Assembly (NCBI GenBank): GCA_964422585.1
Contig: CAYRBH010000006.1
Location: 1-59,332, forward strand
Origin: an uncultured Gammaproteobacteria bacterium
Lineage (GTDB): Bacteria; Patescibacteriota; Patescibacteriia; UBA1558; 2-01-FULL-52-15
DNA length: 59,332 bases
Direction of reading: 5' to 3'
Shown here: piece by piece, positions 1 through 59,332 of the stretch
How positions within the stretch are numbered: the stretch's first letter is position 1
How the letters are laid out: each line of letters begins with the position of its first letter
Made by a program: the position numbers and the translations under genes
Notes under the pieces: generated by a model
What the model was told of the DNA's origin: nothing
What the model saw: only the letters and a program-made list of their open reading frames with translations
Databases searched by the model: none

Positions 1-99
1 ACGTTGTACGCCATTGCCGGCTACGCAAAGTAAAGGTGGAAGACATCTAAAAGTTAGTTCATTAATAAAACACTGTGGGTTGGATGCGGAGGAAGAAAA

Positions 100-237
100 A
101 TGAGAAAGTTACTCACAAGGATTCAGGCTTGGGAAGACCGTACGTGGGCCTATCTCGCAGTTGGTGCAGTTGCCATAGCGTTTGGCATTATCGTCTCTGC
201 GTCTCTCTGGGGCGCAGGAGGAATCTGGAATCAGTGA
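100..237 (+). CDS. Small 45-aa single-TM protein (cassette 0), missed by the ORF track
   Basis: GGAGG at 88-92, ATG at 100, MRKLLTRIQAWEDRTWAYLAVGAVAIAFGIIVSASLWGAGGIWNQ. Confidence 0.55.
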   Translation: MRKLLTRIQAWEDRTWAYLAVGAVAIAFGIIVSASLWGAGGIWNQ

Positions 238-326
238 GAACAGCAAGAGACAGAAGAAACAACATCCAACCTTCTGTCTCCAACCCACAGTGTTGTATCG
301 CAGATTTCTACCTGGCCGTCAACAGC

Positions 327-584
327 GCACAACACCGCGTGTGCGGCTTCGCGTATGGCTTCCGCTCACACCACTCTGATATAGTTCTTTTCACTTCACT
401 GTTCAGAGAGATGAAGAAGCATGTCCTATACACTTAGCTTCTTCGTTCGCTCCAGGCCGCTTCGCCTACATCTGCGCGTGTTCTTTTGCGCTCCATTTCA
501 TTACGCGCATTGCATTTGCCCTCCGTATCCACTTCGGGCATAATGCTATCACGCGCAGACGTCGCATACGCACATACGTTAGAC
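327..584 (+). repeat. attC-like site 1 (258 bp)
   Basis: GCACAAC-ACC-GCGTGTGCG ... CGCATACGC-ACATAC-GTTAGAC. Confidence 0.8.
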
Positions 585-845
585 GCCATTCAAGGTGGGT
601 ACGTATCCTTACACAAAGCTCATGAGTAGAGCTTTCTTTTTGTTTTCAAGGGGTCTTGTCCTCTTTAGTTTAGAGTTGCTTTTGTTAGGATAGAGGCCAA
701 GGAGGGGAACAAAAAGAAAGCGAAAGAAGGTTATTTACTTGAGAAAAGGGTCGTCTCAAGCACCTTGAACACTGCGCCAGCCCCACACCACTTCCCTTTC
801 GTCCAGTAGTGTGGGGACGTTGCACTCTGGCTTGCCCTTCGGGGC

Positions 846-981
846 GCCTAACACCCGACTTGCGGCTACGCTCGGGTTGCACCACTCGCTTCGCCTACAT
901 TCGCACGTGCAGCTTGCGCTCCGTATCCACTTCGCGCTAAGCTTAGCACGTGCGAACGTCGCAAGTCGGTATACGTTGTAC
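846..981 (+). repeat. attC-like site 2 (136 bp)
   Basis: GCCTAAC-AC-CCGACTTGCG ... CGCAAGTCGG-TATAC-GTTGTAC; perfect 10-bp stem. Confidence 0.85.
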
Positions 982-1035
982 GCCATAGTGAAAAGTAAAA
1001 TAGTTTAGTATTTTAAATAATTACCGTTAAAAAAT

Positions 1036-1341
1036 ATGGCACTCAAGGCATGGTTCAAACCACCACTGAGTAAGTTTACACTGATGGTTTTTTTCTTTGT
1101 CTGCTCGGCCTTTTCTGTTTTCTACACTATAGGATGTATAGCAACATGTTCTGCGACTTTCGATAAGATTCTGGTCTCTATGTTTGTGGTCATAAGCGCT
1201 CCTGCAGCATTGATTTTGAAGTTTCCAGGCGTCTTCGGTGAGAGCACCTTGCCTTTATCCCTGTTACTGACCCCCGTTTATTGGTACTTTCTTGCCAGCC
1301 TGATTGTGTGGCTTTTTTCACAACGTAAGAAGTCAAACTAA
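1036..1341 (+). CDS. Hypothetical membrane protein (cassette 2)
   Basis: 101 aa, about 3 hydrophobic segments, fills the cassette. Confidence 0.75.
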   Translation: MALKAWFKPPLSKFTLMVFFFVCSAFSVFYTIGCIATCSATFDKILVSMFVVISAPAALILKFPGVFGESTLPLSLLLTPVYWYFLASLIVWLFSQRKKSN

Positions 1342-1381
1342 TACAAATTACTAGTTCGTTGCCATTACTTTTCACTACAGC

Positions 1382-1634
1382 GCACAACACCTGGTGTGCG
1401 GCTTCGCGTGTGGCTTACGCTCGCCTGTACTACAGAGGGCGAAGCTAGTTAAAGGGTTAGCTTTTAAGGAAGTAGACCTTATGTAAGGTAAGAGCTTCTT
1501 CGCTCGCTCCAGGCCGCTTCGCCTACATTGCTTGTCCGCGTGGATGCGGACTTGTAGCACTCCGTCTCCACTCCGTGCTATCATTATATCGCCCACGCGG
1601 ACTGCGCAACGTCGCATACGCATATACGTTGTAC
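1382..1634 (+). repeat. attC-like site 3 (253 bp, degenerate inner stem)
   Basis: GCACAAC-ACCTGGTGTGCG ... CGCATACGCATATAC-GTTGTAC. Confidence 0.75.
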
Positions 1635-1658
1635 GAAATTCAATAACCTTTTAAGACA

Positions 1659-2057
1659 ATGAAAAAAATCATCTCTACTTCTAAGGCGCCAGCAGCCCCG
1701 AAGTTACTTTCGCAGGCAGTTTTGGAGGATTCGAAATATCATTTGGAAATATCAGGGCAGATTGGACTCAATCCTGAAACAGGAAAGCTCGTTGAAGGTG
1801 GAGTTGAAGCTGAAATGAAACAAGCTCTACAAAATATCGAGGCGATACTTTCTGAAGTGGGCTGGACTTTAGAAAACGTAACAAAAGTACGTTTGTTTCT
1901 GACCGATATGACAGACTACGCTAAAGTCAACGAAATCTATATGGCTAAATTCACCCAAAACTTGCCTGCGAGAATTGCCCTTGCTGTAAAAGCACTTCCT
2001 TTGTCTGCTACTATCGAGATTGAATGTGTGGCTGCTGGTGATATTGCTAAAATGTAA
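1659..2057 (+). CDS. ridA: RidA/YjgF/YER057c family imine deaminase (cassette 3)
   Basis: SQAV, ISGQIG, QALQNIEAIL, LPAR and ALP..IEIEC motifs; conserved Arg present. Confidence 0.9.
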   Translation: MKKIISTSKAPAAPKLLSQAVLEDSKYHLEISGQIGLNPETGKLVEGGVEAEMKQALQNIEAILSEVGWTLENVTKVRLFLTDMTDYAKVNEIYMAKFTQNLPARIALAVKALPLSATIEIECVAAGDIAKM

Positions 2058-2079
2058 CTCGGAGAGGTTATTGAACTTC

Positions 2080-2232
2080 GCACAACACCGCGTATGCGGC
2101 TCAGGTGAGCTTCTTCTTTAGACTTCATTTATTGTAGGTCGCTCACCTTCGGCCTACATTCGCTGCTGGTATCACTCCTACCGTCGTGATATTATACCAG
2201 CAGCGAACGTCGCATACGCGTATACGTTAGGT
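2080..2232 (+). repeat. attC-like site 4 (153 bp)
   Basis: GCACAAC-AC-CGCGTATGCG ... CGCATACGCG-TATAC-GTTAGGT. Confidence 0.85.
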
Positions 2233-2282
2233 GAAATTTTTGAACCCCTAAATGGGGTTTTGTTTTTTGATCAATAGTGAAA

Positions 2283-2328
2283 GGGTCGCATCCTTCTTCG
2301 AGCTTAGCTCTAGGATAGGATGCGACCC
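2283..2328 (-). terminator. Hairpin downstream of the inverted cassette gene
   Basis: GGGTCGCATCCT ... AGGATGCGACCC 12-bp stem. Confidence 0.55.
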
Positions 2329-2340
2329 CCGTGATTGCGG

Positions 2341-2712
2341 CTACTTGCCGTGCTTCTTCTCGAGATTCGCGAGAACGCTCTCGACCTCGTTGACCTCGAT
2401 CGCGTCGCTCTTGGCCGGACGGTACCTGTTGTACTGGTCGACTGCGTCGGCGAGAACGCGGCGCGCCTCGTCGATCGAATTGACTTTGGTCGTCCTCTGG
2501 ACGAGAGGCGCTGACGAATTGAGAACCGTCTTCTGAATGTCGCCGACGACGACGCTGACGTTGTAGATCGGCCCGTTCTTCGAAGGGTTCTCGATGGCGC
2601 TGACCGTATAGGAGATGTTCTTGGAGGCAATCTTCTCCTCCATAGTGTCGCTGCAGGCGACCACCAGAGCCATCAAGAGACAAGGAACCACGAACCGCAT
2701 GAGCTTACCCAC
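2341..2712 (-). CDS. Hypothetical lipoprotein, inverted within cassette 4
   Basis: 123 aa, signal peptide with LVVAC lipobox, SD AAGGAAGG before GTG, GC-rich codons. Confidence 0.75.
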   Translation of the reverse strand: MGKLMRFVVPCLLMALVVACSDTMEEKIASKNISYTVSAIENPSKNGPIYNVSVVVGDIQKTVLNSSAPLVQRTTKVNSIDEARRVLADAVDQYNRYRPAKSDAIEVNEVESVLANLEKKHGK

Positions 2713-2761
2713 TGTTTCCCTTCCTTTCTCGGCATAGCCGAAGTGCGGACGTTAAGAAAAT

Positions 2762-2790
2762 AATATAACATATTTAAAAATTTGTGTCAA
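2762..2790 (-). promoter_or_regulatory. sigma70 promoter for the inverted cassette gene
   Basis: TTGACA-17 bp-TATATT on the minus strand. Confidence 0.7.
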
Positions 2791-2877
2791 TATCTACCAA
2801 AAAACAAAAGCATATTTCTATAGGTTTTATTAATCCTACTAACATAAAAGCTTGTTGAGAGGGGGTTCAAAAACATC

Positions 2878-3087
2878 ACCTAACACCGCGTATACGGTTG
2901 CGCCTTGTCTATCTCGTAGGTTGGAAACTAGATTAGTCCAAGACTTCTAGAAGACAAGGAACTAACTCATGGTTGCTCCACCTACATTCCCTTCCTCACC
3001 CCGCTGCTCTTGCCCTCCGCTCTCGCTTCGGGCATCATTATAGCAGCGGGGTTCGTCGGGAACGTCGCATACGCGTATACGTTAGGT
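2878..3087 (+). repeat. attC-like site 5 (210 bp)
   Basis: ACCTAAC-AC-CGCGTATACG ... CGCATACGCG-TATAC-GTTAGGT. Confidence 0.85.
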
Positions 3088-3105
3088 GAAATTTATCTCC
3101 TCATA

Positions 3106-3645
3106 ATGTCTTCTATCTCTACTAATTGGCATGTTGTAACTGGCGGGCCTTCGTCAGGAAAAACAAAGACTCTAGAGTATCTGTATGTTCTTGGGAACAC
3201 AATTGTCCCTGAAATGGCGAGAATGCTCATTGAAGATGAAATGATGACAGGGAAAACATTACAGGAGATACGACAACATGAGGGGAGTTTTCAAGAGCGC
3301 GTGTTGCAAATGAAAATAGAGACCGAGAACCAATTGGACCCACAAAAACATACATTTCTTGATCGAGGCATTGGAGATAGTATTGCATACTTTCGTCTGA
3401 ATTCTATGGATCCTCAACCTGTTTTTGAAGCATCAAAAAAGAGAATATATAAAACCGTATTTTTACTCGAACAACTTCCTTTTCAATCGGATGAAGCGAG
3501 AACAGAAAATGAAGACTCAGCCCGCCAGATCAGTGATTTGCTCTTTGAAGCGTACTCACAATTAAAATACAAAGTCATTAGAGTTCCCGTAATGCCTGTT
3601 CATGAGCGAGCGGTTTTTATTCTGGCGGAGATAAACATCACCTAA
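3106..3645 (+). CDS. Predicted P-loop ATPase, AAA_28/NadR-kinase-like (cassette 5)
   Basis: VVTGGPSSGKT Walker A and FLDRGIGD. The ORF-track extension to 3010 is attC sequence. Stop codon lies within R''. Confidence 0.85.
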   Translation: MSSISTNWHVVTGGPSSGKTKTLEYLYVLGNTIVPEMARMLIEDEMMTGKTLQEIRQHEGSFQERVLQMKIETENQLDPQKHTFLDRGIGDSIAYFRLNSMDPQPVFEASKKRIYKTVFLLEQLPFQSDEARTENEDSARQISDLLFEAYSQLKYKVIRVPVMPVHERAVFILAEINIT

Positions 3646-4259
3646 CACCGGATTGCCGATTCGCGAGCAAAAAACTTTTATAAAAGTAGCTAGTAAATAA
3701 AGCATCGTATGTTCATATCTGCCTACATAATAATCACTATCCTCATCATAACACTTGTTTTTCTATTACGAATGACAATAAGTACATTGGATGCCGTTCG
3801 TTGGTTAAACTTTAAAATAAATGTACTCGAACGATTGATTTACGAAAAAAAATTCGAACCTACCAAGAATGAGATTGAAAGCGCAGTAGATGCAACACTT
3901 GCTAACGATGTTGAGTACGCAGCAACAGTAAAAATGCTAAATAAATTTATTAAACGTGTTTATCGTAATAACGCCAGCAGTGGTCAAAAAACATTTAGGC
4001 ATATTATTGAGAAGAGGCTTGAAAACCCACAAAGCTACCAGATGGTGGCTATGGGTTTAATTAGTGCATCCGATGTCTATGAGACTACCGATATTTTTAA
4101 AGATGTGGATTTAGAGTCCGCGATCAAAAGATTTAAGGATAAATTTAAGAAGTGATTTTTTTGCTCGCTCATCCAAATTGCTTGTCCACTTAGCTGCTAT
4201 TTGAGATAATTATAGCAGCACGCGGACTGCGCAACTTCGGCAATCCGCATCCGTTAGGT
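3640..4259 (+). repeat. Giant attC-like site 6 (620 bp) enclosing CDS 3709..4155
   Basis: ACCTAAC-AC-CGGATTGCCGA at 3640 pairs with TCGGCAATCCG-CATCC-GTTAGGT ending 4259; no R'-type right half seen in between. Confidence 0.8.
3709..4155 (+). CDS. Hypothetical protein with N-terminal TM helix, nested inside attC site 6
   Basis: 148-aa open frame, AT-rich, flanked by 12-bp IR 3663-3674/4157-4168. Confidence 0.75.
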   Translation: MFISAYIIITILIITLVFLLRMTISTLDAVRWLNFKINVLERLIYEKKFEPTKNEIESAVDATLANDVEYAATVKMLNKFIKRVYRNNASSGQKTFRHIIEKRLENPQSYQMVAMGLISASDVYETTDIFKDVDLESAIKRFKDKFKK

Positions 4260-4300
4260 GAAATTTTTCAAAATCCCTTACTAATTAGGTCTTCATTAAG

Positions 4301-4714
4301 GTGAAAACAAGAGTAGTTGTAACCACCCTCATCGAAAAAGACGACCAGATTCTCTTCGGTAGGAAGAGGGTCAACGTTGGTCCTTATCCAAACACCTGGC
4401 ATTTGATTGGGGGCGGTGTTGAGGACGGAGAACCAGTCATTGAAGCCGTCAAGCGAGAGATCAAAGAAGAAGCCGGTATAGAAGTTGATCACATCACACC
4501 ACTAGGTTTCGACGAAGACTTCGAGCCGAATAAGGACGGCGAGATAACCCATTATATATTCCTAATTTTTCAGGCTCACTACGTCTCTGGTAAGTTACGA
4601 CCTGATGACGACATTGAGCATCTCGAATGGATTCCTAAGAGTAAACTAGCAACACTGGAACTTAATAGGCCAACGATTAAATATTTTAAAAAGGTGGGTT
4701 ATCTCGCCTCGTGA
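4301..4714 (+). CDS. NUDIX hydrolase (cassette 6)
   Basis: Nudix box GGGVEDGEPVIEAVKREIKEEAG. Confidence 0.9.
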   Translation: MKTRVVVTTLIEKDDQILFGRKRVNVGPYPNTWHLIGGGVEDGEPVIEAVKREIKEEAGIEVDHITPLGFDEDFEPNKDGEITHYIFLIFQAHYVSGKLRPDDDIEHLEWIPKSKLATLELNRPTIKYFKKVGYLAS

Positions 4715-4744
4715 CTATTCAATGGAAGGATTTTGAAAAACATC

Positions 4745-4934
4745 ACCTAACACCGCGTATGCGGTTGCGCCTTGTCTATCTCGTAGTCTCAATTCTAGAT
4801 TAGTTCAAGACTTCTAGAAGACAGGGAACTACTCATGGTGGCTCCACCTACATTCGTGCATGCAGCTTGCGCTCCGTATCCACTTCGCGCTAAGCTTAGC
4901 ATGCACGAACGTCGCATACGCGTATACGTTAGGT
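4745..4934 (+). repeat. attC-like site 7 (190 bp)
   Basis: ACCTAAC-AC-CGCGTATGCG ... CGCATACGCG-TATAC-GTTAGGT. Confidence 0.85.
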
Positions 4935-4952
4935 GAAATAATAAAAAATCAA

Positions 4953-5591
4953 ATGATTTTAGTAGAAATAATAATTTCTTTAATTTCTTCACTCGCTGCA
5001 ATACTGATATCTCTTTGGATTGATAGATTGCGACTTCCTAAATTATCTATTAAGGCTAGCGAAAGTGCTAACTCTGACAATATATATCCTTCGGGTCACC
5101 CGCACGCTAACGAACGATGGAAATTTTTTAGGGTTTCTGTTTCTAATAATTCTTTTTCTGGTTTATTTCGATGGATACCCCGCCAAACAGCTGAGAACTG
5201 TAGAGCAAAAATAGAGATTTATGAATCTAAGGACTCATCGCCCCTGTTTACTTTTGATGGTCGATGGGCATCAACGCCAGAAATTCCTCACATTCCTTCA
5301 CAAGCAATAGTTAAGTTATTTCACCCGGATCCAGTAACCATTGCGGTCGAGGAAAAAGAATACCTGGATGTTATTGTCAAAGCCGAAATTGATAACGATG
5401 CTTATGGCTGGAATAATGAAGCCTACATACACAACTGGAGAAACCCTAGCTATAAACTTGGCATTGGAGAATATAAAGTTAAAATAACCATTTCAACTCA
5501 AAACGGAAAATCGTTCGTTAGCGTGCTCGACTTAGCAGTTCGAAAAAAGACTGAAGACACCATACTTAAAAATAACAGCTTGTCGGCTTGA
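4953..5591 (+). CDS. Hypothetical protein with N-terminal membrane anchor (cassette 7)
   Basis: 212 aa from ATG 4953; the upstream ORF-track extension is attC sequence. Confidence 0.75.
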   Translation: MILVEIIISLISSLAAILISLWIDRLRLPKLSIKASESANSDNIYPSGHPHANERWKFFRVSVSNNSFSGLFRWIPRQTAENCRAKIEIYESKDSSPLFTFDGRWASTPEIPHIPSQAIVKLFHPDPVTIAVEEKEYLDVIVKAEIDNDAYGWNNEAYIHNWRNPSYKLGIGEYKVKITISTQNGKSFVSVLDLAVRKKTEDTILKNNSLSA

Positions 5592-5605
5592 TTTTTTATT
5601 ACATC

Positions 5606-6326
5606 ACCTAACACCGGATATCCGGCTTCGCCAAAAAATATAAACAATTTTATTCCAAAGATATGAAAAAAATATTAATTATTCCACTATTCATTCTCAT
5701 TCTGGGCGGCTGTTCAAATCAGAACGCAAAAATTGACGAACAAAACAAAAAGATTGATGAGTTGAATAACAAAGTCACAGAATTAACTGCATCCAATAGT
5801 AAAAGTGACTTAGATCTTCAAGCTAAGTGTGCCACCCAAGCTCAAAAGGCTTTCGAAGACTTTAAAAAAAGTTACGCAGACTCACAATATTATTCGTATG
5901 CGCAAGAAAGCCACTATAACAAAACGTATGACAGGTGTTTTGTGCTAGTATCTTATTTAGTGAACTCTGGTCCTGTCTATAACGGAAAACCGTTCAGGCA
6001 AGCAACAAATGGAGAAGATCTATTGGATGCATACGGTAATAGAGATTTAGCTTCTTGCGAAATATTTGGCAACGACATACCAAACAACCAAACATGTATT
6101 GTAGAAGGAAATGGCGCAACCTATAAAGACTACACCGATTACGTCGTTCCGAGGCTAGAGTTGCCGCCCCAAAAATAGTGTTAGCAGAAAAAATAAAATT
6201 GTTTATATTTTTGGCTCGCGCAAATTGCTTGTCTGCTTAGGCGGTGGGTAGCGCTCCGTTGGGCTTCGCGCTACAATTATACCGCCACGCAGACTGCGCA
6301 ACTTCGGATATCCGCCTATGTTGTAC
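5606..6326 (+). repeat. Giant attC-like site 8 (721 bp) enclosing CDS 5663..6178
   Basis: ACCTAAC-AC-CGGATATCCG at 5606 pairs with CGGATATCCG-CCTAT-GTTGTAC ending 6326. Confidence 0.8.
5663..6178 (+). CDS. Hypothetical lipoprotein, nested inside attC site 8
   Basis: MKKILIIPLFILILGGC lipobox followed by a coiled coil; 171 aa; flanked by 24/25-bp IR. Confidence 0.8.
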   Translation: MKKILIIPLFILILGGCSNQNAKIDEQNKKIDELNNKVTELTASNSKSDLDLQAKCATQAQKAFEDFKKSYADSQYYSYAQESHYNKTYDRCFVLVSYLVNSGPVYNGKPFRQATNGEDLLDAYGNRDLASCEIFGNDIPNNQTCIVEGNGATYKDYTDYVVPRLELPPQK

Positions 6327-6374
6327 GAAATTGGCTTTCCTTAGATTATATATTAGTAAATTAACATCTTTTCT

Positions 6375-6608
6375 ATGACACTTGCAAAAATAATAGCTCT
6401 GAGCGGGATCATCCTCTTTATAGCAGGGCAAGTATTTGCTAACGTTATTCATCCTAATACCAGTGGTGGCGCTGAATTTGCAGGACTCGTCTTCCTTGTA
6501 GCCTTTTATGGCGGCATTGCACTTTTCATTATTGGCGCGATGATAGGTGTTTACAAAAAACCACAAGGTCAGCGCAATCAAAAAAAGGAACCAACTCAAC
6601 AGAACTAG
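6375..6608 (+). CDS. Small 2-TM membrane protein (cassette 8)
   Basis: 77 aa, two hydrophobic helices, basic tail, fills the cassette. Confidence 0.7.
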   Translation: MTLAKIIALSGIILFIAGQVFANVIHPNTSGGAEFAGLVFLVAFYGGIALFIIGAMIGVYKKPQGQRNQKKEPTQQN

Positions 6609-6630
6609 AAACGAACGGAAAGCCAACTTC

Positions 6631-6811
6631 GCACAACACCGGATATGCGGTTGCGCGAGGCTTTGAGAGGGTGGTAGACTAGATACTGTTCTTACACTAT
6701 CTAGAAGTATAGGGATTTCTCATGGGGCTCCACCTACATTTGCGGGTGGTAGCGCTCCTCCGTCGCGGGATCATACCACCCGCAAACGTCGCACATCCGT
6801 ATACGTTAGGT
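6631..6811 (+). repeat. attC-like site 9 (181 bp)
   Basis: GCACAAC-AC-CGGATATGCG ... CGCACATCCG-TATAC-GTTAGGT. Confidence 0.85.
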
Positions 6812-6837
6812 GAAATAAGTTATTTGTTTGTTAGGCA

Positions 6838-7335
6838 ATGAACTTAGTAGCATACAACCCAGAGTGGGAGAAAATTTTTCTGACAGAGAAGGAAACAATC
6901 GCTCAAGCTCTCGGCAATGACTGCCTCGAAATTGAACATATAGGTAGTACAGCCATTCCTGGTATTCTTTCAAAACCAATTGTTGATATAGCTGTACGCA
7001 TACCCTCTCTCAAGGCCAGCGAAAAATACTTAGCCCCTCTTCAGGCTATAGGGTATACCTACTTTCCAGAACGATCATCTGTTGAGCGAATGTTCTTAGC
7101 GAAAGGAGTTCCTCCAACGCTTCACTTATCACTGACGGAGTCAGAAAAATTTTCTTATTGGAAACGACAAATACTTTTTCGAGATTACTTACGCTCACAT
7201 GCAGATATTGCCAAAGAATACGAAATACTTAAAGCAAATCTTATTCAAAAATATCCGGATATTAGTCAGGGTTATTCTGATGGGAAAGGCGAATTTGTTA
7301 AAAAAGTTCTTTCTCTCACAGAAACAAACAAATAA
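6838..7335 (+). CDS. GrpB/UPF0157 family protein (cassette 9)
   Basis: YNPEW, IEHIGSTAIPG..SKPIVDI, LFRDYLR and Y..LK..L..Y..GK motifs. Confidence 0.9.
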   Translation: MNLVAYNPEWEKIFLTEKETIAQALGNDCLEIEHIGSTAIPGILSKPIVDIAVRIPSLKASEKYLAPLQAIGYTYFPERSSVERMFLAKGVPPTLHLSLTESEKFSYWKRQILFRDYLRSHADIAKEYEILKANLIQKYPDISQGYSDGKGEFVKKVLSLTETNK

Positions 7336-7343
7336 CTTACATC

Positions 7344-7363
7344 ACCTAACACCGCGTATGCGG
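7344..7363 (+). repeat. Left half only of attC-like site 10 (array end)
   Basis: ACCTAACACCGCGTATGCGG, then 7 bp and the stop of a convergent host gene; no matching right half seen. Confidence 0.75.
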
Positions 7364-7370
7364 CGCTGAT

Positions 7371-8159
7371 CTACTTATACATAACCAGTCCAACCGCTCC
7401 TCCATCAGCAGCAGACCCTGTCCAATCATGTATCGCACTCATTAAGGTAGCAGATGAGTACACATAATCAGCGCCGTGCTTTGTACCCGGGTCATTGGTA
7501 ATGAATGTACCGTCCGCCCTATAGCCTTTGATAACCAGCATGTGATAGATAGGTCCTGGAGCCGTGAAATACGGATTGCCTAATGCACGACCAGCTGTTG
7601 GTACTATCACTGGCAAACCCTTTCGTAATTCTTGTTTGATAGCATCAATGGTCAACGGATCAATAATCTGCACTCTGTAGGGATACTGAGCGGCAGCAAG
7701 ATCCTTAACTTTCGCGATCGGCAGATCATTGTGTCCGCCCCAATTCTTAATCTGCCAAGCGACCTGCGCGTCGATAGCATCTTTCATCTGCTGCGCTGAG
7801 AGTGTCGCGCCACGCAAATAATAATCGACCATGATAATGGAGGCCTCTTCACAGGCATTCTCATACGGTTCGCTCCAATCGCCGAATGGCGCCTGTGCAC
7901 GGAACGGCACCGCTAAATTAATGGCGTTCGGTGCTGGTTTCTCAACCGGCGGCTTCTGCTCTGGAGTTACTGTAGCCTGAGAATTCTTGGCCGAAGGAGG
8001 GGGTACCGGAGGATTCGGCTTTGCTGGTTCTACAACGGGTACGGTTGAGGTCGCGAATGTAGCGAAAGGCTCAGGCGACGGAATAACCGCCTGGGGCATC
8101 GTAGTACAGCCGGCAAGCAGGGCAAACACCGCTACCAGTAAACTATATCGTTTCTTCAT
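7371..8159 (-). CDS. C39-like peptidase lipoprotein
   Basis: LLAGC lipobox; VPFRAQAP..NACEEAS, HMLVIKGY and TNDPG motifs. Confidence 0.8.
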   Translation of the reverse strand: MKKRYSLLVAVFALLAGCTTMPQAVIPSPEPFATFATSTVPVVEPAKPNPPVPPPSAKNSQATVTPEQKPPVEKPAPNAINLAVPFRAQAPFGDWSEPYENACEEASIIMVDYYLRGATLSAQQMKDAIDAQVAWQIKNWGGHNDLPIAKVKDLAAAQYPYRVQIIDPLTIDAIKQELRKGLPVIVPTAGRALGNPYFTAPGPIYHMLVIKGYRADGTFITNDPGTKHGADYVYSSATLMSAIHDWTGSAADGGAVGLVMYK

Positions 8160-8212
8160 GCGACCATGATAGCAATATTCGGCATTCTCGCAAAGCATAG
8201 CGCCTGCGAGGC

Positions 8213-10846
8213 TTATGGCTGGACAACGAGCGTACGAAGCAGCGCAGTGAAGGCCTGCTTTGCCTGGCTTAAGACTTTGGCATCCTTGGTGATCGTCAGT
8301 AATTCGACCTCTACATGCTTAGCGCCAGCCGGAATGAGGTAGTCGACGCTCTGAGCGATAGTCTCATTCGTATCGCTATTCTTCAATGACGATTCGATAA
8401 GGACGACCTTCCTAAGTTTGCTATTGAGTGCCACATTGGCGCTCTTCTTTGAGATATCAAACTGAAAGCCGAGCGTGTCAAATGGTGTACCCAGGGACTG
8501 TATATTCTTAACATAGTAATCAAGCAAGCCCTGATTACCTTTCGCCGCGACCGATCGATCTGTCTCATGAATCCTGACCGAAATGCGGGCATCGGGGAAT
8601 TTCTTTGAATCTATAAATGCCGGGTTCGAGGCATCGACGAGTTTGGAGACAGCCCAATCCTTCGATGTCGAAAGTGACATCTTCGGATCAGTTTGAGAAA
8701 AGGTGGTCACTTGCGGCAAGGGGTTCGAAGAGTTCGCAGTCGCGGTGAATGACTGGATCATCGAATTTATAGTATCGATATCTTGGTCACCGTCACCGTA
8801 TTGCGCGGTTATATTAACGATATTGTTCCCAAAAACGAACACATACTTGTCGACCGTGAGCGACTGAGTTCCGTAGCTTCCTGAAAGCGTTATCTTCTTG
8901 CCGCGTATGCCATTGACCACGATATCCTTGGAAGCATCTATCGTCGCGAAGAACAAGCCGCCGGTGGTCAGGAGGTCACGCTTTACCTCAGGGATAATAT
9001 TAGCAGGACTGTACGGGAACGGTGTCCGATAGTAGACGATATTGACCATACCGCCGCTATCGGATGCTCCATTCTTAATCGTGATGATATGCTCACCATC
9101 GAATGTCGCGTCCCAGCCAGCCGGCTTATCGATGGTAAAGGGTAGCACTGGCGACCCGATGCTTGACGCTGTTTCAACATCACGCATTGTCTGAGCGAGC
9201 TGCGACATACGACTACTGATGGCTTCTTGGCGCGGGTCAGTGTTAATATACTGTTGCACCCATGGTGCTATTGAGCTGGACTGTATCACATAGCCAAGGC
9301 TGCCCAGGAAATCGCTCCTGCCGGCGGTCGTCAGGCCTATCAAGGAACCATTCTTATCCAAGGCCGCCCCACCAGAGCTTCCGAATGATATGACCGCGTC
9401 GGTCTTTATCCAATTGACATCATACTTTTTCAATTTGCCGCTCACTGTTCCTTTTGTCGCTGTAATACTACCTTCACCGATAGAGGGGTAGCCGACCGCA
9501 TAAAGATCGTCGCCGATCACCGTCGTATCATTGGTCATCAAAGGGATGGTATCGAAAGAGGTGGGCAGGCTCAGACCATCAATAGGCTCTATGCGGAGCA
9601 AGGCAAGGTCAAGCGTAGCCTCATACCGAATCAGGTCGGCACGATAGTTACATTTCGGCTCCTGGTCAATGTTCGTCGGTATACAGATGAGATACGTTGC
9701 CGGCTTGAATTTCCCGAACGAATCAGTCGCGTGCACGACATGCGCGTTCGTCAGCACGATCCCCCGTTGATCAATGATAACACCAGAACCAGAATCCAGG
9801 AGCGTTAAAAATCCATAGGGATTGATGACATACGTTTTGATCTCGACGATACTCTTGTAACGCTGACTCACGACTGGCGAATTCGGATCAATAGACTGCG
9901 CGACTGGTGTGCTCGTCGGGGTTGGCTGAGTCTGCGGTTGTGGGATAAGAGGCGGTTCTGTGGCGGGGCTTGCCGGGGCAGTATCTTTGGCAATATTGCT
10001 GACAGGTGTTGCCGAAGGCGCGTCCAAACAGACGCCATCGACACATCCATTCGTCTCACAATTCCTTAGGAGGTCGCTCTCATTCCCATACGGTGTGCAC
10101 CCATACTCCCGAATAGTACAATCCGTACCGATACACGACTTCATCGGCGTAACCTGGCCGGTCGTACTACTATCCAGCTCACAGGTATCCTCCTTCGTGG
10201 TGACAAGACTGTCGTTCTGATAGAGCTGTATGGTCGATTTCTTGGTCCAATCAAGCCCACCGTCATTGTCCACACATCTCAGCTGTGCATCGCTGATGCA
10301 GGCTCCATTACTGCATCCCCGCTGGCAGACAATCTCGCTTTCCTGCCCAAATGGACAAGAATACTCAAGCAATGTCTGGCCATCAGGCTCGCAATAATCA
10401 GTTAATGTTTGGTTATAGCCAGAGTAGGTCATCGAACCTTGCACCATCTCATTAGTGCCACCATCCGTGTCTGTGCATGATGAAGCAGCTATCGAGACCG
10501 GCATCCCGACTGGCGCAATCATAGTATCGCCCGCCTGCTGCGCCGCGCTCGCGAAATAACCCGCGACGGTCATGTCCTCTGGCGCCAATGATACATAGCC
10601 CTTCACACTTGGTTTCTTGATCGCAGGGCCAAGTACACGGCGTATCGACTTTGATGATCCATTAAAAAAAGAGCTAAAGGATCCTACTCTACCCTGTTCA
10701 CTTGATTGCATGATCACCACGAAGAAAGCGAGGATCAACGAAACAGGCAGGCCCACCGACATTAATCGAGCGAATGGTGATTTTTTCATAGATAGCATCC
10801 CAGGGAACGTTTTTAAAAACTCAAAAGACATTACTAAGTGTACCAT
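8213..10846 (-). CDS. Membrane-anchored trypsin-like (S1) serine protease with Cys-rich repeats
   Basis: TNAHV / DLALL / GSSGG catalytic triad motifs; start uncertain (about 10790-10846). Confidence 0.8.
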   Translation of the reverse strand: MVHLVMSFEFLKTFPGMLSMKKSPFARLMSVGLPVSLILAFFVVIMQSSEQGRVGSFSSFFNGSSKSIRRVLGPAIKKPSVKGYVSLAPEDMTVAGYFASAAQQAGDTMIAPVGMPVSIAASSCTDTDGGTNEMVQGSMTYSGYNQTLTDYCEPDGQTLLEYSCPFGQESEIVCQRGCSNGACISDAQLRCVDNDGGLDWTKKSTIQLYQNDSLVTTKEDTCELDSSTTGQVTPMKSCIGTDCTIREYGCTPYGNESDLLRNCETNGCVDGVCLDAPSATPVSNIAKDTAPASPATEPPLIPQPQTQPTPTSTPVAQSIDPNSPVVSQRYKSIVEIKTYVINPYGFLTLLDSGSGVIIDQRGIVLTNAHVVHATDSFGKFKPATYLICIPTNIDQEPKCNYRADLIRYEATLDLALLRIEPIDGLSLPTSFDTIPLMTNDTTVIGDDLYAVGYPSIGEGSITATKGTVSGKLKKYDVNWIKTDAVISFGSSGGAALDKNGSLIGLTTAGRSDFLGSLGYVIQSSSIAPWVQQYINTDPRQEAISSRMSQLAQTMRDVETASSIGSPVLPFTIDKPAGWDATFDGEHIITIKNGASDSGGMVNIVYYRTPFPYSPANIIPEVKRDLLTTGGLFFATIDASKDIVVNGIRGKKITLSGSYGTQSLTVDKYVFVFGNNIVNITAQYGDGDQDIDTINSMIQSFTATANSSNPLPQVTTFSQTDPKMSLSTSKDWAVSKLVDASNPAFIDSKKFPDARISVRIHETDRSVAAKGNQGLLDYYVKNIQSLGTPFDTLGFQFDISKKSANVALNSKLRKVVLIESSLKNSDTNETIAQSVDYLIPAGAKHVEVELLTITKDAKVLSQAKQAFTALLRTLVVQP

Positions 10847-10899
10847 GACTTAGATAAGAAGTTAAACCAGCATTGATAACCTACCCGAGCACAGCATGC

Positions 10900-12414
10900 T
10901 CAGTCTGCAGTTCGATACTGCAAGGCTTCCAGCACATCATCTTCGAGTATCCGCTCTCGACTCGCAAGGTCAGCGATGGTCCTGGCTATCTTAATAGTTT
11001 TATAGAATGACCTCGCGGAGAGCTGAAGCTTCTTCGAGGCCTGTACCAGTATCTTTTCCGTCGCGCTATCAAGAGCGGATGTTCTCTTCAACATCCTATG
11101 ATCCATATCCCCATTGAGCTTCAGGGCCGAACCGAAGCGCGCTCGCTGACGCTCGCGCGCCTGTACTACGCGTTGCAAGATAACTTCCGATCTCTCAGCG
11201 CTTTCATCTCCCAGAAGTTTCTGCCTGTCGACAGGGAAAACTCGCACGCGGAGATCGATACGGTCCAACAAAGGGCCCGATACCTTGCGCTGATAACTCT
11301 TTCGCTGGAATTCACTACAGACACAGCGCTTCTCGGTGTCGCCCCAAGCGCCGCAAGGGCATGGATTTTGCGCCGCAATCAAGGTAACATGAGCCGGAAA
11401 TTGAACACTGCCAGACACCCTGCTTACTGAGACGACTTTATCTTCCAGAGGCTGGCGCAATGCTTCAAGCACGCTTCGCGGGAACTCAGGGAACTCATCC
11501 ATAAAAAGCACTCCCCTATGCGCCAAGGTGATCTCGCCTGGTTTCGGCCAGGTGCCGCCACCGACGATAGAAGCGACCGATGCTGAATGGTGCGGCGATC
11601 TGAATGGTCGCTCATAGATCAAAGGTTCGCCGCCCCTGAGCAGACCTGCGTAACTGTAGATCTTCGACACCTCAAGTATCTCATCTTCCACCAATGGCGG
11701 CAGAATGGACATGAAGCTTTGGGCAAGCATCGTTTTGCCGCTGCCGGGAATACCGTTCAGCAGCACATTATGCCCACCCGCTGCGGCGATCTCCAAGGCA
11801 CGCTTGGCAGTAGCCTGACCTTTGATATCAGCGAAATCATAAGAACTACTACGCATTTTACCTGACGGCAAAGTACTCGCCGTAACCGGTGTGATAGGTT
11901 CAAATCCATTCAGGTGATTGATAAGATGACGCACAGTGCTGACCGGAAAGATGCTCATACCAGATACATACGAAGCTTCTTTACTATTCGCTGCAGGCAC
12001 ATACACGCGCGTAATACCTTGCTCTTTCAAGTAAGACATAGCCAGTAACACGCCTTTGACCGGACGCACATTGCCGCCGAGTGACAACTCTCCTAAGAAT
12101 ACGGCGCCCAGATCCTCTTCCGGCATATCAATACTATCCTGAGCAAGCAAAATGCTCACCGCTATCGCCAGATCATAGAGTGTTCCTTCCTTACGCACAT
12201 GGGCCGGAGCTAGATTCACGGTGACCTTGCTCCTTGGAAAAGGCAAATTGCTGTTCTCGAGAGCTGACCTAACGCGCTCCTTCGCTTCCTGGATCGCGGT
12301 ATCAGGTAGGCCGACGAGTAAAAATGCCGGCATATGACGTGACACATCCGCTTCGACCTCAATGATCTGACAGCGCAAACCATTCTGAGCTATAGAAAAC
12401 ACTTTTGATGCCAT
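10900..12414 (-). CDS. comM: YifB/ComM Mg-chelatase-like AAA+ ATPase
   Basis: TVNLAPA, GHNVLL.G.PGSGKT, FRSPHHS, GEITLAHRGVLFMDE, SGPLLDRID. Confidence 0.95.
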   Translation of the reverse strand: MASKVFSIAQNGLRCQIIEVEADVSRHMPAFLLVGLPDTAIQEAKERVRSALENSNLPFPRSKVTVNLAPAHVRKEGTLYDLAIAVSILLAQDSIDMPEEDLGAVFLGELSLGGNVRPVKGVLLAMSYLKEQGITRVYVPAANSKEASYVSGMSIFPVSTVRHLINHLNGFEPITPVTASTLPSGKMRSSSYDFADIKGQATAKRALEIAAAGGHNVLLNGIPGSGKTMLAQSFMSILPPLVEDEILEVSKIYSYAGLLRGGEPLIYERPFRSPHHSASVASIVGGGTWPKPGEITLAHRGVLFMDEFPEFPRSVLEALRQPLEDKVVSVSRVSGSVQFPAHVTLIAAQNPCPCGAWGDTEKRCVCSEFQRKSYQRKVSGPLLDRIDLRVRVFPVDRQKLLGDESAERSEVILQRVVQARERQRARFGSALKLNGDMDHRMLKRTSALDSATEKILVQASKKLQLSARSFYKTIKIARTIADLASRERILEDDVLEALQYRTAD

Positions 12415-12532
12415 AGTATTGTCATAAAAATAAAATCGCTGTGAAAAGCGATTAGTAAAAACAATATGAAACCAAATGTGTGAGCCTCTTTTTCAAGGAG
12501 GCAATCGCTTTTCTATGACCATAGTACGGCTA

Positions 12533-13045
12533 TCAAGAATACTTGTCAACAATATACAAAGCTCCAACAGAGAATGCATATGCCCACAGGAGCACTGGCG
12601 CCAGATGCGGCTCGACCGTATAGTCACCAGTCAGCACTTTCAAGGTAAGGTAGAGCACCGCGACAAAGAGTATAGGTTGCGTGACCAAGCGATGCCAGTC
12701 AATCGTTTCTCGACGCTTACGTACTACGTTCGAAGCATTCGTCAATGCAGCCCTATAGATAAGGAGTACCTCTACTACTACGAATATGAGAACCAGCCAC
12801 CAATTTCGATAACAAATATCATAGAGTGTCGTGGTCAAATAGTTCTGCAGACCTGGCCATACCCATAATGCATGCACGAATATGACTACGGCAAGCGCGA
12901 GCACATAAAAATAAACCATTGAGTATACAATGGCGCTCAACCAGAAGATGCATCTGCGCACCAAGGTCTTGGGATATCTCTGCACACCAAACAAAGGAAT
13001 ACGCGACCAGAATGGAGCCTCTACTGTTGCTATGCGGCTGATCAT
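12533..13045 (-). CDS. Hypothetical multi-pass membrane protein
   Basis: 170 aa, about 4 TM segments. Confidence 0.65.
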   Translation of the reverse strand: MISRIATVEAPFWSRIPLFGVQRYPKTLVRRCIFWLSAIVYSMVYFYVLALAVVIFVHALWVWPGLQNYLTTTLYDICYRNWWLVLIFVVVEVLLIYRAALTNASNVVRKRRETIDWHRLVTQPILFVAVLYLTLKVLTGDYTVEPHLAPVLLWAYAFSVGALYIVDKYS

Positions 13046-13265
13046 ACCTGCTCTCAGTATAGCATAGGCTGCGCTGCCTATCCTAGTGACAAGGGCTCAG
13101 TAAGTTTCTGTATTGTTTTGCGTCTTCTTATTCTGTAATCAACAGGAAACTCAATACACTCTCGGCTGATACCGGCGATGTCTGGAAATCGAGCAGCGGT
13201 TCTTAGAGAGATATCAGCCGTCATTACTTCATCAGTAGGCGTTCATTGCACCCGTTCTTTGTACC

Positions 13266-13299
13266 AAAAAACCTGTTCGGGAAACCGAACAGGTTTTTT
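13266..13299. terminator. Bidirectional intrinsic terminator
   Basis: AAAAAACCTGTTCGG-GAAA-CCGAACAGGTTTTTT. Confidence 0.8.
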
Positions 13300-13310
13300 G
13301 ACGCATGAGA

Positions 13311-13751
13311 TCACGCGCCGCGCGCGATACTTCGTCCGTGGAATAATTCTCGATAGAGCAGCATAATCACACCAATCGTGATGAACACATCACTCATATT
13401 GAAAGCCGGGAACCATTTTAGATCAACATAATCCAATACTCCCCCCAGTACGATGCGATCGAGCACATTACTCAGCGCGCCGATAGTGATCAACAACCAC
13501 CACAATGCGTTCACGTCATGCATCCGATACAGACGGCCAGCCATGATGAAAAATCCGATGACTATCAGCGTTAGCAACAGTGTGAGAAACTGTCCGGAGA
13601 ATCCTGGCAGCCGCAATGAGAACGCCACGTTCATATTCAAGACCGGATGCAAAAAACCTCCAGCTGAAGACTGGAGGGAAAACCACATGATGTTTTTTAA
13701 CAATCGATCTAGTACAAAAAGAAAAACCGCTGTCGCAATACTCCGACGCAT
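13311..13751 (-). CDS. lspA: Lipoprotein signal peptidase II
   Basis: LDRLLK, N.NVAFS, GALSNVLDR, VLDYV, FNMSD motifs. Confidence 0.9.
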   Translation of the reverse strand: MRRSIATAVFLFVLDRLLKNIMWFSLQSSAGGFLHPVLNMNVAFSLRLPGFSGQFLTLLLTLIVIGFFIMAGRLYRMHDVNALWWLLITIGALSNVLDRIVLGGVLDYVDLKWFPAFNMSDVFITIGVIMLLYRELFHGRSIARGA

Positions 13752-14120
13752 CTAGCTGATCTTTTTCTTACAATCCATATCTGCTGTCGCGGACGGAAAT
13801 GCCTGCAACCGTGCTGGATCAATCATCTTGCCGCATTTCTCGCAGATGCCATAGCTGCCGTCCTCAATTTTTTTCAAAGCTTTATTCACATTAAAGAGAG
13901 AAACCTCTAAATTTTTCTCCATACTCAAATTCTCTTCGAAAGCCGCGACCTCAGCGGCATTCTCATCTTCCTTATCGCCATAGTCAGGGAAAGTCGCATC
14001 ATACTCGGTCTCAGCGTGAATATTCTTCACGCCATCCATTTTCAGTTCGCGCATCAATTGCATTTTGCGCTCTTCCAAAAGCTTCCGCTGTGCTTCCAAA
14101 AATGCTTTATCAAGCTTCAT
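13752..14120 (-). CDS. TraR/DksA family zinc-finger protein
   Basis: Coiled coil with PDYGD..DE, AL.KIEDGSYGICEKCG..I..ARL; third zinc ligand is Asp (DMDC). Confidence 0.85.
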   Translation of the reverse strand: MKLDKAFLEAQRKLLEERKMQLMRELKMDGVKNIHAETEYDATFPDYGDKEDENAAEVAAFEENLSMEKNLEVSLFNVNKALKKIEDGSYGICEKCGKMIDPARLQAFPSATADMDCKKKIS

Positions 14121-14651
14121 AGCCTAGGGCTTTTAACAATTAGGGCCTTAAATATACGCTCATCATAGTACTACGTAGGGGGTTCTTTGTCTAGAGCTTA
14201 GGGAGCGGATCAAACATTTTGCCAAATTGAAGAGGAGCCTAGTGCTACTCGCGAAATGTAATATATTTTTCGAGGCTCAGGGCTCCCCGTACCGTTATAA
14301 ACTAGTTACACCAACCGACGTGTTGAAGAGATGTAGGAAAAGAAACTGTTTCTTTGCCGGCATCTCCTCAACAGGATCATGTCAGTTAATAACATTTTAT
14401 TTTAAAACGGCACTTTTTTTCGCTATCTTTCCTAACTCTGATAGCTATTACCTCCTCTTTTCCACCACTCTTAGCCGTTTATCTCCGTTTTTATGCGAGG
14501 ATAAGCGATTTTGTGATTTTATTTTTATTTTACCTTGGTGGGATAGCTAGGTTATCCCTTTCGGGCAGTGAAAAAGAAAAAAATTACTCCAAAAAGTGTC
14601 TTTAGGGTAACTTTTCTAAGATCGATCAAGGTTGTGAAACCTTACTTATCT

Positions 14652-14680
14652 AGTATATCACAAAAATGGAGCCTGGTCAA
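14652..14680 (-). promoter_or_regulatory. sigma70 promoter heading a long ORF-poor structured region
   Basis: TTGACC-17 bp-TATACT on the minus strand. Confidence 0.65.
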
Positions 14681-14791
14681 TACATTTATTTAGCCAATAT
14701 TAGCTAAAAATAGACCATGCTCCTGCATAATGATTAAGACTAAGAAACAACAAATATTCACACTACACACAAGTTGTCCACATTCACAAAA

Positions 14792-16243
14792 TCACTGTGC
14801 ACAGAGCATATGCATGTGCTTATTTCCGTTCATTTTTAACGAAATATAGGCTAGATCAGCTTTCTGTGTGCTTGAGCCAGTCTCAGGGACCCCATTTACT
14901 GCCCATAACTCATCAATCGTCGAGAGATCAATAGGCCCTGCTTGATTGCATGTCTGTATCAAGGTAGTTTCTGGAAAAGCAACCGCAGTTCCTAATCCGA
15001 ATTGCATGCTGAGCATATCTTTACTCGTCGACAGATACCACTTTCCATCTTTCTCAGCCGTAAATAAAGCATACGCATCATTGAGATTTGCGGTACTTGT
15101 CGCAGATATCGGCATATCCGACCATACTGACACCTTGAAAGTACCCAGGTCTTCGATACGCGGGGTCGGGATGCCGCGAACCAATTCACGATAGGAAGTA
15201 CCATCAGGCAGCCTTGATACCGCTTTCTTCGGCGTATGGCTGCCAATAACTAGAGAAACGATATCCGCCACATTCGTGCTGTCGTCCCCTACCATCAGCC
15301 ATTGATCTCCGGAGATGACTATCCCTTGCAACTGTACGACACTGCGCTGCAGATCTTCCGGCTTGAAGGAGAACATACTTGCTTGTGAGTTAATAAAAGT
15401 CTGTAGTGCCGTCAATAATGGATGCGTGGCGGGAGTTGTGTCGGCAAATACCTGGCGCATGTCGCCGCTGAATGCCACATCAAACTTCGCCGGAATATAC
15501 AGCGGAGTGGAGGGAGTCGATGAGGCGGTCGTATCGTACCAATGCATCCGGATCAAGGGCTCTGAGATCGAAAAACCTGCTGTAACCTCATCCTGCGATG
15601 CTATAAATGCGCTCGTTCCAGGAACAGCCTGATTCGCGCCAAGCATATCCGCTATTTGCTGCCCAATATCCCGTTGCGTGTAGACTGCGATCGGATCTGC
15701 GGTGAGGAGTTGCGCTGCCGCAGATGATGGGCTTGTATAGTCCTGCGTATCCTGCACCGAAAGCAGTGCTCCTACATGATCAGTGATGCGTTCAAAATGC
15801 AGCGCATCGGTCGATGGTGGATACCAGGAGAGATCGTTGAATTGTTGACCCACGAGAGTCGTGGATATCTTGGTTGTGATAGCGTCGCTAGTGCTAAAGA
15901 GAACACTCTGCCAAAGAATACCCTTATCTTGCGTGACCGCGATCAAGAGGCTATTGATATGCAAGCCCGTTGCTGTCTCCAATTGTTGCCAGTATCCGCG
16001 AGATTGATCTTGCCAATTTTTCAACGGACTCGAGGCGGCGATTAGGTGATCCGCAGGTCCAAGCACCGAAGCGCGATCAACTCGCAGAGCGAATACCGTC
16101 GAAGCTGGCAGGTACTGAGCAAGGTTAGGCGCGGGTATATTGGTACGCGGGTACCAGAAGAATAGTCCCAGCCCGAGCGCGGCAAGGACAAAGAGAGCAA
16201 GAAGTCCCTTTCGTACATTTGATCGAGTTTGTGTTGGCTCCAT
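14792..16243 (-). CDS. Hypothetical protein with N-terminal TM anchor
   Basis: 483-aa ORF, operonic with pnp. Confidence 0.75.
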   Translation of the reverse strand: MEPTQTRSNVRKGLLALFVLAALGLGLFFWYPRTNIPAPNLAQYLPASTVFALRVDRASVLGPADHLIAASSPLKNWQDQSRGYWQQLETATGLHINSLLIAVTQDKGILWQSVLFSTSDAITTKISTTLVGQQFNDLSWYPPSTDALHFERITDHVGALLSVQDTQDYTSPSSAAAQLLTADPIAVYTQRDIGQQIADMLGANQAVPGTSAFIASQDEVTAGFSISEPLIRMHWYDTTASSTPSTPLYIPAKFDVAFSGDMRQVFADTTPATHPLLTALQTFINSQASMFSFKPEDLQRSVVQLQGIVISGDQWLMVGDDSTNVADIVSLVIGSHTPKKAVSRLPDGTSYRELVRGIPTPRIEDLGTFKVSVWSDMPISATSTANLNDAYALFTAEKDGKWYLSTSKDMLSMQFGLGTAVAFPETTLIQTCNQAGPIDLSTIDELWAVNGVPETGSSTQKADLAYISLKMNGNKHMHMLCAQ

Positions 16244-16268
16244 GGGGGTAGAGCTTCTGCGTTAATGC

Positions 16269-18536
16269 CTATCTTCGGAAATCTCTCCGCGGTCCTCCAT
16301 GGCCATTGCCTCCGGAACCACGAGGAGCGCTGCGATATCCATTGGCGCGGCGAGTGTCTTCGAAGCGTGGAGCATTCGGATCGAATGGCGGCGGGGTGAG
16401 CAAGGCTTTCGCTGAGAGACTAATACGTCCGCGTACCGGATCTACCTCGACGACCTTCACTTTCAGCATATCGCCGACTCGAACCACATCAGAAACCTTC
16501 CCGATGCGTTCATGGCGGAGCTGCGAGATATGAACCATACCATCTTTGCCCTTGGCAAGTTCGACGATAGCACCAATTTCCTCGCCAGAATTACGATCGG
16601 TGATGATCTGCGTGACCGGACCTTCATACACTTCTCCGACCTCTATTTCCTTCACGATGGACATGACCCAGGCTTTCGCCTTTTCAGCGCCCTCAGCGCT
16701 ATGCGAGGTTATGACAACAAAACCTTCATCATCGATGTCGATAGCCTCAACGCCGCAGGTATCAATGATCTCATTGATAATCTTACCGCCAGAACCGATG
16801 ACTTCGCGGATCTTGTCGACAGGGATATTGAGCGACAAAATACGCGGCGCATACTCAGAAAGCTCGGTACGAGGAGCAGCGATTGCCTGTGCCATAACCT
16901 TCAGGATCTGCAGGCGAGCGACGCGAGCCTGCTGTATGGCTTTCTGACAGATCTCAAGTGAAATACCACCCAGCTTAATATCCAATTGAATGGCCGTGAT
17001 ACCTGTCTCAGTGCCGGCTATTTTGAAATCCATATCACCAGCATGATCCTCGATGCCTTGAATGTCCGTCAAAATGCGATAGTCCTTTTTGTCATCCGGA
17101 TTCGTGATAAGGCCCATTGCGATACCAGCGCAGGCTGCCTTGATGGGCACGCCAGCGTCCATGAGAGCCAATGAAGAGCCGCAAATCGAGGCTTGCGATG
17201 AAGAGCCGTTCGAGCCCAGCACTTCTGATACGACTCGAATAGTGTAGGGGAACTTTTCTTTCGTTGGTATCAATGGTTCCAAAGCTTTCTCAGCGAGCGC
17301 ACCATGACCAATGTCGCGACGTGAGGGGCCACGCATCGCTTTCACTTCACCGACCGAGAAGGGTGGAAAGTTATAGTGATGCATGTAGCGCTTCGTACCT
17401 GACTCCTCCATGGTATCCAGTGTCTGCTCCATGCCCGGACTTCCTAATGTCACAATGGAAAGCACCTGTGTTTCGCCGCGTGCAAAGAGACCAGTACCAT
17501 GCGTGCGCGGCAGAATGCCGACTTCGGCTGACAGTGAGCGTATCTCATCGAGAGCTCTGCCATCGACGCGCTTATTGGTATGTAACACCAGATCGCGAGC
17601 AGCGTCTTCCAGGGCAAGCTCTAGAAGAGCGACCCCTTTCGCACGAGCATCCTTTGATACTTCATTATCTGCTTTTAAGAGTGCGTCCAGTTCGTCTTTC
17701 AGCGCGAACGTATTACTCTTGGTCGTTTCCTTGTCATGCGTCCAGACCTTCGTGAGATCCTTGCTCGCGATGAATGCTTTCACCTTTGACTGAATGAGAT
17801 CCTGCAGTTTCTGCTCATCTTCTTTCAGCGGCGGGTGTACGGATTTCGGCATCGCGCAGGCATCGATCGCTTGCGTAACGAATGTGAGTACATCCGCGAT
17901 CTGTTTACTCGCGAAAGCGATAGATTCATACATCATATCCTCGGGGATCTCCTTCGCTCCTGACTCGATCATGACGACCTCATCAGCCGTGCCTGCGACG
18001 AAGAGATCCATGTCGCTCTGCATACGATGCTCATAGGTCGGATTCACGGTCATGACACCATCCTTGCGGCCGACACACACTGCCGCCAATGGTCCATTCC
18101 ACGGGATCGGGGAAATGCCGAGCGCCACTGACGTCGCGAGTAATGCCGCAAAATCAGGCGTATTCTCCTGATCGATGGAGAGCACGGTGACGACGACCTG
18201 CACATCTTTACGCACCGCGTCCTTGAACAGCGGACGGATGCTGCGATCGATCAAGCGTGCAGTAAGAATAGCCTCATCAGTCGCTCGGCCTTCACGTTTG
18301 ATGAAACGAGAACCCTTGATCTTACCGGCCGCGTACAGACGCTCCTCATAGTCCACCATGAGGGGGAAATAATCGACCCCTTCGCGCTCTTTCGGAGCGA
18401 TGACTGCCGTTGCCAACACTACCGTGTCGCCATAGCGGACGGTGCATGAGCCATGCGCTTGCAGCGCAAGCTTACCTATCTCAATAACGAGTTTGCGTCC
18501 CGCAAATTCGCGTTCGAACCTTTTCACATTATTCAT
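16269..18536 (-). CDS. pnp: Polyribonucleotide nucleotidyltransferase
   Basis: RNase PH domains ([16 protein letters not shown]), KH and S1 domains. Confidence 0.97.
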
Positions 18537-18703
18537 TCTGTGATTCCTTCTGGCACGATCGTGCACGTTCGTTCGAGGTGATACAGTTTTTTGAGTAGCT
18601 TATGGCTTACTGAAACCCAAAAGGGTCGTTACAGTATGCTCTAAGCTCCTCAAAGTACTCTACCACCAGCACACGCACGAATGACGATCCTGCGCTTACT
18701 TAA

Positions 18704-19204
18704 TTAATGTAACAAAAACTTCTTTATTTGTTTTGATATGTCCAAGAAATCATCTGCCTTCTCTTTCAATTGTCCTGATGCGGTCTCGCCAAAGGCTGCC
18801 ACTTCCACCAAGATGCCGTGATTCTGCAAATACTCAACTGCCGGCACATAGTCACCGTCGCCCGAAATGAGGACGACTACATCGACCGAGCGGGACATTT
18901 TAATAGCATCGATGACAATACCGACGTCCCAGTCGCCTTTCTTCGTACCGCCGGCGAACACTTGCAGATCCTTTGCTTTGATCTCATACCCCTGCTTCTC
19001 CAGGGCGGTGAAAAAGTGATCATCCTCTGACTGTGGCCCGCGAATAACATAGGCCGTCGCACGGATCAGTTTGCGACCAGCGACGACGCTGGTCAGTAGT
19101 GCGCCGAAGTTTACCTTACCTTGATACAAATTCTTCGCCGAATAGTACATATTCTGTACATCGACGAATACTCCGACTCGCTGTTCTTTGTGTTTTACTA
19201 TCAT
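18704..19204 (-). CDS. NYN (LabA/DUF88) domain protein
   Basis: VFVDVQNMY, KGDWDVGIVID, SGDGDYVP. Confidence 0.9.
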   Translation of the reverse strand: MIVKHKEQRVGVFVDVQNMYYSAKNLYQGKVNFGALLTSVVAGRKLIRATAYVIRGPQSEDDHFFTALEKQGYEIKAKDLQVFAGGTKKGDWDVGIVIDAIKMSRSVDVVVLISGDGDYVPAVEYLQNHGILVEVAAFGETASGQLKEKADDFLDISKQIKKFLLH

Positions 19205-19252
19205 ATATTCTCACGAACAAACCCCGCTCTCAAGAACGGGGTCGTTATCAAG

Positions 19253-19606
19253 TTATATTTCTTCTGCTTCTTTCTCTTCTTCCTCTGCGGCGACCGCCAG
19301 ATCTTCTTCTCCGAGCGCCTCCGGCATTTCACCTTGCTTCGGAGCTTTCAATTTCAAAGCCTTGATCAGTTTGGTAAAACTTTTCTCATTATCCTTGCGT
19401 AGATACCGCAACAACTTGCGTCGCTGTGAGACCTTACGGAGCAATCCCCTGCGTGAGGAGAAATCCTTCTTATGGTCCTTCAAGTGCTTCGAGAGATCCT
19501 TAATCTCTGCGGTCAAGATCGCGATCTGCACTTCTGCCGAACCAGTATCGTTCTTATGGGTTCGGAACTTCTCAATAACTTTCTCTTTTTGTGCCTTTGA
19601 AAGCAT
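19253..19606 (-). CDS. rpsO: 30S ribosomal protein S15 with acidic C-terminal tail
   Basis: DTGSAEVQIAILT, HKKDFSSRRGLL motifs. Confidence 0.97.
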   Translation of the reverse strand: MLSKAQKEKVIEKFRTHKNDTGSAEVQIAILTAEIKDLSKHLKDHKKDFSSRRGLLRKVSQRRKLLRYLRKDNEKSFTKLIKALKLKAPKQGEMPEALGEEDLAVAAEEEEKEAEEI

Positions 19607-19779
19607 AGGCTGTCCTTTCGATGCCTGTCCGAGAAAACGGCCGAGATACTCCGCTCTCCAAGGCAGGTATTAATGAGTTAACGAATAGGATATTACGAAA
19701 AATGATCGATCTTGTCAAGTTTTTTAAAAAAAATAAAGACCCTGATGACAAAATACCCCGAGTGTCATAAAATATAGCC

Positions 19780-20547
19780 ATGGCACGAAACATCGATACC
19801 GCGCTGACACAATTCTGCATCTATCTCAAACGAACAAAAAAGAGCTCGGATCTGACCATCACTCACTATCGCGAGTATTTACGGCGTTTCTTCGAATCAC
19901 AAAAGATACTAACGGCGAGCAACATTACTTCCCGAAAAGTCGAACTCTTCCAGAAAGAGCTGAAAGCTGCCGGACTACAATCAACCACTCAAAATTATTA
20001 TCTGATAGCATTACGCGGCTTCATCCGCTGGCTGCCGAACGATGAACGACGACTGTCTTATCGATCCATAGCTTTGACTCCGATACAGTATCGCTCCCCT
20101 GCCTCCCTGCCGAAGCACTCGATCAACGCTCTCCTGAAAGAACAGCTCAGCGCTATGAATGCAAATCCATTGAGCCTCAGAGATCGGGCTATTCTTGAGC
20201 TGCTCTGGAGCACCGGACTCAAACTCTATGAGCTTCCGCGGCTTACTATCGAAGGATTCGACCTCAAACGAAAACAGCTGAGCATCGCCGGGTCACATCC
20301 ACGCACGATCAAACTTACTACTCACGCACACTACTACCTGAGTGAATATCTCAAGCTGCGGCAGGATCAGAATCCGTATCTGTTCATCAGTCATGACCGG
20401 GCTGGCACACAGCGTGGCGCAGGCACATCTATGAGCACACGTTCCATACAGCGCCTCATCACCAAACACAGCAGGCGCGCGGGTCAAGGGCGCAGCGTTA
20501 CTGCCCGTACCATACAGCGCGCTCGGGCAGCAGAGCCTCTCTCCTGA
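19780..20547 (+). CDS. XerC/XerD-like tyrosine recombinase homolog, apparently catalytically degenerate and C-terminally truncated
   Basis: SAM-like N-terminal domain, RDRAILELLWSTGLK (R to K); HxxRH replaced by RTIQR; ends before the catalytic Tyr. Confidence 0.75.
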   Translation: MARNIDTALTQFCIYLKRTKKSSDLTITHYREYLRRFFESQKILTASNITSRKVELFQKELKAAGLQSTTQNYYLIALRGFIRWLPNDERRLSYRSIALTPIQYRSPASLPKHSINALLKEQLSAMNANPLSLRDRAILELLWSTGLKLYELPRLTIEGFDLKRKQLSIAGSHPRTIKLTTHAHYYLSEYLKLRQDQNPYLFISHDRAGTQRGAGTSMSTRSIQRLITKHSRRAGQGRSVTARTIQRARAAEPLS

Positions 20548-20586
20548 GTAATTGCCCCGCGCGCATGAATACTTTACAATAATGCT

Positions 20587-21639
20587 ATGGCCGAAAAAAT
20601 ATTCTCACCAGAACAAAAAGAGCGGGTGCTGACACGTGATGAGATCATCGCGCAGTATCGCGATCAGTACACCGAGCCAGAACAGCTGCCGATCAAGATT
20701 GATGAAGTAAGCCGTACGACACGGCCTCGCTTCTTCCAAGATATGATCGCACAGCGCATCATGCAGGATCGGCAACGCTACAATAGCGGCAATGCATTTC
20801 CGCTAGATATTGAACGGAAAGCCTCCTATGAGATCGGCGAGGAATATGAACTCCCGCCACTAACCTCGGAGGGCGCGGCAGAGAGCGAGCGATCGCTTTT
20901 CAAGGATAAGACCGGGCTCTGGAATGAAGAGTATTTCAAAAAATACACCGCGGAGACCATCAATGACGAACTGATCAACGCGGATCGACATACCTACACT
21001 CATATCGCGATGTTCGCCATCGATCTGAACGGACTGAAGGCTTTGAACGATTACTATAGTCGAAACGCTGGAGATGCCTACCTGCAACGTATCGCTGACT
21101 GGCTCCAGCACAGTGAAACGCTTTTTCAGCTCGCAGAGAAAGGCGTTGGTATTGGGGTGACACGGGCTCGACTCGGAGCAGGAGCTGCTGATGAATTTAT
21201 GATACTAGCAAAAGGGAAGCCCTCGGATGATCACATCGACTGGGAGGCGCTTTGGAGCGAAACGTCTATTCGGCTCCAGGAAGAAATGGCAGCCTTGGAC
21301 ATGAGCGATATCTGGCCAGCTGAAGAAATAGAACAAGCCATCACGACACATCGTCTGCGTGAACGCATCCCTGATCTGCCCCCTAACCTGACCTTCCGAG
21401 CGACAGCTGGTTTCGGCAGAACGACGATGGAGTATGTGCTCAATGCTGGCGAAAAAAATGATGAGCGCAACCAGATCACTAAAAACGATCAGAGTAGCAC
21501 GATGTTACAGAAACTATCCGGTGGCATGATCAGTGTAAGCCTGAAATATATGAAAGAGGAAAAAAATATGACCAAAGAACATCCGCTGACTCCCCAAGAG
21601 TATGGACTTGGTCAGATCATCAAATCCACTGGTAGGTAG
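20587..21639 (+). CDS. GGDEF-domain protein with variant AADEF motif
   Basis: IDLNGLKALNDYY...GDAYL, ARLGAGAADEF. Confidence 0.75.
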   Translation: MAEKIFSPEQKERVLTRDEIIAQYRDQYTEPEQLPIKIDEVSRTTRPRFFQDMIAQRIMQDRQRYNSGNAFPLDIERKASYEIGEEYELPPLTSEGAAESERSLFKDKTGLWNEEYFKKYTAETINDELINADRHTYTHIAMFAIDLNGLKALNDYYSRNAGDAYLQRIADWLQHSETLFQLAEKGVGIGVTRARLGAGAADEFMILAKGKPSDDHIDWEALWSETSIRLQEEMAALDMSDIWPAEEIEQAITTHRLRERIPDLPPNLTFRATAGFGRTTMEYVLNAGEKNDERNQITKNDQSSTMLQKLSGGMISVSLKYMKEEKNMTKEHPLTPQEYGLGQIIKSTGR

Positions 21640-22395
21640 TTAATGATCGAACGGCAGAGAGGTTACCTTGAACACAATGCTATCGGTAGCCTCGACGATC
21701 GCATTGAATGTCGATGTACCGTCGGCTAATTTAAATGCTGTCTTGTCAGGTAGTTGATAGGTCACGGCGAATGTATATGAGCCGGTTTCTAGATCCTTCC
21801 GTGCATTCGTGACCGAAAAGGAGAGACATTTTGGCGTCGAGGTTTCTTTCATGCAATAGGCCTCGAGAAGCTTCGGCAGTGACGAAGCGTCGGTGCCATA
21901 CGGCACGAGTCGTGCGATAGAACCACCATAGAGCGTTGCGGCATTCTCATAATCCCCACCTTCAAGGAAGGTCAGGAACCGAACCAGCGTCAGATTTGCA
22001 TCCTGCAGATCACGTCCGGTGACGTCATTGATCTTCATGACACGTACATCCGGATACTCTATCGTATAGATGAACTCGAGCTTCGAGGTTGTCTGCCCGT
22101 CACTAGCTTCTACCTCGGCTAAGTTCTGGTTCGGAAAATTAAGACTCTTGATTTGCCAGGACTTGCCGAGCGCGGGCCTATTGGGATTGACCTGAGCGTC
22201 ATTGATATGATCATAGATAAAAACCGTGAACAGGCCGCGCGACTGCGCAGGAGAGACCGGAGCTGTGCCGCCCAGATCGCCGAACAGCACATAGAGGCTG
22301 AATACCACTGAAGCTGCGCTGAACAGAACGAGCAATGCTAAGAGTATATTCTTGGCTACTTTTACCTCCTTCGAATCGACCGGCGTTTTTTGCAT
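21640..22395 (-). CDS. Hypothetical protein with N-terminal TM helix
   Basis: Long ORF; probable start MQKTPVDS. Confidence 0.7.
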   Translation of the reverse strand: MQKTPVDSKEVKVAKNILLALLVLFSAASVVFSLYVLFGDLGGTAPVSPAQSRGLFTVFIYDHINDAQVNPNRPALGKSWQIKSLNFPNQNLAEVEASDGQTTSKLEFIYTIEYPDVRVMKINDVTGRDLQDANLTLVRFLTFLEGGDYENAATLYGGSIARLVPYGTDASSLPKLLEAYCMKETSTPKCLSFSVTNARKDLETGSYTFAVTYQLPDKTAFKLADGTSTFNAIVEATDSIVFKVTSLPFDH

Positions 22396-22504
22396 AGGTA
22401 TACCTATTGTAACACGTTGCATAGCCTTGATACAACCGAAAACCTCGATGCACATTGACAAATCAAGACCCTACGATACACTCAATTTTCAGAAGAGACT
22501 CCCC

Positions 22505-23323
22505 ATGAAACCACTCCTCCTCATAGAAAATCTATCGGTCCGCATCGGAACGAAAAAAATCATCGACCGCTTCTCTCTGAGTATGCGTCCCGGTGAGCTG
22601 CATGTCTTGATGGGTCCGAATGGTTCTGGCAAGAGCACTGTATCACAGGCGCTTTTAGCACACCCTCAATACAAGGTTACGGCCACTAAACTGCGATTCG
22701 CTACTACAGATATTCGGAAGCTGAGCACCGATGCGCGAGCGCGCTTGGGGATTTTCCTTGGCTTTCAGTATCCGCTTTCGATCCCTGGTATCTCCCTCAG
22801 TACCATACTCCCCGCAGCTCAACGTGAAAGCGCAACAGCACAAAGCTCCAGCAAAGTCCTGCATGCGACCCTGGCATCAAAAATGGAATATGAATCGCGA
22901 GAACGGCAGACGAAGCTTCGCGCCGATCTGACGCATGCCATTACGGCGCTTGGCATGGATCCAGCGATGCTCTATCGCGGCTTGAATGATGGATTCTCCG
23001 GCGGCGAGAAGAAGAAAGCCGAAATACTGCAAATGATCGCTCTGCGGCCGAAGCTTGCCATCCTGGATGAGCCAGACTCTGGACTCGATATCGATGCGCT
23101 AAAAAAAATAGCCCACGCTATCAATGCAGCACACAAAGCTGGAATGGCGCTGCTCTTGATAACACATTATCAGCGCATACTGAAATATCTACATCCGGAT
23201 CATGTGCATATACTGGCCAATGGGCATATCGTTCAGTCAGGCGGCCCTGAGCTAGCAAGAGCCATAGAAAAGAAAGGCTATGAGCAGAGCATACCAACGA
23301 AGGCACAAAAGCATGCGAAATAA
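22505..23323 (+). CDS. sufC: Fe-S cluster assembly ATPase SufC
   Basis: MGPNGSGKST, FQYP, GFSGGEKKKAEILQ, LLLITHYQRIL. Confidence 0.95.
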   Translation: MKPLLLIENLSVRIGTKKIIDRFSLSMRPGELHVLMGPNGSGKSTVSQALLAHPQYKVTATKLRFATTDIRKLSTDARARLGIFLGFQYPLSIPGISLSTILPAAQRESATAQSSSKVLHATLASKMEYESRERQTKLRADLTHAITALGMDPAMLYRGLNDGFSGGEKKKAEILQMIALRPKLAILDEPDSGLDIDALKKIAHAINAAHKAGMALLLITHYQRILKYLHPDHVHILANGHIVQSGGPELARAIEKKGYEQSIPTKAQKHAK

Positions 23324-24722
23324 CATCGCTGTCAAAAAAAAATTCGAGCGGCCATACCAGTACGGCTTCCATGATCCTGAAGACTCTCTCTTTCGAAGTC
23401 CGAAGGGCGCTTCGCATGCAGTCGTCGACATCATCTCAGATCAAAAGGGCGAGCCATCATGGGTTCGAGAAAATCGGCATAAGGCACTTGATTTTTTTCT
23501 CAGTCGTCCGGTACCGCAGTGGGGCGCCGACCTATCGGCAATAAACTTTGACGATATCTACTACTATATCCGGCCGACCGAACGGAAAGGGACCAGTTGG
23601 GCCGACTTGCCCGATGCGATACAGACCACCTTCGAGAAGTTACGGATCCCCGAGTATGAACGGGAGTTTCTCGCGGGGGTCGGCGCACAATATGATTCTG
23701 AAAATGTGTATCATCATATCAATCAACGGCTGAAAAAAACCGGCGTCATCTTTACCGATGTGGAAACAGCCTGCCGGAAGTATCCAGCATTGGTAAAAAA
23801 ATATTTCGGAACAGTCGTTTCGGCTAATGATAATAAGTTCGCCGCATTAAATACGGCCATGTGGTCCGGCGGCAGCTTCGTCTATGTGCCGAAAGGTGTG
23901 CATGTCGACCTGCCGCTACAAGCCTATTTCCGGATCAATGCGAAGAATATGGGACAATTCGAACGTACGCTCATCATCGCGGATGAAGGCAGCTTCGTGC
24001 ACTATGTCGAGGGTTGCTCGGCGCCGGTCTATGTTTCCTCATCGCTACATAGCGCGGTCGTCGAGATAGTTGCTTTGAAAAACGCTCGCGTGCGCTATAC
24101 CACGGTTCAAAATTGGTCGAAGAATGTCTATAATCTCGTGACCAAACGCGCGCATGCACATGAGAACGCGATCGTAGAATGGGTCGACTTCAATTTCGGC
24201 GCCAAAGCAACGATGAAATACCCTTCGGTCTATCTTATTGGTAAAGGAGCTCGGGCAGATATTCTATCAATGGCGTTCGCTGGTGAAAAGCAGCATCAGG
24301 ACGCAGGCTCGAAGGTGATACACGTTGCTCCCAATACGAGCTCTCGGGTCATTTCTAAATCAGTGTCCGCCTATGGCGGCAGAACTTCGTATCGCGGCTT
24401 GGTGTTTGTCGGACCGAAGGCCCTTGGCGCCAAAGTTACTGTGAATTGTGATGCCCTGCTCCTCGATCCCTCATCACGTTCAGACACCTATCCTACAATG
24501 CGTATCCATACGAATGACGCGACCATCGAGCATGAGGCAACCGTTTCGAAAATCGGTGAAGAGCAGCTGTTCTATTTACAATCCCGCGGTCTCACGAAGG
24601 AGCAAGCCTCGGTCATGTTGGTGAATGGCTTCATCGAGCCGCTGGTGAAAGAGTTGCCGATGGAATATGCGGTGGAGATGAATCGATTGATCGAACTGGA
24701 AATGGAGGGCTCGGTAGGATGA
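23313..24722 (+). CDS. sufB: Fe-S cluster assembly protein SufB
   Basis: QAYFRIN..GQFERTL, YVEGCSAP, LHSAVVE, EYAVEMNRLIELEMEGSVG. Confidence 0.97.
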   Translation: MRNNIAVKKKFERPYQYGFHDPEDSLFRSPKGASHAVVDIISDQKGEPSWVRENRHKALDFFLSRPVPQWGADLSAINFDDIYYYIRPTERKGTSWADLPDAIQTTFEKLRIPEYEREFLAGVGAQYDSENVYHHINQRLKKTGVIFTDVETACRKYPALVKKYFGTVVSANDNKFAALNTAMWSGGSFVYVPKGVHVDLPLQAYFRINAKNMGQFERTLIIADEGSFVHYVEGCSAPVYVSSSLHSAVVEIVALKNARVRYTTVQNWSKNVYNLVTKRAHAHENAIVEWVDFNFGAKATMKYPSVYLIGKGARADILSMAFAGEKQHQDAGSKVIHVAPNTSSRVISKSVSAYGGRTSYRGLVFVGPKALGAKVTVNCDALLLDPSSRSDTYPTMRIHTNDATIEHEATVSKIGEEQLFYLQSRGLTKEQASVMLVNGFIEPLVKELPMEYAVEMNRLIELEMEGSVG

Positions 24723-24747
24723 TGCCAGCAAAGAAGATTGGAGATGC

Positions 24748-24767
24748 CTGCCTGCCGGCAGGCAGGG
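24748..24767. repeat. 20-bp perfect palindrome CCTGCCTGCCGGCAGGCAGG (REP-like)
   Basis: Exact self-complementarity; lies at the junction of sufB and the foreign island. Confidence 0.8.
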
Positions 24768-24791
24768 AAGGGAGTGTCGGATACATTAGAT

Positions 24792-24823
24792 AAAAAAGAG
24801 GGCAGGCTCGAGGAGCCTGCCCT
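24792..24823 (-). terminator. Intrinsic terminator of the island operon
   Basis: AGGGCAGGCTC-GAG-GAGCCTGCCCT with a T tract on the minus strand. Confidence 0.75.
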
Positions 24824-24871
24824 ATGACAACCACATTGGGTTATTACTCAAAACTACCGCTGCACCCCCTT

Positions 24872-25153
24872 CTACCCGGGGAAGACTTCCAGCCACTCCC
24901 TCCGTGCCCTAATCAGGTACGGAATACCGATGACGGCGAGCGCCCCAACCAACCAGCTGAGTGTTTTCAGCTCGCGCCAGGCAAAGGAGCGAAGAGTGGC
25001 GTTGTGGAAGCATCCTGAGATCAGGAAACAGATGCTCAAGATCACGAAAATCCAGAAGCCGAGGGCCAGCCATCCGCCGAACTCCTCGTCATCCAGCCAG
25101 TAGTACCTGAGCATGTGCCAGACCGAAGGCCGTTTCTGAATCGTGCTCGACAT
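24872..25153 (-). CDS. Hypothetical 2-TM protein (island)
   Basis: 93 aa, strong SD AAGGAGGTG. Confidence 0.7.
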   Translation of the reverse strand: MSSTIQKRPSVWHMLRYYWLDDEEFGGWLALGFWIFVILSICFLISGCFHNATLRSFAWRELKTLSWLVGALAVIGIPYLIRARREWLEVFPG

Positions 25154-25185
25154 CGATCACCTCCTTCCCGAATTGAGTTCCAGGG

Positions 25186-25320
25186 CTAATCCGGCCAGCG
25201 ATACGACTCTCGGGTATACCCCTTGAAGCCGAGACGCGCGGCCAGATTATTCCGGAAGGTGCTCGCGAGCAGCAGACAGTCGATCGCGAAGATCACCAAG
25301 AGAAATTTCAGCCGCCTCAC
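25186..25320 (-). CDS. Small 44-aa protein (island), missed by the ORF track
   Basis: GGAGG SD, GTG start, MRRLKFLLVIFAIDCLLLASTFRNNLAARLGFKGYTRESYRWPD. Confidence 0.55.
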   Translation of the reverse strand: MRRLKFLLVIFAIDCLLLASTFRNNLAARLGFKGYTRESYRWPD

Positions 25321-25331
25321 GAGTTATCCTC

Positions 25332-25712
25332 CTAGAGTTGGGACCAGGATTCCCCGTCCTGGTTGCTGTTGCCATTGGCGCCTGACGAATGAGTCGACGA
25401 GCCTTCGATCTCGAGAATGTGACGCAGGTTGTGTCCGATCAGGAGCTGACGCAGAGTCTCCGACGGCTTCACGACCCGAAAATCGATCGGCGGGTCATAC
25501 GCCATCGCTGACAGAACAGCATCCCGAAATGCCTGGAGTCCGACCTTGTCGATGTTCTGGACATGAGCCAGGCTGATCTTGACCCTGGAGACGCTGGTCT
25601 CAAACAGATCAGCCAGGATATCAGCGAAGCTGTTGACTGGGTAGCCAGCCACCAGGTCTCCATCAGGTTCGAGAACAACACCGCCATTCTCCGTGACGAT
25701 CTTGAATCGCAT
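25332..25712 (-). CDS. STAS-like protein, degenerate phospho-motif
   Basis: VKISLAHVQNIDKVGLQAF...V..PSETLRQLL; GGAGG SD. Confidence 0.6.
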   Translation of the reverse strand: MRFKIVTENGGVVLEPDGDLVAGYPVNSFADILADLFETSVSRVKISLAHVQNIDKVGLQAFRDAVLSAMAYDPPIDFRVVKPSETLRQLLIGHNLRHILEIEGSSTHSSGANGNSNQDGESWSQL

Positions 25713-25720
25713 GCACCCTC

Positions 25721-26149
25721 CTAGTGCTCGTAGTGTTCGCAGCCGTCCGGATTCGGGCCTTCCTGGCCGCCAGCATAGGGACTCGTGAACGGAATCTTCA
25801 GGTCGATCTGAAACTCGTTGTCGATGATCTCGAAGATCTGGTAAAGCCCCGTGGTCATGAGGATCCGACGCGGTTCACCATTGACCCTCATGAGCTTCAG
25901 CTTGATCGGAGGCTCGTGACCGGAACAAGCCGCGAGAACTCCGACCATCTCACCCACGGCCGCGGAGTCGATGAAGTTGACTCGACTGAAGTCCAGAACG
26001 ATGATCCTGGGTTTCGCGGGGAATACCTGACGGACAGTATTCCGGAGGAATTTCTCACAGCCACCGACGGTAATCCCACCCTGCAGTTTGAGTACGGCGA
26101 TGTCGCCGTGCTCACTGAACTCCAACCTGATCTGAAGCAAACGATCCAT
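25721..26149 (-). CDS. STAS domain anti-sigma factor antagonist-like protein
   Basis: IAVLKLQG, IVLDFSRVNFIDSAAVG, RILMTTGL; start MDRLL with AAGGAG SD. Confidence 0.85.
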   Translation of the reverse strand: MDRLLQIRLEFSEHGDIAVLKLQGGITVGGCEKFLRNTVRQVFPAKPRIIVLDFSRVNFIDSAAVGEMVGVLAACSGHEPPIKLKLMRVNGEPRRILMTTGLYQIFEIIDNEFQIDLKIPFTSPYAGGQEGPNPDGCEHYEH

Positions 26150-26198
26150 GACATTCTCCTTAGCTCCCTGTGGCGGAGCCAGCCCTTGTTGAGAGTGT

Positions 26199-26528
26199 TT
26201 ACTTCCTGTCCCTTGCCCGCCTCGGACGAATGAAATACTCCGCAGCGGTCTTCGGCTCCTCGACGACGAGCGGCGGAGTAACGCGGTTGGCAAGCAACTC
26301 GATCGCCTGATTCTTGGTAAGAACCTGCCAATCCCACGAGGTTTCGTTCTTCCTCTTTTCCGAGATGCCGACAGAATTGTCGTTCTCGATGCCCGCATAC
26401 CAGAAACAGTCGCCGCTCGGCATCGTGATCACCGCGCCGCTGAACTTACTCAGCACCTCTAGCTTCTCATCCTCAGTCATCGCAGCGACCACTGCCTGCG
26501 CATTTGGAAAATGCGCCCATCTGCTCAT
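26199..26528 (-). CDS. Hypothetical protein (first gene of the island)
   Basis: 109 aa, SD-like GGGGGTGG. Confidence 0.65.
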   Translation of the reverse strand: MSRWAHFPNAQAVVAAMTEDEKLEVLSKFSGAVITMPSGDCFWYAGIENDNSVGISEKRKNETSWDWQVLTKNQAIELLANRVTPPLVVEEPKTAAEYFIRPRRARDRK

Positions 26529-26734
26529 ACGCCACCCCCTGGCACCTCGCCCGATCGAGCAAGATGAAAAAGTAACAGTGTTGGTACGTAACCCAGCCCT
26601 CAGTCTCTCACCATCCGCCTACCGGCGGAGATGCAGAATTATTTTGAGATAGATATCAAAGGGCAATAACGCAAAAAAAATACTATATTCTATGAGTTTT
26701 GTCAATATGCAGTAGTATAAGCTACAATATCTCT

Positions 26735-27403
26735 ATGCGTATCAAATCTGTGCGTTCAGGAAACTTGAAGGTCACAAAGCAATCAGTGGTACTCGACTGG
26801 AAAACGAAACTGAAAAAAACGACCATTACCGTCGCTTCACATGAAGGCCTTATCTATATCATGGCACTCGGGCTTTCGAGAACAACGGAACGGACCATCC
26901 ATTTCAAGCTCGGCACTGGTAGTAGCGTGATGATCCATGGCATCGTGCTTGGCGGAATGAATGATACACTGACAACCAATGTCGTCGTTGAGCATCAGGG
27001 GCCTCGTGCAACCTCACGCATCATACTCCGCGGCGTATTCGGTGGCACCGCACGAGGTATGTTGAATGGCACGATCCATATCCGGAAAACCGCGCAGCTA
27101 TCAGATGCCCGCCTCGAAGAACGTGTACTACTCCTCTCTCCTGAAGCAAAGGCCGAGACCATACCGAATCTTGAGATCGAAGCCGATGACGTGAAAGCGT
27201 CGCATGCAGCGACTATAGCACGGCTTTCCGAGGAGGAGCTCTTCTATTTGCAAACACGGGGTTTCAAAAAAAACGAAGGCATCAGTCTGCTCCTTGATGC
27301 CTTCATCTTCTCACAACTTGCACATTTACCTGAGGGAAGTGAACGTGGTATCCTTGAGAGAGCTTTGAAGAAAAAACTTTCAAACATACTCAAAAACACA
27401 TAG
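26735..27403 (+). CDS. sufD: SufD-family Fe-S assembly protein (short)
   Basis: ETIPNLEIEADDVKASHAATI, LFYLQTRG. Confidence 0.9.
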   Translation: MRIKSVRSGNLKVTKQSVVLDWKTKLKKTTITVASHEGLIYIMALGLSRTTERTIHFKLGTGSSVMIHGIVLGGMNDTLTTNVVVEHQGPRATSRIILRGVFGGTARGMLNGTIHIRKTAQLSDARLEERVLLLSPEAKAETIPNLEIEADDVKASHAATIARLSEEELFYLQTRGFKKNEGISLLLDAFIFSQLAHLPEGSERGILERALKKKLSNILKNT

Positions 27404-27406
27404 CGT

Positions 27407-28114
27407 ATGAGTCCAACTCTCCTCTTCATCTGGATCATTGGCGTCGCGGGCTTCACGGTGCTCGGCAGCGCCTATGCACGGAAGTATGAACGGCCCGATA
27501 TGCTCATCATGCTCTATGTCACCTTCACACTGATAGCACAGATCCTCGCGGTAAAGATATCCTCATTCAATTTCGGCTTCGCGACATTCATAGGACCGAG
27601 TGGCGTCATCATCTTCTCTATCACTTTCTTACTGACTGATAACGTCAATGAGAAGTTTGGTCGCGAAGAAACGCAAAGAATGATACTCCTCGCTTTCATT
27701 TCGCAAGTCGCTACATCGCTTTTTTTCTGGCTCGGCACCGAGATGCAGCCGGCGCCGTACTGGAACCTGCAGGGCGCTTGGGCCATGATCTTCTCAGCTG
27801 TTCCGCGCATTACGATAGCGAGCTGGCTCGCATTCCTGGTCTCAGAGAATGTCGATGCCTATGTCTTCGCCTGGTTCAAAAAAGTAACGCATGATAAGCA
27901 TCTCTGGGCGCGCAATGTATTTAGCTCCATACCATCACTCACTATCGACAGCCTCATCTTCATCACCGTAGCCTTCGCCGGGACGATGCCATTACTGCCA
28001 CTTATCATTGGACAAACCGCGGTAAAATGGGTAGTCGGTGTTATCTCCATCCCATTCATGTATCTCAATAGCTGGATGTTATTCAAAAAAGGAGAAGGTC
28101 ACTCTATAGATTGA
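27407..28114 (+). CDS. yhhQ: Queuosine precursor transporter (YhhQ/VUT family)
   Basis: ILAVKI, TFLLTD..NEKFG, PRITIASWLAFLVSE..D, IDSLIFIT.AF. Confidence 0.85.
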   Translation: MSPTLLFIWIIGVAGFTVLGSAYARKYERPDMLIMLYVTFTLIAQILAVKISSFNFGFATFIGPSGVIIFSITFLLTDNVNEKFGREETQRMILLAFISQVATSLFFWLGTEMQPAPYWNLQGAWAMIFSAVPRITIASWLAFLVSENVDAYVFAWFKKVTHDKHLWARNVFSSIPSLTIDSLIFITVAFAGTMPLLPLIIGQTAVKWVVGVISIPFMYLNSWMLFKKGEGHSID

Positions 28115-28118
28115 CACT

Positions 28119-29327
28119 ATGAACTCATATCGCGCTGCATTCCCCATTTTGGAAAGAATCCCCGGCAAAAAGCAATTGTCGTATTTGGACAATGCCGCGA
28201 CAACACAGAAGCCGCGCTCAGTCATCCAAGCTGAATGCGACTTTTACACGACCTATAATGCGAATATCCATCGCGGGATGTATAGCCTGAGCCAGCGAGC
28301 GACCGAAAGCTGCGACGCGACGCGGGAAAAAATGCGAACACTATTGCATGCGCGCGATGCGTCGGAGATTATATTTACCTCTGGCACGACGATGGGTATC
28401 AACCTTATTGCCTACACTTGGGCTGAAAAAAATCTGAAGCGCGGCGATATGATCATGCTTACTATGATGGAACATCATGCGAATGTCGTGCCCTGGCAAG
28501 AGCTCGCGAAGCGAAAAGGTGTGAAAATATGTTATGTGCCGCTGCTGCCGACCGGGGAACTCAACTACAGAACCCTTGCCCGGATGGTGACCAAAAAAAT
28601 CAGGCTTGTTGCAGTGACACATATCTCTAATGTGCTCGGCGTCTACAATGATATCGACAGGATCATCGCCATTGTGCGGAAAAAATCTAGAGCAAAAATA
28701 CTTCTCGACGCCGCCCAGAGCATCGCCCATGTGCCAATCAATGTAGAGAAACTTGATGTAGATTTCCTCGTCGCCTCAGGACACAAAATGTATGGCCCGA
28801 CAGGGATCGGCATACTCTATGGCAAGAAAAAAAATCTCGAAGCAATGCCGCCATTCCTTACTGGCGGAGATATGATCATCGATGTCTCGACCGAGCGAAC
28901 CATTTTCCAAGGACCTCCAGCGCGCTTCGAGGCCGGCACGCCGAATATCGCCGGCATCATAGGCCTAGGCGCAGCCGCTGATTTCCTCATGGAGCATGGG
29001 ATCAAAAAACTGGCACAAGCAGAGAAGGAGATCACTGATTATACCTATGGGAGGCTTTCAGCACTGAAAGAAGTGACGCTCTATGGGCCCCGCGAAAGAC
29101 ATGGCATCATCAGCTTCAATGTCGAAGGTGTGCATGCGCATGATGTGGCAGAAATTTGTAATCGTTTCGGCGTCTGCATCAGGTCCGGCAATCATTGCGC
29201 CATGCCACTGCATCGCTTTTTGAAAATTCCCGCTTCTGCGCGAGCATCACTCGCATGCTACAATACGAAAGCTGATGTGGATCAGCTGATCGCAGCTTTG
29301 AAAGAGGCAATCAACATATTCAAATAA
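28119..29327 (+). CDS. sufS: Cysteine desulfurase SufS
   Basis: YLDNAATTQKP, EHHAN.VPW, SGHKMYGPTG, RSGNHCA. Confidence 0.96.
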   Translation: MNSYRAAFPILERIPGKKQLSYLDNAATTQKPRSVIQAECDFYTTYNANIHRGMYSLSQRATESCDATREKMRTLLHARDASEIIFTSGTTMGINLIAYTWAEKNLKRGDMIMLTMMEHHANVVPWQELAKRKGVKICYVPLLPTGELNYRTLARMVTKKIRLVAVTHISNVLGVYNDIDRIIAIVRKKSRAKILLDAAQSIAHVPINVEKLDVDFLVASGHKMYGPTGIGILYGKKKNLEAMPPFLTGGDMIIDVSTERTIFQGPPARFEAGTPNIAGIIGLGAAADFLMEHGIKKLAQAEKEITDYTYGRLSALKEVTLYGPRERHGIISFNVEGVHAHDVAEICNRFGVCIRSGNHCAMPLHRFLKIPASARASLACYNTKADVDQLIAALKEAINIFK

Positions 29328-29708
29328 ATGTCTGAAGAACTGTATCGTCATAAAATATTGGACCATTACCGCTCCCCGCGGAATTTCGGCGTGTTACAAA
29401 AAGCTACTCATAGCGCCGGTCATGCGAATGTCAGTTGTGGCGATCAAGTGCAGTTCCAGGCAACCATCAAGCATGGGAAGATCGTGGATCTTGCTTTCAG
29501 CGGCGAAGGTTGCGCTGTCAGCATCGCCGCAACCTCTATGGTCAGTGAATATGCGCTCGGCAAGACACTGGCCACAGTGAAAAAAATGAATCGGAAAAAT
29601 ATTGAAAAACTTCTTGGCATTTCTATTTCAGGCGCGCGTGAAAAATGCGCCATGCTCGGCTTGCAAACGCTGCAGGCTATTAAAAAAATACCAAAGCATC
29701 GAGGCTAA
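29328..29708 (+). CDS. sufU: SufU/IscU-type scaffold or sulfur-transfer protein
   Basis: ILDHYRSPRN, N.SCGD, GCAVSIAATS, R.KCA.L. Confidence 0.9.
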   Translation: MSEELYRHKILDHYRSPRNFGVLQKATHSAGHANVSCGDQVQFQATIKHGKIVDLAFSGEGCAVSIAATSMVSEYALGKTLATVKKMNRKNIEKLLGISISGAREKCAMLGLQTLQAIKKIPKHRG

Positions 29709-29726
29709 TTTGACCACCGCATCACA

Positions 29727-31094
29727 ATGAAACTCCGGAAAAAAATACTTGGTCCTGTCTTGTATTGGGTCCTGCTTTTGGCAGCGCTGATCATCTTGCA
29801 GACTAAACACATCATTAATCAGGATGACGGCGTTATACTGGAAGGCGCGTGGAACATGATGCATGGCCGTTGGATCTATAGTGATTTTTTCGAATTCGTG
29901 ACACCGGGCAGCTTTCTCCTGATCGCAGGCGTCTGGAAACTCATCGGTATTAGCTACTAGTCCGCCCGATCTGTCGGGATCCTCAGTGTTTTCATCACGT
30001 CTATCGGCGCTTTCAAAATAAGCAGACTAATCTCTCAGGGCTAGAAGACCTATGTGGTCCCATTACTCATAGTCTTCACCTCACCTCAATGGTCTATTAT
30101 TAACCACAATTCTTTCTTTCTCGTATTCGCTATGTGGTCATGTTATTTTTTTATCCGAACGCTACAACCTCACGCGAAATTGTATGACAGTATCTACTCT
30201 GGCCTACTAACCGGCCTCTCCATACTCTTCCTGCAACATAAGGGTTTCGTTCTTTTTGTCGTGGCATTCACGACACTCGGTATACTCTGGCTGAAGGAGC
30301 GTACTCGTACGCAACGCGACATCTGCATCGCATATCTGTTGAGTACGCTCTTGGTGATAGCAGCCCTACTCATAGTCTGGCCTATCGCTGTCCTGTATAA
30401 CAACCTGATCCTCCCCTTATTCTCATACTCAGAAAATCAGCCGATAGAGCTGTTCTACTTCATCCTATTTTCCCTCGTGATCTGTATGCCGCTAGTATTG
30501 CTCTGGAAAAAGGCGACTACCCCGGTGCGTTTCCTACTCGCATTGCAGGCGACATTATTCATAGCTGCTGAAGCAAGCATGAACTTAGTGCATATCAGCT
30601 TTATCCTGGCTCCTTTGTATATCCTCCTTCCCTTCCTCATAGACACTACATTAGCGGCACTATCTATAGCTGGCGTGACGCACCTTGTATTCTTTGGTGT
30701 CGCTTTCTTCTTCATTCTGCAAAATGCTATCGCGACAGAGATCCTATCGCCACCATTCAGCGAGATTGATACTCGACCACTGAGACTCGTCGTTGATAGA
30801 TTCTGCCCAGGCGCCTATATCTACGCGGGGCCTTTCACGCCGGCGGTGTATTTTGAGGCGAGAAAACTGAACCCAACGCCCTACTATATGCTGCTTGATG
30901 ATTCATTACCGTCACATCCTTTCACCGTTGCCCGAGACAATCTAATGGAGCTACAGCCAAGCTGCGCGATACTTGATTATTCGCGCGTAGGTCAATTCGG
31001 TTATGATCAAAATAATATCCTGGAACAGTATATACGGACTCATTATAAAATTCGAGGTGCTCTGGGAACCTCGATCTTCATGACGAGGATATAA
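29727..31094 (+). pseudogene. ArnT/GT-C-like membrane glycosyltransferase frame interrupted by two in-frame TAG codons (29958, 30042)
   Basis: ORFs 29727..29960 and 30054..31094 share a frame; the gap reads SY*SARSVG...SQG*KTY; DDG..LEGAW and PG motifs. Confidence 0.65.
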
Positions 31095-31138
31095 TTTATC
31101 ATACACAAAACTCACCTTTTAGAGGTGAGTCATTGTGA

Positions 31139-31213
31139 TGGGGCGGCTACTGGGAATCGAACCCAGGCATCTAGGACCACAACCCAGTGTTCTGCCATTA
31201 AACTATAGCCGCC
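31139..31213 (-). tRNA. tRNA-His(GTG) with G-1
   Basis: Cloverleaf, loop TTGTGGT, C73, encoded CCA. Confidence 0.92.
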
Positions 31214-31227
31214 ATGAACTACTAGTA

Positions 31228-31302
31228 TGGTCCCCTCGGAGGGAATCGAACCCCCATCTCAGGCTTAGAAGTCCCAAGCTCTATCCATTGAGCTACGAGG
31301 GG
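31228..31302 (-). tRNA. tRNA-Arg(TCT)
   Basis: Cloverleaf, loop CTTCTAA, encoded CCA; weak anticodon stem. Confidence 0.88.
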
Positions 31303-31466
31303 GTAATGTTCAAAGCACGCACTACGATACCATCTAAAAGTATACCATGTCAACGACGTGACCTGATAGAACTCTTTTGCCCGATGCGGAGCCAGCGCGG
31401 TATCTGTGCTCCATCAGCGACTAGTTGCGTTAATCCATAGTTATACCGCCTCAATACCACTGTCTA

Positions 31467-31580
31467 TTGCAGCTTAAAATAAAACATGCTATCCTACTCC
31501 TAATGCCTGAACACCAGAGAAAAATAGATAGTCCAACTCATCGTGGAGTATAAACGTCCCGCACTGCGGGACGTTTTTTT
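31467..31580 (+). promoter_or_regulatory. Promoter, 16-codon leader ORF (31503..31553) and terminator upstream of the AsnRS-like gene (candidate attenuator)
   Basis: TTGCAG-17-TATCCT; ATG 7 nt later; stop overlaps AAACGTCCCGC-ACT-GCGGGACGTTTTTTT. Confidence 0.55.
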
Positions 31581-31602
31581 ATAAGCATTAACAAACAACG
31601 CT

Positions 31603-32607
31603 ATGCAAGCAAAACTTGCTACAGCCCGCCTTGAGGCAGAGGTATTCAAGGCCGGCAGGAAGTATCTCGACTCGCAGGGGTTTATAGAATTGTTCCCGCC
31701 GCGGCTCGTCCGGGCATCCGGCGCCTGCGAAAATGTACATACCCTATTTGAGGTGAGCTCGAATAGGGATTTTTCTTGGTTCGGCGCTCCTGGACACAAA
31801 CATCAAGCCTACCTTGCCCAGACCGGGCAGCTCTACCTGGAGGCATTTGTGCCGTATTTCGGAAAGACGTTCTGCTCAGGTCCCAGCTTCCGCGCAGAAG
31901 CCGGTAATGACAATCGTCATCTGACCGAGTTCGAGATGATGGAAATAGAGTTCAAGGGCACTTTCGATGATCTGCTGAAGTATATAGAGGGTTTCATCTA
32001 CTCTATCGTCGAGGATCTTCTCGACCTGCCGCTGCAAAAACAAAAAGAGATGGGTCTGGCGAATGAGATACATCGTCTGTCAAAAGTAAAAAAAGTATTC
32101 CCGAAAATAACCTATGATGAGGCCATCAAAAAACTCGGCCTTGCCTGGGGCGATGATATCGATAGTAAGAAAGAACAGGAGCTTGTCGAGATGTATGGCG
32201 ACCATCCGCTCTTCATCACGCGCTATCCTGATCCTATGCACGATCATGGCAGAGAGATAGAGGTTGAAAAATTCTTCAATATGCTTCCTGATCCAGAACA
32301 TCCTGGGCGCGTACTGTCAGCTGACTTGATCCTGCCTATCGCCGGCGAATCAGTAGGATCTGCTGCACGCGTCGATGATCCTAAAACACTAGTCTACCGA
32401 CTTGAACATTCGAAAATGTACAAACGGCTCGTAAGTCTCGGTGGCAGCATGGATGATTTCAAATGGTATATCGATCGTGCGAATGAAAAAATGGTTCCTC
32501 ATGCCGGCTGCGGTTTCGGCATGTCACGCATCTTACGCTGGATAGCAAATACCGATGATATCAAGAAAGCTGTGACCTTCCCGAGTAATCAGGAACATAT
32601 CATCTAA
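31603..32607 (+). CDS. AsnRS-like catalytic core lacking the anticodon-binding domain (archaeal-type asparagine synthetase A-like)
   Basis: YLAQTGQLYLE, GPSFRAE, RHLTEF, HAGCGFG..R; 334 aa with no N-terminal OB fold. Confidence 0.75.
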   Translation: MQAKLATARLEAEVFKAGRKYLDSQGFIELFPPRLVRASGACENVHTLFEVSSNRDFSWFGAPGHKHQAYLAQTGQLYLEAFVPYFGKTFCSGPSFRAEAGNDNRHLTEFEMMEIEFKGTFDDLLKYIEGFIYSIVEDLLDLPLQKQKEMGLANEIHRLSKVKKVFPKITYDEAIKKLGLAWGDDIDSKKEQELVEMYGDHPLFITRYPDPMHDHGREIEVEKFFNMLPDPEHPGRVLSADLILPIAGESVGSAARVDDPKTLVYRLEHSKMYKRLVSLGGSMDDFKWYIDRANEKMVPHAGCGFGMSRILRWIANTDDIKKAVTFPSNQEHII

Positions 32608-32643
32608 CAATCGAAGACGCCCATGAACTGAATCACGAGCGTC

Positions 32644-33021
32644 TCATTTCCTCCCCTCATCCTGAGCGGTCACTGTCCTTCGCTGCAGCTTCAGCTCGCT
32701 GAACAACTCTTGCAGTGCCGCGATGCTCTGCGGCGAGGTAAAGCACTGCATGTCGGGCCGCAGCGGCTCGCAGTAGGCAGTCAGAGTCCTCCTATCGTTT
32801 CTGAGAACAGATGTCATGAACAGCACCAGGGCTGTGACCTCCGGATCAGGATTCGAGCCGGTGTTGGCCAGACCCTCTGAGAGTCCTGAGTAGTAGACGA
32901 CTTGGCTGAAGTCAAACTCTGACGGTCTCTTCGAACCAGGCGCGCCAACAACGACTATGTAGGCGCCCTCGGCGATCTTATCTCTGATCGCCCGTGTCAA
33001 TCCATTAAATAACGGACCCAT
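32644..33021 (-). CDS. Orphan hypothetical protein (GC-rich, SD-led)
   Basis: AAGGAGG SD before MGPLFNGL. Confidence 0.65.
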   Translation of the reverse strand: MGPLFNGLTRAIRDKIAEGAYIVVVGAPGSKRPSEFDFSQVVYYSGLSEGLANTGSNPDPEVTALVLFMTSVLRNDRRTLTAYCEPLRPDMQCFTSPQSIAALQELFSELKLQRRTVTAQDEGRK

Positions 33022-33156
33022 GGCACCCTCCTTAGGGGTGGTTGAGTTAGTAGGAATGAACAAGTACCTACCTGCTTCTTAACATCCAAAAGCGACAAGG
33101 TCAAGTGGTTATTCTTCTCAGTTGCAACAGCGCTTCATTCAGCCTATACTAACCAC

Positions 33157-33315
33157 ATGTCCCTACAATTCAATAAAGTTACCTGGTACTCGAAGCTGCT
33201 CGCGTTGATCATATTCATACTGTTCCCGATTATCGCTTTTCACCTAGGCATGCAGTATCAAAAAGCGCTGGATAGCGCATACCAAGGAACACGCTCACTA
33301 TCTATAACAAAATGA
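33157..33315 (+). CDS. Small single-TM protein, missed by the ORF track
   Basis: MSLQFNKVTWYSKLLALIIFILFPIIAFHLGMQYQ...; TTGCAA-17-TATACT-6-ATG; ATGA overlap with uppP. Confidence 0.7.
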   Translation: MSLQFNKVTWYSKLLALIIFILFPIIAFHLGMQYQKALDSAYQGTRSLSITK

Positions 33316-34103
33316 ACGTAGCACTTGCCATCATACTAGGCGCGGTCGAAGGCTTTACCGAGTTTTTGCCTATCTCCTCGACCGGACATCTGATTCTGGT
33401 AGCGCATCTTTTTTCCTACACCGGACCGAAGGCCGATGTGTTCATCATCTTCATCCAAATCGGCACTATCTTCGCGGTCATCACTGAGTATTGGGAGAAA
33501 GTCATTAGTGTACTGCGCACATTTTCGCGCGAAGCTCAAACGCGGCGGTTCACCGGTGCTATTCTGATTGCTTTTCTCCCAGCAGCGATACTCGGTGTAC
33601 TCGTACACAAGGCAATCGAACAAAAATTATTCGGCCCTATCCCTGTCGCTGCCGCCCTCATCGCTGGAGCTATCTTCATATTCATCTTAGAAGCAACAGC
33701 CCGCACTCCACGCACGACCTCCGCTCAACATGTTTCGATACGACAGGCGCTGAGCATCGGCTTAGCGCAATGCCTCTCGCTCTGGCCGGGATTCTCTCGA
33801 TCAGCCGCAACAATCATGGGCGGCATGGCCGTAGGCCTGGATCGGACCTCCGCGACCGAATTTTCTTTTTTCTTAGCCATACCGACACTCGGAGCCGCGA
33901 CGCTCTATAGCCTACTCAAAGATGTGCATCTACTAAGCAGAGGCGATCTCGGCTATTTGCTCATCGCCACTATCGTCAGCTTCATCGTCGCACGCTGGGC
34001 GATACGCTGGCTGCTACAGTACATTTCGACACATACCCTGAAGCCATTCGCCTGGTATCGAGTGGCGCTGGGTATACTCGTGTTACTCATTCTCTACAGA
34101 TAA
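33312..34103 (+). CDS. uppP: Undecaprenyl-diphosphate phosphatase
   Basis: GAVEGFTEFLPISSTGH, PGFSRS.ATI, EFSFFLAIPT, WYR. Confidence 0.95.
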   Translation: MNVALAIILGAVEGFTEFLPISSTGHLILVAHLFSYTGPKADVFIIFIQIGTIFAVITEYWEKVISVLRTFSREAQTRRFTGAILIAFLPAAILGVLVHKAIEQKLFGPIPVAAALIAGAIFIFILEATARTPRTTSAQHVSIRQALSIGLAQCLSLWPGFSRSAATIMGGMAVGLDRTSATEFSFFLAIPTLGAATLYSLLKDVHLLSRGDLGYLLIATIVSFIVARWAIRWLLQYISTHTLKPFAWYRVALGILVLLILYR

Positions 34104-34610
34104 ATGCGCCCGTCACATCACAGACCTCTTGGACTGAAACTCATTATCATCTATAAATTCGTCATGGGCACCGGCGAAGTCTTAAGCGGACTCGCGCTCA
34201 CCGGCGGCGGCATCGCAGCCTTCATCACCTCACGCTTCATAGACCCGATGACGATAACACATACTCTTTCGTCACACGAACTCGCTGAGGATCCGAACGA
34301 CCTCTTCGCGAAATGGATCATCTCGCAATCACCGACGCATCTATTCCATACCGCATTGAATGTCGGCCTCATCCTCCTGGCCATCGGCAGTATCAAGCTC
34401 ATCGTCGCCTTCGGCTTGCTGCTCCGATCGAAGCGAGCGCACGCTTTAGCAGTTCTCTTCGTCGCACTGCTCACTATCTTCTCCACCTTGGACCTGCTGC
34501 TGCATACGACCTTTATCAGAGGTTGTGCCGTTGGTATCGAATTAGCGACGCTCTACTATCTCCTCGAGGTAATTCCGAAAGAATTCGAAAAAAGTAGCGC
34601 CCGTGCCTAA
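34104..34610 (+). CDS. DUF2127-like membrane protein
   Basis: LKLIIIYK...E, HELAEDP, GLL; 4 TM segments. Confidence 0.65.
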   Translation: MRPSHHRPLGLKLIIIYKFVMGTGEVLSGLALTGGGIAAFITSRFIDPMTITHTLSSHELAEDPNDLFAKWIISQSPTHLFHTALNVGLILLAIGSIKLIVAFGLLLRSKRAHALAVLFVALLTIFSTLDLLLHTTFIRGCAVGIELATLYYLLEVIPKEFEKSSARA

Positions 34611-34649
34611 TGCACGAGCGCTTTCATCACCTACATCAACAGCGTAGGT

Positions 34650-35009
34650 TCATTTCGTTGTTGTAACCAGCTTCTCAAGGCTCTGCCTTCCCATCGTTTC
34701 CCAGAACTGCTGAACCGTCAGACACGAACTCATCGGGCGGCCCAACTGAATACAGTTGATCCACATCTTGCGTCCGCCCTCACAATGCTCCAAAATCTCC
34801 TCACGCGCGAGTGTTGCGCGCTCATAGATTGCGCTTTGCACTCCGAGAAGTTCTGCATCAGTCAAGCGACCGAACACCTGAAGCCGATACCACTCCTTCG
34901 TGAACTCGACGGACACAGCGCCATCCTCTGCGATACAGTAGACGCCAGCCGTCATGCGATCGTCATTGTGCACCGACGGAACATAATTGATATAGCCGTA
35001 TTGCAGCAT
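34650..35009 (-). CDS. DUF3037-like protein (SD-led, own promoter)
   Basis: Y..INYVP....D....GV and N.IQL..P resemble DUF3037; GGAGGAGG SD; TTGACA-17-TAGAGT at 35053-35081. Confidence 0.5.
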   Translation of the reverse strand: MLQYGYINYVPSVHNDDRMTAGVYCIAEDGAVSVEFTKEWYRLQVFGRLTDAELLGVQSAIYERATLAREEILEHCEGGRKMWINCIQLGRPMSSCLTVQQFWETMGRQSLEKLVTTTK

Positions 35010-35130
35010 GTGAACCTCCTCCGTTGAAATGAATGTACGACACAGTAAGCCCACTCTAGGGCTTCTCGGAAGCGCTGTCAACGGTAGTGGTCATTTTTGT
35101 AATTACAAAACAATTTGCTATACTCTCAGT

Positions 35131-35823
35131 ATGAAGCCTGGCGAAGAGATCCATGATAATGTATTAGGCACGACTCGCATCGAGGCGTTAAGCGACGGGA
35201 TTTTTGCCATTGTTATGACCCTGCTGGTGCTCGAAATACATGTGCCCGAACTTGGTCAAATAACGTCATCAACTGCCCTTATCCAGGCGCTTATTGCACT
35301 CGCGCCGAAATTCTTGAGCTACTGTATCAGCGTGGTTATTTTAGGATTATTCTGGATCGGACACCATTTGCAATTTTACTATATCAAACATTCGAATCGC
35401 ACCTTCCTCTGGATCAATATACTCTTCTTCGCTTCGATATCGCTCATACCATTCTCGGCGGCGCTGCTCGGCAACTACCCTCATGAGCAGATCTCGGTCA
35501 TCATCTATGGCATCAATCTAATCATCAGCGGCATACTGCTGGTCGCACTCTGGGTCTATGCGAATAACGGCCATCGGCTCGTGCATGATGATATCGATCA
35601 CCAACTAGTACGTTCAGCGTTCATCTATATGATGATGGGGCCTATCGCCTATGCTTGCTGCATTGCAATCTCATTCTGGAGCGTAACTGCCACGCTCTAT
35701 GTCTACGCGCTTATCCCGATACTCTATATACTTCCCTCGAAGCTCGATGCTTATTTACCTGGCTACGAGGAACAAAAAAAGACTAGTATTCTACGAAAGC
35801 TCTTTCAACGAAAATTTCGATAG
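35131..35823 (+). CDS. TMEM175/DUF1211 family potassium channel-like protein
   Basis: RIEALSDGIFAIVMTLLVLEI, FWIGHH, PF. Confidence 0.9.
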   Translation: MKPGEEIHDNVLGTTRIEALSDGIFAIVMTLLVLEIHVPELGQITSSTALIQALIALAPKFLSYCISVVILGLFWIGHHLQFYYIKHSNRTFLWINILFFASISLIPFSAALLGNYPHEQISVIIYGINLIISGILLVALWVYANNGHRLVHDDIDHQLVRSAFIYMMMGPIAYACCIAISFWSVTATLYVYALIPILYILPSKLDAYLPGYEEQKKTSILRKLFQRKFR

Positions 35824-35950
35824 AGTCAAAGACGTTTCCCTCGGAAGCCCTGCAATGTCAGGGCTTCTTCTTTTTGAACTAGTACTTGAGAAATTGCTGC
35901 CCGTGTTTATCTAAAGGTTTAATCACAGGTGTAAACACGAGAATAAAACA

Positions 35951-36715
35951 TCATAAGGTTGATGCGCCAAAAATACGCACGTCATCCAAATATCCTAAAA
36001 AATTAGCGCCACTTTCACCGCCTATGTATAAAGGAAAATTTGTATTTGCAGGAGGATTGGCAAAGCTGCTCATGTCTCGATTTACAATTAATTTACCATC
36101 TATATACGCCAGAACCTTTTGTTTAACCCAGTCATTTACTTGAACAATGTAATGCCATTTTGAATCAGTGATAGTTACTGATGGTGTGTCTTGCGAGCCG
36201 CCAGTATACCCATAGTTGTGGACTAAGGAGTTTGCTGAATCAAATCTCATATGATATTCTCCAAATTTAGATATAGCATAACGTATCACTCCAGCATCGC
36301 CTCGTTTTAACCATAGCGCGATAATTTTATATTGAGCACCATTATAGCCAAGCGCGTTTGAATTCCCTGCGTTAAAATATGACGATCCATCGAAGTAAAA
36401 ACAACCTCCATGAACACATGAGCTAGCGCTGATCCAGTTTTGATTACCTGTTAACGTTGCATCATTACCTGTTCCAGAACTGTCAGCAGCAGTCGTACCA
36501 GATGACTCATTAAATCTCCAGTCCCCGACAAGCTCTGAGCTATAGGATTGATTTATAGTGGCTTCGAAAGCTAGTGCACCTGCCATACGCGCTTTTTCTC
36601 GCGCAGCATTGAGATTTACCATAGCGATTGCTGCCAAAATACCGATGATGGCGATCACGACAAGTAATTCGATCAGTGTAAAACCTAAGTTTCGTTTAAT
36701 TTTTTTATGCCACAT
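35951..36715 (-). CDS. Type IV pilin-like protein with C-terminal LamG domain
   Basis: GFTLIELLVVIAIIGILA; W.FNE..G..AAD.SG, W..IV, GYLDDVRIF; AT-rich. Confidence 0.85.
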   Translation of the reverse strand: MWHKKIKRNLGFTLIELLVVIAIIGILAAIAMVNLNAAREKARMAGALAFEATINQSYSSELVGDWRFNESSGTTAADSSGTGNDATLTGNQNWISASSCVHGGCFYFDGSSYFNAGNSNALGYNGAQYKIIALWLKRGDAGVIRYAISKFGEYHMRFDSANSLVHNYGYTGGSQDTPSVTITDSKWHYIVQVNDWVKQKVLAYIDGKLIVNRDMSSFANPPANTNFPLYIGGESGANFLGYLDDVRIFGASTL

Positions 36716-36747
36716 TTCAAAAATATTGAAAAAACCTTATTATCGAC

Positions 36748-37542
36748 TCAATTCACGAACTGCTGTCCCCAGATGAAGGTTACAATGTAGATCGTGGGTA
36801 ACAATACGCAACTCGCATACCACGCTGCCGTGCCCCAGTGCTTATCCAGAGGCTCGATTACACGAATAAGTATCACGAATGCCAGAAACCAACCGACGAG
36901 AAGGCTGGTATGCGGCCATTCAGGATGTCCGAGCACCGCATGGTCACCCTGCTGATACCACGCAACCCACTTGTTCATATTCGTGATACCAAGATGCAGA
37001 GCGGTAAAGACTAATACTAAGCGGACGCCCCAATTCTGGAATTTCCACCAACGCTGTGGTCCGAGCTTGGCTTTTATCTTCGTACGCGAGCTGAGAAATA
37101 AAGCTGTCAGCATCAGAAGACCGGCTACTCCAAAGAGAGAAGGCCAGAATCGATCCGTGAGATAGGTTGTGATCGAAAAAGTATCTAAAAGAAAAAAGAA
37201 AGAGATCAGCGCATGAGCTACGGTTAACCAAAAGACCATTACACCCAGCTCTTTACGATACTGCACATACTTATCAAAGAGATTGAACATCCGCGATAGC
37301 GGTCCGAGAAGTAGTACGAAGCCCAACAGTATCGCAGCCGTATCAGCGAGCACCGTATTCACTGTCGCGAGGTTATATGAGCCACTGCGATAGAAGCTAT
37401 ACAAGGAAAAAAGGGTCGCGAAAGGAATAGCGACGAATACCGCCGTACCATACTGCTGGACCTGATACTTCCAATCAGTCGGCTTCACCGGCGGCAACGA
37501 TGGAGTGTGTTGGGTCACTGCTTGTATCTGTGCTGATTCCAT
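36748..37542 (-). CDS. Ferric reductase-like transmembrane (MsrQ-like) protein
   Basis: YRKELGV..F...AH, LFLSS, W...Q......LH. Confidence 0.75.
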   Translation of the reverse strand: MESAQIQAVTQHTPSLPPVKPTDWKYQVQQYGTAVFVAIPFATLFSLYSFYRSGSYNLATVNTVLADTAAILLGFVLLLGPLSRMFNLFDKYVQYRKELGVMVFWLTVAHALISFFFLLDTFSITTYLTDRFWPSLFGVAGLLMLTALFLSSRTKIKAKLGPQRWWKFQNWGVRLVLVFTALHLGITNMNKWVAWYQQGDHAVLGHPEWPHTSLLVGWFLAFVILIRVIEPLDKHWGTAAWYASCVLLPTIYIVTFIWGQQFVN

Positions 37543-37545
37543 GAC

Positions 37546-38115
37546 TTAGACCTCTGGTGGTTCTGCATGTTGCTCCGTATCGGGAACAACGACAGTTTTC
37601 TCGACATCCGATCGATGCAAAAGCTCTTCTTGTACTTGAGCCGCCAGGTCTTTATCAAGCACCGGTATCAGACCTTCGGATTCAACATGCGTATCTACAT
37701 CCTCAGTACCTGCTGTTAAGATCACTATTTTGCTGACACCGAGCAATCGATAGAGTATACCTCGTTCGATATCGACATTTTGCATCTGGCGATAGGGTAT
37801 AGCCGCGTTCTGTATATTCAGAATACCCGTGCGTATCTTCAAAGCATGCTCGTCGAGCATGAATGAAAAAGCCATATACTGGAATGCGCTCACCAAGAAC
37901 GAGCCTACGAATGTGGCCCCTGAGATCAGTATCAGCAACACTAGCAACTGATTCAGCGGCGCTACCATTGCCGCTGAGATAGGCACATAGTTGCTACCGA
38001 CGAGGATCAGTACAGCGAGTAGGACCGGACCGAATATGTACTGACTTTTCCTGAAAAAAATCATCCAATACGCTCTGATACCTAGACGCTGATAGACTCC
38101 TGGGGTGATAGGCAT
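37546..38115 (-). CDS. bPH_2 (DUF304/YdbS-like) membrane protein
   Basis: Two TM segments, then GIL......IPY..MQNV.I.RGIL.RLLG. Confidence 0.8.
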   Translation of the reverse strand: MPITPGVYQRLGIRAYWMIFFRKSQYIFGPVLLAVLILVGSNYVPISAAMVAPLNQLLVLLILISGATFVGSFLVSAFQYMAFSFMLDEHALKIRTGILNIQNAAIPYRQMQNVDIERGILYRLLGVSKIVILTAGTEDVDTHVESEGLIPVLDKDLAAQVQEELLHRSDVEKTVVVPDTEQHAEPPEV

Positions 38116-38197
38116 ATAGGGACAGTGTAGCAAATTCCGTGATATTCGCACAGAACGCTTGTGCTAATCACTGTCAAAAATGGTATACTATGAGTAT

Positions 38198-38305
38198 ATG
38201 AAAAAGATAACTGAAATAGTAGCATTTCTGTTCCTGACATCACTAGTGTTCTTCAGTGGACTTTTCTTCATCGCGATCTCTGTCGCGCTGCGTCAACATG
38301 GCTAA
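38198..38305 (+). CDS. 35-aa membrane micropeptide
   Basis: TATACT upstream; MKKITEIVAFLFLTSLVFFSGLFFIAISVALRQHG. Confidence 0.5.
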   Translation: MKKITEIVAFLFLTSLVFFSGLFFIAISVALRQHG

Positions 38306-38877
38306 TCTCGAATGATCTCTGAGCGCCGCAATGGCGCGCGGGCAGCATAGATCTTATGCTCAGTATCTTCGCTTTCGAGGATACTCCCGGTAAGCGGGAA
38401 ACGATGCGACAGGACTAAAGCTCCGGGCTTTAGTTCTTTTTCTAATTTCTGCACGAGACGGTCCATGGTAGTGGGCAGCAAATAGCAGGTCACTACATCA
38501 TAGGCCGAGAGATCTTCTTTGAAAAAATCGCCCGAGCGTATTGTTATATCCTTGACGCCCGCGCGCAAGATCCGTAGTCGTGACCAGAGCCGCAATGGCG
38601 CGACCCGTTCAATACCGACACCTTTGATGCGAGCATATTTTGCTGCTGCAATAAGGACCCTGCCGTCCCCAGAACCAAGATCGATCCAAAAATCTCCTTC
38701 CTTCGCTTGGGCCATCTCCACTATCCTCTCAATAACCGCCCTGCTCATAGGCACATACGGCGCATCAGAATTCAGAGCACGAAGTAATCCCCACAACCAA
38801 TAGAGATAGGCAGAAAAAATAATAATAAAAAGTATATCGATGACGATAGCAGTCGTGCTGTCCGTAATGAATGTCAT
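38302..38877 (-). CDS. Class I SAM-dependent methyltransferase with N-terminal TM
   Basis: APYVP, IDLGSGDGR, DFFKEDLS.YDVV.CYL. Confidence 0.85.
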   Translation of the reverse strand: MTFITDSTTAIVIDILFIIIFSAYLYWLWGLLRALNSDAPYVPMSRAVIERIVEMAQAKEGDFWIDLGSGDGRVLIAAAKYARIKGVGIERVAPLRLWSRLRILRAGVKDITIRSGDFFKEDLSAYDVVTCYLLPTTMDRLVQKLEKELKPGALVLSHRFPLTGSILESEDTEHKIYAARAPLRRSEIIRD

Positions 38878-38891
38878 TCTCCTAGAAAACG

Positions 38892-39458
38892 TTACTTCGA
38901 GAGTACGGACAAGCTGATAGGCGCGCCCTGCCTCTGTGCCAGATAATCATAGCCGGAAGTATCGACAGCACCTATAACCTTGCCGTTCCGCACTTGGATC
39001 CGCGCATCAACTTCAGGCTGACCCCAATAGTAGTACAGATCATAACAAGCACAGGGTGTGCCTTGCCTACAATCCGCCGTGCAGGCTGGCGATCCGCTCT
39101 TCAAATACTTAATAGGTACGTCGGGAAGCTTCTGAGTCTGACGTTGATGCAATAACCAGAACAAGTAGTCACGCTGAGTGTCCGTGAGATTGATATGCGG
39201 CGGGCATGCTCCCTGCGTAGCGATCGCCACGTTATGTTGCTTGGTCGCGACACAGGCATTCATGTAGGTGACGCCATCGACGCCACATACGGGATTATGT
39301 TCCTGATCACAGACGACCGCAGCAGTGTTGCCAGCTGCCACTTGCTGCTGTACTGCATGCGGGCGCTGCCATATCCAAATAACACAACCAAGAGCAATGC
39401 AGAGAGTTATGAGGATGAGTGTTCTATAGTATTTCATACCAGGATTCAAGTGTAACAA
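38892..39458 (-). CDS. Kazal-type domain membrane-anchored protein
   Basis: C...NPVCGVDGVTYMNAC...GAC; start may be 39437. Confidence 0.75.
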   Translation of the reverse strand: MLHLNPGMKYYRTLILITLCIALGCVIWIWQRPHAVQQQVAAGNTAAVVCDQEHNPVCGVDGVTYMNACVATKQHNVAIATQGACPPHINLTDTQRDYLFWLLHQRQTQKLPDVPIKYLKSGSPACTADCRQGTPCACYDLYYYWGQPEVDARIQVRNGKVIGAVDTSGYDYLAQRQGAPISLSVLSK

Positions 39459-39554
39459 GCAAAAAAATCTTGGTCAATCCAGGAGCGTGGGCAAAGGTAT
39501 CACCAAGCGCTCTAGGCTACCCAAAGGAAGTGTAACGCGTTATACTAAGTATAT

Positions 39555-40271
39555 ATGGGGTATATCTTCAATAAGACCAATTTCATCGTTATCATGGTTA
39601 TGATATTCCTGATAACCATGAGTATGAATGAGGTGCTGAAATACGCGCAGAGCGTGAACCTCACTAATCAAGCTGCTTACGCGCATTGGTTCACGAGCCA
39701 TAAAACAGTATTTGCAACCCAAGAGGAGTGCGAAAAAACCACCGCAGCTATCTGCGACTATGAAGAGTGCAATTATGTTCCCGTAGGCCAAACGCTCCAA
39801 CAGGTATGCGGATCAGATCTCACGAAAGGCTGGCGACCGACGGTAGTGCCTATCCCTGCGGCTTACCAACACATCACTACCCTTACCCTTTCGATCGGGC
39901 CAGCTAAGGAAAAGCAGCTCGTGATCATCGATCCGAATGCGCTCACGGTACGCTATGCTCCCGCCGGTAAAGATCCTACGACAGCTCAGGCAAAACCGAT
40001 CAAAGACCATGACTATACCCTACTCCTGAACAACCTGGTCTCCTATGAATTCCTTGGCACGGCCCAAGCTTTCGCAGCGAAGCAGCCAGTCGATCCGTTA
40101 CTCTCTTCCTATAGTATCGCCCTCACCTCAGAGGCGACCACGACCGAGGGCAGCACTGCAAACACCTATACAGTAAGCTGTCTACCGGCTGATTGTCCGC
40201 GAACGATACTCGACTTGAAAAGTGACATCGCCGATCTCTGGGGTGAGCCGATCACTGAACCAGCAAATTAA
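39555..40271 (+). CDS. Hypothetical exported protein
   Basis: 238 aa, N-terminal hydrophobic helix. Confidence 0.7.
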   Translation: MGYIFNKTNFIVIMVMIFLITMSMNEVLKYAQSVNLTNQAAYAHWFTSHKTVFATQEECEKTTAAICDYEECNYVPVGQTLQQVCGSDLTKGWRPTVVPIPAAYQHITTLTLSIGPAKEKQLVIIDPNALTVRYAPAGKDPTTAQAKPIKDHDYTLLLNNLVSYEFLGTAQAFAAKQPVDPLLSSYSIALTSEATTTEGSTANTYTVSCLPADCPRTILDLKSDIADLWGEPITEPAN

Positions 40272-40272
40272 C

Positions 40273-41331
40273 TCATTTGTTCGTGAGCGAATGCATCACG
40301 CTCTCGAGCTTACGGAATAGGATAGTATTATCAAAATGGATCCTCGCGGGACTTTCCGCAAGTTTTTTTGTTTCATGTAGAAATGTGTTCAATACGGTGC
40401 CGGTTAGTTTCGGCGCGGAAAGTCCGAGCCCGAGCTGCGTGAGCAGCATGCTGTTCAGCTTCTGTTCGAAATGGTTCGCTATCGGGATCGAGAGTATCGG
40501 TTTCTGAAAATATAATGCTTCGGTGATGACATTGAAGCCTCCGTTGGTAATGACAGCCTTCGCAGAAGCAAGGTCAGCGATGAACGCGTCCTCATTGAAT
40601 GGCTTACAGATGATATTCTTGCTGATGCTCCGATGCTGGCTGTTATACACGTGGTAATTCTGTTTCGTCTGTGCGAGCAGCGGCAATAATTTCGAATAAC
40701 TGTCCGCCGTCTGATAGACCAGTATATACTCGCCCTGCGAGGGAGCTTGTCGCAGCACCTTTGAGCGCAACAGCGGCGGCACAAAAAACACCTGTTTCTT
40801 TCTATGCTTGTTCAGGAGCATTTCCGGCTCGAATGTGGTAATAAAATAAAAATCAGCATGCGGCACCATCATCTTTGCGACCAATACATTCAACTCATAA
40901 TCAACAAAATCCTTGGCTTCTGTCTTGACGGTCGTATAGTTCAGCAACTGGATATTATCGATACTGATGATCGGCACCTTATACAGGCTCGACACTATCT
41001 GACCATGCATATCGAAATCAGTGATGACCAGGTCCGGTTGCGTCGTGGCAAGCGACCGGCGTATCGTCTGCATATCCTTTCGCAGATCGCTCAGATTGTT
41101 CATGAAGCGAAAAGCCGTACGCATACGGTCTACCTTATTCTCCCGATACACCATATGGAATCCCATCACCTCAGCGACGGATCCGAATTTCTCACGCAAG
41201 AAACGGACCGGCTGTACGCCGGCGCTGAAGATGGTCACCGTATGACCCTTGCTGAGCAAATAATCAATGACGACGCTGCTCCGGGAAGCATGTCCCATGC
41301 CCTCCCCGTTGATCGTGTACACTATGTTCAT
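40273..41331 (-). CDS. MJ1255/VC2487-like (GT28-related) glycosyltransferase
   Basis: GEGMGHASRS, DLVITDFD, SIDN, VITNGGF..I.EAL...KP. Confidence 0.85.
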   Translation of the reverse strand: MNIVYTINGEGMGHASRSSVVIDYLLSKGHTVTIFSAGVQPVRFLREKFGSVAEVMGFHMVYRENKVDRMRTAFRFMNNLSDLRKDMQTIRRSLATTQPDLVITDFDMHGQIVSSLYKVPIISIDNIQLLNYTTVKTEAKDFVDYELNVLVAKMMVPHADFYFITTFEPEMLLNKHRKKQVFFVPPLLRSKVLRQAPSQGEYILVYQTADSYSKLLPLLAQTKQNYHVYNSQHRSISKNIICKPFNEDAFIADLASAKAVITNGGFNVITEALYFQKPILSIPIANHFEQKLNSMLLTQLGLGLSAPKLTGTVLNTFLHETKKLAESPARIHFDNTILFRKLESVMHSLTNK

Positions 41332-41864
41332 AGCGAAGCCCCTGGCATGGTACCGGTATAGCAGGTACGGCCATCTCGATACTGGCATTGACGATTGCGG
41401 CAGACGATCGGATTAGGAGCACCATTCGTTTCCATTACTGCGCTATCAGCGCATCCTCCGGAACAATCATTCTGCGCGGCGCCTGCTTTTTCATAGTATG
41501 CCATACTGACCGGACCCTCATAGCATGAAACCGTGCAGTCACTGTCTTGCTCGCAGAATTTAGCCTGTGAGAAATGTTGCGAGCCTTTGAGGTAATAGCA
41601 CATACTCTTCAGACAAATACACGCTTCTCCGCTGCCAAGCGACGTACCTCCGGCACATACGCTTGCACAATCGCTATTCGAGCTACAGGCAACCTGTGTG
41701 TTCTCGAGATAGAAATCTTTGGCGATGGTCTTGGCGAAGCTTACCCGTAAAGTATTCCATAGATACCCATATAGACCCAGCACGCCCGAAAGAACCACGA
41801 TGAACAGTATCATCGTGTATACCACTTTTAGAAATATCGGTTTCTTTTTTGGAAGCAATTCCAT
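41328..41864 (-). CDS. Cys-rich membrane-anchored protein
   Basis: TM helix followed by two C..D.DC-type repeats. Confidence 0.7.
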   Translation of the reverse strand: MELLPKKKPIFLKVVYTMILFIVVLSGVLGLYGYLWNTLRVSFAKTIAKDFYLENTQVACSSNSDCASVCAGGTSLGSGEACICLKSMCYYLKGSQHFSQAKFCEQDSDCTVSCYEGPVSMAYYEKAGAAQNDCSGGCADSAVMETNGAPNPIVCRNRQCQYRDGRTCYTGTMPGASL

Positions 41865-41921
41865 ACATGCAGTATAACAAAAAAAGTCCTTTGCGGACAC
41901 CAGAACACCGGCTCATGTCAG

Positions 41922-41995
41922 TGGAGCGGGTAACGGGACTCGAACCCGTCTCTCAACCTTGGGAAGGTCGCATAATACCCCTATACTATACCCGC
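41922..41995 (-). tRNA. tRNA-Gly(CCC)
   Basis: Cloverleaf, loop TTCCCAA, encoded CCA. Confidence 0.92.
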
Positions 41996-42113
41996 CTGCG
42001 CTGCCTCGCGGATATACCCCGCGAGCACCTGCAATACTACACAACTCCCCACGCTTTGCCAAATAGCATGAGCAGAGCTATACTCACGACATATAAACAG
42101 TAATTACATTTCT

Positions 42114-42473
42114 ATGGCAGACCAAGACCCGCTCTCGAAGCTCGGCCCTCAGAATCTCGGGTATGGACACAGCGGCAGTAAGCCCTTCAATGCGAACAAC
42201 TCAGTGAACTACAGCGAGAATGCCCATCGCTTGATCACGAAAATACTTGCCGAGCATAGCACTGAAACATCGAACCTAACCCGAGAAAATCTTGAATGCA
42301 TCATGGGACATATCGGTGACATCGTGAGCCAGAAAGTCGATAAGTACTCGCCGCTGGATCGTTATGACAAGGAACATTTCCTGCATGCGCTCGAGCAGGA
42401 GCGGCTACATGGCAAGCTGTCGCCGGATGATATCAAACACGCGTGGCAGATCTGGGATAATTTCGCAAAATGA
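42114..42473 (+). CDS. Hypothetical protein
   Basis: 119-aa ORF with host-like composition. Confidence 0.65.
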   Translation: MADQDPLSKLGPQNLGYGHSGSKPFNANNSVNYSENAHRLITKILAEHSTETSNLTRENLECIMGHIGDIVSQKVDKYSPLDRYDKEHFLHALEQERLHGKLSPDDIKHAWQIWDNFAK

Positions 42474-42566
42474 CAAATTGACACTAGGCCCGGTCCGGGC
42501 TAAGCTTGCATTTCAAAAGCGCGTACCTTCAACTCACTCAGCCTCAGGGCTGATCAAGGAGCTCCT

Positions 42567-42860
42567 ATGGACGATGCCGCCGAGAGTCCGGAGCAGAGAC
42601 TGCTCCGACAGCTGCTTGATCCCAGAAATCGCTGCCCCGGCTGCAGCAAACCGCTGCTGCGCTACTCCCGCCACTGTCCTGAATGTGGATCAGCCAACCA
42701 GAACTTTGACCTTGCCGAGTTCGTCAAAATGAACAATATCTCCCTGGAAGAAGGACTCATCCTCTGCGACTCTGGCCAGCATAGTCTGTTCGGCGAACCG
42801 GCCGAGGGCATCGCCTTTCTGCCGTACTGTGAACATTGCGGCAGGAATATGGCCAACTGA
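42567..42860 (+). CDS. Orphan zinc-ribbon protein in a self-contained unit
   Basis: CPGC, CPEC and CEHC motifs; TTGACA-17-TAAGCT at 42478-42506; AAGGAG SD; terminator 42877-42916. Confidence 0.7.
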   Translation: MDDAAESPEQRLLRQLLDPRNRCPGCSKPLLRYSRHCPECGSANQNFDLAEFVKMNNISLEEGLILCDSGQHSLFGEPAEGIAFLPYCEHCGRNMAN

Positions 42861-42923
42861 GATGAGTGAGAATGTCAGTAACCGCCCGTCACAACGATGA
42901 GGCGGTTACTTTTTTGTAGATTT

Positions 42924-43346
42924 TTAGGCTAACTGCGATGTGCAGTGAGGGCAACGCGTTGCCTTTACTGAGATGGTCGACTGACAAAAATTGCATTCTT
43001 TGGTCGTGGGCATAGGTTCCGGCGTCTGCTTTTTCATTTTGTTCATTGCCTTGATAACAATGAATATTGTAAAAGCAACGATCAGAAAATCGATGATATT
43101 ATTGAGGAAGACGCCCCAGTTCAGAGCGACCTCTGGCTTTTTGGTAGCTATATCTGCCGCTTGCAACACCCATTTCTTATCGGCGAAATCAACACCCCCC
43201 ATCAGGAATCCAAGCGGCGGCATAATGACGTCATTAACCAGCGAAGTCACTATCTTGCCGAATGCAGCGCCAATGACGACACCGATGGCCAGATCAACTA
43301 CATTTCCGTGCATCGCGAACTCTTTGAATTCTTTGAGTATTTTCAT
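42924..43346 (-). CDS. mscL: Large-conductance mechanosensitive channel with C-terminal zinc ribbon
   Basis: [33 protein letters not shown]; CNFC...CPHC tail. Confidence 0.95.
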
Positions 43347-43445
43347 AAAAATTGGCTAATTATTGAGATATTATTAATTGTATATCTTATAGAGAATATA
43401 ACAATACTTTCTATTTTTGTGTAGTTATTATATTGCATCTATTTC

Positions 43446-43519
43446 GCTAACATTAGCTATATTAATTGACAAGTTATCGTTTTTTTGCTATAATTACTCT
43501 ACTAATAGCTAATATTAGC
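43446..43519 (+). promoter_or_regulatory. sigma70 promoter flanked by GCTAA(C/T)ATTAGC palindromes
   Basis: Palindromes at 43446-43457 and 43508-43519; TTGACA-17-TATAAT from 43466. Confidence 0.7.
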
Positions 43520-43529
43520 AAAAATAAAA

Positions 43530-45785
43530 ATGAAACATCAATATAGTTTTGGGCAGGTGCTCAGCACATCGACGCTTCTTGTCTTTGCGCTCAGCTTCAA
43601 TGCCTTCAATATACAGGCCAGTGAACAAAACGCTTTCGATGGAGGCGATTTTTTATATACTAGCTCCCACACTACTATCATCAAGAATCCAATAGCAATA
43701 AACACCCTAAGGGGCTTAAAGACTGTAAAAAAGATTCAAGTGAAAGGATATGCCGTATCTGCAAGCACCACTGTCACTGATCCCAGCATTAAAAATCTCC
43801 AAGTGAGTAATCCTCCGTTAACCGATCCCCTGCCTTCTCCTGTAAACCCAACTACGACACCGACATCGACCCCGTCGATTACCATTACATCACCGAATGG
43901 CGGTGAAGCCTGGACAGTGGGCTCAACTCATACGATAACTTGGAACAGCACCGGCATTCCTGCAGATTTTAACGGAATTGTCTCACTCGACCTCTATAGA
44001 GACAATGCCCCGCTGCTCGCAATGAATGTTCAAATCCCAGGAAACCCAGGATCATACACCTTAACGCTTCTAAATTCCTTAGTCACAGGCAGCGACTATC
44101 GTATGCGAGTGACCACCTGCATGACCGGCCCTACCGATGGGTATATGTGTTATGGCAACCCTTACTATGCGACTGATGCAAGTGATCAAACATTTACGAT
44201 TAACGGCGTGGAACCCAATGATCTAGCTATTACTTCTATTGAGGCAACATCGATTGGCCTTAAATTCCAATTCTGCAATAACGGGCCGCAGCTCAATTCA
44301 TTCCCTGTTCGAATCTATGTCGACGGCACCTCTCGCGACTTCGACCTAGCAGACATGAAAACTGCGCATTATTGTGGCGCTCATACCTGGACCTACGGAG
44401 TGTTTGCTATGACTCCAGTGACGGGAAGCACTCACCATGTTGCTGTAGTAGTTAATGGTAATGGCACTATCAGCGAAACGAATCTTCAAAACAATCATCT
44501 CGAACAACAAGTAACCCTGCCCTCAGGAGTCACCTTGCCTGACTTCATTGTGACTGATCTAAAAATAGATCAACGCACTGGCGACACCGGTAAATATATT
44601 TACATTACTTTAAGGAATATAGGGGCCACCGATCCGGTCAACGGCCACATCTTAAGCGTAAAGGTTGAGGACCTAGATACTGGGGATGTCTATTACGCTG
44701 GTGTCACCGAGCCATATCCGAGCGGCTGGACCAAAGAAATCCCGACCGGAACCATGATTATTCCGAAGACTTCTGGTATATACCGATTAAAGGCAACGGC
44801 TGATAATGTGCAAATTATCCAGGAGGCGAACGAAAATAATAACACCTTCACAAAGACAGTCACAATCAATACGAGCAGCGCTCAATGCGCAGGCCCAGGT
44901 CTCCAGGCAGATGTGTACGGCGGGCCGAACCATGTCTGCTGCGACGGGTTAGTGTTGCAAGGCGGACTCTGTAATGTACCATCGACCACAGGCACAGCCC
45001 CGTCGACAACTGAATGCCTTGCCCCATACCATGTGCTCACTTCCGATAATCGTTGTGTCTGGTCCTGCAGCGAGGGAACTCAACCAAGCAATGTCGCTCC
45101 CTATGACTGTGTCTGCAAGCCTGGGCTTACACAAACAGGAACTGACGAATTCGGACGAGCTATCTGCACTGGTAACGAATCAGCAACCTCGACACCTCCA
45201 ACCCTGCCGATCAGCGTGCATCCAACTCCGATCAATGGTAAACCCCCATCTGGTATAACGACCGTGACCGATCAAAATGTGTATATACAAAAACTGCTTG
45301 ATCGTATCGCTCAGCTCGAATACCGCGTCTCTGACCTCGAAAAAAGCGTCATTGAGCGCGCGCAGCAAAGCGAGACTACCGTGAATAAAACATTAACCAA
45401 AAATTTGAAAGGGAAAATGTTACTGCAGGTAGAGCAAAATGGCGAAGTCTGGTTCATTGGCTATGATGGCAAGAAATACTACTTGGCCAACGGGGACACT
45501 GCCTATCAGATCCTCAGCGCATTCGGTACCGGCATCACTGAAACTGACTTTGCCAAGCTCAGCGAGACTACTCCTACAGCCTTCGGAAAAGAACATGTAG
45601 GTCAGATATTCCTACGCGTTCAAAGCCATGGCGAAGCATACTATATCGCACCTGATGGCACAGCTGTATATCTGAAGGATGGCGACGCGGCTTATCAGGT
45701 AATGAAAAAGTATTCCCTAGGAGCGACTGATAACACCTTATCGCAGCTCCAGACTGGAAACCTTGATACCAGCGCTACAGACTAA
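43530..45785 (+). CDS. Large secreted/surface protein (Ig/CARDB-like and Cys-rich modules, duplicated C-terminal repeat)
   Basis: Signal peptide, ITITSPNGGE, LPDFIV...I.E.NE.NN, LLQVE..GE.W/Y repeats. Confidence 0.8.
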   Translation: MKHQYSFGQVLSTSTLLVFALSFNAFNIQASEQNAFDGGDFLYTSSHTTIIKNPIAINTLRGLKTVKKIQVKGYAVSASTTVTDPSIKNLQVSNPPLTDPLPSPVNPTTTPTSTPSITITSPNGGEAWTVGSTHTITWNSTGIPADFNGIVSLDLYRDNAPLLAMNVQIPGNPGSYTLTLLNSLVTGSDYRMRVTTCMTGPTDGYMCYGNPYYATDASDQTFTINGVEPNDLAITSIEATSIGLKFQFCNNGPQLNSFPVRIYVDGTSRDFDLADMKTAHYCGAHTWTYGVFAMTPVTGSTHHVAVVVNGNGTISETNLQNNHLEQQVTLPSGVTLPDFIVTDLKIDQRTGDTGKYIYITLRNIGATDPVNGHILSVKVEDLDTGDVYYAGVTEPYPSGWTKEIPTGTMIIPKTSGIYRLKATADNVQIIQEANENNNTFTKTVTINTSSAQCAGPGLQADVYGGPNHVCCDGLVLQGGLCNVPSTTGTAPSTTECLAPYHVLTSDNRCVWSCSEGTQPSNVAPYDCVCKPGLTQTGTDEFGRAICTGNESATSTPPTLPISVHPTPINGKPPSGITTVTDQNVYIQKLLDRIAQLEYRVSDLEKSVIERAQQSETTVNKTLTKNLKGKMLLQVEQNGEVWFIGYDGKKYYLANGDTAYQILSAFGTGITETDFAKLSETTPTAFGKEHVGQIFLRVQSHGEAYYIAPDGTAVYLKDGDAAYQVMKKYSLGATDNTLSQLQTGNLDTSATD

Positions 45786-45863
45786 GCAAGAACATCCCTT
45801 GCGAACAACCGCCCCAACCATGCATCGGGGCGGTTGTTTTAGTTAGAATAAATAGATAATTTT

Positions 45864-45978
45864 GCTAATGTTAGATAAAATTAAAATTTACTTTTTTTAT
45901 TTATTGCTAATATTAGCCCTATAATTGACTCAATCAAAAATATGTGCTATAATTATTCTATTAATAGCTATACTTAGC
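45864..45978 (+). promoter_or_regulatory. Second copy of the promoter/operator module
   Basis: Palindrome variants at 45864, 45906 and 45967; TTGACT-17-TATAAT from 45925. Confidence 0.7.
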
Positions 45979-45990
45979 TAAAAAACAAAA

Positions 45991-46806
45991 ATGAAAAATC
46001 CTCATAGTTTTGGGCAACTACTCAGCACATCGACGCTCCTTGTCTTTGCGCTTAGTTTCGCTGCATTCAACATCCAGGCAGCCGAGAAAGGCGCTGCATT
46101 TGGAACTAATTTCCAAGAACAGCCAGCGGTCAAGTCGACAGTTGCGGCAGATATACAGATCGTTCCTCTGCCAGTGAAGCTTGATTCGGCACGAGTTCTT
46201 GGTTTCGAAGTAAAGGCAGCCTCACTCCCGAATGGCGGGATCCAACCTCCGAGACTAATGGCCGGCGAAGGTGATGGCAATGAGATGGGTATGCCACCTC
46301 ATATGCCGGACTCAACTTCAACACCGCCACAAGGCGATGGAGACCTACCGCCGCATGGATCCATGCCAAAACCATTCCCTGGACTCGGCGAAGACCATGG
46401 GGATCGAAATGGCACATCGACCAGCACTAATCCATTCGGTGGTGGACATGACGGGAATAACAAGCAGACCCCAACGATCGACACTACCTGTCTCATCACT
46501 GCGCTTGATACACGGGATGCTGCGATAACAACCGCCCTCAACACATACACTAGCACCATTACTACTGCCCTCGGTGCTCGGACGACCGCTCTGAACGCGG
46601 CTTGGGCCATCACGGATAAGACCCAACGACGCACTGCATTGCGACAAGCCTGGACTGACTTCCGTACAGCAGCGATGAAAGCAAGAAATGATCTGAGAAA
46701 AGCAAAGCTTGATGCTTGGAAGCAATTCATGACTGACAAGAAGGTCTGCGCTCCTAAAGGAGTCCCTGATGATATGACGAATGCATCAGTAGATGCTAAT
46801 CTATAA
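45991..46806 (+). CDS. Secreted hypothetical protein (Pro/Gly-rich linker, helical C-terminal domain)
   Basis: Signal peptide near-identical to that of 43530..45785. Confidence 0.75.
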   Translation: MKNPHSFGQLLSTSTLLVFALSFAAFNIQAAEKGAAFGTNFQEQPAVKSTVAADIQIVPLPVKLDSARVLGFEVKAASLPNGGIQPPRLMAGEGDGNEMGMPPHMPDSTSTPPQGDGDLPPHGSMPKPFPGLGEDHGDRNGTSTSTNPFGGGHDGNNKQTPTIDTTCLITALDTRDAAITTALNTYTSTITTALGARTTALNAAWAITDKTQRRTALRQAWTDFRTAAMKARNDLRKAKLDAWKQFMTDKKVCAPKGVPDDMTNASVDANL

Positions 46807-46972
46807 TTAAGATATCTACTCTCATGAGAGAAGCGTCCGCCCTGGCTTACAGCCAGGGCGGATCTTTTGTATCTCCCCTATTAAATAATCGCGGCACTCT
46901 AAAATCTGTCACCGCGCCTTGATTAAAAATAAGACTATGCCTATAGTTATATCATACATAGCGGAGGGGACC

Positions 46973-47188
46973 ATGCTCTTTAACGCGGCTCGTGTAGATG
47001 TGGCTGAGGCAACAAGACCAATCACTCGCCGAGGCATCGTCCTTCAATTCCTTGGCGTGCAGGAGGAGGCACGCAGAAAACGCGAGAGAGAAGCTCGAAG
47101 ACGCGGTAACCGGCACTGTTGCCAAGGGGGATTGCACCAGATCTACGCCTCGGACGGTTTCAAGTCCTGCCCCTATTGCGGGCGCTGA
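46973..47188 (+). CDS. Orphan small Arg-rich protein with C-terminal CPYC, in a self-contained unit
   Basis: TTGATT-17-TATAGT at 46919-46947; GGAGGGG SD; hairpin 47212-47240. Confidence 0.6.
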   Translation: MLFNAARVDVAEATRPITRRGIVLQFLGVQEEARRKREREARRRGNRHCCQGGLHQIYASDGFKSCPYCGR

Positions 47189-47265
47189 GCCGAACTTCAC
47201 TGTTCACAACTGAAAGCCTCGACAACCGTCGGGGCTTTCTCACTATTTGTATATCTTAAAACTAC

Positions 47266-47625
47266 TTACACCGCTTTCTGCAGACTATTGATGACAAAGC
47301 TTGAAATGGCATATGCCGCAAGGACTATGATGAGTCCGATGGCTCCTGAGGTGACTATCTTACGGCCATCGCCCATTTTGTCGGAATCACCACCAGAGGT
47401 CATCATTTTGAACCCGCCGAAGATAATGGCACAAATCACGAGAATACCCAAGAATCCAAGTATGATGCGAATAATATTTTGAATGGTTACTTTCAGATCC
47501 TGCGAACTGAAGCCTGAGAAAGAGTTCGGAAAATCGATAGAGATCTGCGCGTGAACACTCTGCGAGGCAACGAGCAATGCGAACGTTGCGAAGGAGGTGC
47601 TCAAAAAGCGTTTCATATTTTTCAT
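47266..47625 (-). CDS. CPR-type pilin (TrbC/VirB2-like)
   Basis: Signal peptide; II..ILGFLG......II.GG...MTSGGD..K...G......G.IGL.IV..AY. Confidence 0.8.
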   Translation of the reverse strand: MKNMKRFLSTSFATFALLVASQSVHAQISIDFPNSFSGFSSQDLKVTIQNIIRIILGFLGILVICAIIFGGFKMMTSGGDSDKMGDGRKIVTSGAIGLIIVLAAYAISSFVINSLQKAV

Positions 47626-47701
47626 GGCTTTAGTTTACTCTTTGAGCGTAAAAAAACAACCTTGTCAGCGGCACTCTGGTATGCTATACACTATGCTGTA
47701 G

Positions 47702-47775
47702 GCGGGTATTGTATAACGGTATTACCTCAGCTTTCCAAGCTGATGACAGGGGTTCGACTCCCCTTACCCGCTCCA
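47702..47775 (+). tRNA. tRNA-Gly(TCC)
   Basis: Cloverleaf, loop TTTCCAA, encoded CCA. Confidence 0.92.
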
Positions 47776-47783
47776 TCTACTTA

Positions 47784-48119
47784 CTACTTCTTCCAACCGA
47801 ACTCTCGCATATCAATATAGAAAGCTCCCAGACGTTCAGTGGCTACGACTCCTTCGGCTCGTAACAAAGCCGCCTGCTCCTCTGCCGGATGCTCGACATT
47901 CTCTATTGAGATCCTGCCGCTACTACTAATGACCCGCTGCCAAGGCACATCATCCGGGGCCTTGCGCATAGCGAAACCAACAATACGAGCTGCCCGAGGA
48001 GTTGAGATCAATGAGGCGATTTGTCCATAACTCGCGACCTTCCCTCGAGGTATGCGCCGGACCAGATCATAGACCTTGTTGAAAAAATGTAGCCCGTGGT
48101 TATCCTGATTGCTAAGCAT
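47784..48119 (-). CDS. Alkyltransferase-like (ATL/MGMT family) protein
   Basis: VY.LVRRIPRGKVASYGQIA, ARIVG, VPWQRVI (Trp in place of the catalytic Cys). Confidence 0.9.
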   Translation of the reverse strand: MLSNQDNHGLHFFNKVYDLVRRIPRGKVASYGQIASLISTPRAARIVGFAMRKAPDDVPWQRVISSSGRISIENVEHPAEEQAALLRAEGVVATERLGAFYIDMREFGWKK

Positions 48120-48174
48120 ATAGAGAGAGGTTATACTGAGTACACTCATTAACCAGCCTATAATAACATATACT

Positions 48175-49140
48175 ATGGAACCGCAACATCAGCAGCCAGC
48201 TGGAGCAAAGAACTTCTTCTTATATTTCTTAGCCTTCGCACTCCTCTACACGGTCGCCTTCAACTTCGGTGGACTGCTCTTCGACTTCATCAACAAAACA
48301 ATTCCGCTGGTCGGTGGGAGTGGCGGGACCTTTTCCGCTTCACTGCTCAGGTTCCACCTTGCTTCGCTTATCATCGGTACACCGGTCTTCCTCTGGTTAA
48401 GTAAGATGGTCTATACCCACTCGCTGAAAGACAGCGTAGTACGAAACTCCGGGATCAGACGTTGGCTCACCTATATCACAATGATACTCACCGCGCTCAT
48501 CGTTATCGGCGATCTTATCGCGTTGGTGAACAATCTCTTGAGCGGCGAAACGACGATGCGTTTCATACTGAAAGCCCTGGTTGTCCTCGTCATAGCCGGG
48601 AGCATCTTCTACTACTATCTGACCGATATCAAGGATATGAAAGCGAATACCGACGCGAAAAGCGTCCTGCCGAAAATCTATTTCATCACCGCATCCACAC
48701 TTATACTCGTCAGCATTATCTCTGGATTCTTCTTCATAGAATCACCGATGCAGCAGCGACTACGAAATGAAGATCAAGCTCGTCTGAATAATCTCCAGAA
48801 TGTGGACAGCGCGATCTATAACTACGCACAGACTACGAATGGCAAATTACCTGCTGACCTGAGCGCGATCCAGGGCATGACCATCATGGGAGCAACCCTT
48901 GACCCGGTGACACAGCAGCCTTTTACCTACACTGTGACGAGTACGACTACCTATGAACTATGCGGGACATTCTCAACATCGAATAGAGATGCTGCCAGTG
49001 AATACTATGCTGGTCCTGATTGGGCGCATGATCAAGGAAATGCCTGCTTCAAACGATCCCTCGTCAATCAAATAGACCAGTATCCTCCGGACAAAACTGC
49101 TCCACTGACAGCGCCAGCGCCTGTGGCTCCTGCTCCCTAG
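48175..49140 (+). CDS. DUF5671-like membrane protein
   Basis: FFLYFLAF.LLY, LASLIIG.PV, IRRWLTY.T......GDL; R...D..R..NL. Confidence 0.75.
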   Translation: MEPQHQQPAGAKNFFLYFLAFALLYTVAFNFGGLLFDFINKTIPLVGGSGGTFSASLLRFHLASLIIGTPVFLWLSKMVYTHSLKDSVVRNSGIRRWLTYITMILTALIVIGDLIALVNNLLSGETTMRFILKALVVLVIAGSIFYYYLTDIKDMKANTDAKSVLPKIYFITASTLILVSIISGFFFIESPMQQRLRNEDQARLNNLQNVDSAIYNYAQTTNGKLPADLSAIQGMTIMGATLDPVTQQPFTYTVTSTTTYELCGTFSTSNRDAASEYYAGPDWAHDQGNACFKRSLVNQIDQYPPDKTAPLTAPAPVAPAP

Positions 49141-49231
49141 TTCTCATCTTGCTCATATCTCAGTGAATGACACCCAAGCACAAAGACTGTTCTTGGGTGT
49201 ATCGCTATCTAGGTATGTTATACTACTCAGC

Positions 49232-51424
49232 ATGAAGTATCTACGCGACACACTACGACCAGCTCCGCTGCTAGCGCTACTGAGCATCATATGCATTGAC
49301 ATACTCTATGTGCTGCATGAGCGGCTCATAAGCACACCGGGGATACTCATACTCCTGCTCGCTACACTGTGCTATTGCGCGCTTTTTTTTCTACTCAGAA
49401 AGCTGCAGATTCGTCTACGCTACACGTGGCTCATCTTAGCAATCCTCATCGTTCTCGTGACCATCGCTTTCTTTGCAATGCTCTATCTCGGGACAGAAAC
49501 CGATATAACCAGCCTGGCCTTGCTAACGCTTTCTGGGAATATCCTGCGAGGATATCTCGTCTATAGCTGGCTCACGCTTATTTCGATCTATATCGGAGCG
49601 CGACTACTGAAGACTACCCCCGACTCACAAGAAGAAGCACTTGGAAGCTATTTAAACCAGCTTGGAGTTGGACTAGCGGCTATCATGCTTCTCTATTATG
49701 TGCTGAATCTCCTACAGCTACTATGGCTAGGCCCCTGGCTGCTGAGTATACTGACCCTAGTGGCGCTATGGTCCTATAGCGGCAACATCTACCAGCAAGC
49801 GCTTGCTCCTCGCATCATTAGTCTACAAAAAAAAGCTTCACTGACGCTTTCTAACTGTATCTGGATCACCATTGGAGCGAGCGGCGTGCTGCTCATGTTC
49901 TCTACATTCACCTATCAATATTTCGATCCTGATGATATGCGGCAGTATATCAGCGTGCCATTGCTCTTCCTGCAGCATGGAGGGTATGTCCCCTTCTCGC
50001 TTGATATACTCAATCAAGTTCCACAACTGGGCACCTATCTCATCATACCCCTGCTACAACTTGGCGGAGCGGCAACAAGTATGCTGAATGGCTACTTCTT
50101 ACTAGCCACGCTGCTCGTCTGGATCATGATCGGGAAACGCACGCTCTCGCCGAAATGGCTGCTCGTCTTCGCGGCACTTCTGCTAGCAGCTCCGCTGAAC
50201 TTCTCTATCTATGGTATTCGTCCAGATGGGGCGCTTGTTTTTCTGATCTCACTCGCCTGCTATAACCTGCTCGGTGAATCGCGTCGATTCTTCCTCGCTG
50301 GCATATTCACCGGCATCGCTATCGGAATAAAATATAATGCCTTCCTCGCTCTTCCAGCGCTGGCGATCATCATCCTCGCCTCTACTGGTCTGCGATGGCG
50401 AAGCCTCCTGCGTGCCGGTTCACTGTTCGCGGGCGGAGCATTACTCGCTGCACTGCCATGGCTGACATTCAACCTCGTAACCTATGGCAACTTAATACAT
50501 CCAGTACAGCTGTTCTCGCCCAGTATCAATGCGCTCACATCCTATGAAACGAATGTTACTCCTCGTATCACACAGTATCTAGCCGAACTGGAATTGCGAA
50601 GTTACCGTTTCAATAGATATACCCCGTTCATCGAGAAGATGCTTCGAGTCAGCGTGATCCCTGAAGGGTGGATCATCAATCATGTTGGTCCGCTACTGCT
50701 CCTAGCATTCCTTCTACTTCTCTGGGCTCGACCGACCAGACGGACCGTAATGCTTGCGGCAGCGAGTTTGGCATCATTACTCGTATGGCATTTCTTGCAG
50801 GTGAATCAGATGCATTATGTGCTGTTCTTGATGCCTGTCTTGGCCTTGATAGTAGCAAGTCAGCTCATGACTGCACGCGCGCGGCTTGCTGGTTTCATAC
50901 TCCCTATCATCATGGCGGCACAATTTGTCGTCTATACTGAACTCCCCATGCGCACAGTACACGCAGCGCATGAGCTGACGAATGATCCAGTCTATGAGCA
51001 AGCTTTCGCGAATACTGGTCTTAATATACTTTCGATCGAAACAGCGACAGCCTTGAATAACCTTGAGAAAGAAGATCCAAACTATATCGCGATGCTCTTT
51101 GACCGAGCTGATGTGCCCCTGATACATGACAGCTATAGGCATATCGAGTACAATTTCGCGGCAACCAGCTGGTTCAGTATTACCGCAGATGATCCAACTG
51201 CTGCTATAATCACCGCGCGGCTGAACGCAAGACACATTGATTATCTGGTCGTGCCAAATCGGCGGCCATTATACAATGAGTCCGAATGCTACATCGACGG
51301 ATGTCCTATCACTAAACATATGTATCAAGGCTTGGATGTCTATGTGGCAACCTTAGAAAAAGAATATACGGGTTCTACAGTCACTATCTACACGGTGCCA
51401 AGAGATACTCAAAACAAATCATAG
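49232..51424 (+). CDS. Large polytopic GT-C (PMT/ArnT-like) glycosyltransferase
   Basis: Many TM segments, DD..YI..P, RPD, GIAIGIKYNA, PW...N...YGN..P. Confidence 0.7.
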   Translation: MKYLRDTLRPAPLLALLSIICIDILYVLHERLISTPGILILLLATLCYCALFFLLRKLQIRLRYTWLILAILIVLVTIAFFAMLYLGTETDITSLALLTLSGNILRGYLVYSWLTLISIYIGARLLKTTPDSQEEALGSYLNQLGVGLAAIMLLYYVLNLLQLLWLGPWLLSILTLVALWSYSGNIYQQALAPRIISLQKKASLTLSNCIWITIGASGVLLMFSTFTYQYFDPDDMRQYISVPLLFLQHGGYVPFSLDILNQVPQLGTYLIIPLLQLGGAATSMLNGYFLLATLLVWIMIGKRTLSPKWLLVFAALLLAAPLNFSIYGIRPDGALVFLISLACYNLLGESRRFFLAGIFTGIAIGIKYNAFLALPALAIIILASTGLRWRSLLRAGSLFAGGALLAALPWLTFNLVTYGNLIHPVQLFSPSINALTSYETNVTPRITQYLAELELRSYRFNRYTPFIEKMLRVSVIPEGWIINHVGPLLLLAFLLLLWARPTRRTVMLAAASLASLLVWHFLQVNQMHYVLFLMPVLALIVASQLMTARARLAGFILPIIMAAQFVVYTELPMRTVHAAHELTNDPVYEQAFANTGLNILSIETATALNNLEKEDPNYIAMLFDRADVPLIHDSYRHIEYNFAATSWFSITADDPTAAIITARLNARHIDYLVVPNRRPLYNESECYIDGCPITKHMYQGLDVYVATLEKEYTGSTVTIYTVPRDTQNKS

Positions 51425-51489
51425 CGTAGAGGCGCGGTAGTCGCCCTGAGCAATCATCATACATCGATCAAATCAGAACGCGACGCTCA

Positions 51490-53739
51490 CTATAGCTGAT
51501 AGATCGTCAAGCCGCTTTTCTCAACGATCGGGTGCAAGATAGAGCGCAGATCCTCCGATCTCCGTAAGAACTCTTTGAAGAGAGGGCAGTCTCCGCCTCG
51601 CGACTTACAAATACCGGACACATACTCCATGACGTCGGCTACATGTGGTCCATAGATTACATGTGTGATCCCGTCATGCCGCAAGGCTGCCGCTGCTGCT
51701 TCTGCGGTCGGCGCAGAGAAGAAAATGTGCGCCAGATAGAACCCCCGCGTATTATCAAAACGATGCAGATGATTATCATTCGCATAGGGAACGGTCGCGT
51801 TGATCGACATGAAGACAGCATGCGGGTTTTTCGCGATGATACTATTCACATCGTCCTCCAGGACATAGGTCTGGCGGGAAGTGATGCTCATACTTGACCG
51901 AGCGCCGGTCAGGAATGAAGCCGGCAGTAAGGCATTAAAGCTGAGGTTATAGCAAGCCAGTAGTATGACGATGCTCACGACGAGTATACGAGCGGAGCGC
52001 CCGATCGACACAATGGTCCGTGCCGCCAGCATCGCGAGCAGAGGCAGTATGAAATTCATATAGTGGGCTTCATTGCGTATGGTGATATACCACTCTATGA
52101 CCACGATGCAGGTGATAACAAAGATACTTTTCTCTAAAGTACCGCATGTCGCCCAGAAAAGTACCACGAGGAAAGCGAGTAGAATGATCAATCCATAATT
52201 GAATGAAGGATGTTTGATGGCGTCAACGAAGTAATGCTGTATATTCTGCAGCACGGTGAAATGAAAGCCGAAGTTCGCATTATAGTAATCTGACTCTCGA
52301 TAGAACGCGTCCATATACTGTTTTTCCTGCGGGGACGTGACAAAGACATCATACAGGCGTCCCTGGTTATACGGATAGAAAAAATTATGATGATAATAGT
52401 ATGTTCGCGCTCCCCAAAAAGCAAAGCTCAACGAAAGCGCGAGCAGCAGCAGGACGAGTGAACGCACATACCTCGAACCCTTTGCATGGCGAGAGCAGAG
52501 CCCTGCTCCGAGCATAACCACTACCAGTGCCGGCACCAGGAGTATGACATTGAACTTGATCGCGATAGCAAATCCTATGAATACTCCCGCCGCTACTGTA
52601 GCTTTGGGGAAGTATCTGTCTACCGCCTCGCTTAAGAGCAGCAAGCTAGCTGTGACGAAAAAAAGCACGAGCAGGTCGATCTTCGGCGTCAAGAGCAACC
52701 AGCCAATGAGCATCGGTACAGTGGTATACAATACCAGGGTAAGCCACGATAGGCGCTCATCTGAGAACAATTTCCGAGAGCACCGATACACAAGAGGTAG
52801 ACTGAGACAGAAAAAAAACAATGAGACATAATTCAAGCATTGTTGGCCGAAGTATAAGACCGGCACATAGACAAAGCTGAAAGCAAATACCGAATCACCT
52901 ATCGGCCAATACGGGAAGCGCACCAGCTGATGATGCTGCAGAATAAGATCTGGCAAATTGAAATACAATGCTAAGCTATCGCCCTCAACTACCCATGGAT
53001 AGGCTGTTTGGATGACGAGAATGCTGAGAATCAACGTCAAGACAAACCAGAATAAAAACTCGTATGAACGAATCGGGATCTGACGCTTCAGATATGTACG
53101 TAGTCGTGGCAGCATCCGATAATAATACGAGTATCCATTTCTGTTCAGCAGAGCTACTACAATAGGCAACAGCAGTATCGCCGGATAGATCAACGAGCAT
53201 AGACTCGCGACATACAAATACATCGCGGTGAGGAGTATGCCCGTAGCGATAGCTTGCGAAGTGTAGCCTGCTATAGCTTCGCGAGATCCGAAGTAGCGGG
53301 CAAGGACCATATCCCCGATCAAAAGTGAGCCGAGAGAAAAGCCAAGAAAAAAAAGAAAGACCGAGCCAAGACTGACTACCATGTGCCACTGCGCCGTCAG
53401 CAGATGGCCCATGAGATACTGCGGGTCATAGAGGGCTGCACCGAAGTTCGTCCAAAAGAATAGCAATGCCACAAAGAGCAAGGCTAATTTCTGGATCGAT
53501 AGACTTTTCACCTTCGTAGCGAAGAGGAGGGACAGGAGAATGACTACCACTCCTGCCAATGCCCAACCTATGATCGGCTGTATGACTCCATACGTGTAAC
53601 CAACATAATAACAGTAAGCGAAGAACAAACTGATGCCGGCTACCAACAACGAAAAAAAGAAGCTTCGCTTCTTTCCTTTCGCCTGTGCAGACGCTGGCAT
53701 ATCCATGCGTAACGATAGTCTATGATTAATGTGTGGCAA
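51490..53739 (-). CDS. Large polytopic GT-C glycosyltransferase (convergent paralog)
   Basis: GDSL.LY..LP, KID, GFAIAIKFN, N.FYPY; start 53739 or 53706. Confidence 0.7.
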   Translation of the reverse strand: MPHINHRLSLRMDMPASAQAKGKKRSFFFSLLVAGISLFFAYCYYVGYTYGVIQPIIGWALAGVVVILLSLLFATKVKSLSIQKLALLFVALLFFWTNFGAALYDPQYLMGHLLTAQWHMVVSLGSVFLFFLGFSLGSLLIGDMVLARYFGSREAIAGYTSQAIATGILLTAMYLYVASLCSLIYPAILLLPIVVALLNRNGYSYYYRMLPRLRTYLKRQIPIRSYEFLFWFVLTLILSILVIQTAYPWVVEGDSLALYFNLPDLILQHHQLVRFPYWPIGDSVFAFSFVYVPVLYFGQQCLNYVSLFFFCLSLPLVYRCSRKLFSDERLSWLTLVLYTTVPMLIGWLLLTPKIDLLVLFFVTASLLLLSEAVDRYFPKATVAAGVFIGFAIAIKFNVILLVPALVVVMLGAGLCSRHAKGSRYVRSLVLLLLALSLSFAFWGARTYYYHHNFFYPYNQGRLYDVFVTSPQEKQYMDAFYRESDYYNANFGFHFTVLQNIQHYFVDAIKHPSFNYGLIILLAFLVVLFWATCGTLEKSIFVITCIVVIEWYITIRNEAHYMNFILPLLAMLAARTIVSIGRSARILVVSIVILLACYNLSFNALLPASFLTGARSSMSITSRQTYVLEDDVNSIIAKNPHAVFMSINATVPYANDNHLHRFDNTRGFYLAHIFFSAPTAEAAAAALRHDGITHVIYGPHVADVMEYVSGICKSRGGDCPLFKEFLRRSEDLRSILHPIVEKSGLTIYQL

Positions 53740-53742
53740 GCG

Positions 53743-55131
53743 CTACCAACCGAATAATTTTCCCACCTCTTCCGGCACCTCGCGCTTGCGCGCGATCTTC
53801 AATTCACCATTTGCGGCTATAAGCTTCAACGGGCTGGAAAGTAAACAGTGATGCGAGGCGAGAGCATCTTGATAGGCGCCCGTGTCGAGAACCGCCACAT
53901 AGAGCTCATCCGCGTCTTCAAGCTTCGGCAACATGATATGCTGCCCGCCTGCTGTATACTTATCATCACTGTCGCAGCTCGAGCCTGCAAGCCATACTTT
54001 CTGTAACTTACGAGCATTTAAATAATTCACCGGGACAATATGCCATTTCTGATGTATCGCCCACGTATCTATCAGGTCATTCATGAAACTCCCATCGATC
54101 ACATACCACTTCTTGTCACTCTTGCTCTCAATGGTTTTCTCCGCGATGATACGATAGATCGTCATCTGAGCAGGAGCGGCAACATACCTCCCCCACTCGA
54201 CAATAAGGTTCGGGTGCTTAATGCCAAGTTTATCCGCATGCGCCTTGGCAGCCTTGATTAAGCGCTGTATCAAACTTTTTCCGGAATAGAGTTTCTTCTT
54301 CTCATAGGGCACCGCTGCTCCGCCGCCCATATCGATCGTATCAAGACCCGGGTTCTTTGCTTTCAACTGCGCGTAGAGATCCAGGGCGCGCTTCAAAGGC
54401 TTCACCATATCATCAATGCGCTCGATCTGACTCGACACATGATAATGCAAGATCGACAATCCCTTGATCTTACCAATCTTCAAGAGTTCGCTTTCGGTAA
54501 AACCGAAACGATTGAATTTCTTGTCCCAATGTCCCTTAGTCCGAACGCTCAGATTGACCCTGATACCCACCTCACCTCTGAAACGCTTCAGCCGCTCTAA
54601 TTCAGAATAATCCTCGATCACGGGTATCACGACCAGGCCTTTGGCGCGCAACTCTTCGATGAGCGCGATATACTTCTCTGTTTTCGGTCCATTGCAGGTG
54701 ACGCGTATCTTCGCATTGAACTTATCCTGCTCTATCATCCGCTTCACGAGCCACAGTTCATTGGCGCTCGCGACATCGAGATTCGCTCCTTCAGCGACCG
54801 TATGCAGCACGAACTCCCGATTCTGATTCACCTTCATGGCATAGTGATAGTAGAACTTGCCCTTGTAGCCGAGTATCTTGATATACGCATTGAAGGTGTC
54901 AATGAGATCGCGGACGCGATGTTCGATAACGGTCGGGAAGAAGATCTCGGTCGAGGTCCCAAATTTCTTCACGATATCAAAAATGTTATATTGAAAATTA
55001 CCCTCACGAACGAGTAATTCGCCGTCAGGGCTTATATCAAAATGGTGCGTATTATAATCTTCAACGCCTAATTTCCAAAACTTCTTGAAGCCGTTCTTTC
55101 TTTTCTTCTTTCGGGTGGGAGGCTTGTTCAT
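53743..55131 (-). CDS. Group IV PLP-dependent decarboxylase (arginine/ornithine/DAP family, SpeA-like)
   Basis: YAMKVNQ (PLP Lys), CNG.K, HYHVSSQI, DMGGG, E.GRY, CDSDD, GAYQ. Confidence 0.8.
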   Translation of the reverse strand: MNKPPTRKKKRKNGFKKFWKLGVEDYNTHHFDISPDGELLVREGNFQYNIFDIVKKFGTSTEIFFPTVIEHRVRDLIDTFNAYIKILGYKGKFYYHYAMKVNQNREFVLHTVAEGANLDVASANELWLVKRMIEQDKFNAKIRVTCNGPKTEKYIALIEELRAKGLVVIPVIEDYSELERLKRFRGEVGIRVNLSVRTKGHWDKKFNRFGFTESELLKIGKIKGLSILHYHVSSQIERIDDMVKPLKRALDLYAQLKAKNPGLDTIDMGGGAAVPYEKKKLYSGKSLIQRLIKAAKAHADKLGIKHPNLIVEWGRYVAAPAQMTIYRIIAEKTIESKSDKKWYVIDGSFMNDLIDTWAIHQKWHIVPVNYLNARKLQKVWLAGSSCDSDDKYTAGGQHIMLPKLEDADELYVAVLDTGAYQDALASHHCLLSSPLKLIAANGELKIARKREVPEEVGKLFGW

Positions 55132-55184
55132 CGTTATTCACAAAAGACCGTATCAGTGTAAACCTATTCATGAGGTAAAGCAAC

Positions 55185-55261
55185 TGGTCGGGGATGCCGG
55201 ACTCGAACCGGCGGCCTCCTGCTCCCAAAGCAGGCGCGCTAGCCAACTGCGCCAATCCCCG
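55185..55261 (-). tRNA. tRNA-Pro(TGG)
   Basis: Cloverleaf, loop TTTGGGA, CCA. Confidence 0.92.
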
Positions 55262-55289
55262 TTAAGCGTTCGTATGACTCAACTGCAGA

Positions 55290-55364
55290 TGGTGCCGAGT
55301 GTCAGAATTGAACTGACGACGCCAGCCTCTTCAGGGCTGCGCTCTACCACTGAGCTAACTCGGC
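55290..55364 (-). tRNA. tRNA-Phe(GAA)
   Basis: Cloverleaf, loop CTGAAGA, CCA. Confidence 0.92.
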
Positions 55365-55380
55365 TTCACCTAGAGTCAAA

Positions 55381-55457
55381 TGGTGGGCATGGGAGGACTC
55401 GAACCTCCGACCTCTACATTATCAGTGTAGCGCTCTAACCACCTGAGCTACATGCCC
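55381..55457 (-). tRNA. tRNA-Ile(GAT)
   Basis: Cloverleaf, loop CTGATAA, CCA. Confidence 0.92.
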
Positions 55458-55574
55458 CAATATATAACAGAGCTGGGCTGTATGTGCTTGCAAAAAATCG
55501 TCGAAGCCATAGCTCTACACATCGTGCCCGCCCCGCTGCTGAGTTGCTTGCAACGAGGACCGGCACATAGTAAC

Positions 55575-55771
55575 AAAAAGGGGCTAAATAATCAACCCCG
55601 GACCGAAGACTCAAGATATAGTATAGGCCTAAAAATGAAGATGCCCCGTCCCCCAGCCGAAGCCAGGAGACGAGGCGGGCGTAGCGCAGACATAGCTGCA
55701 GCAAAGTCCGGGAAATCCCGGGTTTCACCGTCAGCTCAGCCACCCCCCAAACAGCGTCCGCGCCACTAACC
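55575..55771 (-). ncRNA. Candidate structured small RNA of unknown family
   Basis: TTGACA-17-TAAGGT promoter (55778-55806), several GC-rich stems including a UUCG hairpin, terminator-like end at 55575-55599. Confidence 0.4.
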
Positions 55772-55918
55772 AAGGCTACCTTACTCGCGCCGAAGACGCT
55801 TGTCAACAGCAGTTCAAAAGCAGCAGCATGCAGGTTGTTGCCAGGCTGTATAAAAACTGCTAGTCTCCATTGTTTCGAATCAACGAAGAGTATAGACTTA
55901 ACTCATAACAAACGCGGC

Positions 55919-56824
55919 ATGGACGCTACACCACTCAGCATCACGATCGGAATCACGACCCGTTATGGGTCTGATGGATTGCTCGAAACAGTAGCCTCAA
56001 TCAACAGATCGCGCAATCTACCGCCTTTTCGTTTGATTATTCTATCTGACGCTGCTCCACTAAGGACGGATCTGTTGAGCACATTACAGTCGCTCGGAGC
56101 TGAAGTCATAGAAAATCCAGAGCCCAGCAGCCAAGCAAAAAAACAGCGTCAGATCCTCGAGATGACCGCTTCAGACATCATCGTCTTCACTGAAGATGAC
56201 GTGCTCTTCGAAGAGGACACCTTAGCGAAAGGAGTTGCCTGCTTCACAGCAGATCCGACGCTGGATTTCGTCAGCATGCGCAGTCAACCGATGGATGCCA
56301 GTACTGTATTCGAAGGCGCCATCAATATTGGCAGCGCTATCGTACACAAGGTAGCCCAGCGCTGGAATAATGGTCATAACTATCTCACCATCGATGGGCG
56401 CTGTATGCTCTTCCGCACAGAAACACTAAAAACAATCAGCATTCCGGACGATATTGTTAGCTTAGACGCCTACCTCTACCTAGCATATACAGAGCGCCAT
56501 TTGAAGTATAGGTATCACATTGATGGTGCGGTGCGTTTCAGAAATCCGCAGCATCTTGATGAACATAGACGCAAGAGCAGTCGCTTCCAGCATGAGGATA
56601 TGGAGATGCAGAGATACTTCCCGAACTGCGATAGCGAGTTCTCCATACCACGACTGCTATTACTGAAAGTTACCAGCGCTGAGGTGCTGAAACAACCGGC
56701 ACAAGGATTACTCTATATCGTGATTACCCTCTATACGCGCCTCTTCCCTATCGCGCCGGACAAAGCGCTCAACACACTCTGGGAAGTCGACCCCTCAACC
56801 AAAAAAAGCGGGCTTCGGGACTGA
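55919..56824 (+). CDS. Family 2 glycosyltransferase
   Basis: ITIGI, LI.LSD, IIVFTEDDV, GRCMLFR, D.YL. Confidence 0.85.
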   Translation: MDATPLSITIGITTRYGSDGLLETVASINRSRNLPPFRLIILSDAAPLRTDLLSTLQSLGAEVIENPEPSSQAKKQRQILEMTASDIIVFTEDDVLFEEDTLAKGVACFTADPTLDFVSMRSQPMDASTVFEGAINIGSAIVHKVAQRWNNGHNYLTIDGRCMLFRTETLKTISIPDDIVSLDAYLYLAYTERHLKYRYHIDGAVRFRNPQHLDEHRRKSSRFQHEDMEMQRYFPNCDSEFSIPRLLLLKVTSAEVLKQPAQGLLYIVITLYTRLFPIAPDKALNTLWEVDPSTKKSGLRD

Positions 56825-56883
56825 CATAGTACCGTACGGATCTCATCCGCTGAGCACAGCGTATTCTATGCTATACTATAATT

Positions 56884-57546
56884 ATGCAAAAAAACGGCTT
56901 TACATTGATCGAGCTTCTGGGAGTGGTGTTCATGATAGTCATTCTTGCCAGCATGCTGATATTGTATCTTAATGGCTATCGAGATAAAGCTCTATCAACG
57001 AATGCCAAGTATGAGATGAGCCAATATGAGAACGCCATCATTATCGCCCGGCAGCAGAGCCACCTGCGGCTTCGGGATATTACTGGTTCAGTTTGGAGCG
57101 CCGGACCTTGTATCTGTAATACCGTTAACGCAACGGGCAATGATTGCAGCGATTATGAACAAGACGTTGACCTGCGTGGCCTCACCAGAGCATCTGACCC
57201 TGGAACAGCAGGAGGTGGCGCGCCAACAACCCAAAAAGGACGTTGCTGGCAATCGTTATTCAATGCCGCTCAAGCAATACAAAATGCAACCGGCGGAGTT
57301 GTAAAAGGCTTAATAAATAGTGCCGGCACCGACTTGGGACCGGTCGCGGTTGATCCGTGGAATAGTCCTTATTTGGTCGATGAAAATGAAGGAGAGGATC
57401 CGGCGCCGGATTACTGCAGAGCGGATTATGTCTATTCAAATGGACCTGACGGCAAGGACAGCAAGTCAGGTGCTGCAGGCACCGCGGCCGACGATAATAT
57501 TATAACCTATATTCAACCGGTAACCTGCTCGAACCCGACCTACTAA
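56884..57546 (+). CDS. Type IV pilin/pseudopilin-like protein
   Basis: GFTLIELL; DPWNSPY; S.GPDG. Confidence 0.85.
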   Translation: MQKNGFTLIELLGVVFMIVILASMLILYLNGYRDKALSTNAKYEMSQYENAIIIARQQSHLRLRDITGSVWSAGPCICNTVNATGNDCSDYEQDVDLRGLTRASDPGTAGGGAPTTQKGRCWQSLFNAAQAIQNATGGVVKGLINSAGTDLGPVAVDPWNSPYLVDENEGEDPAPDYCRADYVYSNGPDGKDSKSGAAGTAADDNIITYIQPVTCSNPTY

Positions 57547-57656
57547 CGAGAAGTTGCGCAAAATACTATCTATGCTAAGCTCGCCTATTCAGCGGCTTTT
57601 TTCTTGTCTAACAACCCGCAATCGTTCTTCCAACTACAGCAATAGGAGCTACTACC

Positions 57657-58778
57657 ATGAGCGGACAGCTGAACTACGTAGGGCCTGCCGTAAACTACGA
57701 GGAACTCGACCCATTCAAGATCGCGACCCAAGAAGCGGCTCGAAGTACGGCAGGTAATATCCGCCGACTCGGACTCTCAGAAGTCCCCGAGAGCCGCGGC
57801 GAGAGCGTCTACCTGATCCGTCACCCAGACCACTACGAAGCTCATGTCGAGGAGGGCCTGGGCACCAAGAACTTGGTCGCGGATGCGGTCGGCGCGCGCA
57901 TCGATGACTGGCACTACTATCACCACATCGGCCAGGACACCGTCGCCATGATCGTCAACGACATGGTCACGCTCGGCGCGCTGCCAGTTTCGGTAGCCAT
58001 GCATCTTGCGGTCGGCTCAGCCGACTGGTTCAAGAACCAACCGCGCTGGCGATTCTTAGTAGATGGGTGGAAATACGCCTGCGACCTCGCGGGTTGCGTA
58101 TGGGGACCCGGAGAAACGCCGGCCCTCAAGGACAATGTGACGCCCGAAGGTGCCGTGATTAGCGGTTCGGCAGTCGGTATCGTTAAGCCGCTGAGCCGGC
58201 TCATCAGCGGGAACATTCATGACGGCGACGCGATCGTCCTGCTGAAGAGTTCCGGCATTCACGCGAACGGATTAACCGATGCCAGAGAAATCGCCGCGAG
58301 ACTGCCGGCAGGCTACCTGACCAGACTGACTGACAACAGGACCTACGGCGAGACACTCCTCGATCCGACGATCATCTACGTTCGCTTGATCGAAGAATGT
58401 CTGAGAGCCGGCCTCGACATTCACTACACGGTGAACATCACCGGCCATGGCTGGCGGAAACTCATGCGTTCTCCGCTGCCATTCACCTACGTGATTGAGC
58501 ATGTGCCGAAGTCGCTTCCGATCTTCGATTTCCTGAAGGCGCACAGCGGCCGGCGTGACCGCGCCATGTACGAGTACTTCAACATGGGCGCTGGATTCGC
58601 GATCATGCTGCCACGAAGAGAAGCGGCCGAGGTCTCACACATCGCCGCGCAGCTCAACGCAGAAGGCCACAACTACGGGCCCATTCTCGCCGGCTACGTC
58701 AAAGCAAGCAGACGACGTCGGGTTGAGATTCGGCCGAAGTACATCGTCTTCGACGAAGAAGACCTCCAGATCCGCTGA
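57657..58778 (+). CDS. purM: Phosphoribosylformylglycinamidine cyclo-ligase (AIR synthase)
   Basis: EGLGTK, DTVAM.VND....GA.P, GPGET, SSGIHANG, NITG.G, Y..FNMGAGF; GC-rich with AGGAG SD. Confidence 0.85.
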   Translation: MSGQLNYVGPAVNYEELDPFKIATQEAARSTAGNIRRLGLSEVPESRGESVYLIRHPDHYEAHVEEGLGTKNLVADAVGARIDDWHYYHHIGQDTVAMIVNDMVTLGALPVSVAMHLAVGSADWFKNQPRWRFLVDGWKYACDLAGCVWGPGETPALKDNVTPEGAVISGSAVGIVKPLSRLISGNIHDGDAIVLLKSSGIHANGLTDAREIAARLPAGYLTRLTDNRTYGETLLDPTIIYVRLIEECLRAGLDIHYTVNITGHGWRKLMRSPLPFTYVIEHVPKSLPIFDFLKAHSGRRDRAMYEYFNMGAGFAIMLPRREAAEVSHIAAQLNAEGHNYGPILAGYVKASRRRRVEIRPKYIVFDEEDLQIR

Positions 58779-58800
58779 TTAACGTTCGTTCATTCAATAC

Positions 58801-58845
58801 AAAACCGCCCGTTCCTGGGACTGCCAACCAGGAACGGGTTTTGCT
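58801..58845. terminator. Hairpin between purM and the 16S 3' trailer
   Basis: AAAACCGCCCGTTCCTGG ... CCAGGAACGGGTTTTG. Confidence 0.6.
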
Positions 58846-58869
58846 TTATTGCCCTTCGGGCATACACGT

Positions 58870-59113
58870 TCAAAAGATCAGTTTCAAGGTAAACAAAAAA
58901 CTCCAGGGTCGTATATAACTCTGGAGCCTTTTGTTTGTAATACCCGACCTGGTGGTCGGATGATATGAGAAGTTTCGGCTCTCGCCGATTTATTTACATT
59001 GCCTCCGCTTCACTTCGGCTTGCATATTCAAAAGATCAGTTATCAGTATAAATGAAAAATCCCAGAATCGTATATAATTCTGGGACCTTTCATTTGTAAT
59101 CAAAAGATCAGTT
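58870..59113 (-). repeat. Three boxA-like AACTGATCTTTTGA copies and two covarying hairpin units downstream of 16S
   Basis: 14-mer at 58870, 59027 and 59100; units 58870-58941 and 59027-59100. Confidence 0.75.
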
Positions 59114-59293
59114 GAAGAAAATGTTAATCACACCTCAACAACTAACAGGTGACAGGTTGCTCAATACTCTGTTCCACCAAGATACCGACATTGAATTGCT
59201 TCAATGTGGTACACGGCATCTGTTTACGTACGTATAACAGATGCATCGACCTGTCCGACATAGCTCGCGCTAGTATCGAACTGGTTACTCCTT

Positions 59294-59332
59294 AGAAAGG
59301 AGGTGATCCATCCACAGCTTCCGCTACGGATG
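59294..59332 (-). rRNA. rrs: 16S rRNA, 3' end (partial)
   Basis: Minus strand reads CATCCGTAGCGGAAGCTGTGGATGGATCACCTCCTTTCT: helix 45 and intact anti-SD. Confidence 0.93.

Follow-up and report, generated by a model that had tools for sequence, protein, structure and literature searches.

The locus at the start of this contig raises a basic question: are the large hairpins between its small genes the recombination sites of an integron, and, if so, which enzyme acts on them? The window, i.e., the whole stretch of 59,332 nucleotides analyzed here, is an entire contig, and its positions 1-7363 form an array of ten gene cassettes with large hairpin sites between them, bounded on one side by a site that the contig start cuts and on the other by a half-site (7327-7363). 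We read this region as the distal part of an integron-type cassette array in a CPR (Patescibacteria-like) chromosome, a reading to which we assign a probability of roughly 0.65 and in which the exchange, the enzyme and attI are inferred. The initial annotation had likewise proposed an integron-like array in a probable CPR genome. To judge by protein similarity, a CPR origin is plausible but not proven: the closest ComM relatives are mostly from Patescibacteria MAGs (identity of at most 54%), and a DUF5671 protein is encoded in the window.

The sites are found on the + strand only. Ten left arms end in YAAC, and ten right arms begin with GTTAGGT, GTTGTAC or GTTAGAC. The left arms (YAAC, AC and stem) have the C of AAC at 333, 852, 1388, 2086, 2884, 3646, 4751, 5612, 6637 and 7350, and the right arms (stem, 5 nt and GTT) have the G of GTT at 3, 578, 975, 1628, 2226, 3081, 4253, 4928, 6320 and 6805. 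They delimit nine complete AAC…GTT hairpin sites of 128-713 nt, with lengths of 250, 128, 245, 145, 202, 612, 182, 713 and 173 nt for sites 1 to 9. When the two 7-nt boxes are included, the lengths become 258, 136, 253, 153, 210, 620, 190, 721 and 181 bp, which reproduces exactly the nine complete sites of 136-721 bp, and their places, listed in the initial annotation.

The array opens with the remnant of the cut site (1-14), composed of the spacer end and the R' box GTTGTACGCCAT (3-14), which is also the start of cassette 1. Cassette 1 (4-578; ends complementary at 17/24 positions) contains a 45-aa membrane ORF (100-237) and site 1 (331-580; L stem CGCGTGTGCG/CGCATACGCA). Cassette 2 (579-975) has no convincing ORF and a long internal inverted repeat at about 625-725; its site 2 (850-977; L stem CCGACTTGCG/CGCAAGTCGG) is the shortest. 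A 101-aa membrane ORF (1036-1341) occupies cassette 3 (976-1628; 21/24), in which the L stem of site 3 (1386-1630) is degraded, and a RidA/L-PSP ORF (1659-2057) occupies cassette 4 (1629-2226; 21/24), which ends in site 4 (2084-2228; L stem CGCGTATGCG/CGCATACGCG). Cassette 5 (2227-3081; 21/24; site 5 at 2882-3083) bears an ORF on the minus strand (2341-2712, 123 aa), with 57.8% GC. In cassette 6 (3082-4253; 19/24), an AAA_28 ORF (3106-3645) is followed by site 6 (3644-4255; L stem CGGATTGCCGA/TCGGCAATCCG at 3649-3659/4237-4247), whose inner stem (3658-3674/4157-4173) encloses a second ORF (3709-4155, 148 aa). Cassette 7 (4254-4928; 22/24) carries a NUDIX ORF (4301-4714) and site 7 (4749-4930). 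Cassette 8 (4929-6320; 22/24) is organized like cassette 6: an ORF of 212 aa (4953-5591), from a family with 135 homologues, precedes site 8 (5610-6322; L stem CGGATATCCG at 5615-5624/6305-6314), in which a perfect 21-nt inner stem (5634-5654/6192-6212) encloses a second ORF (5663-6178, 171 aa) with an N-terminus resembling a lipoprotein signal. A 77-aa membrane ORF (6375-6608) and site 9 (6635-6807) make up cassette 9 (6321-6805; 20/24), and a GrpB ORF (6838-7335) lies in the last one, cassette 10 (6806-7363; 22/24). The terminal half-site (7327-7363) comprises an extended R'' arm, AAC (7348-7350), AC and L'' CGCGTATGCGG, lacks a right arm and abuts the 3' end of a C39-like peptidase gene on the minus strand (7371-8198). 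This truncation of the last site is not predicted by our model and counts against it.

How well do the arms support the proposed folds? Six of the nine sites have a fully paired stem of 9 bp or more, with 2 unpaired nt on the left and 5 on the right; sites 1, 3 and 5 have mismatched stems and were rejected by this strict filter, and with this qualification the geometry of 2 versus 5 unpaired nt described from the sequence alone holds. In the arm alignment, 93% of the cells are paired, compared with only 24-38% in slid registers, and 13 of 24 pairs have changed on both sides. None of 500 shuffles attained the observed covariation of the R and L stems, and the covariation claimed earlier is thereby supported. 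The L-stem arms align without gaps over 12 columns (92.6% paired) and contain no bulged base, in agreement with the earlier observation that the L stem has no extrahelical base; the only surplus bases are 3 nt beside GTT, which read AAC or TAC. The R stems are ~22 bp long with a fixed CA/TT mismatch, and two sites (6 and 8) enclose entire genes. We consider the site anatomy and its covariation to be demonstrated. The sites are also specific to the array: the motif TTRKRYGAAAT occurs seven times, always within it, against an expectation of 0.57, and a generic site caller returned six sites on the + strand of the array versus one in the remaining 104 kb (both strands). A custom arm model based on 30 CPR sites matched only the right arms.

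The next question is where one cassette ends and another begins. Of the 24 nt that precede each AAC, 17-22 are complementary to the 24-nt stretch following the previous GTT, and pairing of the left flank with the GTT flank of the same site reaches 8-17 of 24. Folds with the R' of the cassette's own start are 1-13 kcal/mol better than those with the genomic neighbor. The integron-type boundary criterion, namely, that R'' matches R' at the start of its own cassette, is met, and since the left flank is complementary to the preceding GTT flank, we infer that cassettes are exchanged at G|TT. Cassette-specific end pairing is also seen in a related CPR locus (L212), where the ends of the first cassette pair at 24/26 positions, CA/TT mismatch included, and in a Treponemataceae array. 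The genes are typical accessory genes (RidA, AAA_28, NUDIX, GrpB), and their GC content varies from 34.5 to 57.8%, versus 49.3% in the backbone. The cassette logic is thus a demonstrated property of the array, and the integron-like character proposed initially is borne out.

The same data show whether the hairpins could be something other than recombination sites. RNA-level structures (terminators or stabilizers) or REP/MITE-type selfish repeats between genes would fit the position downstream of genes, the strong structure and the semi-conserved inner hairpin. However, the outer arm pairs across the whole upstream gene and not with the adjacent flank, all copies share a single orientation and form a single block, homologous sites adjoin recombinases in other genomes, and no Rfam family matches the sites. 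Moreover, the bottom, non-coding strand folds more stably than the transcript-sense strand by 3.7-11 kcal/mol in all seven sites folded; the bottom strand of attC is likewise reported as the more stable fold (PMC5027507). We give almost no credence to this explanation.

If the hairpins are recombination sites, are they ordinary attC sites? As in canonical integrons (classes 1-5 and Vibrio superintegrons), small, mostly co-oriented accessory genes stand in tandem, and behind each lies an imperfect palindrome bounded by RYYYAAC…GTTRRRY; exchange at G|TT is indicated by cassette-specific complementarity; recognition appears to be structure-based, with an L-box sequence that is free yet covarying; the bottom strand is the more stable one; and, in relatives, an attI-like site lies beside the recombinase gene. 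Canonical attC sites are 57-141 bp long, have an unpaired central spacer of 5-6 nt per arm and possess 2-3 extrahelical bases near L'', located on the arm opposite AAC in the bottom strand and contacted by the I2 helix (PMC5027507). In contrast, the spacers of the window are 2 nt and 5 nt (1-2/4-5 nt when relatives are included), and only site 2 falls inside the canonical length range, while others reach 713 nt and two contain genes. The gap-free L arms do not meet the extrahelical-base criterion: the 3-nt surplus sits on the GTT arm, i.e., the AAC-bearing arm in the bottom strand, opposite to the canonical arrangement. The R stem of ~22 bp with its fixed mismatch also contrasts with 7 bp in canonical sites. 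Therefore, the earlier description of the sites as non-canonical and oversized is justified.

Nevertheless, the locus could belong to a sedentary chromosomal integron of the ordinary kind or to a CALIN (a cluster of attC sites without an integron integrase) in decay, with a canonical I2-bearing IntI encoded just outside the contig or in another part of the genome and sites of a divergent flavor that the standard model would still score. The RYYYAAC/GTTRRRY-like boxes and the AAC and GTT triplets are present, a large Treponemataceae array is made up of closely related sites, Spirochaetota are among the established hosts of integrons, CALINs are common, and integrons are split by draft assemblies. 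Such a reading is unlikely in our view, given spacers and lengths outside the published canonical ranges, the lack of the extrahelical bases contacted by the I2 helix, and the features of the enzymes of related loci considered below.

Searches for these components in the window were largely negative. No functional recombinase was found among the scanned ORFs of the 59 kb (one ORF batch was left out), and no attI-like site of the type seen in relatives was present in the window. A degenerate, truncated Xer-like ORF was detected at 19780-20547, 12.4 kb from the array, scoring 31 bits on TIGR02249, whose cut-off is 265; the earlier statement that no integrase is in view remains correct for a functional enzyme and has to be amended for this remnant. 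With nine attC-like sites (at least two are required) and no functional integrase found among the scanned ORFs, the array satisfies the IntegronFinder criterion for a CALIN, but this depends on accepting the sites as attC. The criterion for a complete integron (an adjacent integrase with PF00589 and the intI_Cterm region) is not met within the window, which does not cover the sequence upstream of position 1. The window resembles a CALIN in having at least nine sites with no integrase within reach; unlike in a true CALIN, the lack of an integrase is probably due to the assembly, as the contig begins within a site. The recombinase of the array is not visible here because the contig breaks off within the array.

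Is the site class peculiar to this genome? A scan of GTDB representatives for the right-arm frame AACGTCG-N11-ACGTTRKRYGMMAT gave at least 116 matching stretches, many of them from Patescibacteria and Spirochaetota. One such match in Kerfeldbacteria proved to be a 10-site array, and another, a large array in Treponemataceae, displays the same CA/TT mismatch and a cassette-specific R extension. In every group, the right spacer exceeds the left by 2-3 nt in most sites; effective spacers are 1/4 in most CPR relatives because the outermost stem pair is intact there and mismatched in the window. The site class is thus not peculiar to the window genome but widespread among CPR and Spirochaetota. The Spirochaetota integrons (integrase gene reversed) share with the window the right-arm frame AACGTCG…ACGTTAGGYGAAAT, the CA/TT mismatch, an R stem that is extended and cassette-specific, and several inner motifs; they differ in having sites of about 130-165 nt, spacers of 4/6 or 4/7 and a recombinase with an N-terminal extension of about 100-135 aa. 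In two spirochaete loci (L096 and L174), the recombinase lies upstream of the cassettes on the same strand.

To identify the accompanying enzymes, 80 loci from the right-arm-frame scan (of the at least 116 stretches) were searched by phmmer with the Spirochaetia enzymes as queries. Seven of these 80 loci gave tyrosine-recombinase matches, which were partial, weak or Xer-like except for one CPR and two Spirochaetia enzymes. These three enzymes scored 175-218 on the integron-integrase profile TIGR02249 (cut-off 265), in two separate stretches only, and the insertion specific to IntI is missing from the two recombinases, one from CPR and one from Spirochaetia, that were aligned to VchIntIA. Both observations speak against an ordinary integron and are in line with the divergent recombinase inferred initially. 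In a Patescibacteria MAG (L110), the recombinase gene runs divergently from an array with window-like sites; its product aligns with VchIntIA as two segments, with 13 aa in place of the 56 of IntI4, and the Spirochaetia enzymes follow the same pattern. The L110 gene has a frameshift ahead of the catalytic Tyr, which counts against our model. The occurrence of the same site class beside recombinases in other genomes is nevertheless demonstrated.

A conserved attI-like site (TTCGCATAAWAACGA|GTTAT) was found 98-129 nt upstream of a ~270-aa IntI/XerA-like recombinase gene in all eight CPR loci examined; arrays begin at this site, with divergent cassettes present in five of the loci, and in two others the contig instead ends within 20 nt of GTT. 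The ~270-aa family is very large and annotated as XerD, and its gene has housekeeping neighbors in two or more loci: L210 carries def and fmt next to it, and in L214 its 3' end is overlapped by a radical-SAM gene. The enzyme could therefore be a general Xer, which again counts against the model. Could the cassettes, then, use a housekeeping Xer at a dif-like site, as the CTX phage does, with the 'attI' being the chromosomal dif? The attI-like site TTCGCATAA-N6/7-TTATATGAAAT is similar to E. coli dif (GGTGCGCATAA-TGTATA-TTATGTTAAAT), the recombinase scores as XerA/XerC/XerD, the gene neighbors in L210 and L214 fit, and dif is likewise kept beside the gene in the XerS and XerH systems. However, GC skew does not change sign across the site (-0.11/-0.11 in L212, -0.15/-0.15 in L213, -0.07/-0.04 in L210), and the site is therefore not at the replication terminus; the downstream neighbors vary from genome to genome, and the N-terminal domain of the recombinase matches IntI4 well (86 bits). 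We regard such exploitation of Xer as very unlikely. The CTX-phage IMEX (XerCD, folded single strand) is similar in that a folded hairpin mimics a Xer site with two arms and an imperfect center, the R' arm TTAGGTGAAAT resembles a XerD arm, and the recombinase is Xer-like; it differs from the window, with its many small cassettes in one orientation and free L-box sequence, and from the relatives, whose platform is not at a skew switch. Phage functions are absent. The pdif modules of Acinetobacter plasmids also consist of genes between Xer-type sites, and pdif sites are 28-bp, double-stranded, of alternating orientation and without large hairpins. This type was rejected, as the window sites are palindromes of 128-713 nt, all in the same orientation.

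For the preferred integron-type reading, we propose the following mechanism. A cassette would begin with the TT of one GTT, finish with the G of the following one and comprise one or two genes and its own folded recombination site. In the single strand, this site would consist of an R stem of ~22 bp formed with the cassette's own start and interrupted by the fixed 2-nt mismatch, an asymmetric junction with 1-2 nt in the AAC arm and 4-5 in the GTT arm, and an L stem of 10-12 bp, free to vary in sequence, with a branched tip on top. In two cassettes, the tip would contain a whole gene shut off by extra stems; very long sites probably recombine poorly, and their cassettes would therefore be relatively fixed. 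Exchange at G|TT would be catalyzed by an IntI/XerA-like tyrosine recombinase without the I2 insertion, not by a canonical IntI, and attI would be of the TTCGCATAAWAACGA|GTTAT type, ~110 bp upstream of the recombinase gene. All three elements (exchange point, enzyme and attI) are inferred. The platform of the window genome would lie beyond position 1, at the assembly break inside the array. Several further points count against this model: the window has no recombinase or attI of the proposed type, and their role here is inferred from genomes that are not closely related; homologues of one cassette gene occur without such flanking sites in three loci (L092-L094); and there is no evidence of activity (no circles, no strain comparison for the species), mobility being inferred.

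The array is real and looks like a new integron variant, and our literature search found no paper on such a system. Whether the window belongs to a class of integron-like platforms that is widespread in CPR and Spirochaetota and as yet undescribed is a proposition that we consider evenly balanced; it holds that an IntI/XerA-like enzyme without the I2 insertion recognizes the hairpins not by extrahelical bases but by the 3-nt AAC bulge together with an 11-bp arm of Xer type, with tips able to carry whole genes. If true, this class of platforms would be either a living relative of the transition from Xer to IntI or an independent route to single-strand cassette capture.

On the plus strand, positions 1-7363 carry ten left arms (YAAC, AC, stem) and ten right arms (stem, 5 nt, GTT), whose pairing gives nine complete attC-like hairpin sites, one right arm truncated at the start of the contig and a left arm without a partner (7327-7363). 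This left arm forms the right end of the array and lies 8 nt away from the stop codon of a gene for a C39-like peptidase; in L212, a related locus from another genome, the last site is complete, unlike the terminal half-site found here. Measured from AAC to GTT, the lengths of sites 1-9 are 250, 128, 245, 145, 202, 612, 182, 713 and 173 nt, and the nine sizes listed in the initial annotation were reproduced exactly when two 7-nt boxes were added. The motif TTRKRYGAAAT is present in seven copies, all within the array (0.57 expected), and a generic hairpin caller reported six sites on the plus strand of the array versus one in the other 104 kb (both strands). An Rfam search of the array region, using gathering and E-value thresholds, returned no relevant match.

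A key question is which segment constitutes the exchangeable unit. Across the gene, the 24-nt segment preceding each AAC is complementary to the 24-nt segment that follows the previous GTT at 17-22 of 24 positions, while the match with the flank of the site's own GTT is much weaker (8-17/24). Because the flanks pair across the gene, each unit that starts with the TT of one GTT and stops at the G of the following one is self-contained, and a circularized cassette would close a long outer (R) stem. The alternative that the mobile units are the structured elements, inserting into palindromic targets, is ruled out, since the flanks do not pair across the element. As judged from the sequence, the complementarity across the intervening gene places the putative exchange point at or adjoining GTT, as in integron cassettes. 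Positions 10-11 of the R stem form a fixed mismatch, in which CA (left) opposes TT (right).

Folding of the seven sites shorter than 400 nt as single-stranded DNA revealed one common architecture: the R stem is followed by an internal loop, whose AAC arm has 2 nt and whose GTT arm has 5 nt, and then by an inner (L) stem (10-12 bp). The tip is branched and includes a semi-conserved hairpin adjoining the L' arm, with a loop of approximately CTCCGTATCCACTTCG. The cassette's own R' arm gave folds 1-13 kcal/mol better than those with the genomic neighbour. The bottom strand was more stable than the top strand in 7/7 folded sites, by 3.7-11 kcal/mol; a bottom-strand stability bias has likewise been reported for attC sites (PMC5027507). 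Fold stability points to the bottom strand as the candidate for exchange, but the position of the surplus bases corresponds to that in canonical top strands. When the arms were aligned in a fixed register, 93% of cells paired and 13 of 24 pairs changed on both sides; none of 500 shuffles reached the observed values, and slid registers paired only 24-38%. The L arms align without gaps, and therefore no extrahelical base is present. Thus, the three structural features read from the sequence in the initial annotation, namely, the 2-nt/5-nt asymmetry, the covariation of the stems between sites and the lack of an extrahelical base in the L stem, were all recovered.

The L boxes of sites 6 and 8 (CGGATTGCCGA and CGGATATCCG, respectively) are unique and match perfectly, which argues against fusion of two different sites. 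In site 6, an inner stem of 17 nt with 88% complementarity brackets a complete ORF (3709-4155), and in site 8, an inner stem of 21 nt with 100% complementarity brackets another (5663-6178), whose predicted N-terminus reads, untested, like a lipoprotein signal. These extra inner stems look like the outcome of selection to keep the hairpin closable, and whole genes in site tips would extend the known tolerance of structure-specific recombination sites.

A covariance model built from 30 non-window arms of CPR (Patescibacteria) loci with a collapsed loop found no whole site in the window, even with filters off, and matched only the right arms (E 1e-4 to 0.06). This failure reflects the limits of the model and is no evidence against the sites. 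Each right arm (e.g., 2197-2237) holds its own pseudo-site, GAAC-GT-CGC…GCG-TATAC-GTT, to which the model aligned in place of whole sites, and the palindrome AACGTT straddles the presumed crossover in these arms.

The cassettes encode RidA, AAA_28, NUDIX and GrpB products, several small membrane proteins and proteins of unknown function, and their GC content ranges from 34.5 to 57.8% (backbone, 49.3%). One gene (2341-2712, minus strand) is inverted, unlike all other cassette genes; with a GC content of 57.8% versus 35-45% in its neighbours, it looks like a recent acquisition from a higher-GC donor. The start of its product reads like an N-terminal signal sequence, and an AT-rich stretch upstream may represent its own promoter. 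Cassette 2 (noted over 579-849) is the one cassette without a convincing ORF and may be an ORF-less cassette with a structured RNA or a promoter; an inverted repeat within it, CTTTCTTTTTGTT…AACAAAAAGAAAG, is long but imperfect. Of three window-derived proteins looked up in databases by exact sequence, two cassette proteins had no record, and no such sites were found in the contexts of three homologues of a 212-aa cassette protein. The closest GTDB relatives of the backbone ComM (identity of at most 54%) are mostly Patescibacteria MAGs, and a DUF5671 protein is encoded in the window, which makes a CPR origin of the contig plausible; the earlier assignment to a probable CPR genome thereby gains support but remains unproven. 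No arrays were found at the 80 loci examined around ComM relatives, and a syntenic comparison was therefore impossible.

Is the recombinase serving this array present in the window? Since the window is an entire contig, the array runs off its left end. The sole tyrosine-recombinase-like ORF found (19780-20547, plus strand, 255 aa; the scan left out a few large ORFs beyond 39.5 kb) is truncated, with an intact N-terminal SAM-like domain and degenerate catalytic motifs (TGLKLYEL vs TGLRxSEL). As an integrase it was rejected, given its 22% identity to the ~ 270-aa family of IntI/XerA-like recombinases of CPR loci, an R-to-K change in the first motif, the loss of HxxR and termination ahead of the catalytic Tyr. 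It is probably a pseudogene or an inactive paralogue. A GGDEF-like gene lies downstream. The initial remark that no integrase is in view thus holds for functional enzymes among the scanned ORFs but overlooked this degenerate Xer-like ORF. A search of the window for the attI-like motif that is conserved upstream of recombinase genes in related loci detected none. The right-hand half-site was rejected as an attI because it lacks the attI consensus and the cassette genes of relatives point away from attI, so that the attI of the window would lie to the left.

We searched for this class of sites in other genomes. Two narrow DNA patterns had no match in GTDB representatives, and a degenerate right-arm pattern retrieved related sites in metagenomes and in a Treponemataceae MAG with a very large array. 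The Treponemataceae sites (~ 130 nt) have in common with those of the window the AACGTCG…ACGTTAGGYGAAAT frame, a cassette-specific R extension, the CA/TT mismatch and several inner motifs. In a fermentation metagenome contig (ENA UOOK01001506, locus L084, 7335-8031), two related hairpin sites surround a single small cassette, and this mini-array lies between the BREX-like (PglZ, methylase) and SIR2-HerA blocks of a defence island. The two outer R boxes of this mini-array match, which is what the entry of a single cassette into a lone pre-existing site would produce. A broader pattern yielded at least 116 matching stretches in GTDB representatives; among the matches listed, many belonged to Kerfeld-, Magasanik-, Peregrini-, Gracili-, Sacchari- and Parcubacteria and others to Spirochaetota, Paenibacillaceae, Planctomycetes and a few archaea, and one Kerfeldbacteria contig carried ten sites in 8 kb.

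The two spacers are asymmetric in every group: in the majority of sites, the one next to GTT exceeds the one next to AAC by 2-3 nt, and the surplus bases are AAC or TAC, directly 5' of GTT. Expressed as AAC side/GTT side, the commonest combination is 1/4 for CPR sites and 2/5 for window sites, with 4/6 or 4/7 prevailing among those of Spirochaetota and Firmicutes. The median site length is 93 nt in CPR versus 202 nt in the window, so that the window sites are long even within their own class. Canonical attC sites have spacers of 5-6 nt per arm, lengths of 57-141 bp and 2-3 extrahelical bases, located on the arm opposite AAC in the bottom strand (PMC5027507); compared with these, the class found in the window has shorter spacers, no L-stem bulge and its surplus bases on the other arm.

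Phmmer searches of the ORFs of fetched loci revealed recombinases directly upstream of arrays in two Spirochaetia and two CPR contigs. In L110, a locus of a Patescibacteria MAG, the recombinase gene is divergent from a four-site array in which 2/4 sites have window-like L boxes. The protein aligns with the integron integrase VchIntIA (IntI4; 2a3v) in two pieces, with 13 residues where IntI4 has 56 (186-241), and scores approximately equally against XerA, Pyrococcus Xer and IntI4 (127-130 bits); its gene is interrupted by a single frameshift upstream of the catalytic Tyr codon. The same alignment gap recurs in a Spirochaetia enzyme (18 aa vs 60). Both the L110 protein and the Spirochaetia enzymes score below the cut-off of the integron-integrase profile, which they match in two separate stretches. 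The CPR family is very large, with members of ~ 270 aa annotated as XerD, tyrosine recombinase or, occasionally, "integron integrase", and the spirochaete relatives (~ 390-400 aa) are annotated as XerD. That the ~ 270-aa recombinase is a housekeeping Xer remains a live alternative: at L210 (10001-12263), a further such locus, its gene is directly followed by overlapping def and fmt on the same strand, operon-like with housekeeping genes.

The attI-like sequence (A)TTCGCATAAWAACGA|GTTAT..GAAAT was present in 8/8 further CPR contexts, 98-129 nt upstream of the recombinase start, and in five of these eight it accompanied divergent small-gene arrays with hairpin sites. An identity of this site as a terminus dif is disfavoured by the GC skew, which shows no sign change at the site in L210, L212 or L213. 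Two independent contigs end shortly after the attI-like GTT, L215 (1-121) after 20 nt and L218 (1-120) after 4 nt, which suggests that assemblies break at this point owing to variation of the first cassette among co-existing strains. The attI-like GTT of L212 marks the start of the first cassette, whose ends pair at 24/26 positions, CA/TT mismatch included. In two further loci, the 15-20 nt after the attI GTT (e.g., TTATATGAAATTCCGAACC) recur behind the GTT of the final site (L213, 9891/7776; L214, 9902/7265), and the whole array is therefore flanked by direct repeats.

We conclude that the window holds the distal portion of an integron-type array built from this site class. Its recombinase is most likely an IntI/XerA-like enzyme without the IntI-specific insertion (I2), encoded beyond the contig end, an inference drawn by analogy with genomes that are not closely related and without evidence of activity in this genome. 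In canonical IntI, the I2 helix contacts the extrahelical bases (PMC5027507), and the absence of extrahelical bases in the window sites fits the absence of this helix. An extra domain defines the integron integrases and is described as necessary for activity in the title of Messier & Roy (2001), and the standard detection tool discards recombinases without it. If insertion-less enzymes serve such arrays, integron surveys would miss a whole branch or file it as orphan CALINs (attC clusters without an integrase). Our literature search found no description of such platforms in CPR. These bacteria have tiny genomes and are thought to be poor in gene-acquisition machinery. If the proposed reading is true, CPR bacteria would own a dedicated cassette-capture system, and the evolutionary step from Xer to IntI would become testable with natural enzymes and sites.

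What the first reader, a model, noticed from the sequence alone, without database searches (positions are those of the whole stretch)
579..852. ORF-less cassette that is almost entirely nested stems: candidate ncRNA or structural cassette
Seen: no credible ORF is present. Nested pairings include CAAGGTG (about 591) with CACCTTG (761), GCTTTCTTTTGTT with AACAAAAAGAAAGC, CTTGTCCTCT with AGAGGCCAAG, and CTTGAGA with TCTCAAG. A second domain follows: GCCAG-CCCCACAC...GTGTGGGG...CTGGC and GCCC-TTCG-GGGC. The partner of the cassette's 5' IR extension lies at about 761-770 rather than next to R'', so 771-845 looks inserted into the terminal IR. Established: ORF-less cassettes exist in Vibrio and Xanthomonas arrays and are mostly of unknown function.
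Basis: partly seen in the sequence, partly recalled or inferred. Interest (0 to 1): 0.6.

Follow-up and report, generated by a model that had tools for sequence, protein, structure and literature searches.

The report
Gene-less cassette carrying conserved attC-side motif
A short gene-free unit in a tiny bacterium's gene-capture array is almost all hairpins, and its last 80 bases are a copy of a folded DNA/RNA element, shared with other ultra-small bacteria and archaea, that sits right beside the site where such units are cut and pasted.

Summary
Window 578-975 is one cassette of an integron-like array (window 1-7365) in a 1.02-Mb CPR-type genome. It has no credible ORF and its cargo folds into nested stems.

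The cargo has two parts of different standing.
- Domain 1 (598-760) is private. I found no homologue in the own genome, in 59 relatives, 84 genomes of the order or 400 of the class, and only the source study holds it in the SRA index. It is moderately more structured than chance (z about -2.2 to -2.4).
- Domain 2 (about 770-845) is not an idiosyncratic insertion. It is a copy of a conserved three-helix module. The helices covary, the internal loop ACGTTGCACT is invariant, and it resembles an R' box. The module always lies exactly between a cassette's terminal inverted repeat and the R'' box of its attC.

I collected 70 distinct copies from CPR bacteria and from DPANN and other archaea. Genomes usually hold one copy, and most copies sit in gene-bearing cassettes. 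Rfam has no match and my literature searches found no description.

My best reading (about 0.5) is an accessory arm of the recombination site that acts in folded single strands. A cis-acting RNA element is the main rival (about 0.3). The function of Domain 1 stays open.

The parts
577..583 (+). R' box (GTTAGAC) of the upstream attC. The cassette boundary lies between G577 and T578.
   Evidence: The same ...CGCATACGC..ATACGTT end recurs at 6 array sites against 0.41 expected by chance.
589..597 (+). 5' arm of the cassette's own terminal inverted repeat (TTCAAGGTG).
   Evidence: 9 of 9 complementary to 761-769. Analogous arms with a different sequence occur in the other 9 cassettes.
598..760 (+). 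Domain 1: private, non-coding, self-complementary cargo. It includes the 14-bp perfect inverted repeat 631-644 / 708-721 and the hairpin 738-760.
   Evidence: for structure. Searches found no homologue. Searches found no ORF.
761..769 (+). 3' arm of the terminal inverted repeat (CACCTTGAA).
770..845 (+). Domain 2: conserved three-helix module. P1 is 776-780 / 827-831. P2 is 781-788 / 809-816, here with a long loop. The invariant internal loop ACGTTGCACT is 817-826. P3 (GCCC-TTCG-GGGC) is 834-845.
   Evidence: Covariance model R1 hits 765-857 at E 3.3e-11 and this is the only copy in the genome.
846..981 (+). attC of this cassette. R'' (GCCTAAC) is 846-852, the L arms follow, one large hairpin spans about 897-959, and R' (GTTGTAC) is 975-981. 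It is the shortest attC of the array and lacks the first variable hairpin of the others.
   Evidence: (repeats I3 and I8).

Best explanation
SHOWN.
- Window 578-975 is a gene-less cassette of an integron-like array in a CPR (Patescibacteria-type) genome.
- Its cargo is closed by the cassette's own terminal inverted repeat (589-597 / 761-769).
- The cargo consists of a private hairpin-rich filler (598-760) plus one copy of a conserved module (770-845).
- In every case I inspected, the module replaces the 4-nt spacer between that inverted repeat and the R'' box of the attC.
- The module has three helices (P1, P2, P3) that covary, up to whole-helix swaps. Its 5' AACTC and its 10-nt internal loop ACGTTGCACT do not vary. 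That loop matches the ACGTT-purine end typical of R' boxes in these arrays.

INFERRED (mechanism, about 0.5). The module is an accessory arm of the recombination site and acts in folded single-stranded nucleic acid. Together with the inverted-repeat stem and the R''/R' stem it makes a multi-way junction at the outer edge of the R box and presents an unpaired R'-like box there. I propose that the array's own XerA/IntI-like recombinase reads this box. It would then either tune excision and insertion of the cassette that carries it, or serve as a secondary crossover point where cargo and attC can be re-assorted.

Domain 1 is most likely neutral or structural filler of an otherwise empty cassette, not a conserved RNA gene.
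For: Array context.
- Ten R''...R' pairs lie on the + strand with ORFs between them.
- attC stems fold better on the bottom strand in 42 of 47 cases, as canonical attC sites do.

Anatomy.
- In 9 of 10 window cassettes the arm abuts spacer plus R''; only the focal one carries the 75-nt module.
- The same placement is seen in L029, L071 and L051.
- The minimum-energy DNA fold of the bottom strand of 560-990 gives a closing stem of R'' with the cassette start, with P3, P1/P2 and the inverted-repeat stem as branches.

Conservation.
- BLAST hits to window 814-854 occur in 3 of 400 other genomes of the class.
- An exact 21-nt pattern hits 59 loci in genome contigs. I judged 3 of them chance hits.
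- By deposited label, 20 loci are CPR, 24 archaeal (Woese-, Nano-, Aenigm-, Nanohal-, Bathy-archaeota, 'Methanosarcinales', unnamed archaea), 8 'Gammaproteobacteria', and 4 others.
- The covariance model finds 1 copy in the own genome and 1, 2, 1, 5 and 1 copies in five other genomes.
- It finds a match in 11 of 150 other genomes of the class.

Covariation on 70 distinct copies.
- 92.8% of cells are paired against 80.7% in shuffles.
- 10 of 12 pairs show changes on both sides, in 65 cells.
- 0 of 500 shuffles reach any of the measures.
- P1 swaps seen: GCCAG/CTGGC, GCCCG/CGGGC, GGGTT/AACCC, GAAATTT/AAATTTC and CAAAAATTT/AAATTTTTG.

Link to the recombinase.
- A homologue of the C16 recombinase lies 0.4-2.9 kb upstream of the module, on the opposite strand, in 10 of 56 loci. 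All 10 have that same geometry.
- In a closed genome the homologue (46% identity) directly flanks a 5-cassette array whose third cassette carries the module.

Hint of crossover. 5 of 72 copies have P1 arms from different classes with the breakpoint inside the conserved P2-loop core. L039 shares its 3' half with L061, L074 shares its 3' half with L038, and L096, L045 and L026:1647 are further cases.
Against: - No experiment or expression data exists, and binding by the recombinase is not shown.
- The acting strand is unresolved. In P1 plus P2 there are 8 top-strand wobbles (GT or TG) against 3 bottom-strand ones (AC or CA). About 28 of 70 copies keep a G-T pair at the base of P3. Both facts lean toward the sense strand, that is toward RNA, whereas attC recombination uses the bottom strand.
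- By folding energy the module is about equal on both strands: top more stable in 17 cases, bottom in 30.
- The alignment behind the covariation counts was fitted to the model's structure.
- Chimeric copies are few. They could come from short homologous exchange or from metagenome mis-assembly across the 19-nt shared core.
- The recombinase lacks the IntI-specific insertion. In this assembly it sits on another contig, so its link to this array is inferred.
- This reading does not explain why most arrays hold only one module.
- Nothing tests a role for Domain 1.
Confidence: 0.5

Rival explanations
1. The module is a cis-acting RNA element in the sense transcript of the cassette array. It could be a processing or self-cleaving site, a stabiliser or an insulator, lying between the cargo and the attC hairpin. 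Independence from host factors would explain its presence in both bacteria and archaea.
For: - Its architecture is typical of small structured RNAs: covarying helices of variable length around an invariant internal loop.
- Top-strand wobbles outnumber bottom-strand ones 8 to 3 in P1 plus P2, and a G-T pair is conserved at the base of P3.
- The paralogous L078 cassettes show 4 one-sided changes to G-U on the sense strand.
- Focal Domain 1 folds 15 kcal/mol better on the + strand.
- The module's orientation always follows the array's direction of transcription.
Against: - No Rfam family matches.
- Its orientation is tied to the attC and not to the cargo ORF. In 7 of 34 resolved gene-bearing cassettes the longest ORF is antisense.
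- Its position is fixed to the nucleotide at the junction of inverted repeat and R'', which an untranslated-region element would not need.
- Its invariant loop looks like an R' box.
- Folding energy shows no sense-strand preference.
- The wobble counts are small. Eight of 11 is not significant by my own binomial estimate of about 0.1.
Confidence: 0.3
2. Domain 1 is itself functional. It could be a small RNA gene or a promoter or terminator cassette that regulates neighbouring cassettes, like the gene-less cassettes of Vibrio superintegrons.
For: - Gene-less Vibrio cassettes mostly carry sense promoters (PMC11014356, abstract read).
- Two paralogous gene-less hairpin cassettes lie directly next to the recombinase gene in L078, with 5 compensatory pairs.
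- The focal cassette shares a 13-nt word, TCTTGTCCTCTTT, with one of them at the same offset 73. The local alignment scores 28, and 0 of 500 shuffles reach it.
- A terminator-like hairpin with a T-run lies at 615-635.
Against: - No homologue of Domain 1 exists in any collection searched, so there is no conservation or covariation to lean on.
- The consensus scan found no sigma-70-like site inside 579-852.
- The branch architecture differs from the L078 cassettes, and MAFFT did not align the two domains.
- I noticed the 13-mer by eye among about ten loci, so its significance is overstated.
Confidence: 0.12
3. The whole cargo is decay. Domain 1 would be a frameshifted gene remnant, and Domain 2 a relic of a degenerate upstream attC left by fusion of two cassettes, with no present function.
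For: - The module shares words with the inside of neighbouring attC sites: TTCG..GG..TTGCAC..TC..GCT and CGCTAC (my reading).
- Another cassette, in G473, has a different insert of about 50 nt at the same spot.
- Some copies have broken P1 helices.
Against: - The 10-nt loop is invariant and the helices covary across 70 copies from two domains, which argues for selection on Domain 2.
- tblastx of Domain 1 against the own genome and all loci I had fetched found nothing below E 0.27 apart from itself.
- No frame exceeds 46 aa even when read stop to stop.
Confidence: 0.08

Closest known systems
Canonical integron gene cassettes and attC sites (R''-L''...L'-R', folded bottom strand)
   Same: - The array consists of units bounded by GTT core sites.
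- The imperfect inverted repeats have AAC and GTT ends.
- Extra bases are bulged on one arm.
- The sites show a bottom-strand folding bias.
   Different: - The attC sites here are 135-250 nt three-way junctions.
- Each cassette also has its own terminal inverted repeat outside the R box.
- The associated recombinase lacks the IntI-specific insertion.
- The focal attC carries an extra two-hairpin module outside R''. I did not find this described in the papers I searched.
Gene-less cassettes of Vibrionaceae superintegrons (Blanco et al. 2024, PMC11014356; abstract and outline read)
   Same: These are cassettes without an ORF in a sedentary chromosomal array.
   Different: Those act as promoters. 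Here no promoter-like site was found, the cargo is dominated by hairpins, and it includes a module shared with gene-bearing cassettes.
DUF1874 motif and Transposase-resistance motif (Weinberg et al. 2017, PMC5737381; passage read)
   Same: These are multi-stem nucleic-acid motifs with a conserved internal loop, found by comparative genomics. They are, or may be, attC sites acting as single-stranded DNA. The same ambiguity between RNA and DNA applies.
   Different: - Those motifs recur in consecutive intergenic regions as the attC itself.
- The present module is an add-on outside R'' and usually occurs once per array.
- Rfam gave no match to it.
- I could not see the supplementary figure with the DUF1874 consensus.
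Elements that insert into attC sites (group IIC-attC introns, IS1111-attC; PMC3001079 seen in the search listing only, otherwise recalled)
   Same: Foreign sequence found at a fixed position of an attC.
   Different: Those elements are over 1 kb and encode proteins or ribozyme domains. The module is 60-120 nt, has no ORF, gives no intron hit in Rfam, and occurs once in this genome.
Delta-attI-type cassettes of mobile integrons (PMC12901181; listing and start of abstract only)
   Same: Cassettes that carry an extra, partial recombination site.
   Different: The attI regions of the loci I inspected do not resemble the module (my reading), so no relation is shown.

Membership tests
Integron gene cassette | The unit is bounded by G|TT core sites and ends in an attC with paired R''/R' and L''/L' arms. 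| tested here: met
   R' GTTAGAC lies at 577-583, R'' GCCTAAC at 846-852 and R' GTTGTAC at 975-981. The arms CCGACTTGCG and CGCAAGTCGG pair 10 of 10. Ten such units lie in a row.
Integron gene cassette | The attC folds preferentially on the bottom strand. | tested here: met
   The bottom strand is more stable in 42 of 47 attC sites next to modules, by 6.9 kcal/mol on average. Some attC ends were assigned automatically and may be wrong.
Integron (complete) | An IntI-type tyrosine recombinase with the IntI-specific additional domain. | tested here: not met
   - The C16:130-1068 protein scores 190.4 bits on TIGR02249 (cut-off 265) and 215.5 bits on NF040815 (cut-off 220).
- Aligned to IntI4 (2a3v), query residues 218-241 stand against chain residues 180-246, so about 43 residues are missing.
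- That this stretch holds the IntI signature domain is my recollection.
Integron (complete) | The recombinase gene is adjacent to and divergent from the array, with an attI site. | not testable with these tools
   Both C16 and the window start at contig ends. In the closed genome G473 a 46%-identical homologue is adjacent and divergent.
Structured ncRNA family (Rfam) | A match to a curated covariance model. | tested here: not met
   The gathering-threshold scan found only tRNAs. The E<=10 scan of 300-1100 found only far sub-threshold matches to microRNA, lncRNA and RAGATH-13 models. Six other loci holding modules gave no hit on the module.
Conserved structured element (RNA or ssDNA), Domain 2 | Homologues with compensatory base changes. 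| tested here: met
   In 70 distinct copies, 10 of 12 pairs show double changes and 0 of 500 shuffles reach the score.
Conserved structured element, Domain 1 | Homologues with compensatory base changes. | tested here: not met
   No homologue was found. Only a 13-nt word is shared with L078.
Promoter-type gene-less cassette | [quoted passage not shown] | tested here: inconclusive
   No consensus site lies in 579-852. A section heading of PMC11014356 says such promoters cannot be identified in silico (outline).
MITE or other small mobile insertion | Several copies per genome with terminal repeats and target duplications. | tested here: not met
   The own genome holds a single copy of both domains. 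The flanking GCGCC repeat is part of the conserved module and R'' flank.

The most novel reading that the evidence does not exclude
The 60-120-nt module would be an undescribed class of structured nucleic-acid element shared by CPR bacteria and DPANN archaea. It would work as a second crossover point addressed by the recombinase, or alternatively as a small ribozyme, just outside the attC. Cargo carrying the 5' half and attC carrying the 3' half could then be re-joined in new combinations. That would be a way to give a gene a new attC, which bears on the open question of how integron cassettes are made. The gene-less, all-hairpin cassettes that carry it (this one, and two next to the recombinase gene in L078) would be its minimal carriers.
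Probability: 0.15. Interest if true: 0.85.

Novelty: new variant of a known kind. Interest (0 to 1): 0.6.

Why it matters
Integron-like arrays in CPR bacteria and DPANN archaea are barely described, and how attC sites work beyond the simple hairpin is an open topic.

This finding gives a sharply defined element that is small enough to synthesise, with an invariant R'-like loop and a fixed place at the edge of the recombination site. It is shared across the two prokaryotic domains. That makes two questions directly testable:
- whether accessory arms tune or redirect attC recombination;
- whether cargo and attC can be re-assorted at a secondary site.

If the module is instead an RNA, it would be a new cross-domain cis element of cassette transcripts.

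The private first domain is by itself ordinary: gene-less filler.

Tried and rejected
- Paralogues or a MITE. BLAST of 579-852 against the own genome gave only itself and chance words of 13-19 nt.
- Relation to the array's other attC sites. Smith-Waterman alignment of 596-845 against 12 attC segments, both strands, gave z at most 1.6.
- Homologues of the whole cargo. The 59 relatives gave only words of 15-39 nt with E of 0.005 or more. The 84 other genomes of the order gave one low-complexity hit of about 30 nt.
- Expression. No RNA holder was listed. The only runs laid were contigs, so nothing can be said about transcription.
- Read laying. It found no contig that skips the focal cassette or the module. 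The joints it lists lie in the attC repeats of other cassettes.
- attI origin of the module. A resemblance seen by eye in L029 was not repeated in L071, L051 or C16, so I dropped it.
- MAFFT alignment of the focal cassette with L051. Only the module aligned, not Domain 1.
- Sense-strand preference by folding energy. None was found for the module.
- Automatic search for cassette starts. A first version failed for most loci. The second resolved 37 of 66 rows. Two of these are spurious short matches (L054, L034) and one (L078:2032) spans two cassettes. The window itself was not resolved because its arm has a mismatch. The 29 unresolved rows are left out of the ORF count.
- Viral contigs. The pattern gave 0 hits.
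- ORF remnant. tblastx found nothing, and neither did reading with table 25.
- Supplements were closed. The attC lists of PMC9668308 and the motif figures of PMC5737381 could contain this module; I could not check.
- Literature. Searches found no description of integrons in CPR or of this module. That covers only the held library.

Full report
CONTEXT. The window is contig C6 of a 1,020,732-bp, 26-contig genome rated 94% complete. All 59 relatives and the genomes of the same order are about 0.5-1.3 Mb. Two genomes of the same class are deposited as a Patescibacteria MAG and a Candidatus Uhrbacteria MAG. I infer this because L014 equals L044 and L016 equals L025. The host is therefore a CPR bacterium.

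Window 1 to about 7365 is an array of ten units on the + strand. Each unit starts after a GTT core (R') and ends in a long attC. R'-type ends lie at 3, 577, 975, 1628, 2226, 3081, 4253, 4928, 6320 and 6805. R''-type starts lie at about 325, 846, 1380, 2078, 2877, 3640, 4742, 5604, 6630 and 7342. The last R'' has no partner, which marks the distal end of the array. The attC sites are 135-250 nt long and fold as three-way junctions.

Each cassette has its own terminal inverted repeat. The 9-20 nt that follow R' plus a 4-5-nt spacer are complementary to the stretch just before a 4-nt spacer and the cassette's own R''. The sequence of this repeat differs in every cassette.

A tyrosine recombinase gene lies at the start of contig C16 (130-1068). 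It scores below the NCBIfam cut-offs for both XerA and IntI models. Its best solved relative is IntI4 (2a3v), but about 43 residues of the chain's 181-245 region are missing. In the closed genome G473 a 46%-identical homologue directly and divergently flanks an array with the same type of sites.

THE OBSERVATION. No frame inside the cargo exceeds 32 aa with a start codon, or 46 aa read stop to stop with TGA as Gly. Folding is better than shuffles but not dramatically so. For 579-852, z is -2.2 on the + strand and -3.3 on the - strand. For the interior 598-760, z is -2.4 and -2.2. As DNA, the bottom strand of 560-990 folds with z -6.3. Its minimum-energy structure pairs the R'' region with the cassette start and places P3, P1/P2 and the inverted-repeat stem enclosing Domain 1 as branches of one junction. 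The description 'almost entirely nested stems' is accurate.

DOMAIN 1 (598-760) IS PRIVATE.
- There is no paralogue in the genome.
- There is no similarity to the other attC sites of the array.
- There is no homologue in 59 relatives, 84 other genomes of the order or 400 of the class.
- In the SRA word index only two runs of one study hold it, each with a share of 0.95. The 18 other holders have a share of 0.04.
- Laid on the window, those two runs give an identical 379-nt unitig covering 559-937. The two low-share runs that I laid (X6, X11) match only attC parts and 813-854.
- tblastx against the genome and all fetched loci found nothing.

There is thus no comparative evidence for or against an RNA gene, and no sign of a decayed ORF.

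DOMAIN 2 IS A CONSERVED MODULE. The first hint came from matches of two groundwater runs to 813-854. BLAST then found window 814-854 in 3 of 400 other genomes of the class at 75-90% identity. In each case it lay just 5' of an R'' box.

An exact degenerate 21-mer found 59 loci in the species-representative genome collection. I set aside 3 high-GC hits that lack every flanking feature. By deposited label the remaining 56 are 20 CPR, 24 archaeal, 8 'Gammaproteobacteria', 2 'bacterium', 1 Caldithrix and 1 Mollicutes. At least one of the 'Gammaproteobacteria' is a 1.0-Mb genome of the window's own class, so such labels must be read with care.

The alignment shows this order of parts:
- AACTC(T);
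- P1, usually GCCAG;
- the P2 hairpin (CCC-loop-GGG, with a loop of 3 to about 40 nt);
- the invariant loop ACGTTGCACT;
- the 3' strand of P1 (CTGGC);
- TCG;
- P3, a hairpin of any sequence and from about 12 nt up to about 65 nt with the longest inserts;
- 2-5 nt;
- R''.

A covariance model finds one copy in the own genome (E 3.3e-11). It finds 1, 2, 1, 5 and 1 copies in five other genomes, and a match in 11 of 150 other genomes of the class, mostly single. On 70 distinct copies, 92.8% of cells pair against 80.7% in shuffles. Ten of 12 pairs have changes on both sides, and no shuffle out of 500 reaches any measure. This alignment was fitted to the model. Whole helices are exchanged, for example P1 GCCAG/CTGGC against GAAATTT/AAATTTC or CAAAAATTT/AAATTTTTG, and P2 CCC/GGG against TCC/GGA. 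No Rfam family matches, and there is no hit in viral contigs.

WHERE THE MODULE SITS. In L029, L071, L051 and the window, the module occupies exactly the place of the 4-nt spacer between the 3' arm of the cassette's inverted repeat and R''.

The module is not tied to gene-less cassettes. Of 37 cassettes whose start I could locate (out of 66 rows), 34 hold an ORF of at least 80 aa, 27 in sense and 7 antisense. One of the 34 is a mis-resolved span, and two of the three 'short' ones are spurious. The gene-less carriers are the window and the first two cassettes next to the recombinase gene in a Magasanikbacteria contig (L051/L078). Those two are paralogous hairpin cassettes of 217 and 212 nt. Their fold z-scores are about -15 and -14, and they differ by 5 compensatory pairs. 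The focal Domain 1 shares with them only the word TCTTGTCCTCTTT, at the same offset.

A recombinase homologue lies 0.4-2.9 kb upstream and divergent in 10 of 56 loci. In G473 the module is in the third of five cassettes of one array and after the last R' of a second array that has no recombinase gene.

WHICH STRAND, WHICH MECHANISM. attC sites next to modules fold better on the bottom strand in 42 of 47 cases. The module itself shows no such bias, with 17 cases favouring the top strand and 30 the bottom. Wobble counts lean the other way: 8 top against 3 bottom in P1 plus P2, together with a frequent G-T pair at the base of P3. The data do not settle RNA against single-stranded DNA.

I favour a role in recombination for four reasons:
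- the position is fixed to the nucleotide at the edge of the R box;
- the orientation follows the attC and not the cargo;
- the invariant loop reproduces the ACGTT-purine signature of R' ends in these arrays (searches list such ends);
- 5 of 72 copies are chimeras whose two P1 arms come from different classes, with the breakpoint inside the shared P2-loop core (pairs L039/L061 and L074/L038; L096).

The chimeras are what crossover at or near the box would leave, although mis-assembly or short homologous exchange could also produce them. The sense-RNA reading remains a serious rival.

WHAT IS KNOWN.
- Archaeal integrons, including ones in DPANN lineages, and cross-domain attC identity are described in PMC9668308 (passages read). 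The passages I read mention no CPR arrays and no such module.
- Weinberg et al. 2017 describe multi-stem motifs that are or may be attC sites (PMC5737381, passage read).
- Gene-less Vibrio cassettes act as promoters (PMC11014356, abstract read).
- My four searches found no paper on CPR integrons or on an accessory structure outside R''. Supplements were closed and may hold relevant lists.

VERDICT. The finding is real. Its first domain is an ordinary gene-less filler without comparative support. Its second domain uncovers a conserved, cross-domain, structured add-on to attC sites that appears to be undescribed. I file it as a new variant of a known kind, an integron-type cassette and attC site, with interest 0.6.

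Noticed in passing
window 3640-4260 and 5604-6327: Two attC sites have their R''/L'' arm and L'/R' arm 600-700 nt apart. Each encloses a whole ORF (3709-4155, 148 aa; 5663-6178, 171 aa with a lipoprotein-like start). The ORF sits where other attC sites have their first variable hairpin and is flanked by its own inverted repeat (GCGAGCAAAAAA / TTTTTTGCTCGC, and a 22-nt AT-rich pair).
   Followed up: partly
G000 contig C16:130-1068 (L001): The only IntI-like recombinase of the genome sits at a contig end. It scores below the NCBIfam cut-offs for both IntI and XerA models, and it lacks about 43 residues where IntI4 (2a3v) has residues 181-245. These CPR arrays may therefore run on a recombinase without the IntI signature insertion.
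   Followed up: partly
window, all ten cassettes (for example 2226-2248 with 2862-2884): Every cassette start is complementary to the stretch just before its own R'', with a different sequence in each cassette. In single strands this would bracket the cargo and bring neighbouring attC sites together. In the excised circle it would lengthen the attC stem.
   Followed up: partly
window 559-937: In both source-study runs the unitig holding the focal cassette has 1.4-1.75 times the k-mer depth of the unitigs of the flanking cassettes: 14 against 8.8 and 8.0, and 7.5 against 4.7 and 5.4. There may be a second copy, a second strain or an excised form.
   Followed up: no
L078:2120-2763 (- strand), the same region as L051: The first two cassettes after the recombinase gene of a Magasanikbacteria contig are paralogous gene-less cassettes made of nested hairpins. 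They differ by 5 compensatory pairs, and each is followed by a long-P2 variant of the module.
   Followed up: partly
L090 about 8290-8450 and 13180-13260 (genome G473): The first unit after the recombinase gene is an almost empty cassette with about 11 nt of cargo. The fourth cassette has a different insert of about 50 nt at the same spot between inverted repeat and R''. That insert contains CCCGTTGGTCG, a word also found inside the neighbouring attC.
   Followed up: no
L039, L074, L096, L045, L026:1647-1715: These module copies have 5' and 3' P1 arms that belong to different sequence classes, so P1 is broken. The breakpoints lie within the conserved P2-loop core.
   Followed up: partly
L092:1564-1702 (+): A sub-threshold match to Rfam sbcD RNA (31 bits, gathering score 40, E 0.0074) lies in a locus that also holds a module on the other strand. 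It may be an attC of that array.
   Followed up: no
window 7342-7365: An orphan R''/L'' half-site (CACCTAACACCGCGTATGCGG) follows the last cassette ORF and has no L'/R' partner. It marks the distal end of the array.
   Followed up: no

Follow-up and report, generated by a model that had tools for sequence, protein, structure and literature searches.

The inverted repeats that bracket the cassettes at the start of the window (the whole stretch of 59,332 nucleotides analysed here) probably form a 'stalk' that extends attC, a novel type of integron cassette architecture with a putative function in recombination; we give this reading a probability of roughly 60%. The window begins within an integron-like array of gene cassettes from a Patescibacteria (CPR) bacterium. 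In this family, the recombination sites exceed a classical attC in length: after the R'/R'' helix (8-9 bp) come a fixed imperfection of 2 nt (positions 10-11) and an outer helix, the stalk, of about 12-16 bp, sometimes with further blocks (up to 45-80 bp), in which pairing is kept and sequence is free. As the crossover lies in GTT, the stalk strands are located at the cassette 5' end and just upstream of its own R''; stalk formation is limited to a cassette's own ends, in the excised circular cassette or in a whole single-stranded cassette, and neighbouring ends within the array do not match. The stalk contributes about 9-13 kcal/mol to the folded bottom strand (2.7-12.9 computed). With it, the free cassette would fold better and have its strand defined when an IntI-like recombinase lacking the IntI-specific domain integrates it. 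Selection for this role would be the force maintaining the stalk; array excision would have to proceed without it, so its selective value is not self-evident.

Positions 1-7365 include ten R'' (RYYYAAC) and ten R' (GTTRRRY) boxes in register, each cassette unit beginning at the GTT of an R' box and ending with the G of the following one. Eight of the ten cassettes carry GTT...AAC inverted repeats of 20-28 nt with 2-3 mismatches (Table 1); at the window start, cassette 3-333 has a weaker repeat (19 nt, 4 mismatches) together with a strong inner block (65-84/279-298), and cassette 578-852 has the conserved core alone. The first 12 nt are conserved in the family (GTTRNRYG followed by AAAT or CCAT, against ACATC or ACAGC followed by RYNYAAC), and the remaining, private part of the arms (8-16 nt) is free of mismatches in all eight. 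The first-pass annotation had listed eight repeat pairs, all of which were recovered, two with adjusted ends: 2226-2249/2860-2884 was recalculated to 2226-2248/2862-2884, and 4253-4278/4726-4751 is 24 nt long (4253-4276/4728-4751) instead of 26. Its mismatch kept at repeat positions 10-11 was confirmed, as were its three cassettes with the repeat over the stop or last codons (ORF ends 3645, 5591 and 7335).

Table 1 Coordinates of cassette arms, attC-like sites and nested ORFs in the array at the window start.
Feature	Coordinates	Strand	Description
Cassette 975-1388, arms	975-998/1365-1388	+	24 nt, 3 mismatches
Cassette 975-1388, left arm	975..998	+	R' core GTTGTACG, then CCAT, then private AGTGAAAAGTAA
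Cassette 975-1388, right arm	1365..1388	+	R'' core CGCACAAC at its end
RidA cassette, arms	1628-1649/2065-2086	+	22 nt, 2 mismatches; right arm (2065) 7 nt after the stop codon
Cassette 2226-2884, arms	2226-2248/2862-2884	+	23 nt, 2 mismatches; ORF on the minus strand
AAA_28 cassette, arms	3081-3100/3627-3646	+	20 nt, 2 mismatches; ORF runs across the right arm, TAA stop within R'' (CCTAAC)
NUDIX cassette, arms	4253-4276/4728-4751	+	24 nt, 2 mismatches
Cassette 4928-5612, arms	4928-4952/5588-5612	+	25 nt, 2 mismatches; left arm is the entire 5' UTR (ATG at 4953), stop codon 5589-5591 within the right arm
Cassette 6320-6637, arms	6320-6340/6617-6637	+	21 nt, 2 mismatches
GrpB cassette, arms	6805-6832/7323-7350	+	26 of 28 nt matched; right arm spans the final 3 codons and stop
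Example attC-like site	2080..2232	+	R'' to R', folding z-scores -6.6 and -6.8
Other attC-like sites	327-584, 846-981, 1382-1634, 2878-3087, 3640-4259, 4745-4934, 5606-6326, 6631-6811		
Last attC	7344..7365	+	truncated after L''; array end
Nested ORF 3709-4155 (hairpin A, attC 3640-4259)	3663..4168	+	private stem 3663-3674/4157-4168
Nested ORF 5663-6178 (hairpin A, attC 5606-6326)	5630..6215	+	private stem 5630-5654/6192-6215; 21/21 matched

Chance is excluded as the source of these repeats. Shuffling the private parts at fixed register gave P values from 5e-5 (cassette 975-1388) to 2.5e-4, the latter being the upper limit for all eight cassettes; anchored repeats in reversed-sequence and chromosomal controls scored 10 at most; and own end pairs had 18-26 base matches in the window matrix, versus 3-16 for other pairs. 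The complementarity differs from cassette to cassette, as had been proposed: the private arms and their reverse complements are each single-copy in the 59-kb window, except for the 8-nt private arm of cassette 3081 (three same-strand copies, one reverse complement).

The attC-like site at 2080..2232 illustrates the anatomy: R'', AC, L'' (10 bp), hairpin A, CCTACATT, hairpin B, AACGT, L', TATAC and R'. The L boxes covary between sites (CGCGTATGCG / CGGATTGCCG / CGGATATCCG) and pair in a stem of 10-11 bp, which the predicted folds leave without bulged bases; the asymmetry of the folds seems to reside in a 2-against-5 nt spacer and in the G.T/A.C position 11. Sites are 136-258 nt long, reaching 620-721 nt where an ORF is nested. 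Rfam models detected only tRNAs at the gathering score, and positions 1-7500 had no match up to E=1. The GC-rich attC subfamily of the window had no match in the metagenome contigs, which counts against the stalk reading.

To assess how general the stalk is, 61 non-redundant cassettes were compared, drawn from arrays of related Patescibacteria (CPR) in many genomes. Positions 13-23 were paired in 69-90% of the comparisons of a cassette's own ends, versus 26-39% (about 30%) with the ends of other cassettes, and own-end pairing was back to background by positions 27-29. All four base pairs were found at each paired position between 13 and 24. Private extensions scoring at least 8 (background 95th percentile of 3, for other cassettes' ends) were present in 43 of the 70 cassettes delimited automatically in 57 CPR loci plus the window, and most extensions in the CPR relatives had no mismatch. 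About one third of the automatically delimited cassettes lack an extension, which we count against the stalk reading; among them are many merged or mispaired units, or units with an extra GC-rich module between arm and R'', and some may be truly stalkless.

The conserved part of the repeat is strand-biased. Position 11 is A/G (G.T on the bottom strand, A.C on the top strand) in 40/40 and 48/51 cassettes, position 10 is T.T or G.T on the bottom strand, and the mismatches in the conserved first 12 nt are bottom-strand G.T in 57 cases versus top-strand G.T in 8. In the circle form, the bottom strand folds as a single continuous stem, 3-9 kcal/mol below the top strand and 2.7-12.9 kcal/mol below the array form (9-13 in six of seven). 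The first-pass annotation had placed the extended stem and its conserved 'bulge' in the recombination substrate; this part of its reading is supported by comparison, since the stem continues the R'/R'' helix, covaries freely across the 61 cassettes, has a defined length and includes the strand-asymmetric G.T/A.C position. Its proposal that one end was templated from the other at gene capture is not supported (see below).

A crossover between the G and TT of the R' box is indicated by the dominance of own pairs in the matrix, and by one cassette found in different arrays with its downstream attC: the same GrpB cassette retains this site across three related loci (L184, L185, L186), and the upstream site and downstream neighbour vary. 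Own R cores gave a better match than the array partners in 18 cases, an equal one in 4 and a worse one in 1. The stem is formed only from the cassette's own ends, and is therefore present in the excised circle. The window array runs off the window start and its recombinase lies outside the window; in related loci, IntI-like recombinases adjoin the arrays and are divergently transcribed, and two of these loci (L186 and L187) have an attI-like junction (...TTCGCATATCCCCTA joined to GTTAGGCG) next to the recombinase gene. These recombinases match TIGR02249 in two pieces, below the cut-off, lack the approximately 31+11 residues found in IntI1 (the IntI-specific insertion), and score best on the NCBIfam model 'XerA / integron integrase'.

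The arms are independent of the cargo. A single arm pair surrounds at least 51 clusters of unrelated ORFs in metagenomes, with the same leader and trailer and mostly with the same downstream attC, and three arm families of the genome set are common to ORFs without BLASTP similarity. Across genomes, stalk and attC are co-inherited as a 'vehicle' for many different ORFs, and the arms look private in the window because each cassette comes from a different stalk family. In the large family, uncompensated mismatches (57 over 51 distinct cassettes) count against the stalk reading.

The cargo-independence also bears on the origin of the repeats. They could be a footprint of cassette genesis, a gene-specific scar left when one end was synthesised on the other at gene capture (by fold-back or template switch). 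Such a scar would fit the uniqueness of every arm within the window, the three cassettes in which the right arm lies over coding sequence so that the 5' UTR mirrors codons, and the GrpB cassette, where the distal 5 nt pair the UTR with codons homologous to the C-terminal codons of relatives. It is nevertheless improbable: the same arms, leader, trailer and attC surround unrelated ORFs, helix length is uniform, and pairing has been kept across about 40% protein divergence, where a neutral scar would have decayed. In GrpB cassettes with about 60% protein identity, arm homology extends over 11 nt and includes a compensated G/A change (the window left arm is homologous to that of L184/L186 over AA(G/A)TTATTTGT), indicating a helix maintained for long; the relatives' arm, homologous to that of the window, lies entirely outside the ORF. 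The stop codons within window arms are accounted for by 3' end shortening that fused the ORF to the arm. Templating may be relevant in another form, namely ongoing homogenisation, in which one arm would serve as template for copying or correcting the other whenever the bottom strand folds (as in replicative resolution or when the second strand of the circle is made), by intrastrand template switching or hairpin mismatch correction; the arms would be kept perfect and be extendable into new adjacent sequence, and any function might be secondary. We consider this a doubtful explanation of the whole feature, though the likeliest rival, and recurrent repair or extension of one arm from the other, as distinct from a capture event, is a possible maintenance mechanism. 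It would account for the mismatch-free private parts in the window and in most extensions of relatives, for the same bracketing around the ORFs nested in hairpin A, and for block-wise differences coordinated between arms (TTGTT/AACAA against AAAATT/AATTTT in the distal GrpB block, where 5 nt of the window stem depart from the relatives in both arms; GCCGATT against GCCTCT in loci L053 and L054), which arise more easily by copying than by stepwise compensation and count against the stalk reading. However, a direct trace of a copying event was not found, many cassettes of the large family still have single mismatches without compensation, and the helix ends uniformly near position 26, in better agreement with a length constraint than with open-ended copying.

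Alternatively, the arms might act in RNA, pairing the 5' and 3' UTRs of the cassette mRNA for stabilisation, as a processing mark or in translation control. In the compact cassettes of the window, the left arm does make up the 5' UTR entirely or for the most part, and -10-like boxes in the hairpin-B loops of some attC sites might give transcripts that start upstream of R'; the array is not enriched in promoter-like sites, though, and we regard this role as quite improbable. At the conserved imperfections the bottom strand has G.T, whereas the mRNA-sense strand, whose fold is also the less stable one, has A.C and A.A. The stem is present around inverted genes (cassette 2226-2884; 1379-2897 in L054), and the large vehicle family has an extended -10 promoter within the loop, so that the cassette's own mRNA lacks the left arm; both observations favour a role at the DNA level. 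That the arms are instead terminal inverted repeats of transposon-like elements, inserted in a repeated hairpin target and not marking cassette ends, is hardly credible: the units are bounded by inverted repeats with 12 conserved initial nt, but no transposase or target duplication was found, the outer repeat parts differ between units, unlike transposase binding sites, cargo and arms go together with the interior of the downstream attC and not with that of the upstream one, and arrays begin at the attI-like site by the tyrosine recombinase gene.

The extended stalk is set within an otherwise integron-like organisation. As in class 1 and sedentary chromosomal integrons, arrays are unidirectional; their ORFs are small and mostly lack a promoter, and behind each lies an imperfect palindrome built from outer R''/R' (RYYYAAC/GTTRRRY) and inner L''/L' boxes; the crossover lies in GTT, the cassette 5' end is complementary to its own R'', the bottom strand folds better, and related arrays are headed by a divergent tyrosine recombinase and an attI-like site. 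The R box is treated as 7 bp in the literature (PMC5371416). In about 13 class 1 cassettes, own-end complementarity was 7-12 nt (maximum 16), versus 20-28 nt or more here; extensions of this length are therefore not ordinary by comparison with these class 1 cassettes. Other differences from integron attC are the conserved box of 12 nt with its fixed G.T/A.C position, the three-way structures of 136-258 nt in place of 57-141 nt hairpins, the clean L stem (10-11 bp) with a 2-against-5 nt asymmetric spacer and no obvious extrahelical bases, the ORFs that can lie inside the site, and the recombinases without the IntI-specific insertion beside related arrays.

Hairpin stems whose arms are tens of bases apart can arise and become perfect through quasipalindrome correction and template-switch mutation. 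The GrpB stem resembles the products of these processes in its perfect arms, abrupt ends and joint change of both arms; unlike them, the arms here are separated by 300-1500 nt in the array and come together only when the circle folds, and no event was observed. Xer/dif-type tyrosine recombination includes the pdif modules of Acinetobacter plasmids. The recombinases resemble Xer/dif, XerA and pdif systems in their best-scoring model and in the missing IntI insertion, and, as in Xer/dif and pdif, genes lie between inverted recombinase sites; in contrast, 28-bp duplex sites of 11-6-11 layout were not seen, the sites with their R and L boxes are palindromes that fold, and each unit has one site, in a single orientation. 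In sedentary chromosomal integrons, such as those with the Vibrio cholerae repeats, a species-specific attC family occurs on many unrelated ORFs; one site family on many unrelated ORFs, there as here, points to a host-linked way of making cassettes. Compared with the Vibrio cholerae repeats, the shared unit described here adds both ORF flanks (the stalk arms and a second inverted block), and one family shares a leader with its own promoter.

Positions 1-7365 of the window are the distal portion of a cassette array that continues beyond its left edge, with a cargo of RidA, AAA_28 ATPase, NUDIX and GrpB genes and several ORFs without a family. Identical copies of two of the cassette proteins were looked for and none turned up. 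The last attC-like site is cut off just past L'', so the array ends distally in a truncated site and not a complete attC. Outside the array the window is chromosome (about 50% G+C, seven tRNA genes); the nearest named relatives of its PNPase are Patescibacteria, close to Candidatus Komeilibacteria, and the contig of a relative with a 90% identical PNPase stops short of the array. The sites separating the cassettes are 136-258 nt long and have the order R'', AC, L'' (10-11 bp), a variable hairpin A, CCTACATT, hairpin B, AACGT, L', a 5-nt spacer and R'. Compensated variants are present in their L boxes, either strand folds much better than shuffled sequences (z about -6.7), and no Rfam family matched the window sites, even at E=1.

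Coordinates of the cassettes and associated features in the window and of the 'empty' cassettes in loci collected from other genomes (cassette start, G of GTT; cassette end in the window, C of AAC in R'')
Sequence	Feature	Start	End	Strand	Remark
Window	Cassette	3	333
Window	Cassette	578	852
Window	Cassette	975	1388
Window	Cassette	1628	2086
Window	Cassette	2226	2884
Window	Cassette	3081	3646
Window	Cassette	4253	4751
Window	Cassette	4928	5612
Window	Cassette	6320	6637
Window	Cassette	6805	7350
Window	Nested ORF	3709	4155		Site 3640-4259; stem 3663-3674/4157-4168
Window	Nested ORF	5663	6178		Site 5606-6326; stem 5630-5654/6192-6215
Window	Truncated last attC-like site	7344	7365		Cut just past L''
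Window	Peptidase_C39_2 lipoprotein gene	7371	8198	minus	Chromosomal; comes right after truncated last site
L004	'Empty' cassette	6146	6182		Minus-strand-oriented coordinates
L027	'Empty' cassette	6415	6472		Minus-strand-oriented coordinates
L027	'Empty' cassette	7072	7129		Minus-strand-oriented coordinates
L036	'Empty' cassette	906	953

The first-pass annotation had listed eight pairs of long inverted repeats at the cassette ends; all were recovered, their extents off by 2-3 nt at most. In each repeat the R box takes up positions 1-9, positions 10-11 are unpaired on the top strand in every listed cassette, position 12 is T, and the private run that begins at position 13 extends over 8-16 nt with zero mismatches in 8/8 cassettes. 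Shuffled controls did not match equally well, fixed-register shuffling of the private part giving P = 5e-5 to 2.5e-4 per cassette. Left ends share 18-26 matching bases with their own right end, compared to 3-16 with the right ends of other cassettes, and anchored GTT...AAC repeats score 15-23 in the array, compared to 10 or less in reversed sequence or chromosome. In 59 kb, arm and complement are each single-copy for 7/8 cassettes; the 8-nt arm of the cassette starting at 3081 occurs three times on the same strand and once as the reverse complement. The right arm does run over the stop or last codons in three cassettes (ORF ends at 3645, 5591 and 7335), as had been claimed. Whether the arms are two halves of a terminator stem belonging to the gene itself was also considered and rejected: they are AT-rich, no T run follows and there is no enrichment.

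Several cassettes of the window have peculiarities of their own. A whole ORF, closed by its own private stem, is nested in hairpin A of two attC-like sites; these cassettes therefore have two genes, split by the 5' half of the recombination site, and the same layout was seen again in Patescibacteria (CPR) loci (L036, 953-1421). The outer pair of the cassette at 3-333 is weak (GC-rich, 19 nt with 4 mismatches) and a strong inner inverted block (65-84/279-298, 19/20) surrounds a small ORF (100-237), so the pairing can break off and resume further in. The cassette at 2226-2884 carries a GC-rich ORF (2341-2712) on the opposite strand, with its own near-consensus promoter (TTGACA-17-TATATT with TG, 2790-2762), whereas the cargo of the other cassettes is AT-rich and same-strand. 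ORF 4953-5591 has nothing but the left arm (4928-4952) for a 5' UTR, without a visible Shine-Dalgarno sequence, and the gap between arm and ATG is just 5-9 nt in several other cassettes.

The best-supported reading is that the repeats are the outer helix (hereafter the stalk) of an extended attC-type site, which would arise when a cassette's own ends pair on the bottom strand and would therefore be present in the excised circle. At position 11 the left arm has A and the right arm, read as its reverse complement, has G (40/40 and 48/51 cassettes), so the bottom strand has a G.T pair there and the top strand a mismatched A.C; at position 10 the bottom strand has T.T or G.T. Folding with DNA parameters predicted a single continuous stalk-R-L stem for the bottom strand of the circle form (the cassette's own ends joined), stabler than the array form (neighbouring cassettes' ends joined) by 9-13 kcal/mol in 6/7 cassettes and by 2.7 in the seventh, and stabler than the top strand by 3-9 kcal/mol. 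Neighbouring ends in the array do not match past the conserved box, and the R cores fit their own partner better than the array partner in 18 cases; the fit is equal in 4 and poorer in 1. Judged from the sequences, this preference is what is classically expected of a circular intermediate with crossover in GTT. The stalk would stabilise and orient the folded substrate for integration, and excision may be disfavoured where it is missing, in the array.

Related arrays were found by searching species-representative genomes with a degenerate pattern of the site's 3' end; filtering for R''/R' complementarity across the site loses true sites, because the R boxes of the array form are chimeric. The 57 loci matched are nearly throughout in Patescibacteria MAGs, with a few in DPANN or methanogen bins. 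Two of the related loci were read and have the same bracket, further inverted blocks sometimes extending to ~45-80 bp. When cassettes were delimited by the conserved 12-mers alone, leaving the private part unused, the private extension scored at least 8 in 43/70 (95th percentile for the ends of other cassettes, 3). Among 61 non-redundant cassettes, own ends pair at a rate of 80-90% over positions 13-19 and of 69-74% over positions 20-23, and the rate is at background (~30%) by positions 27-29. All four bases occur at each of the paired positions 13-24; this is a helix of defined length kept through covariation, not sequence. The observation is confirmed and extends well beyond the window, and the system appears to be widespread in Patescibacteria. 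The GC-rich attC subfamily to which the window sites belong had 0 matches in a metagenome scan, and literature searches on integrons in Patescibacteria/CPR, or on extended cassette-end pairing, found nothing relevant.

Three arm families (ATGCTTTTCTTTTT, AGCCAGAAATTTCT, AATAAAAAGCC) in the genome set are common to cassettes whose ORFs are dissimilar by BLASTP. A metagenome scan for one left arm gave at least 120 loci (L064-L183); among the matches listed, at least 74 are complete cassettes of 334-1198 nt with the matching right arm, comprising at least 51 unrelated ORF clusters. Cassettes with AGCCAGAAATTTCT arms have in common another inverted block besides the arms (TTTTTTGGCAATTT / AAATTGCCAAAAAA), a leader whose extended -10 box (TGTGATATAAT) is located within the loop, a short trailer and, in ~70% of those among the matches listed, the same downstream attC; the sequence preceding them is diverse. 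Thus, the stalk is part of a gene-carrying vehicle (stalk plus attC), and it looks private in the window because every cassette there has a different vehicle. The conserved DNA of the AGCCAGAAATTTCT vehicle begins directly after the stop codon, and many of its ORFs start M-x-x-P-E and are acidic or lysine-rich (e.g. L096 50-439, L169 91-468). Some loci also contain 'empty' cassettes of 37-58 nt, in which the R' and R'' boxes enclose a short stem-loop and no ORF; these are candidate starting material for new cassettes.

GrpB homologues ~60% identical to the window protein were traced to their contigs. The GrpB cassette of four of them (L184-L187) has arms AAATTATTTGTAAAATT, 17/17 paired and both outside the ORF; the window arm is AAGTTATTTGTTTGTT. 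Over their first 11 nt the two are homologous and differ by a G/A change that is compensated across both arms; in the distal 5-6 nt both arms are different. The window cassette is shorter than these relatives by ~20 nt at the 3' end and ~10 nt in the 5' UTR, and consequently its ORF ends inside the arm. One GrpB cassette, with identical arms and downstream L'', is found in L184, L185 and L186 (in L186 first in the array, beside a divergent recombinase gene) amid differing upstream sites and downstream neighbours; therefore, the mobile unit is an integron-type unit and not a repeat-bounded transposon. A transposon with terminal repeats was accordingly excluded, linkage being to the downstream site only. 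Two operon-like GrpB genes (L188, 1985-2640; L190, 474-1110) have a left-arm-like 5' UTR (GAAATAAGTTATTTGTAA...) and a decayed R' box, and have lost the right arm and attC; they look like former cassettes fixed in the chromosome, not ancestral loci by which the native end could be told.

The first-pass annotation had interpreted the repeats as a possible footprint of cassette genesis, one end having been copied from the other when the gene was captured, and the extended stem as part of the recombination substrate. The second half is plausible, the helix being covarying; the capture scar is contradicted by the arms, which are independent of the cargo, and by pairing that is maintained in diverged homologues. 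The alignment of cassette genes that it had suggested, run here for GrpB, likewise speaks for long-term maintenance of arm pairing and against a single copying event. How the pairing would be maintained leaves room for recurrent templated homogenisation, the GrpB arms having changed block-wise, both arms together. The strand bias, the stems around inverted genes and the promoters located within the loop all speak against a role of the arms at the mRNA level. The outer helix of the attC-type site remains the best-supported reading. A further step, which we consider improbable, is that the stalk is actively written: at each folded single-stranded passage one end would be copied from the other, keeping the arms perfect and letting the helix grow into adjacent sequence, and together with the 'empty' cassettes and the vehicle of more than 50 unrelated ORFs this would be a route of cassette birth. 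If true, an ORF would enter a hairpin vehicle that already exists, at its loop, after which the stem would be re-templated around the ORF, supplying a long-missing step of integron biology.

Integron recombination relies on folded single-stranded attC, and the making of cassettes is unexplained (PMC5371416). The folded site proposed here would be ~15 bp longer than the textbook attC, the extra helix being in the free cassette only; this simple physical difference between the excised and arrayed states could tip the balance towards capture and stable arrays. The vehicles with dozens of unrelated ORFs and the empty hairpin cassettes are concrete sequences for testing cassette formation.

A tyrosine recombinase adjoins the array in 10/57 related loci (L009, L020, L026, L027, L029, L030, L033, L035, L038, L042), and also in L186 and L187, whose 216-aa genes are known as Phage_integrase (Pfam) at that level alone. 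The recombinases of the ten loci score best against NCBIfam 'XerA / integron integrase'; their match to the integron-integrase model is split in two and falls below the cut-off. Aligned with IntI1 they are 33-36% identical and lack ~31+11 residues, which fall in the unmatched stretch of TIGR02249 (positions ~179-237) and which, by their location, we take to be the IntI-specific additional domain. The system would then be integron-like in its working without one defining feature of the family, as judged from the recombinases of the related loci, and it suggests a way in which folded sites might remain usable to a recombinase lacking the IntI-specific domain. Upstream of the first cassettes in many loci there are two direct TTCGCATAATA-like copies before GTT (L074, L083, L089, L091, L128, L132), resembling the direct repeats that the recombinase binds in attI.

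Plasmid-borne class 1 arrays were gathered via the attI1 sequence, and own-end complementarity was measured in ~13 different cassettes, reading the junctions by eye and with a boundary-free anchored scan. The R box is taken as 7 bp in the literature (PMC5371416). Complementarity was 7-8 nt by eye in dfrA1, gcuC, blaIMP-1, aac(6')-IIc and arr-3, and was placed at 7-8 nt in dfrA17 and lnu(F) from anchored-scan scores below 9; it was 9 nt in blaOXA-1, 11 nt in aadA5, 12 nt in aadB, aacA4 and aadA22, and 16 nt with one mismatch in catB3. The possibility that extensions as long as those of the window are ordinary in known integrons was not borne out among these ~13 class 1 plasmid cassettes: there the extension is modest and found in some, whereas in the CPR-type array it amounts to 20-28 nt in nearly every cassette.

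Follow-up and report, generated by a model that had tools for sequence, protein, structure and literature searches.

The stretch of DNA analyzed here (59,332 nt, hereafter the window) comes from a groundwater-type, ultra-small member of the Patescibacteria. Its first ~7.4 kb form an integron-like cassette array (1–7365, on the forward strand like all features given below) of ten co-oriented cassettes, each closed by one attC-type site, the last of which (7340–7365) consists of the R''-L'' half only. A pattern scan located left halves of the form AACACC-N7-CGG at 331, 850, 1386, 2084, 2882, 3644, 4749, 5610, 6635, and 7348, and the G of R' lies at 3, 578, 975, 1628, 2226, 3081, 4253, 4928, 6320, and 6805; along the array ten R''-L'' halves alternate with ten L'-R' halves. 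The 5' end of all ten cassettes is complementary to the cassette's own R'' past the 7-bp core, as in the cognate pairs TTAGGTGA/TCACCTAA, TTGTACGAA/TTCGCACAA, TTGTACGCC/GCGCACAA, and TTAGACGCC/GGCGCCTAA, which is the organization of a co-oriented attC array (G|TT crossover, 5' end cognate to its own R''). The ordinary attC-type sites span 136–255 nt, and the bottom strands of the seven sites folded form three-way junctions that are more stable than the respective top strand in every case. A cassette-specific inverted repeat (IR) of 9–17 bp brackets the ORF in eight of the ten ordinary cassettes, and these stem extensions adjoin the R box at a constant offset of 10 nt; such bracketing is not peculiar to nested genes. 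Scans of the window array against Rfam and for promoters and terminators gave no specific match, and a walk upstream from the window start through the cassette proteins recovered no record of those proteins. High-GC antisense ORFs are seen in several arrays and show no mutual homology.

One cassette of the array carries two genes. It begins at T4929 within the R' of the preceding site (GTTAGGT, 4928–4934), and its start (TTAGGTGA) is exactly complementary to TCACCTAA at 5604–5611; the predicted circle junction, with 6320 joined to 4929, is CCTATG|TTAGGTGAAATAATAAAAAATC. An outer IR, with a left arm TAATAAAAAATCAA at 4939–4952 (10 nt past the TT of R') and a right arm TTGATTTTTTATTA at 5588–5601 (overlapping the stop codon of gene 1), matches exactly over 14 nt, compared with a mean of 4.9 and a maximum of 9 for non-cognate pairs. 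Gene 1 (4953–5591; 212 aa) has no Pfam domain and 135 homologues elsewhere; the contexts of two entries among them (P0003 and P0027) lie outside this site family and hence offer no empty-site comparator.

Downstream of gene 1, at 5606–6326, the preliminary description of this DNA had proposed an attC site with a gene inside it, and every element of that geometry is present over 721 nt. The left half-site (5606–5624) comprises R'' ACCTAAC (5606–5612), a spacer AC, and L'' CGGATATCCG (5615–5624). The inner IR that closes arm 1 follows, with its left arm GCCAAAAAATATAAACAATTTTATT at 5630–5654 and its right arm AATAAAATTGTTTATATTTTTGGC at 6192–6215, which begins 13 nt past the stop codon of the enclosed gene and ends 8 nt before the ATTGC of arm 2. 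This near-perfect repeat, likewise recognized before, has 24 pairs and one extra A, and its exact core of 21 nt exceeds that of all 300 dinucleotide shuffles of 5600–6335 (mean 8.9, maximum 15). Arm 2 (6222–6304) is a conserved hairpin with a base stem of AAATTGC (6222–6228) and GCAACTT (6298–6304), in which the bottom strand has a G.T wobble, and a tip CTCCG-N6-CTTCG; it is 95% identical to L102:1182-1301, in another locus of the family. Its motifs ATTGCTTGTC (at 1527, 4177, and 6224) and GACTGCGCAAC (at 1600, 4225, and 6292) recur in the sites near ~1379 and ~3636, in agreement with the earlier observation that the second arm matches the third and sixth sites. The right half-site (6305–6326) consists of L' CGGATATCCG (6305–6314), a spacer CCTAT, and R' GTTGTAC (6320–6326).

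The two L boxes pair perfectly over 10 bp, which together with the complementary outer boxes gives the R''-L''...L'-R' palindrome of attC sites. R'' ACCTAAC matches RYYYAAC; R' GTTGTAC deviates from GTTRRRY at one position, and this sequence is contributed by the next cassette. Opposite this non-cognate R' in the array, R'' forms only ~4 pairs and the stem is consequently weaker, a situation common in arrays. When the 736-nt bottom strand is folded, the long IR is present along with arm 2 and the R/L stem in both the MFE and the centroid structure (z = -4.9). We considered whether the site could be an assembly chimera; the sequence of 4950–6700 recurs without any difference in two Logan assemblies made independently (SRR12313479/80), which rules out such an artefact. 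A motif resembling a relic R' (GTGTTAGCAG at 6178–6187, 10 nt before the right arm of the IR) was taken as a chance occurrence, since it is absent from all other long sites.

The enclosed ORF (5663–6178) encodes a predicted lipoprotein of 171 aa (lipobox LILGGC) that comprises a signal sequence, a long helix, and a beta domain holding three conserved Cys. A fold search against the PDB returned nothing significant (best E 0.18), and promoter signals for the gene are at background level only; it is presumably expressed by read-through. The nested genes had been regarded as envelope-targeted orphans. This does not hold generally: the 171-aa protein has 127 relatives, and nested genes elsewhere in the family encode Ham1 (1.5e-34), His_Phos_1 (1.7e-30), and NYN (8e-20) domains according to Pfam, and also a DpnI-like protein. 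We also asked whether homologues of the nested gene occur as ordinary cassettes, and found its two nearest homologues in ordinary chromosomal contexts instead, outside cassettes.

A second gene-bearing site of the same scaffold lies at 3640–4259, with R'' at 3640–3646, L'' CGGATTGCCG at 3649–3658, an IR at 3663–3674 and 4157–4168 around an ORF of 148 aa (3709–4155), arm 2 at 4175–4237, L' CGGCAATCCG at 4238–4247, and R' at 4253–4259. Its L box is two compensatory base pairs away from the family consensus, and in its bottom-strand folds (MFE and centroid) the R/L stem likewise persists together with arm 2 and the IR; the IR of 12 nt is by length alone within the range of shuffles (maximum 13). 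As both sites of the window are built on a homologous scaffold, they are not the two independent cases for which they had been taken. The described length of attC sites is about 57–141 nt, and the default range of IntegronFinder is 40–200; with 721 and 620 nt, both sites exceed the described range.

A search of related sequences for further examples yielded ten gene-bearing sites in eight other public sequences (L084, L088, L098, L099 with two, L102 with two, L110, L111, and L114), giving 12 sites in nine distinct loci of the window and of MAG and metagenome contigs. Between loci only the scaffold is held in common: the inserts, modules of 323–1616 nt with genes of 94–263 codons in whole sites of 0.5–1.7 kb, are all unrelated, and each has a private IR. 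In the ten sites measured, the IR is 8–25 bp long with at most one mismatch and its right end lies 7–9 nt before the arm-2 anchor (13 in L098); exact IR runs have a mean of 13.9 nt between cognate arms versus 6.3 (maximum 12) between non-cognate ones. GTDB genomes searched for exact copies of the common right half GTCGCATACGCRTATACGTTRKRYG and viral contigs searched for the left scaffold both gave 0 matches, and simple scanning for R''/L''/L'/R' combinations produced too much noise to be of use.

A gene between the arms of a 24-bp IR has a superficial likeness to elements bounded by terminal inverted repeats, and one could imagine that a small, MITE-like non-autonomous transposon had entered the site with a passenger gene. 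We consider this the most improbable of the explanations, given that the IRs differ in all 12 sites, that several IRs have conserved scaffold sequence (CGAGC/GCTCG) as their outer portion, and that there is neither a transposase nor a target-site duplication (the flanks at the window site are CTTC and TCGC). The nested ORFs contain no mobility domain according to Pfam, and no copy of any of the [IR-gene-IR] modules was found at another position.

The insert occupies one identical junction position in 12 of 12 sites, and an insert is present in all nine complete sites with the scaffold L''-ATTCG...CTCATC-arm 2 (W3636, L084, L088, L098, L102b, L099b, L110, L111, and L114). Since most of the loci were retrieved through a pattern for arm 2 that is characteristic of long sites, frequencies of long sites drawn from them are biased; the window, L111, L114, and L116 together give a less biased gene-bearing share of about 4 in 17 sites. 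When the genes were excised in silico from 11 sites, 97.1% of the cells in the alignment were paired and 28 of 38 pairs showed double changes, a score that is partly built in for helix 6, the IR, which was anchored on previously detected IRs. None of 500 shuffles reached as high, and slid alignments were 28–42% paired. The L stem is 100% paired across the 11 sites with six covarying pairs, and compensatory changes of the L boxes bridge the gene in W3636 (two base pairs) and L099b (one), pointing to selection on the pairing of both halves. The preliminary description had read the shared geometry as a programme rather than an accident, and the 12 sites in nine loci, with different inserts and IRs and strong covariation, bear this out.

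The covariation also bears on the reading of these sites as relics of fused cassettes, in which two ordinary cassettes would have been joined by partial deletions into a nonfunctional composite. Class 1 integrons provide well-documented cases of such fusions through partial loss of an attC site (PMC8876359), and an ordinary ORF does precede most long sites. This origin would nevertheless need two precise deletions at the same junction nucleotides 12 times over, and it is at odds with L'' and L' covarying as partners on either side of the gene, with the lack of a second R''-L'' downstream of the nested ORF, with the canonical cassette compartment of L099b, which is free of any ORF, and with the chromosomal contexts of the two nearest homologues of the lipoprotein gene. 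We therefore regard it as very unlikely.

The scaffold differs between the two strands. In all 11 sites the bottom strand has a G.T wobble at the base of arm 2, a position at which the top strand would have an A.C mismatch; the L stem has no extrahelical bases, and it is a bulge of 3 nt, placed between the R and L boxes on the bottom strand, that provides the asymmetry. Mismatches inside the IRs themselves are mixed, and for whole long sites the MFE values of top and bottom do not differ in a consistent way, as the gene's own structure dominates. An alternative is a function at the level of RNA, in which the IRs would enclose the ORFs in the transcript for RNase III-like processing or for stability, and folding of the DNA would be irrelevant. 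The tight fit of the IRs around the ORFs would suit such a role: the stop codon overlaps or lies at most 13 nt from the right arm in nine of the ten measured sites, nested and ordinary ORFs alike are bracketed (eight of ten among the ordinary ones), and 10 of the 12 inserts carry a sense-strand gene. Against it, where the scaffold stems depart from regular pairing, the sense strand shows A.C and the bottom strand G.T (the R box GCACAAC/GTTGTAC and, as above, the arm-2 base), the bottom strand is the stabler in all seven ordinary sites folded, and the IR is retained around the two inserts that include antisense genes (L099b and L114). We consider an RNA-level explanation improbable, though less so for the IRs taken by themselves, given their mixed mismatches.

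The reading we favor, and hold to be probable, is that 5606–6326 is a single attC-type site closing the two-gene cassette 4929–6320, with arm 1 as a maintained, IR-closed gene module. The bottom strand of the site would fold into a three-way junction formed by the R''/R' and L''/L' stem, the conserved arm 2, and a variable arm 1, which here would be a module of 586 nt holding the full gene of a small lipoprotein and its own 24-bp IR, abutting the junction on both sides. The nested gene 2 would be carried along with the site that mobilizes gene 1 and, lying inside it, could not be separated from that site by recombination. That the arrangement is maintained, and not a wreck, is suggested by a different gene and IR on each scaffold and by the compensation of the L stem across 0.5–1.7 kb.

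The IR had been proposed to zip the gene into a loop so that the attC core can still fold. When DNA folding was modelled at equilibrium, the pairing probability of the L stem was about 0.98–0.99 with or without the IR in four of six sites, with a moderate drop in the other two. Within this model there is little need for the IR, which would have to act, if at all, through kinetics or geometry. Most likely the IR closes the arm, such that the recombinase is presented with a junction shaped like that of the ordinary sites of 140–260 nt and that the two halves come together rapidly in transient single-stranded DNA.

Template switching that perfects quasi-palindromes is established for bacteria, and the IRs could be a by-product of it: after an illegitimate landing of a gene in the arm-1 loop, an existing stem would have been lengthened into the unique DNA beside it, free of any selection for recombination, and the long sites might or might not still function. 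Under this explanation one would expect what is seen of the IRs: they always adjoin the conserved junction and extend inward, a similar unique stem extension sits at the R box of ordinary cassettes at the same 10 nt, the homology of near-identical scaffolds (window 6216–6335 vs. L102, 95%) stops at the IR ends, and equilibrium folding largely dispenses with them. It leaves unexplained the single position of the insert in all 12 sites and the presence of an insert in all nine complete scaffolds, and the compensatory L-box changes speak for selection on pairing; we rate it as possible but unlikely. About as tentative is a bolder reading, in which arm 1 would be a second cargo port, its [IR-gene-IR] modules loaded or exchanged by a dedicated process targeting hairpin loops that also makes the IR-bracketed ORFs of ordinary cassettes. 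If this were true, the private IRs would be the footprint of the manufacture of new cassettes, the missing step of integron biology.

The related loci provide the platform that is absent from the window. In L110 and L111, gene-bearing cassettes are immediately preceded by a recombinase gene together with a conserved attI-like site that ends in GTTAGGTGA, and the arrays of L114 and L116 are preceded by the same platform (junctions GTTATGC and GTTAGCG); the attI-like sequence of ~45 nt, ...ctagctattatgtcaataggttcgccaacccgct followed by the junction GTT, is found in L110, L102, L111, L114, and L116. An attI site with a divergent recombinase gene, as in integrons, is seen in the related loci only, and a scan of GTDB with the attI pattern recovered L110 again and no other. 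The window has no recombinase gene, as the array runs off its start. In L114, an identical cassette start of 171 nt stands behind both attI and an attC, with the identity beginning exactly at TT; this duplicated cassette end supports the crossover predicted between G6320 and T6321 of the window site.

The recombinase of the related loci aligns with VchIntIA (PDB 2A3V) over both catalytic halves (8e-41), and end to end with the archaeal XerA (4A8E; 2e-44). It is encoded divergently beside the attI-like site as intI is, but the L110 protein has 21 residues opposite the 64 of IntIA (182–245) and thus lacks the insertion that is specific to IntI. Its profile scores are 212 for TIGR02249, below the cut-off of 265, and 228 for NF040815 (XerA), just above 220. 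Judged by its sequence, the associated recombinase is Xer-like and without the IntI-specific insertion; with this and with no recombinase gene in the window, the relation between enzyme and site is indirect.

The sites share many properties with the Vibrio cholerae repeats (about 120–130 nt): the imperfect R''-L''...L'-R' palindrome, a GTTRRRY-type R' in which the crossover falls before TT, a bottom strand that folds better (here in the seven ordinary sites folded), a branched variable terminal structure, and sites that are homogeneous within a chromosomal array while their cargos are unrelated. They differ in that the variable structure is here a whole gene with its private IR, in that the stem is prolonged past the R box by cassette-specific IRs, and in that the 3-nt R/L bulge takes the place of extrahelical bases in the L stem. 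Sites of the attC type are regarded as short hairpins, and lengthening cripples their recombination. Long variable terminal structures (VTS) lowered recombination by up to four logs under replicative conditions (PMC8946536). Fused cassettes such as blaGES-1/aacA4 and blaOXA-10/aadA1 also mobilize two complete genes via a single functional site (PMC8876359), but there a complete downstream attC belongs to the second gene and the upstream one has been truncated or has disappeared, whereas here one intact site with covarying halves encloses the second gene. Group IIC-attC introns and IS1111-attC elements likewise place foreign DNA within attC sites; they are autonomous, encode a reverse transcriptase or transposase, and have conserved ends and defined targets (PMC8876359), in contrast to the ordinary cellular genes found here, which are all different and come without a mobility gene. 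Short ORFs like ORF-11 are coding sequences within attC as well (PMC8876359), but encode peptides of a few codons over the hairpin, in contrast to the full genes, some with recognized domains, of the present sites.

The gene inside an attC-type site is thus a real, recurrent, and previously undescribed packaging of genes in mobile cassettes, for which recombination is predicted. The anatomy of the sites, their recurrence and covariation, the boundaries of the cassettes, and within the family the position of the crossover were observed; that the long sites still recombine, and that the IR matters for this, we infer. Standard detection tools presume sites of less than about 200 nt and an integrase with the signature insertion, and this lineage keeps gene-bearing sites of 0.5–1.7 kb beside an Xer-like recombinase without that insertion. 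The Patescibacteria are also absent from the published list of integron-bearing phyla (PMC8618304), and with long sites, an insertion-less recombinase, and an unlisted phylum, current surveys would miss or mis-segment such arrays. If the long sites recombine, they would define the limit of cargo that structure-specific recombination tolerates inside its sites, they would offer natural designs for genes embedded in recombination sites, and their identical scaffolds with unrelated [IR-gene-IR] modules would provide a handle on the origin of new cassettes.

The first 7,365 nt of the window (1-7365, plus strand) form a tight array of small co-oriented ORFs with structured repeats between them, in which ten left halves, (R'')AAC-AC-(L'')N10, alternate with ten right halves, (L')N10-N5-GTTRNNY. 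The array encodes AAA_28, NUDIX, GrpB and RidA-family genes and several domain-less ORFs, and the remainder is ordinary chromosome, with genes for PNPase, a Mg-chelatase-like protein, an IscS-type aminotransferase and tRNAs (three clustered at 55188-55457); the 3'-terminal part of a 16S rRNA gene closes the window (59290-59332, minus strand). The PNPase is 62-64% identical to those of Patescibacteria and Komeilibacteria MAGs, so the host is a CPR bacterium, as the preliminary description had guessed. Every cassette opens with the complement of its own R'', well past the 7-bp core (TTAGGTGA/TCACCTAA, TTGTACGAA/TTCGCACAA, TTGTACGCC/GCGCACAA, TTAGACGCC/GGCGCCTAA), as expected of a crossover between G and TT of R'. 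The ordinary sites, 136-255 nt in length, fold on the bottom strand, the more stable of the two in 7/7, as a three-way junction: an R/L stem, a variable arm 1 and, beside L', a conserved arm 2. Such repeats behave as integron attC sites do, and the system as a whole operates in the manner of an integron cassette array.

Several further details of the array were recorded. Its last site (7340-7365) is an R''-L'' half only (CATCACCTAACACCGCGTATGCGG), followed by chromosomal genes, and no partner right half was found downstream within the window; the array of a related public locus, L102, likewise ends in such a half, followed by a two-gene module of two 74-aa ORFs, possibly a toxin-antitoxin pair. 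Cassette 2227-3088 holds an antisense high-GC (58%) ORF at 2341-2712, and its AT-rich stretch at 2713-2860 could contain a promoter for that ORF; antisense high-GC ORFs without mutual homology also occur in related loci L089, L093, L099 and L114. A motif at the arm-2 tip, GC-N-CTCCG-N5-6-CTYCG-N-GC (515-535, 913-933, 1554-1575, 3009-3030, 4866-4887 and 6248-6268), is conserved in most sites, occurs in related loci too, and could be a protein-binding element.

One cassette, from T4929 to G6320 (plus strand), carries two genes, the first encoding 212 aa (4953-5591) and the second lying inside the 721-nt site that follows (5606-6326). This gene-inside-site arrangement is real, and the coordinates first proposed for it were all correct. 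On the plus strand, the left half R''-AC-L'' (5606-5624) is followed by a five-base linker, the left arm of an inner inverted repeat (IR; 5630-5654), the nested 171-aa ORF (5663-6178), the right IR arm (6192-6215), a six-base linker, arm 2 (6222-6304) and the right half (L' 6305-6314, CCTAT, R' 6320-6326). The IR has a 21-nt exact core, longer than in all 300 shuffles (mean 8.9, maximum 15), and window 4950-6700 is identical in two independent assemblies from other runs. The sister site (3640-4259) has its parts in the same order, with a 12-bp IR; its 148-aa ORF is unrelated, as had been stated, and arm 2 is indeed common to both long sites and ordinary site 1379. A candidate R' box, GTGTTAGCAG at 6178-6187, does not occur in the other long sites and is probably a chance match; it lies directly 3' of the nested stop codon, 10 nt before the right IR arm, which is the spacing of the outer IRs.

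Further gene-bearing sites in related genomes had been set beforehand as a test. GTDB genomes and JGI/ENA metagenomes were scanned with the arm-2 pattern common to the two long window sites and site 1379, and related arrays were also gathered by the left-half pattern and by the contexts of recombinase homologues. This yielded ten further gene-bearing sites besides the two in the window (loci are MAG or metagenome contigs; a and b distinguish two sites of one locus). The inserts are ORFs of 107 aa (L084, = L101), 113 aa (L088), 179 aa (L098, Ham1), 144 aa (L099a, DpnI-like), 94 aa (L102a), 131 aa (L102b), 181 aa (L110, histidine phosphatase) and 105 aa (L111, = L112 and L113), a 1.6-kb insert with an antisense ORF and an NYN gene (L099b), and an insert of about 1 kb that includes a 263-aa ORF in antisense (L114, = L115); by Pfam, several are bona fide enzyme genes. 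The canonical compartment of L099b, about 100 nt, is ORF-free, and all its cargo therefore lies inside the site. Similarity across loci is limited to the scaffold and never extends to the inserts: window 6216-6335 shares 95% identity with L102:1182-1301, although the IRs and genes of these two sites are unrelated, and the homology stops no more than about two nucleotides from the IR ends. In the ten long sites measured, the insert occupies a constant position, the right IR arm ending 7-9 nt (13 in one) before the arm-2 anchor; the IRs are 8-25 bp long and have one mismatch or bulge at most. Exact complementary runs between the two sides of a site average 13.9 nt, versus 6.3 (maximum 12) for non-cognate combinations. 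The earlier reading of this geometry as a programme rather than an accident holds, each of the ten further sites having an unrelated insert. It should be noted that the L110 contig (CAZPQR010000090.1), binned as 'uncultured Gammaproteobacteria', has a Patescibacteria-type recombinase, attI and site scaffold, and is probably misbinned.

Covariation was assessed in 11 gene-excised sites, each reduced to its scaffold with 10 nt from the outer end of either IR arm, and the bottom strands were aligned. RNAalifold returned a three-way junction of 38 pairs, and 28 of these show compensatory double changes; 97.1% of cells were paired, versus 78% in shuffles (0/500 reached the observed values) and 28-42% with partners slid. 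The IR helix was anchored on already-detected IRs, so that its share of the covariation score is partly built in. The two strands of the L stem lie on opposite sides of the gene and are paired throughout (100%), and six of the pairs covary; compensatory L boxes occur at window 3649/4238 (CGGATTGCCG/CGGCAATCCG, two base pairs off CGGATATCCG) and, across 1.7 kb, in L099b (CGGATATCTG/CAGATATCC). At the arm-2 base, one bottom-strand G.T wobble, an A.C mismatch on the sense strand, is kept in 11/11 sites, and the GCACAAC/GTTGTAC R boxes have the same polarity; for the scaffold, this points to bottom-strand DNA rather than mRNA as what folds. In L099 (reverse strand, about 850-975), a cassette whose canonical compartment is about 100 nt and ORF-free has the R box GATAGAC/GTCTATC in place of GTT.../...AAC, so that the crossover triplet, invariant elsewhere, is altered on both sides in a compensatory way.

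IRs are not confined to the long sites. Eight of the ten window cassettes have an exact, cassette-specific IR of 9-17 bp around the ORF, starting exactly 10 nt past the TT of R' and ending just before R'' (for example 4264-4276/4729-4741 and 6816-6832/7325-7341, within 976-7350), versus a mean of 4.9 (maximum 9) for non-cognate arm combinations. The cassette holding the 5606-6326 site has TAATAAAAAATCAA at 4939-4952 and TTGATTTTTTATTA at 5588-5601 (plus strand), and ORF-bracketing IRs also occur in L110, L111 and L093. An IR-zipped ORF is thus a general property of the site family and no special device of long sites. In a circularised cassette the outer IR would thus extend the R stem to IR + R + L, between a gene loop and the junction arms at its opposite ends, and the nested gene would form a second IR-closed loop across the core from the first.

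The preliminary description held that the inner IR zips the gene so that the core can fold. Bottom-strand MFE and centroid folds of 5606-6326 retain the IR along with the R/L stem and arm 2 (z = -4.9). We compared L-stem pairing probabilities in six sites by partition-function folding with DNA parameters, with the IR intact or its left arm shuffled. Pairing stayed at 0.98-0.99 either way in four (window 5606, the sister site at window 3636, L102a and L098), and fell from 0.97 to 0.80-0.85 in L088 and from 0.99 to 0.30-0.90 in L102b. These models therefore suggest at most a modest equilibrium contribution of the IR to core folding; if it matters, it would do so by speeding the folding of transient single-stranded DNA or by shaping the junction. 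At classical sites, recombination drops by as much as four logs with long variable structures under replicative conditions, a loss that is absent when the DNA is delivered single-stranded (PMC8946536). Replicative conditions would then be the setting where closing the arm pays. A causal role of the IR is unproven.

The array extends beyond the start of the window, which for that reason contains no recombinase gene. L110, L111, L114 and L116 each have, upstream of a conserved attI-like sequence, a divergent gene for a tyrosine recombinase of 270-303 aa. The attI-like sequence has GTT as its last bases, the first cassette comes next, and L102 opens with the same sequence. The L110 recombinase scores just above the NCBIfam XerA threshold (228 vs 220) and below that for integron integrases (212 vs 265). 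Its alignment with XerA (4A8E) is full-length; that with VchIntIA (2A3V) falls into two pieces, with 21 residues replacing IntIA 182-245, and the IntI-specific insertion is absent. Such recombinases are abundant in Patescibacteria (3092 relatives at E <= 1e-40). In L114 (reverse strand), a 171-nt cassette start occurs twice, 828 nt apart, after attI (...cccactG|TT) and after attC (...ctggccA|TT), with identity from exactly TT, a sequence trace of recombination at the predicted position. The second copy breaks off early and continues into the TTGTACG of the next cassette, suggestive of recombination at a secondary site. Flanking synteny is common to L111 and L114, whose cassette contents differ, in the manner of sedentary integrons.

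The nested 171-aa protein matched only itself in a word-index search, and has 127 relatives by exhaustive HMMER search, 17 of them at E <= 1e-10 and the best at 52% identity; its supposed orphan status was among several side claims of the preliminary description that proved wrong. The two nearest relatives lie in ordinary contexts, not in cassettes, and neither has site-like flanks: one belongs to a tandem pair on a groundwater contig, the other lies downstream of two tRNA genes. The AlphaFold model (pLDDT 85) predicts a signal/lipobox, a helix of 50 residues and a beta domain carrying three conserved cysteines, and had no significant match among solved folds. A promoter/terminator scan around the gene gave nothing above background, and expression by read-through is assumed.

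Unlike canonical integrons, the family lacks the IntI-specific domain and the canonical site length, and its L stem, unlike that of canonical attC, has no extrahelical bases. The nearest described arrangements are fused cassettes, short ORFs inside attC, group IIC-attC introns and IS1111-attC insertions (PMC8876359); none is an intact site around a cellular gene, which this family has. Full-text literature searches found no paper on Patescibacteria integron arrays or genes inside attC. The integron-bearing phyla of a 2021 review omit Patescibacteria, and the same review names cassette formation an open question (PMC8618304). If it proves to recombine, the architecture at 5606-6326 would be of high interest for integron and CPR biology.
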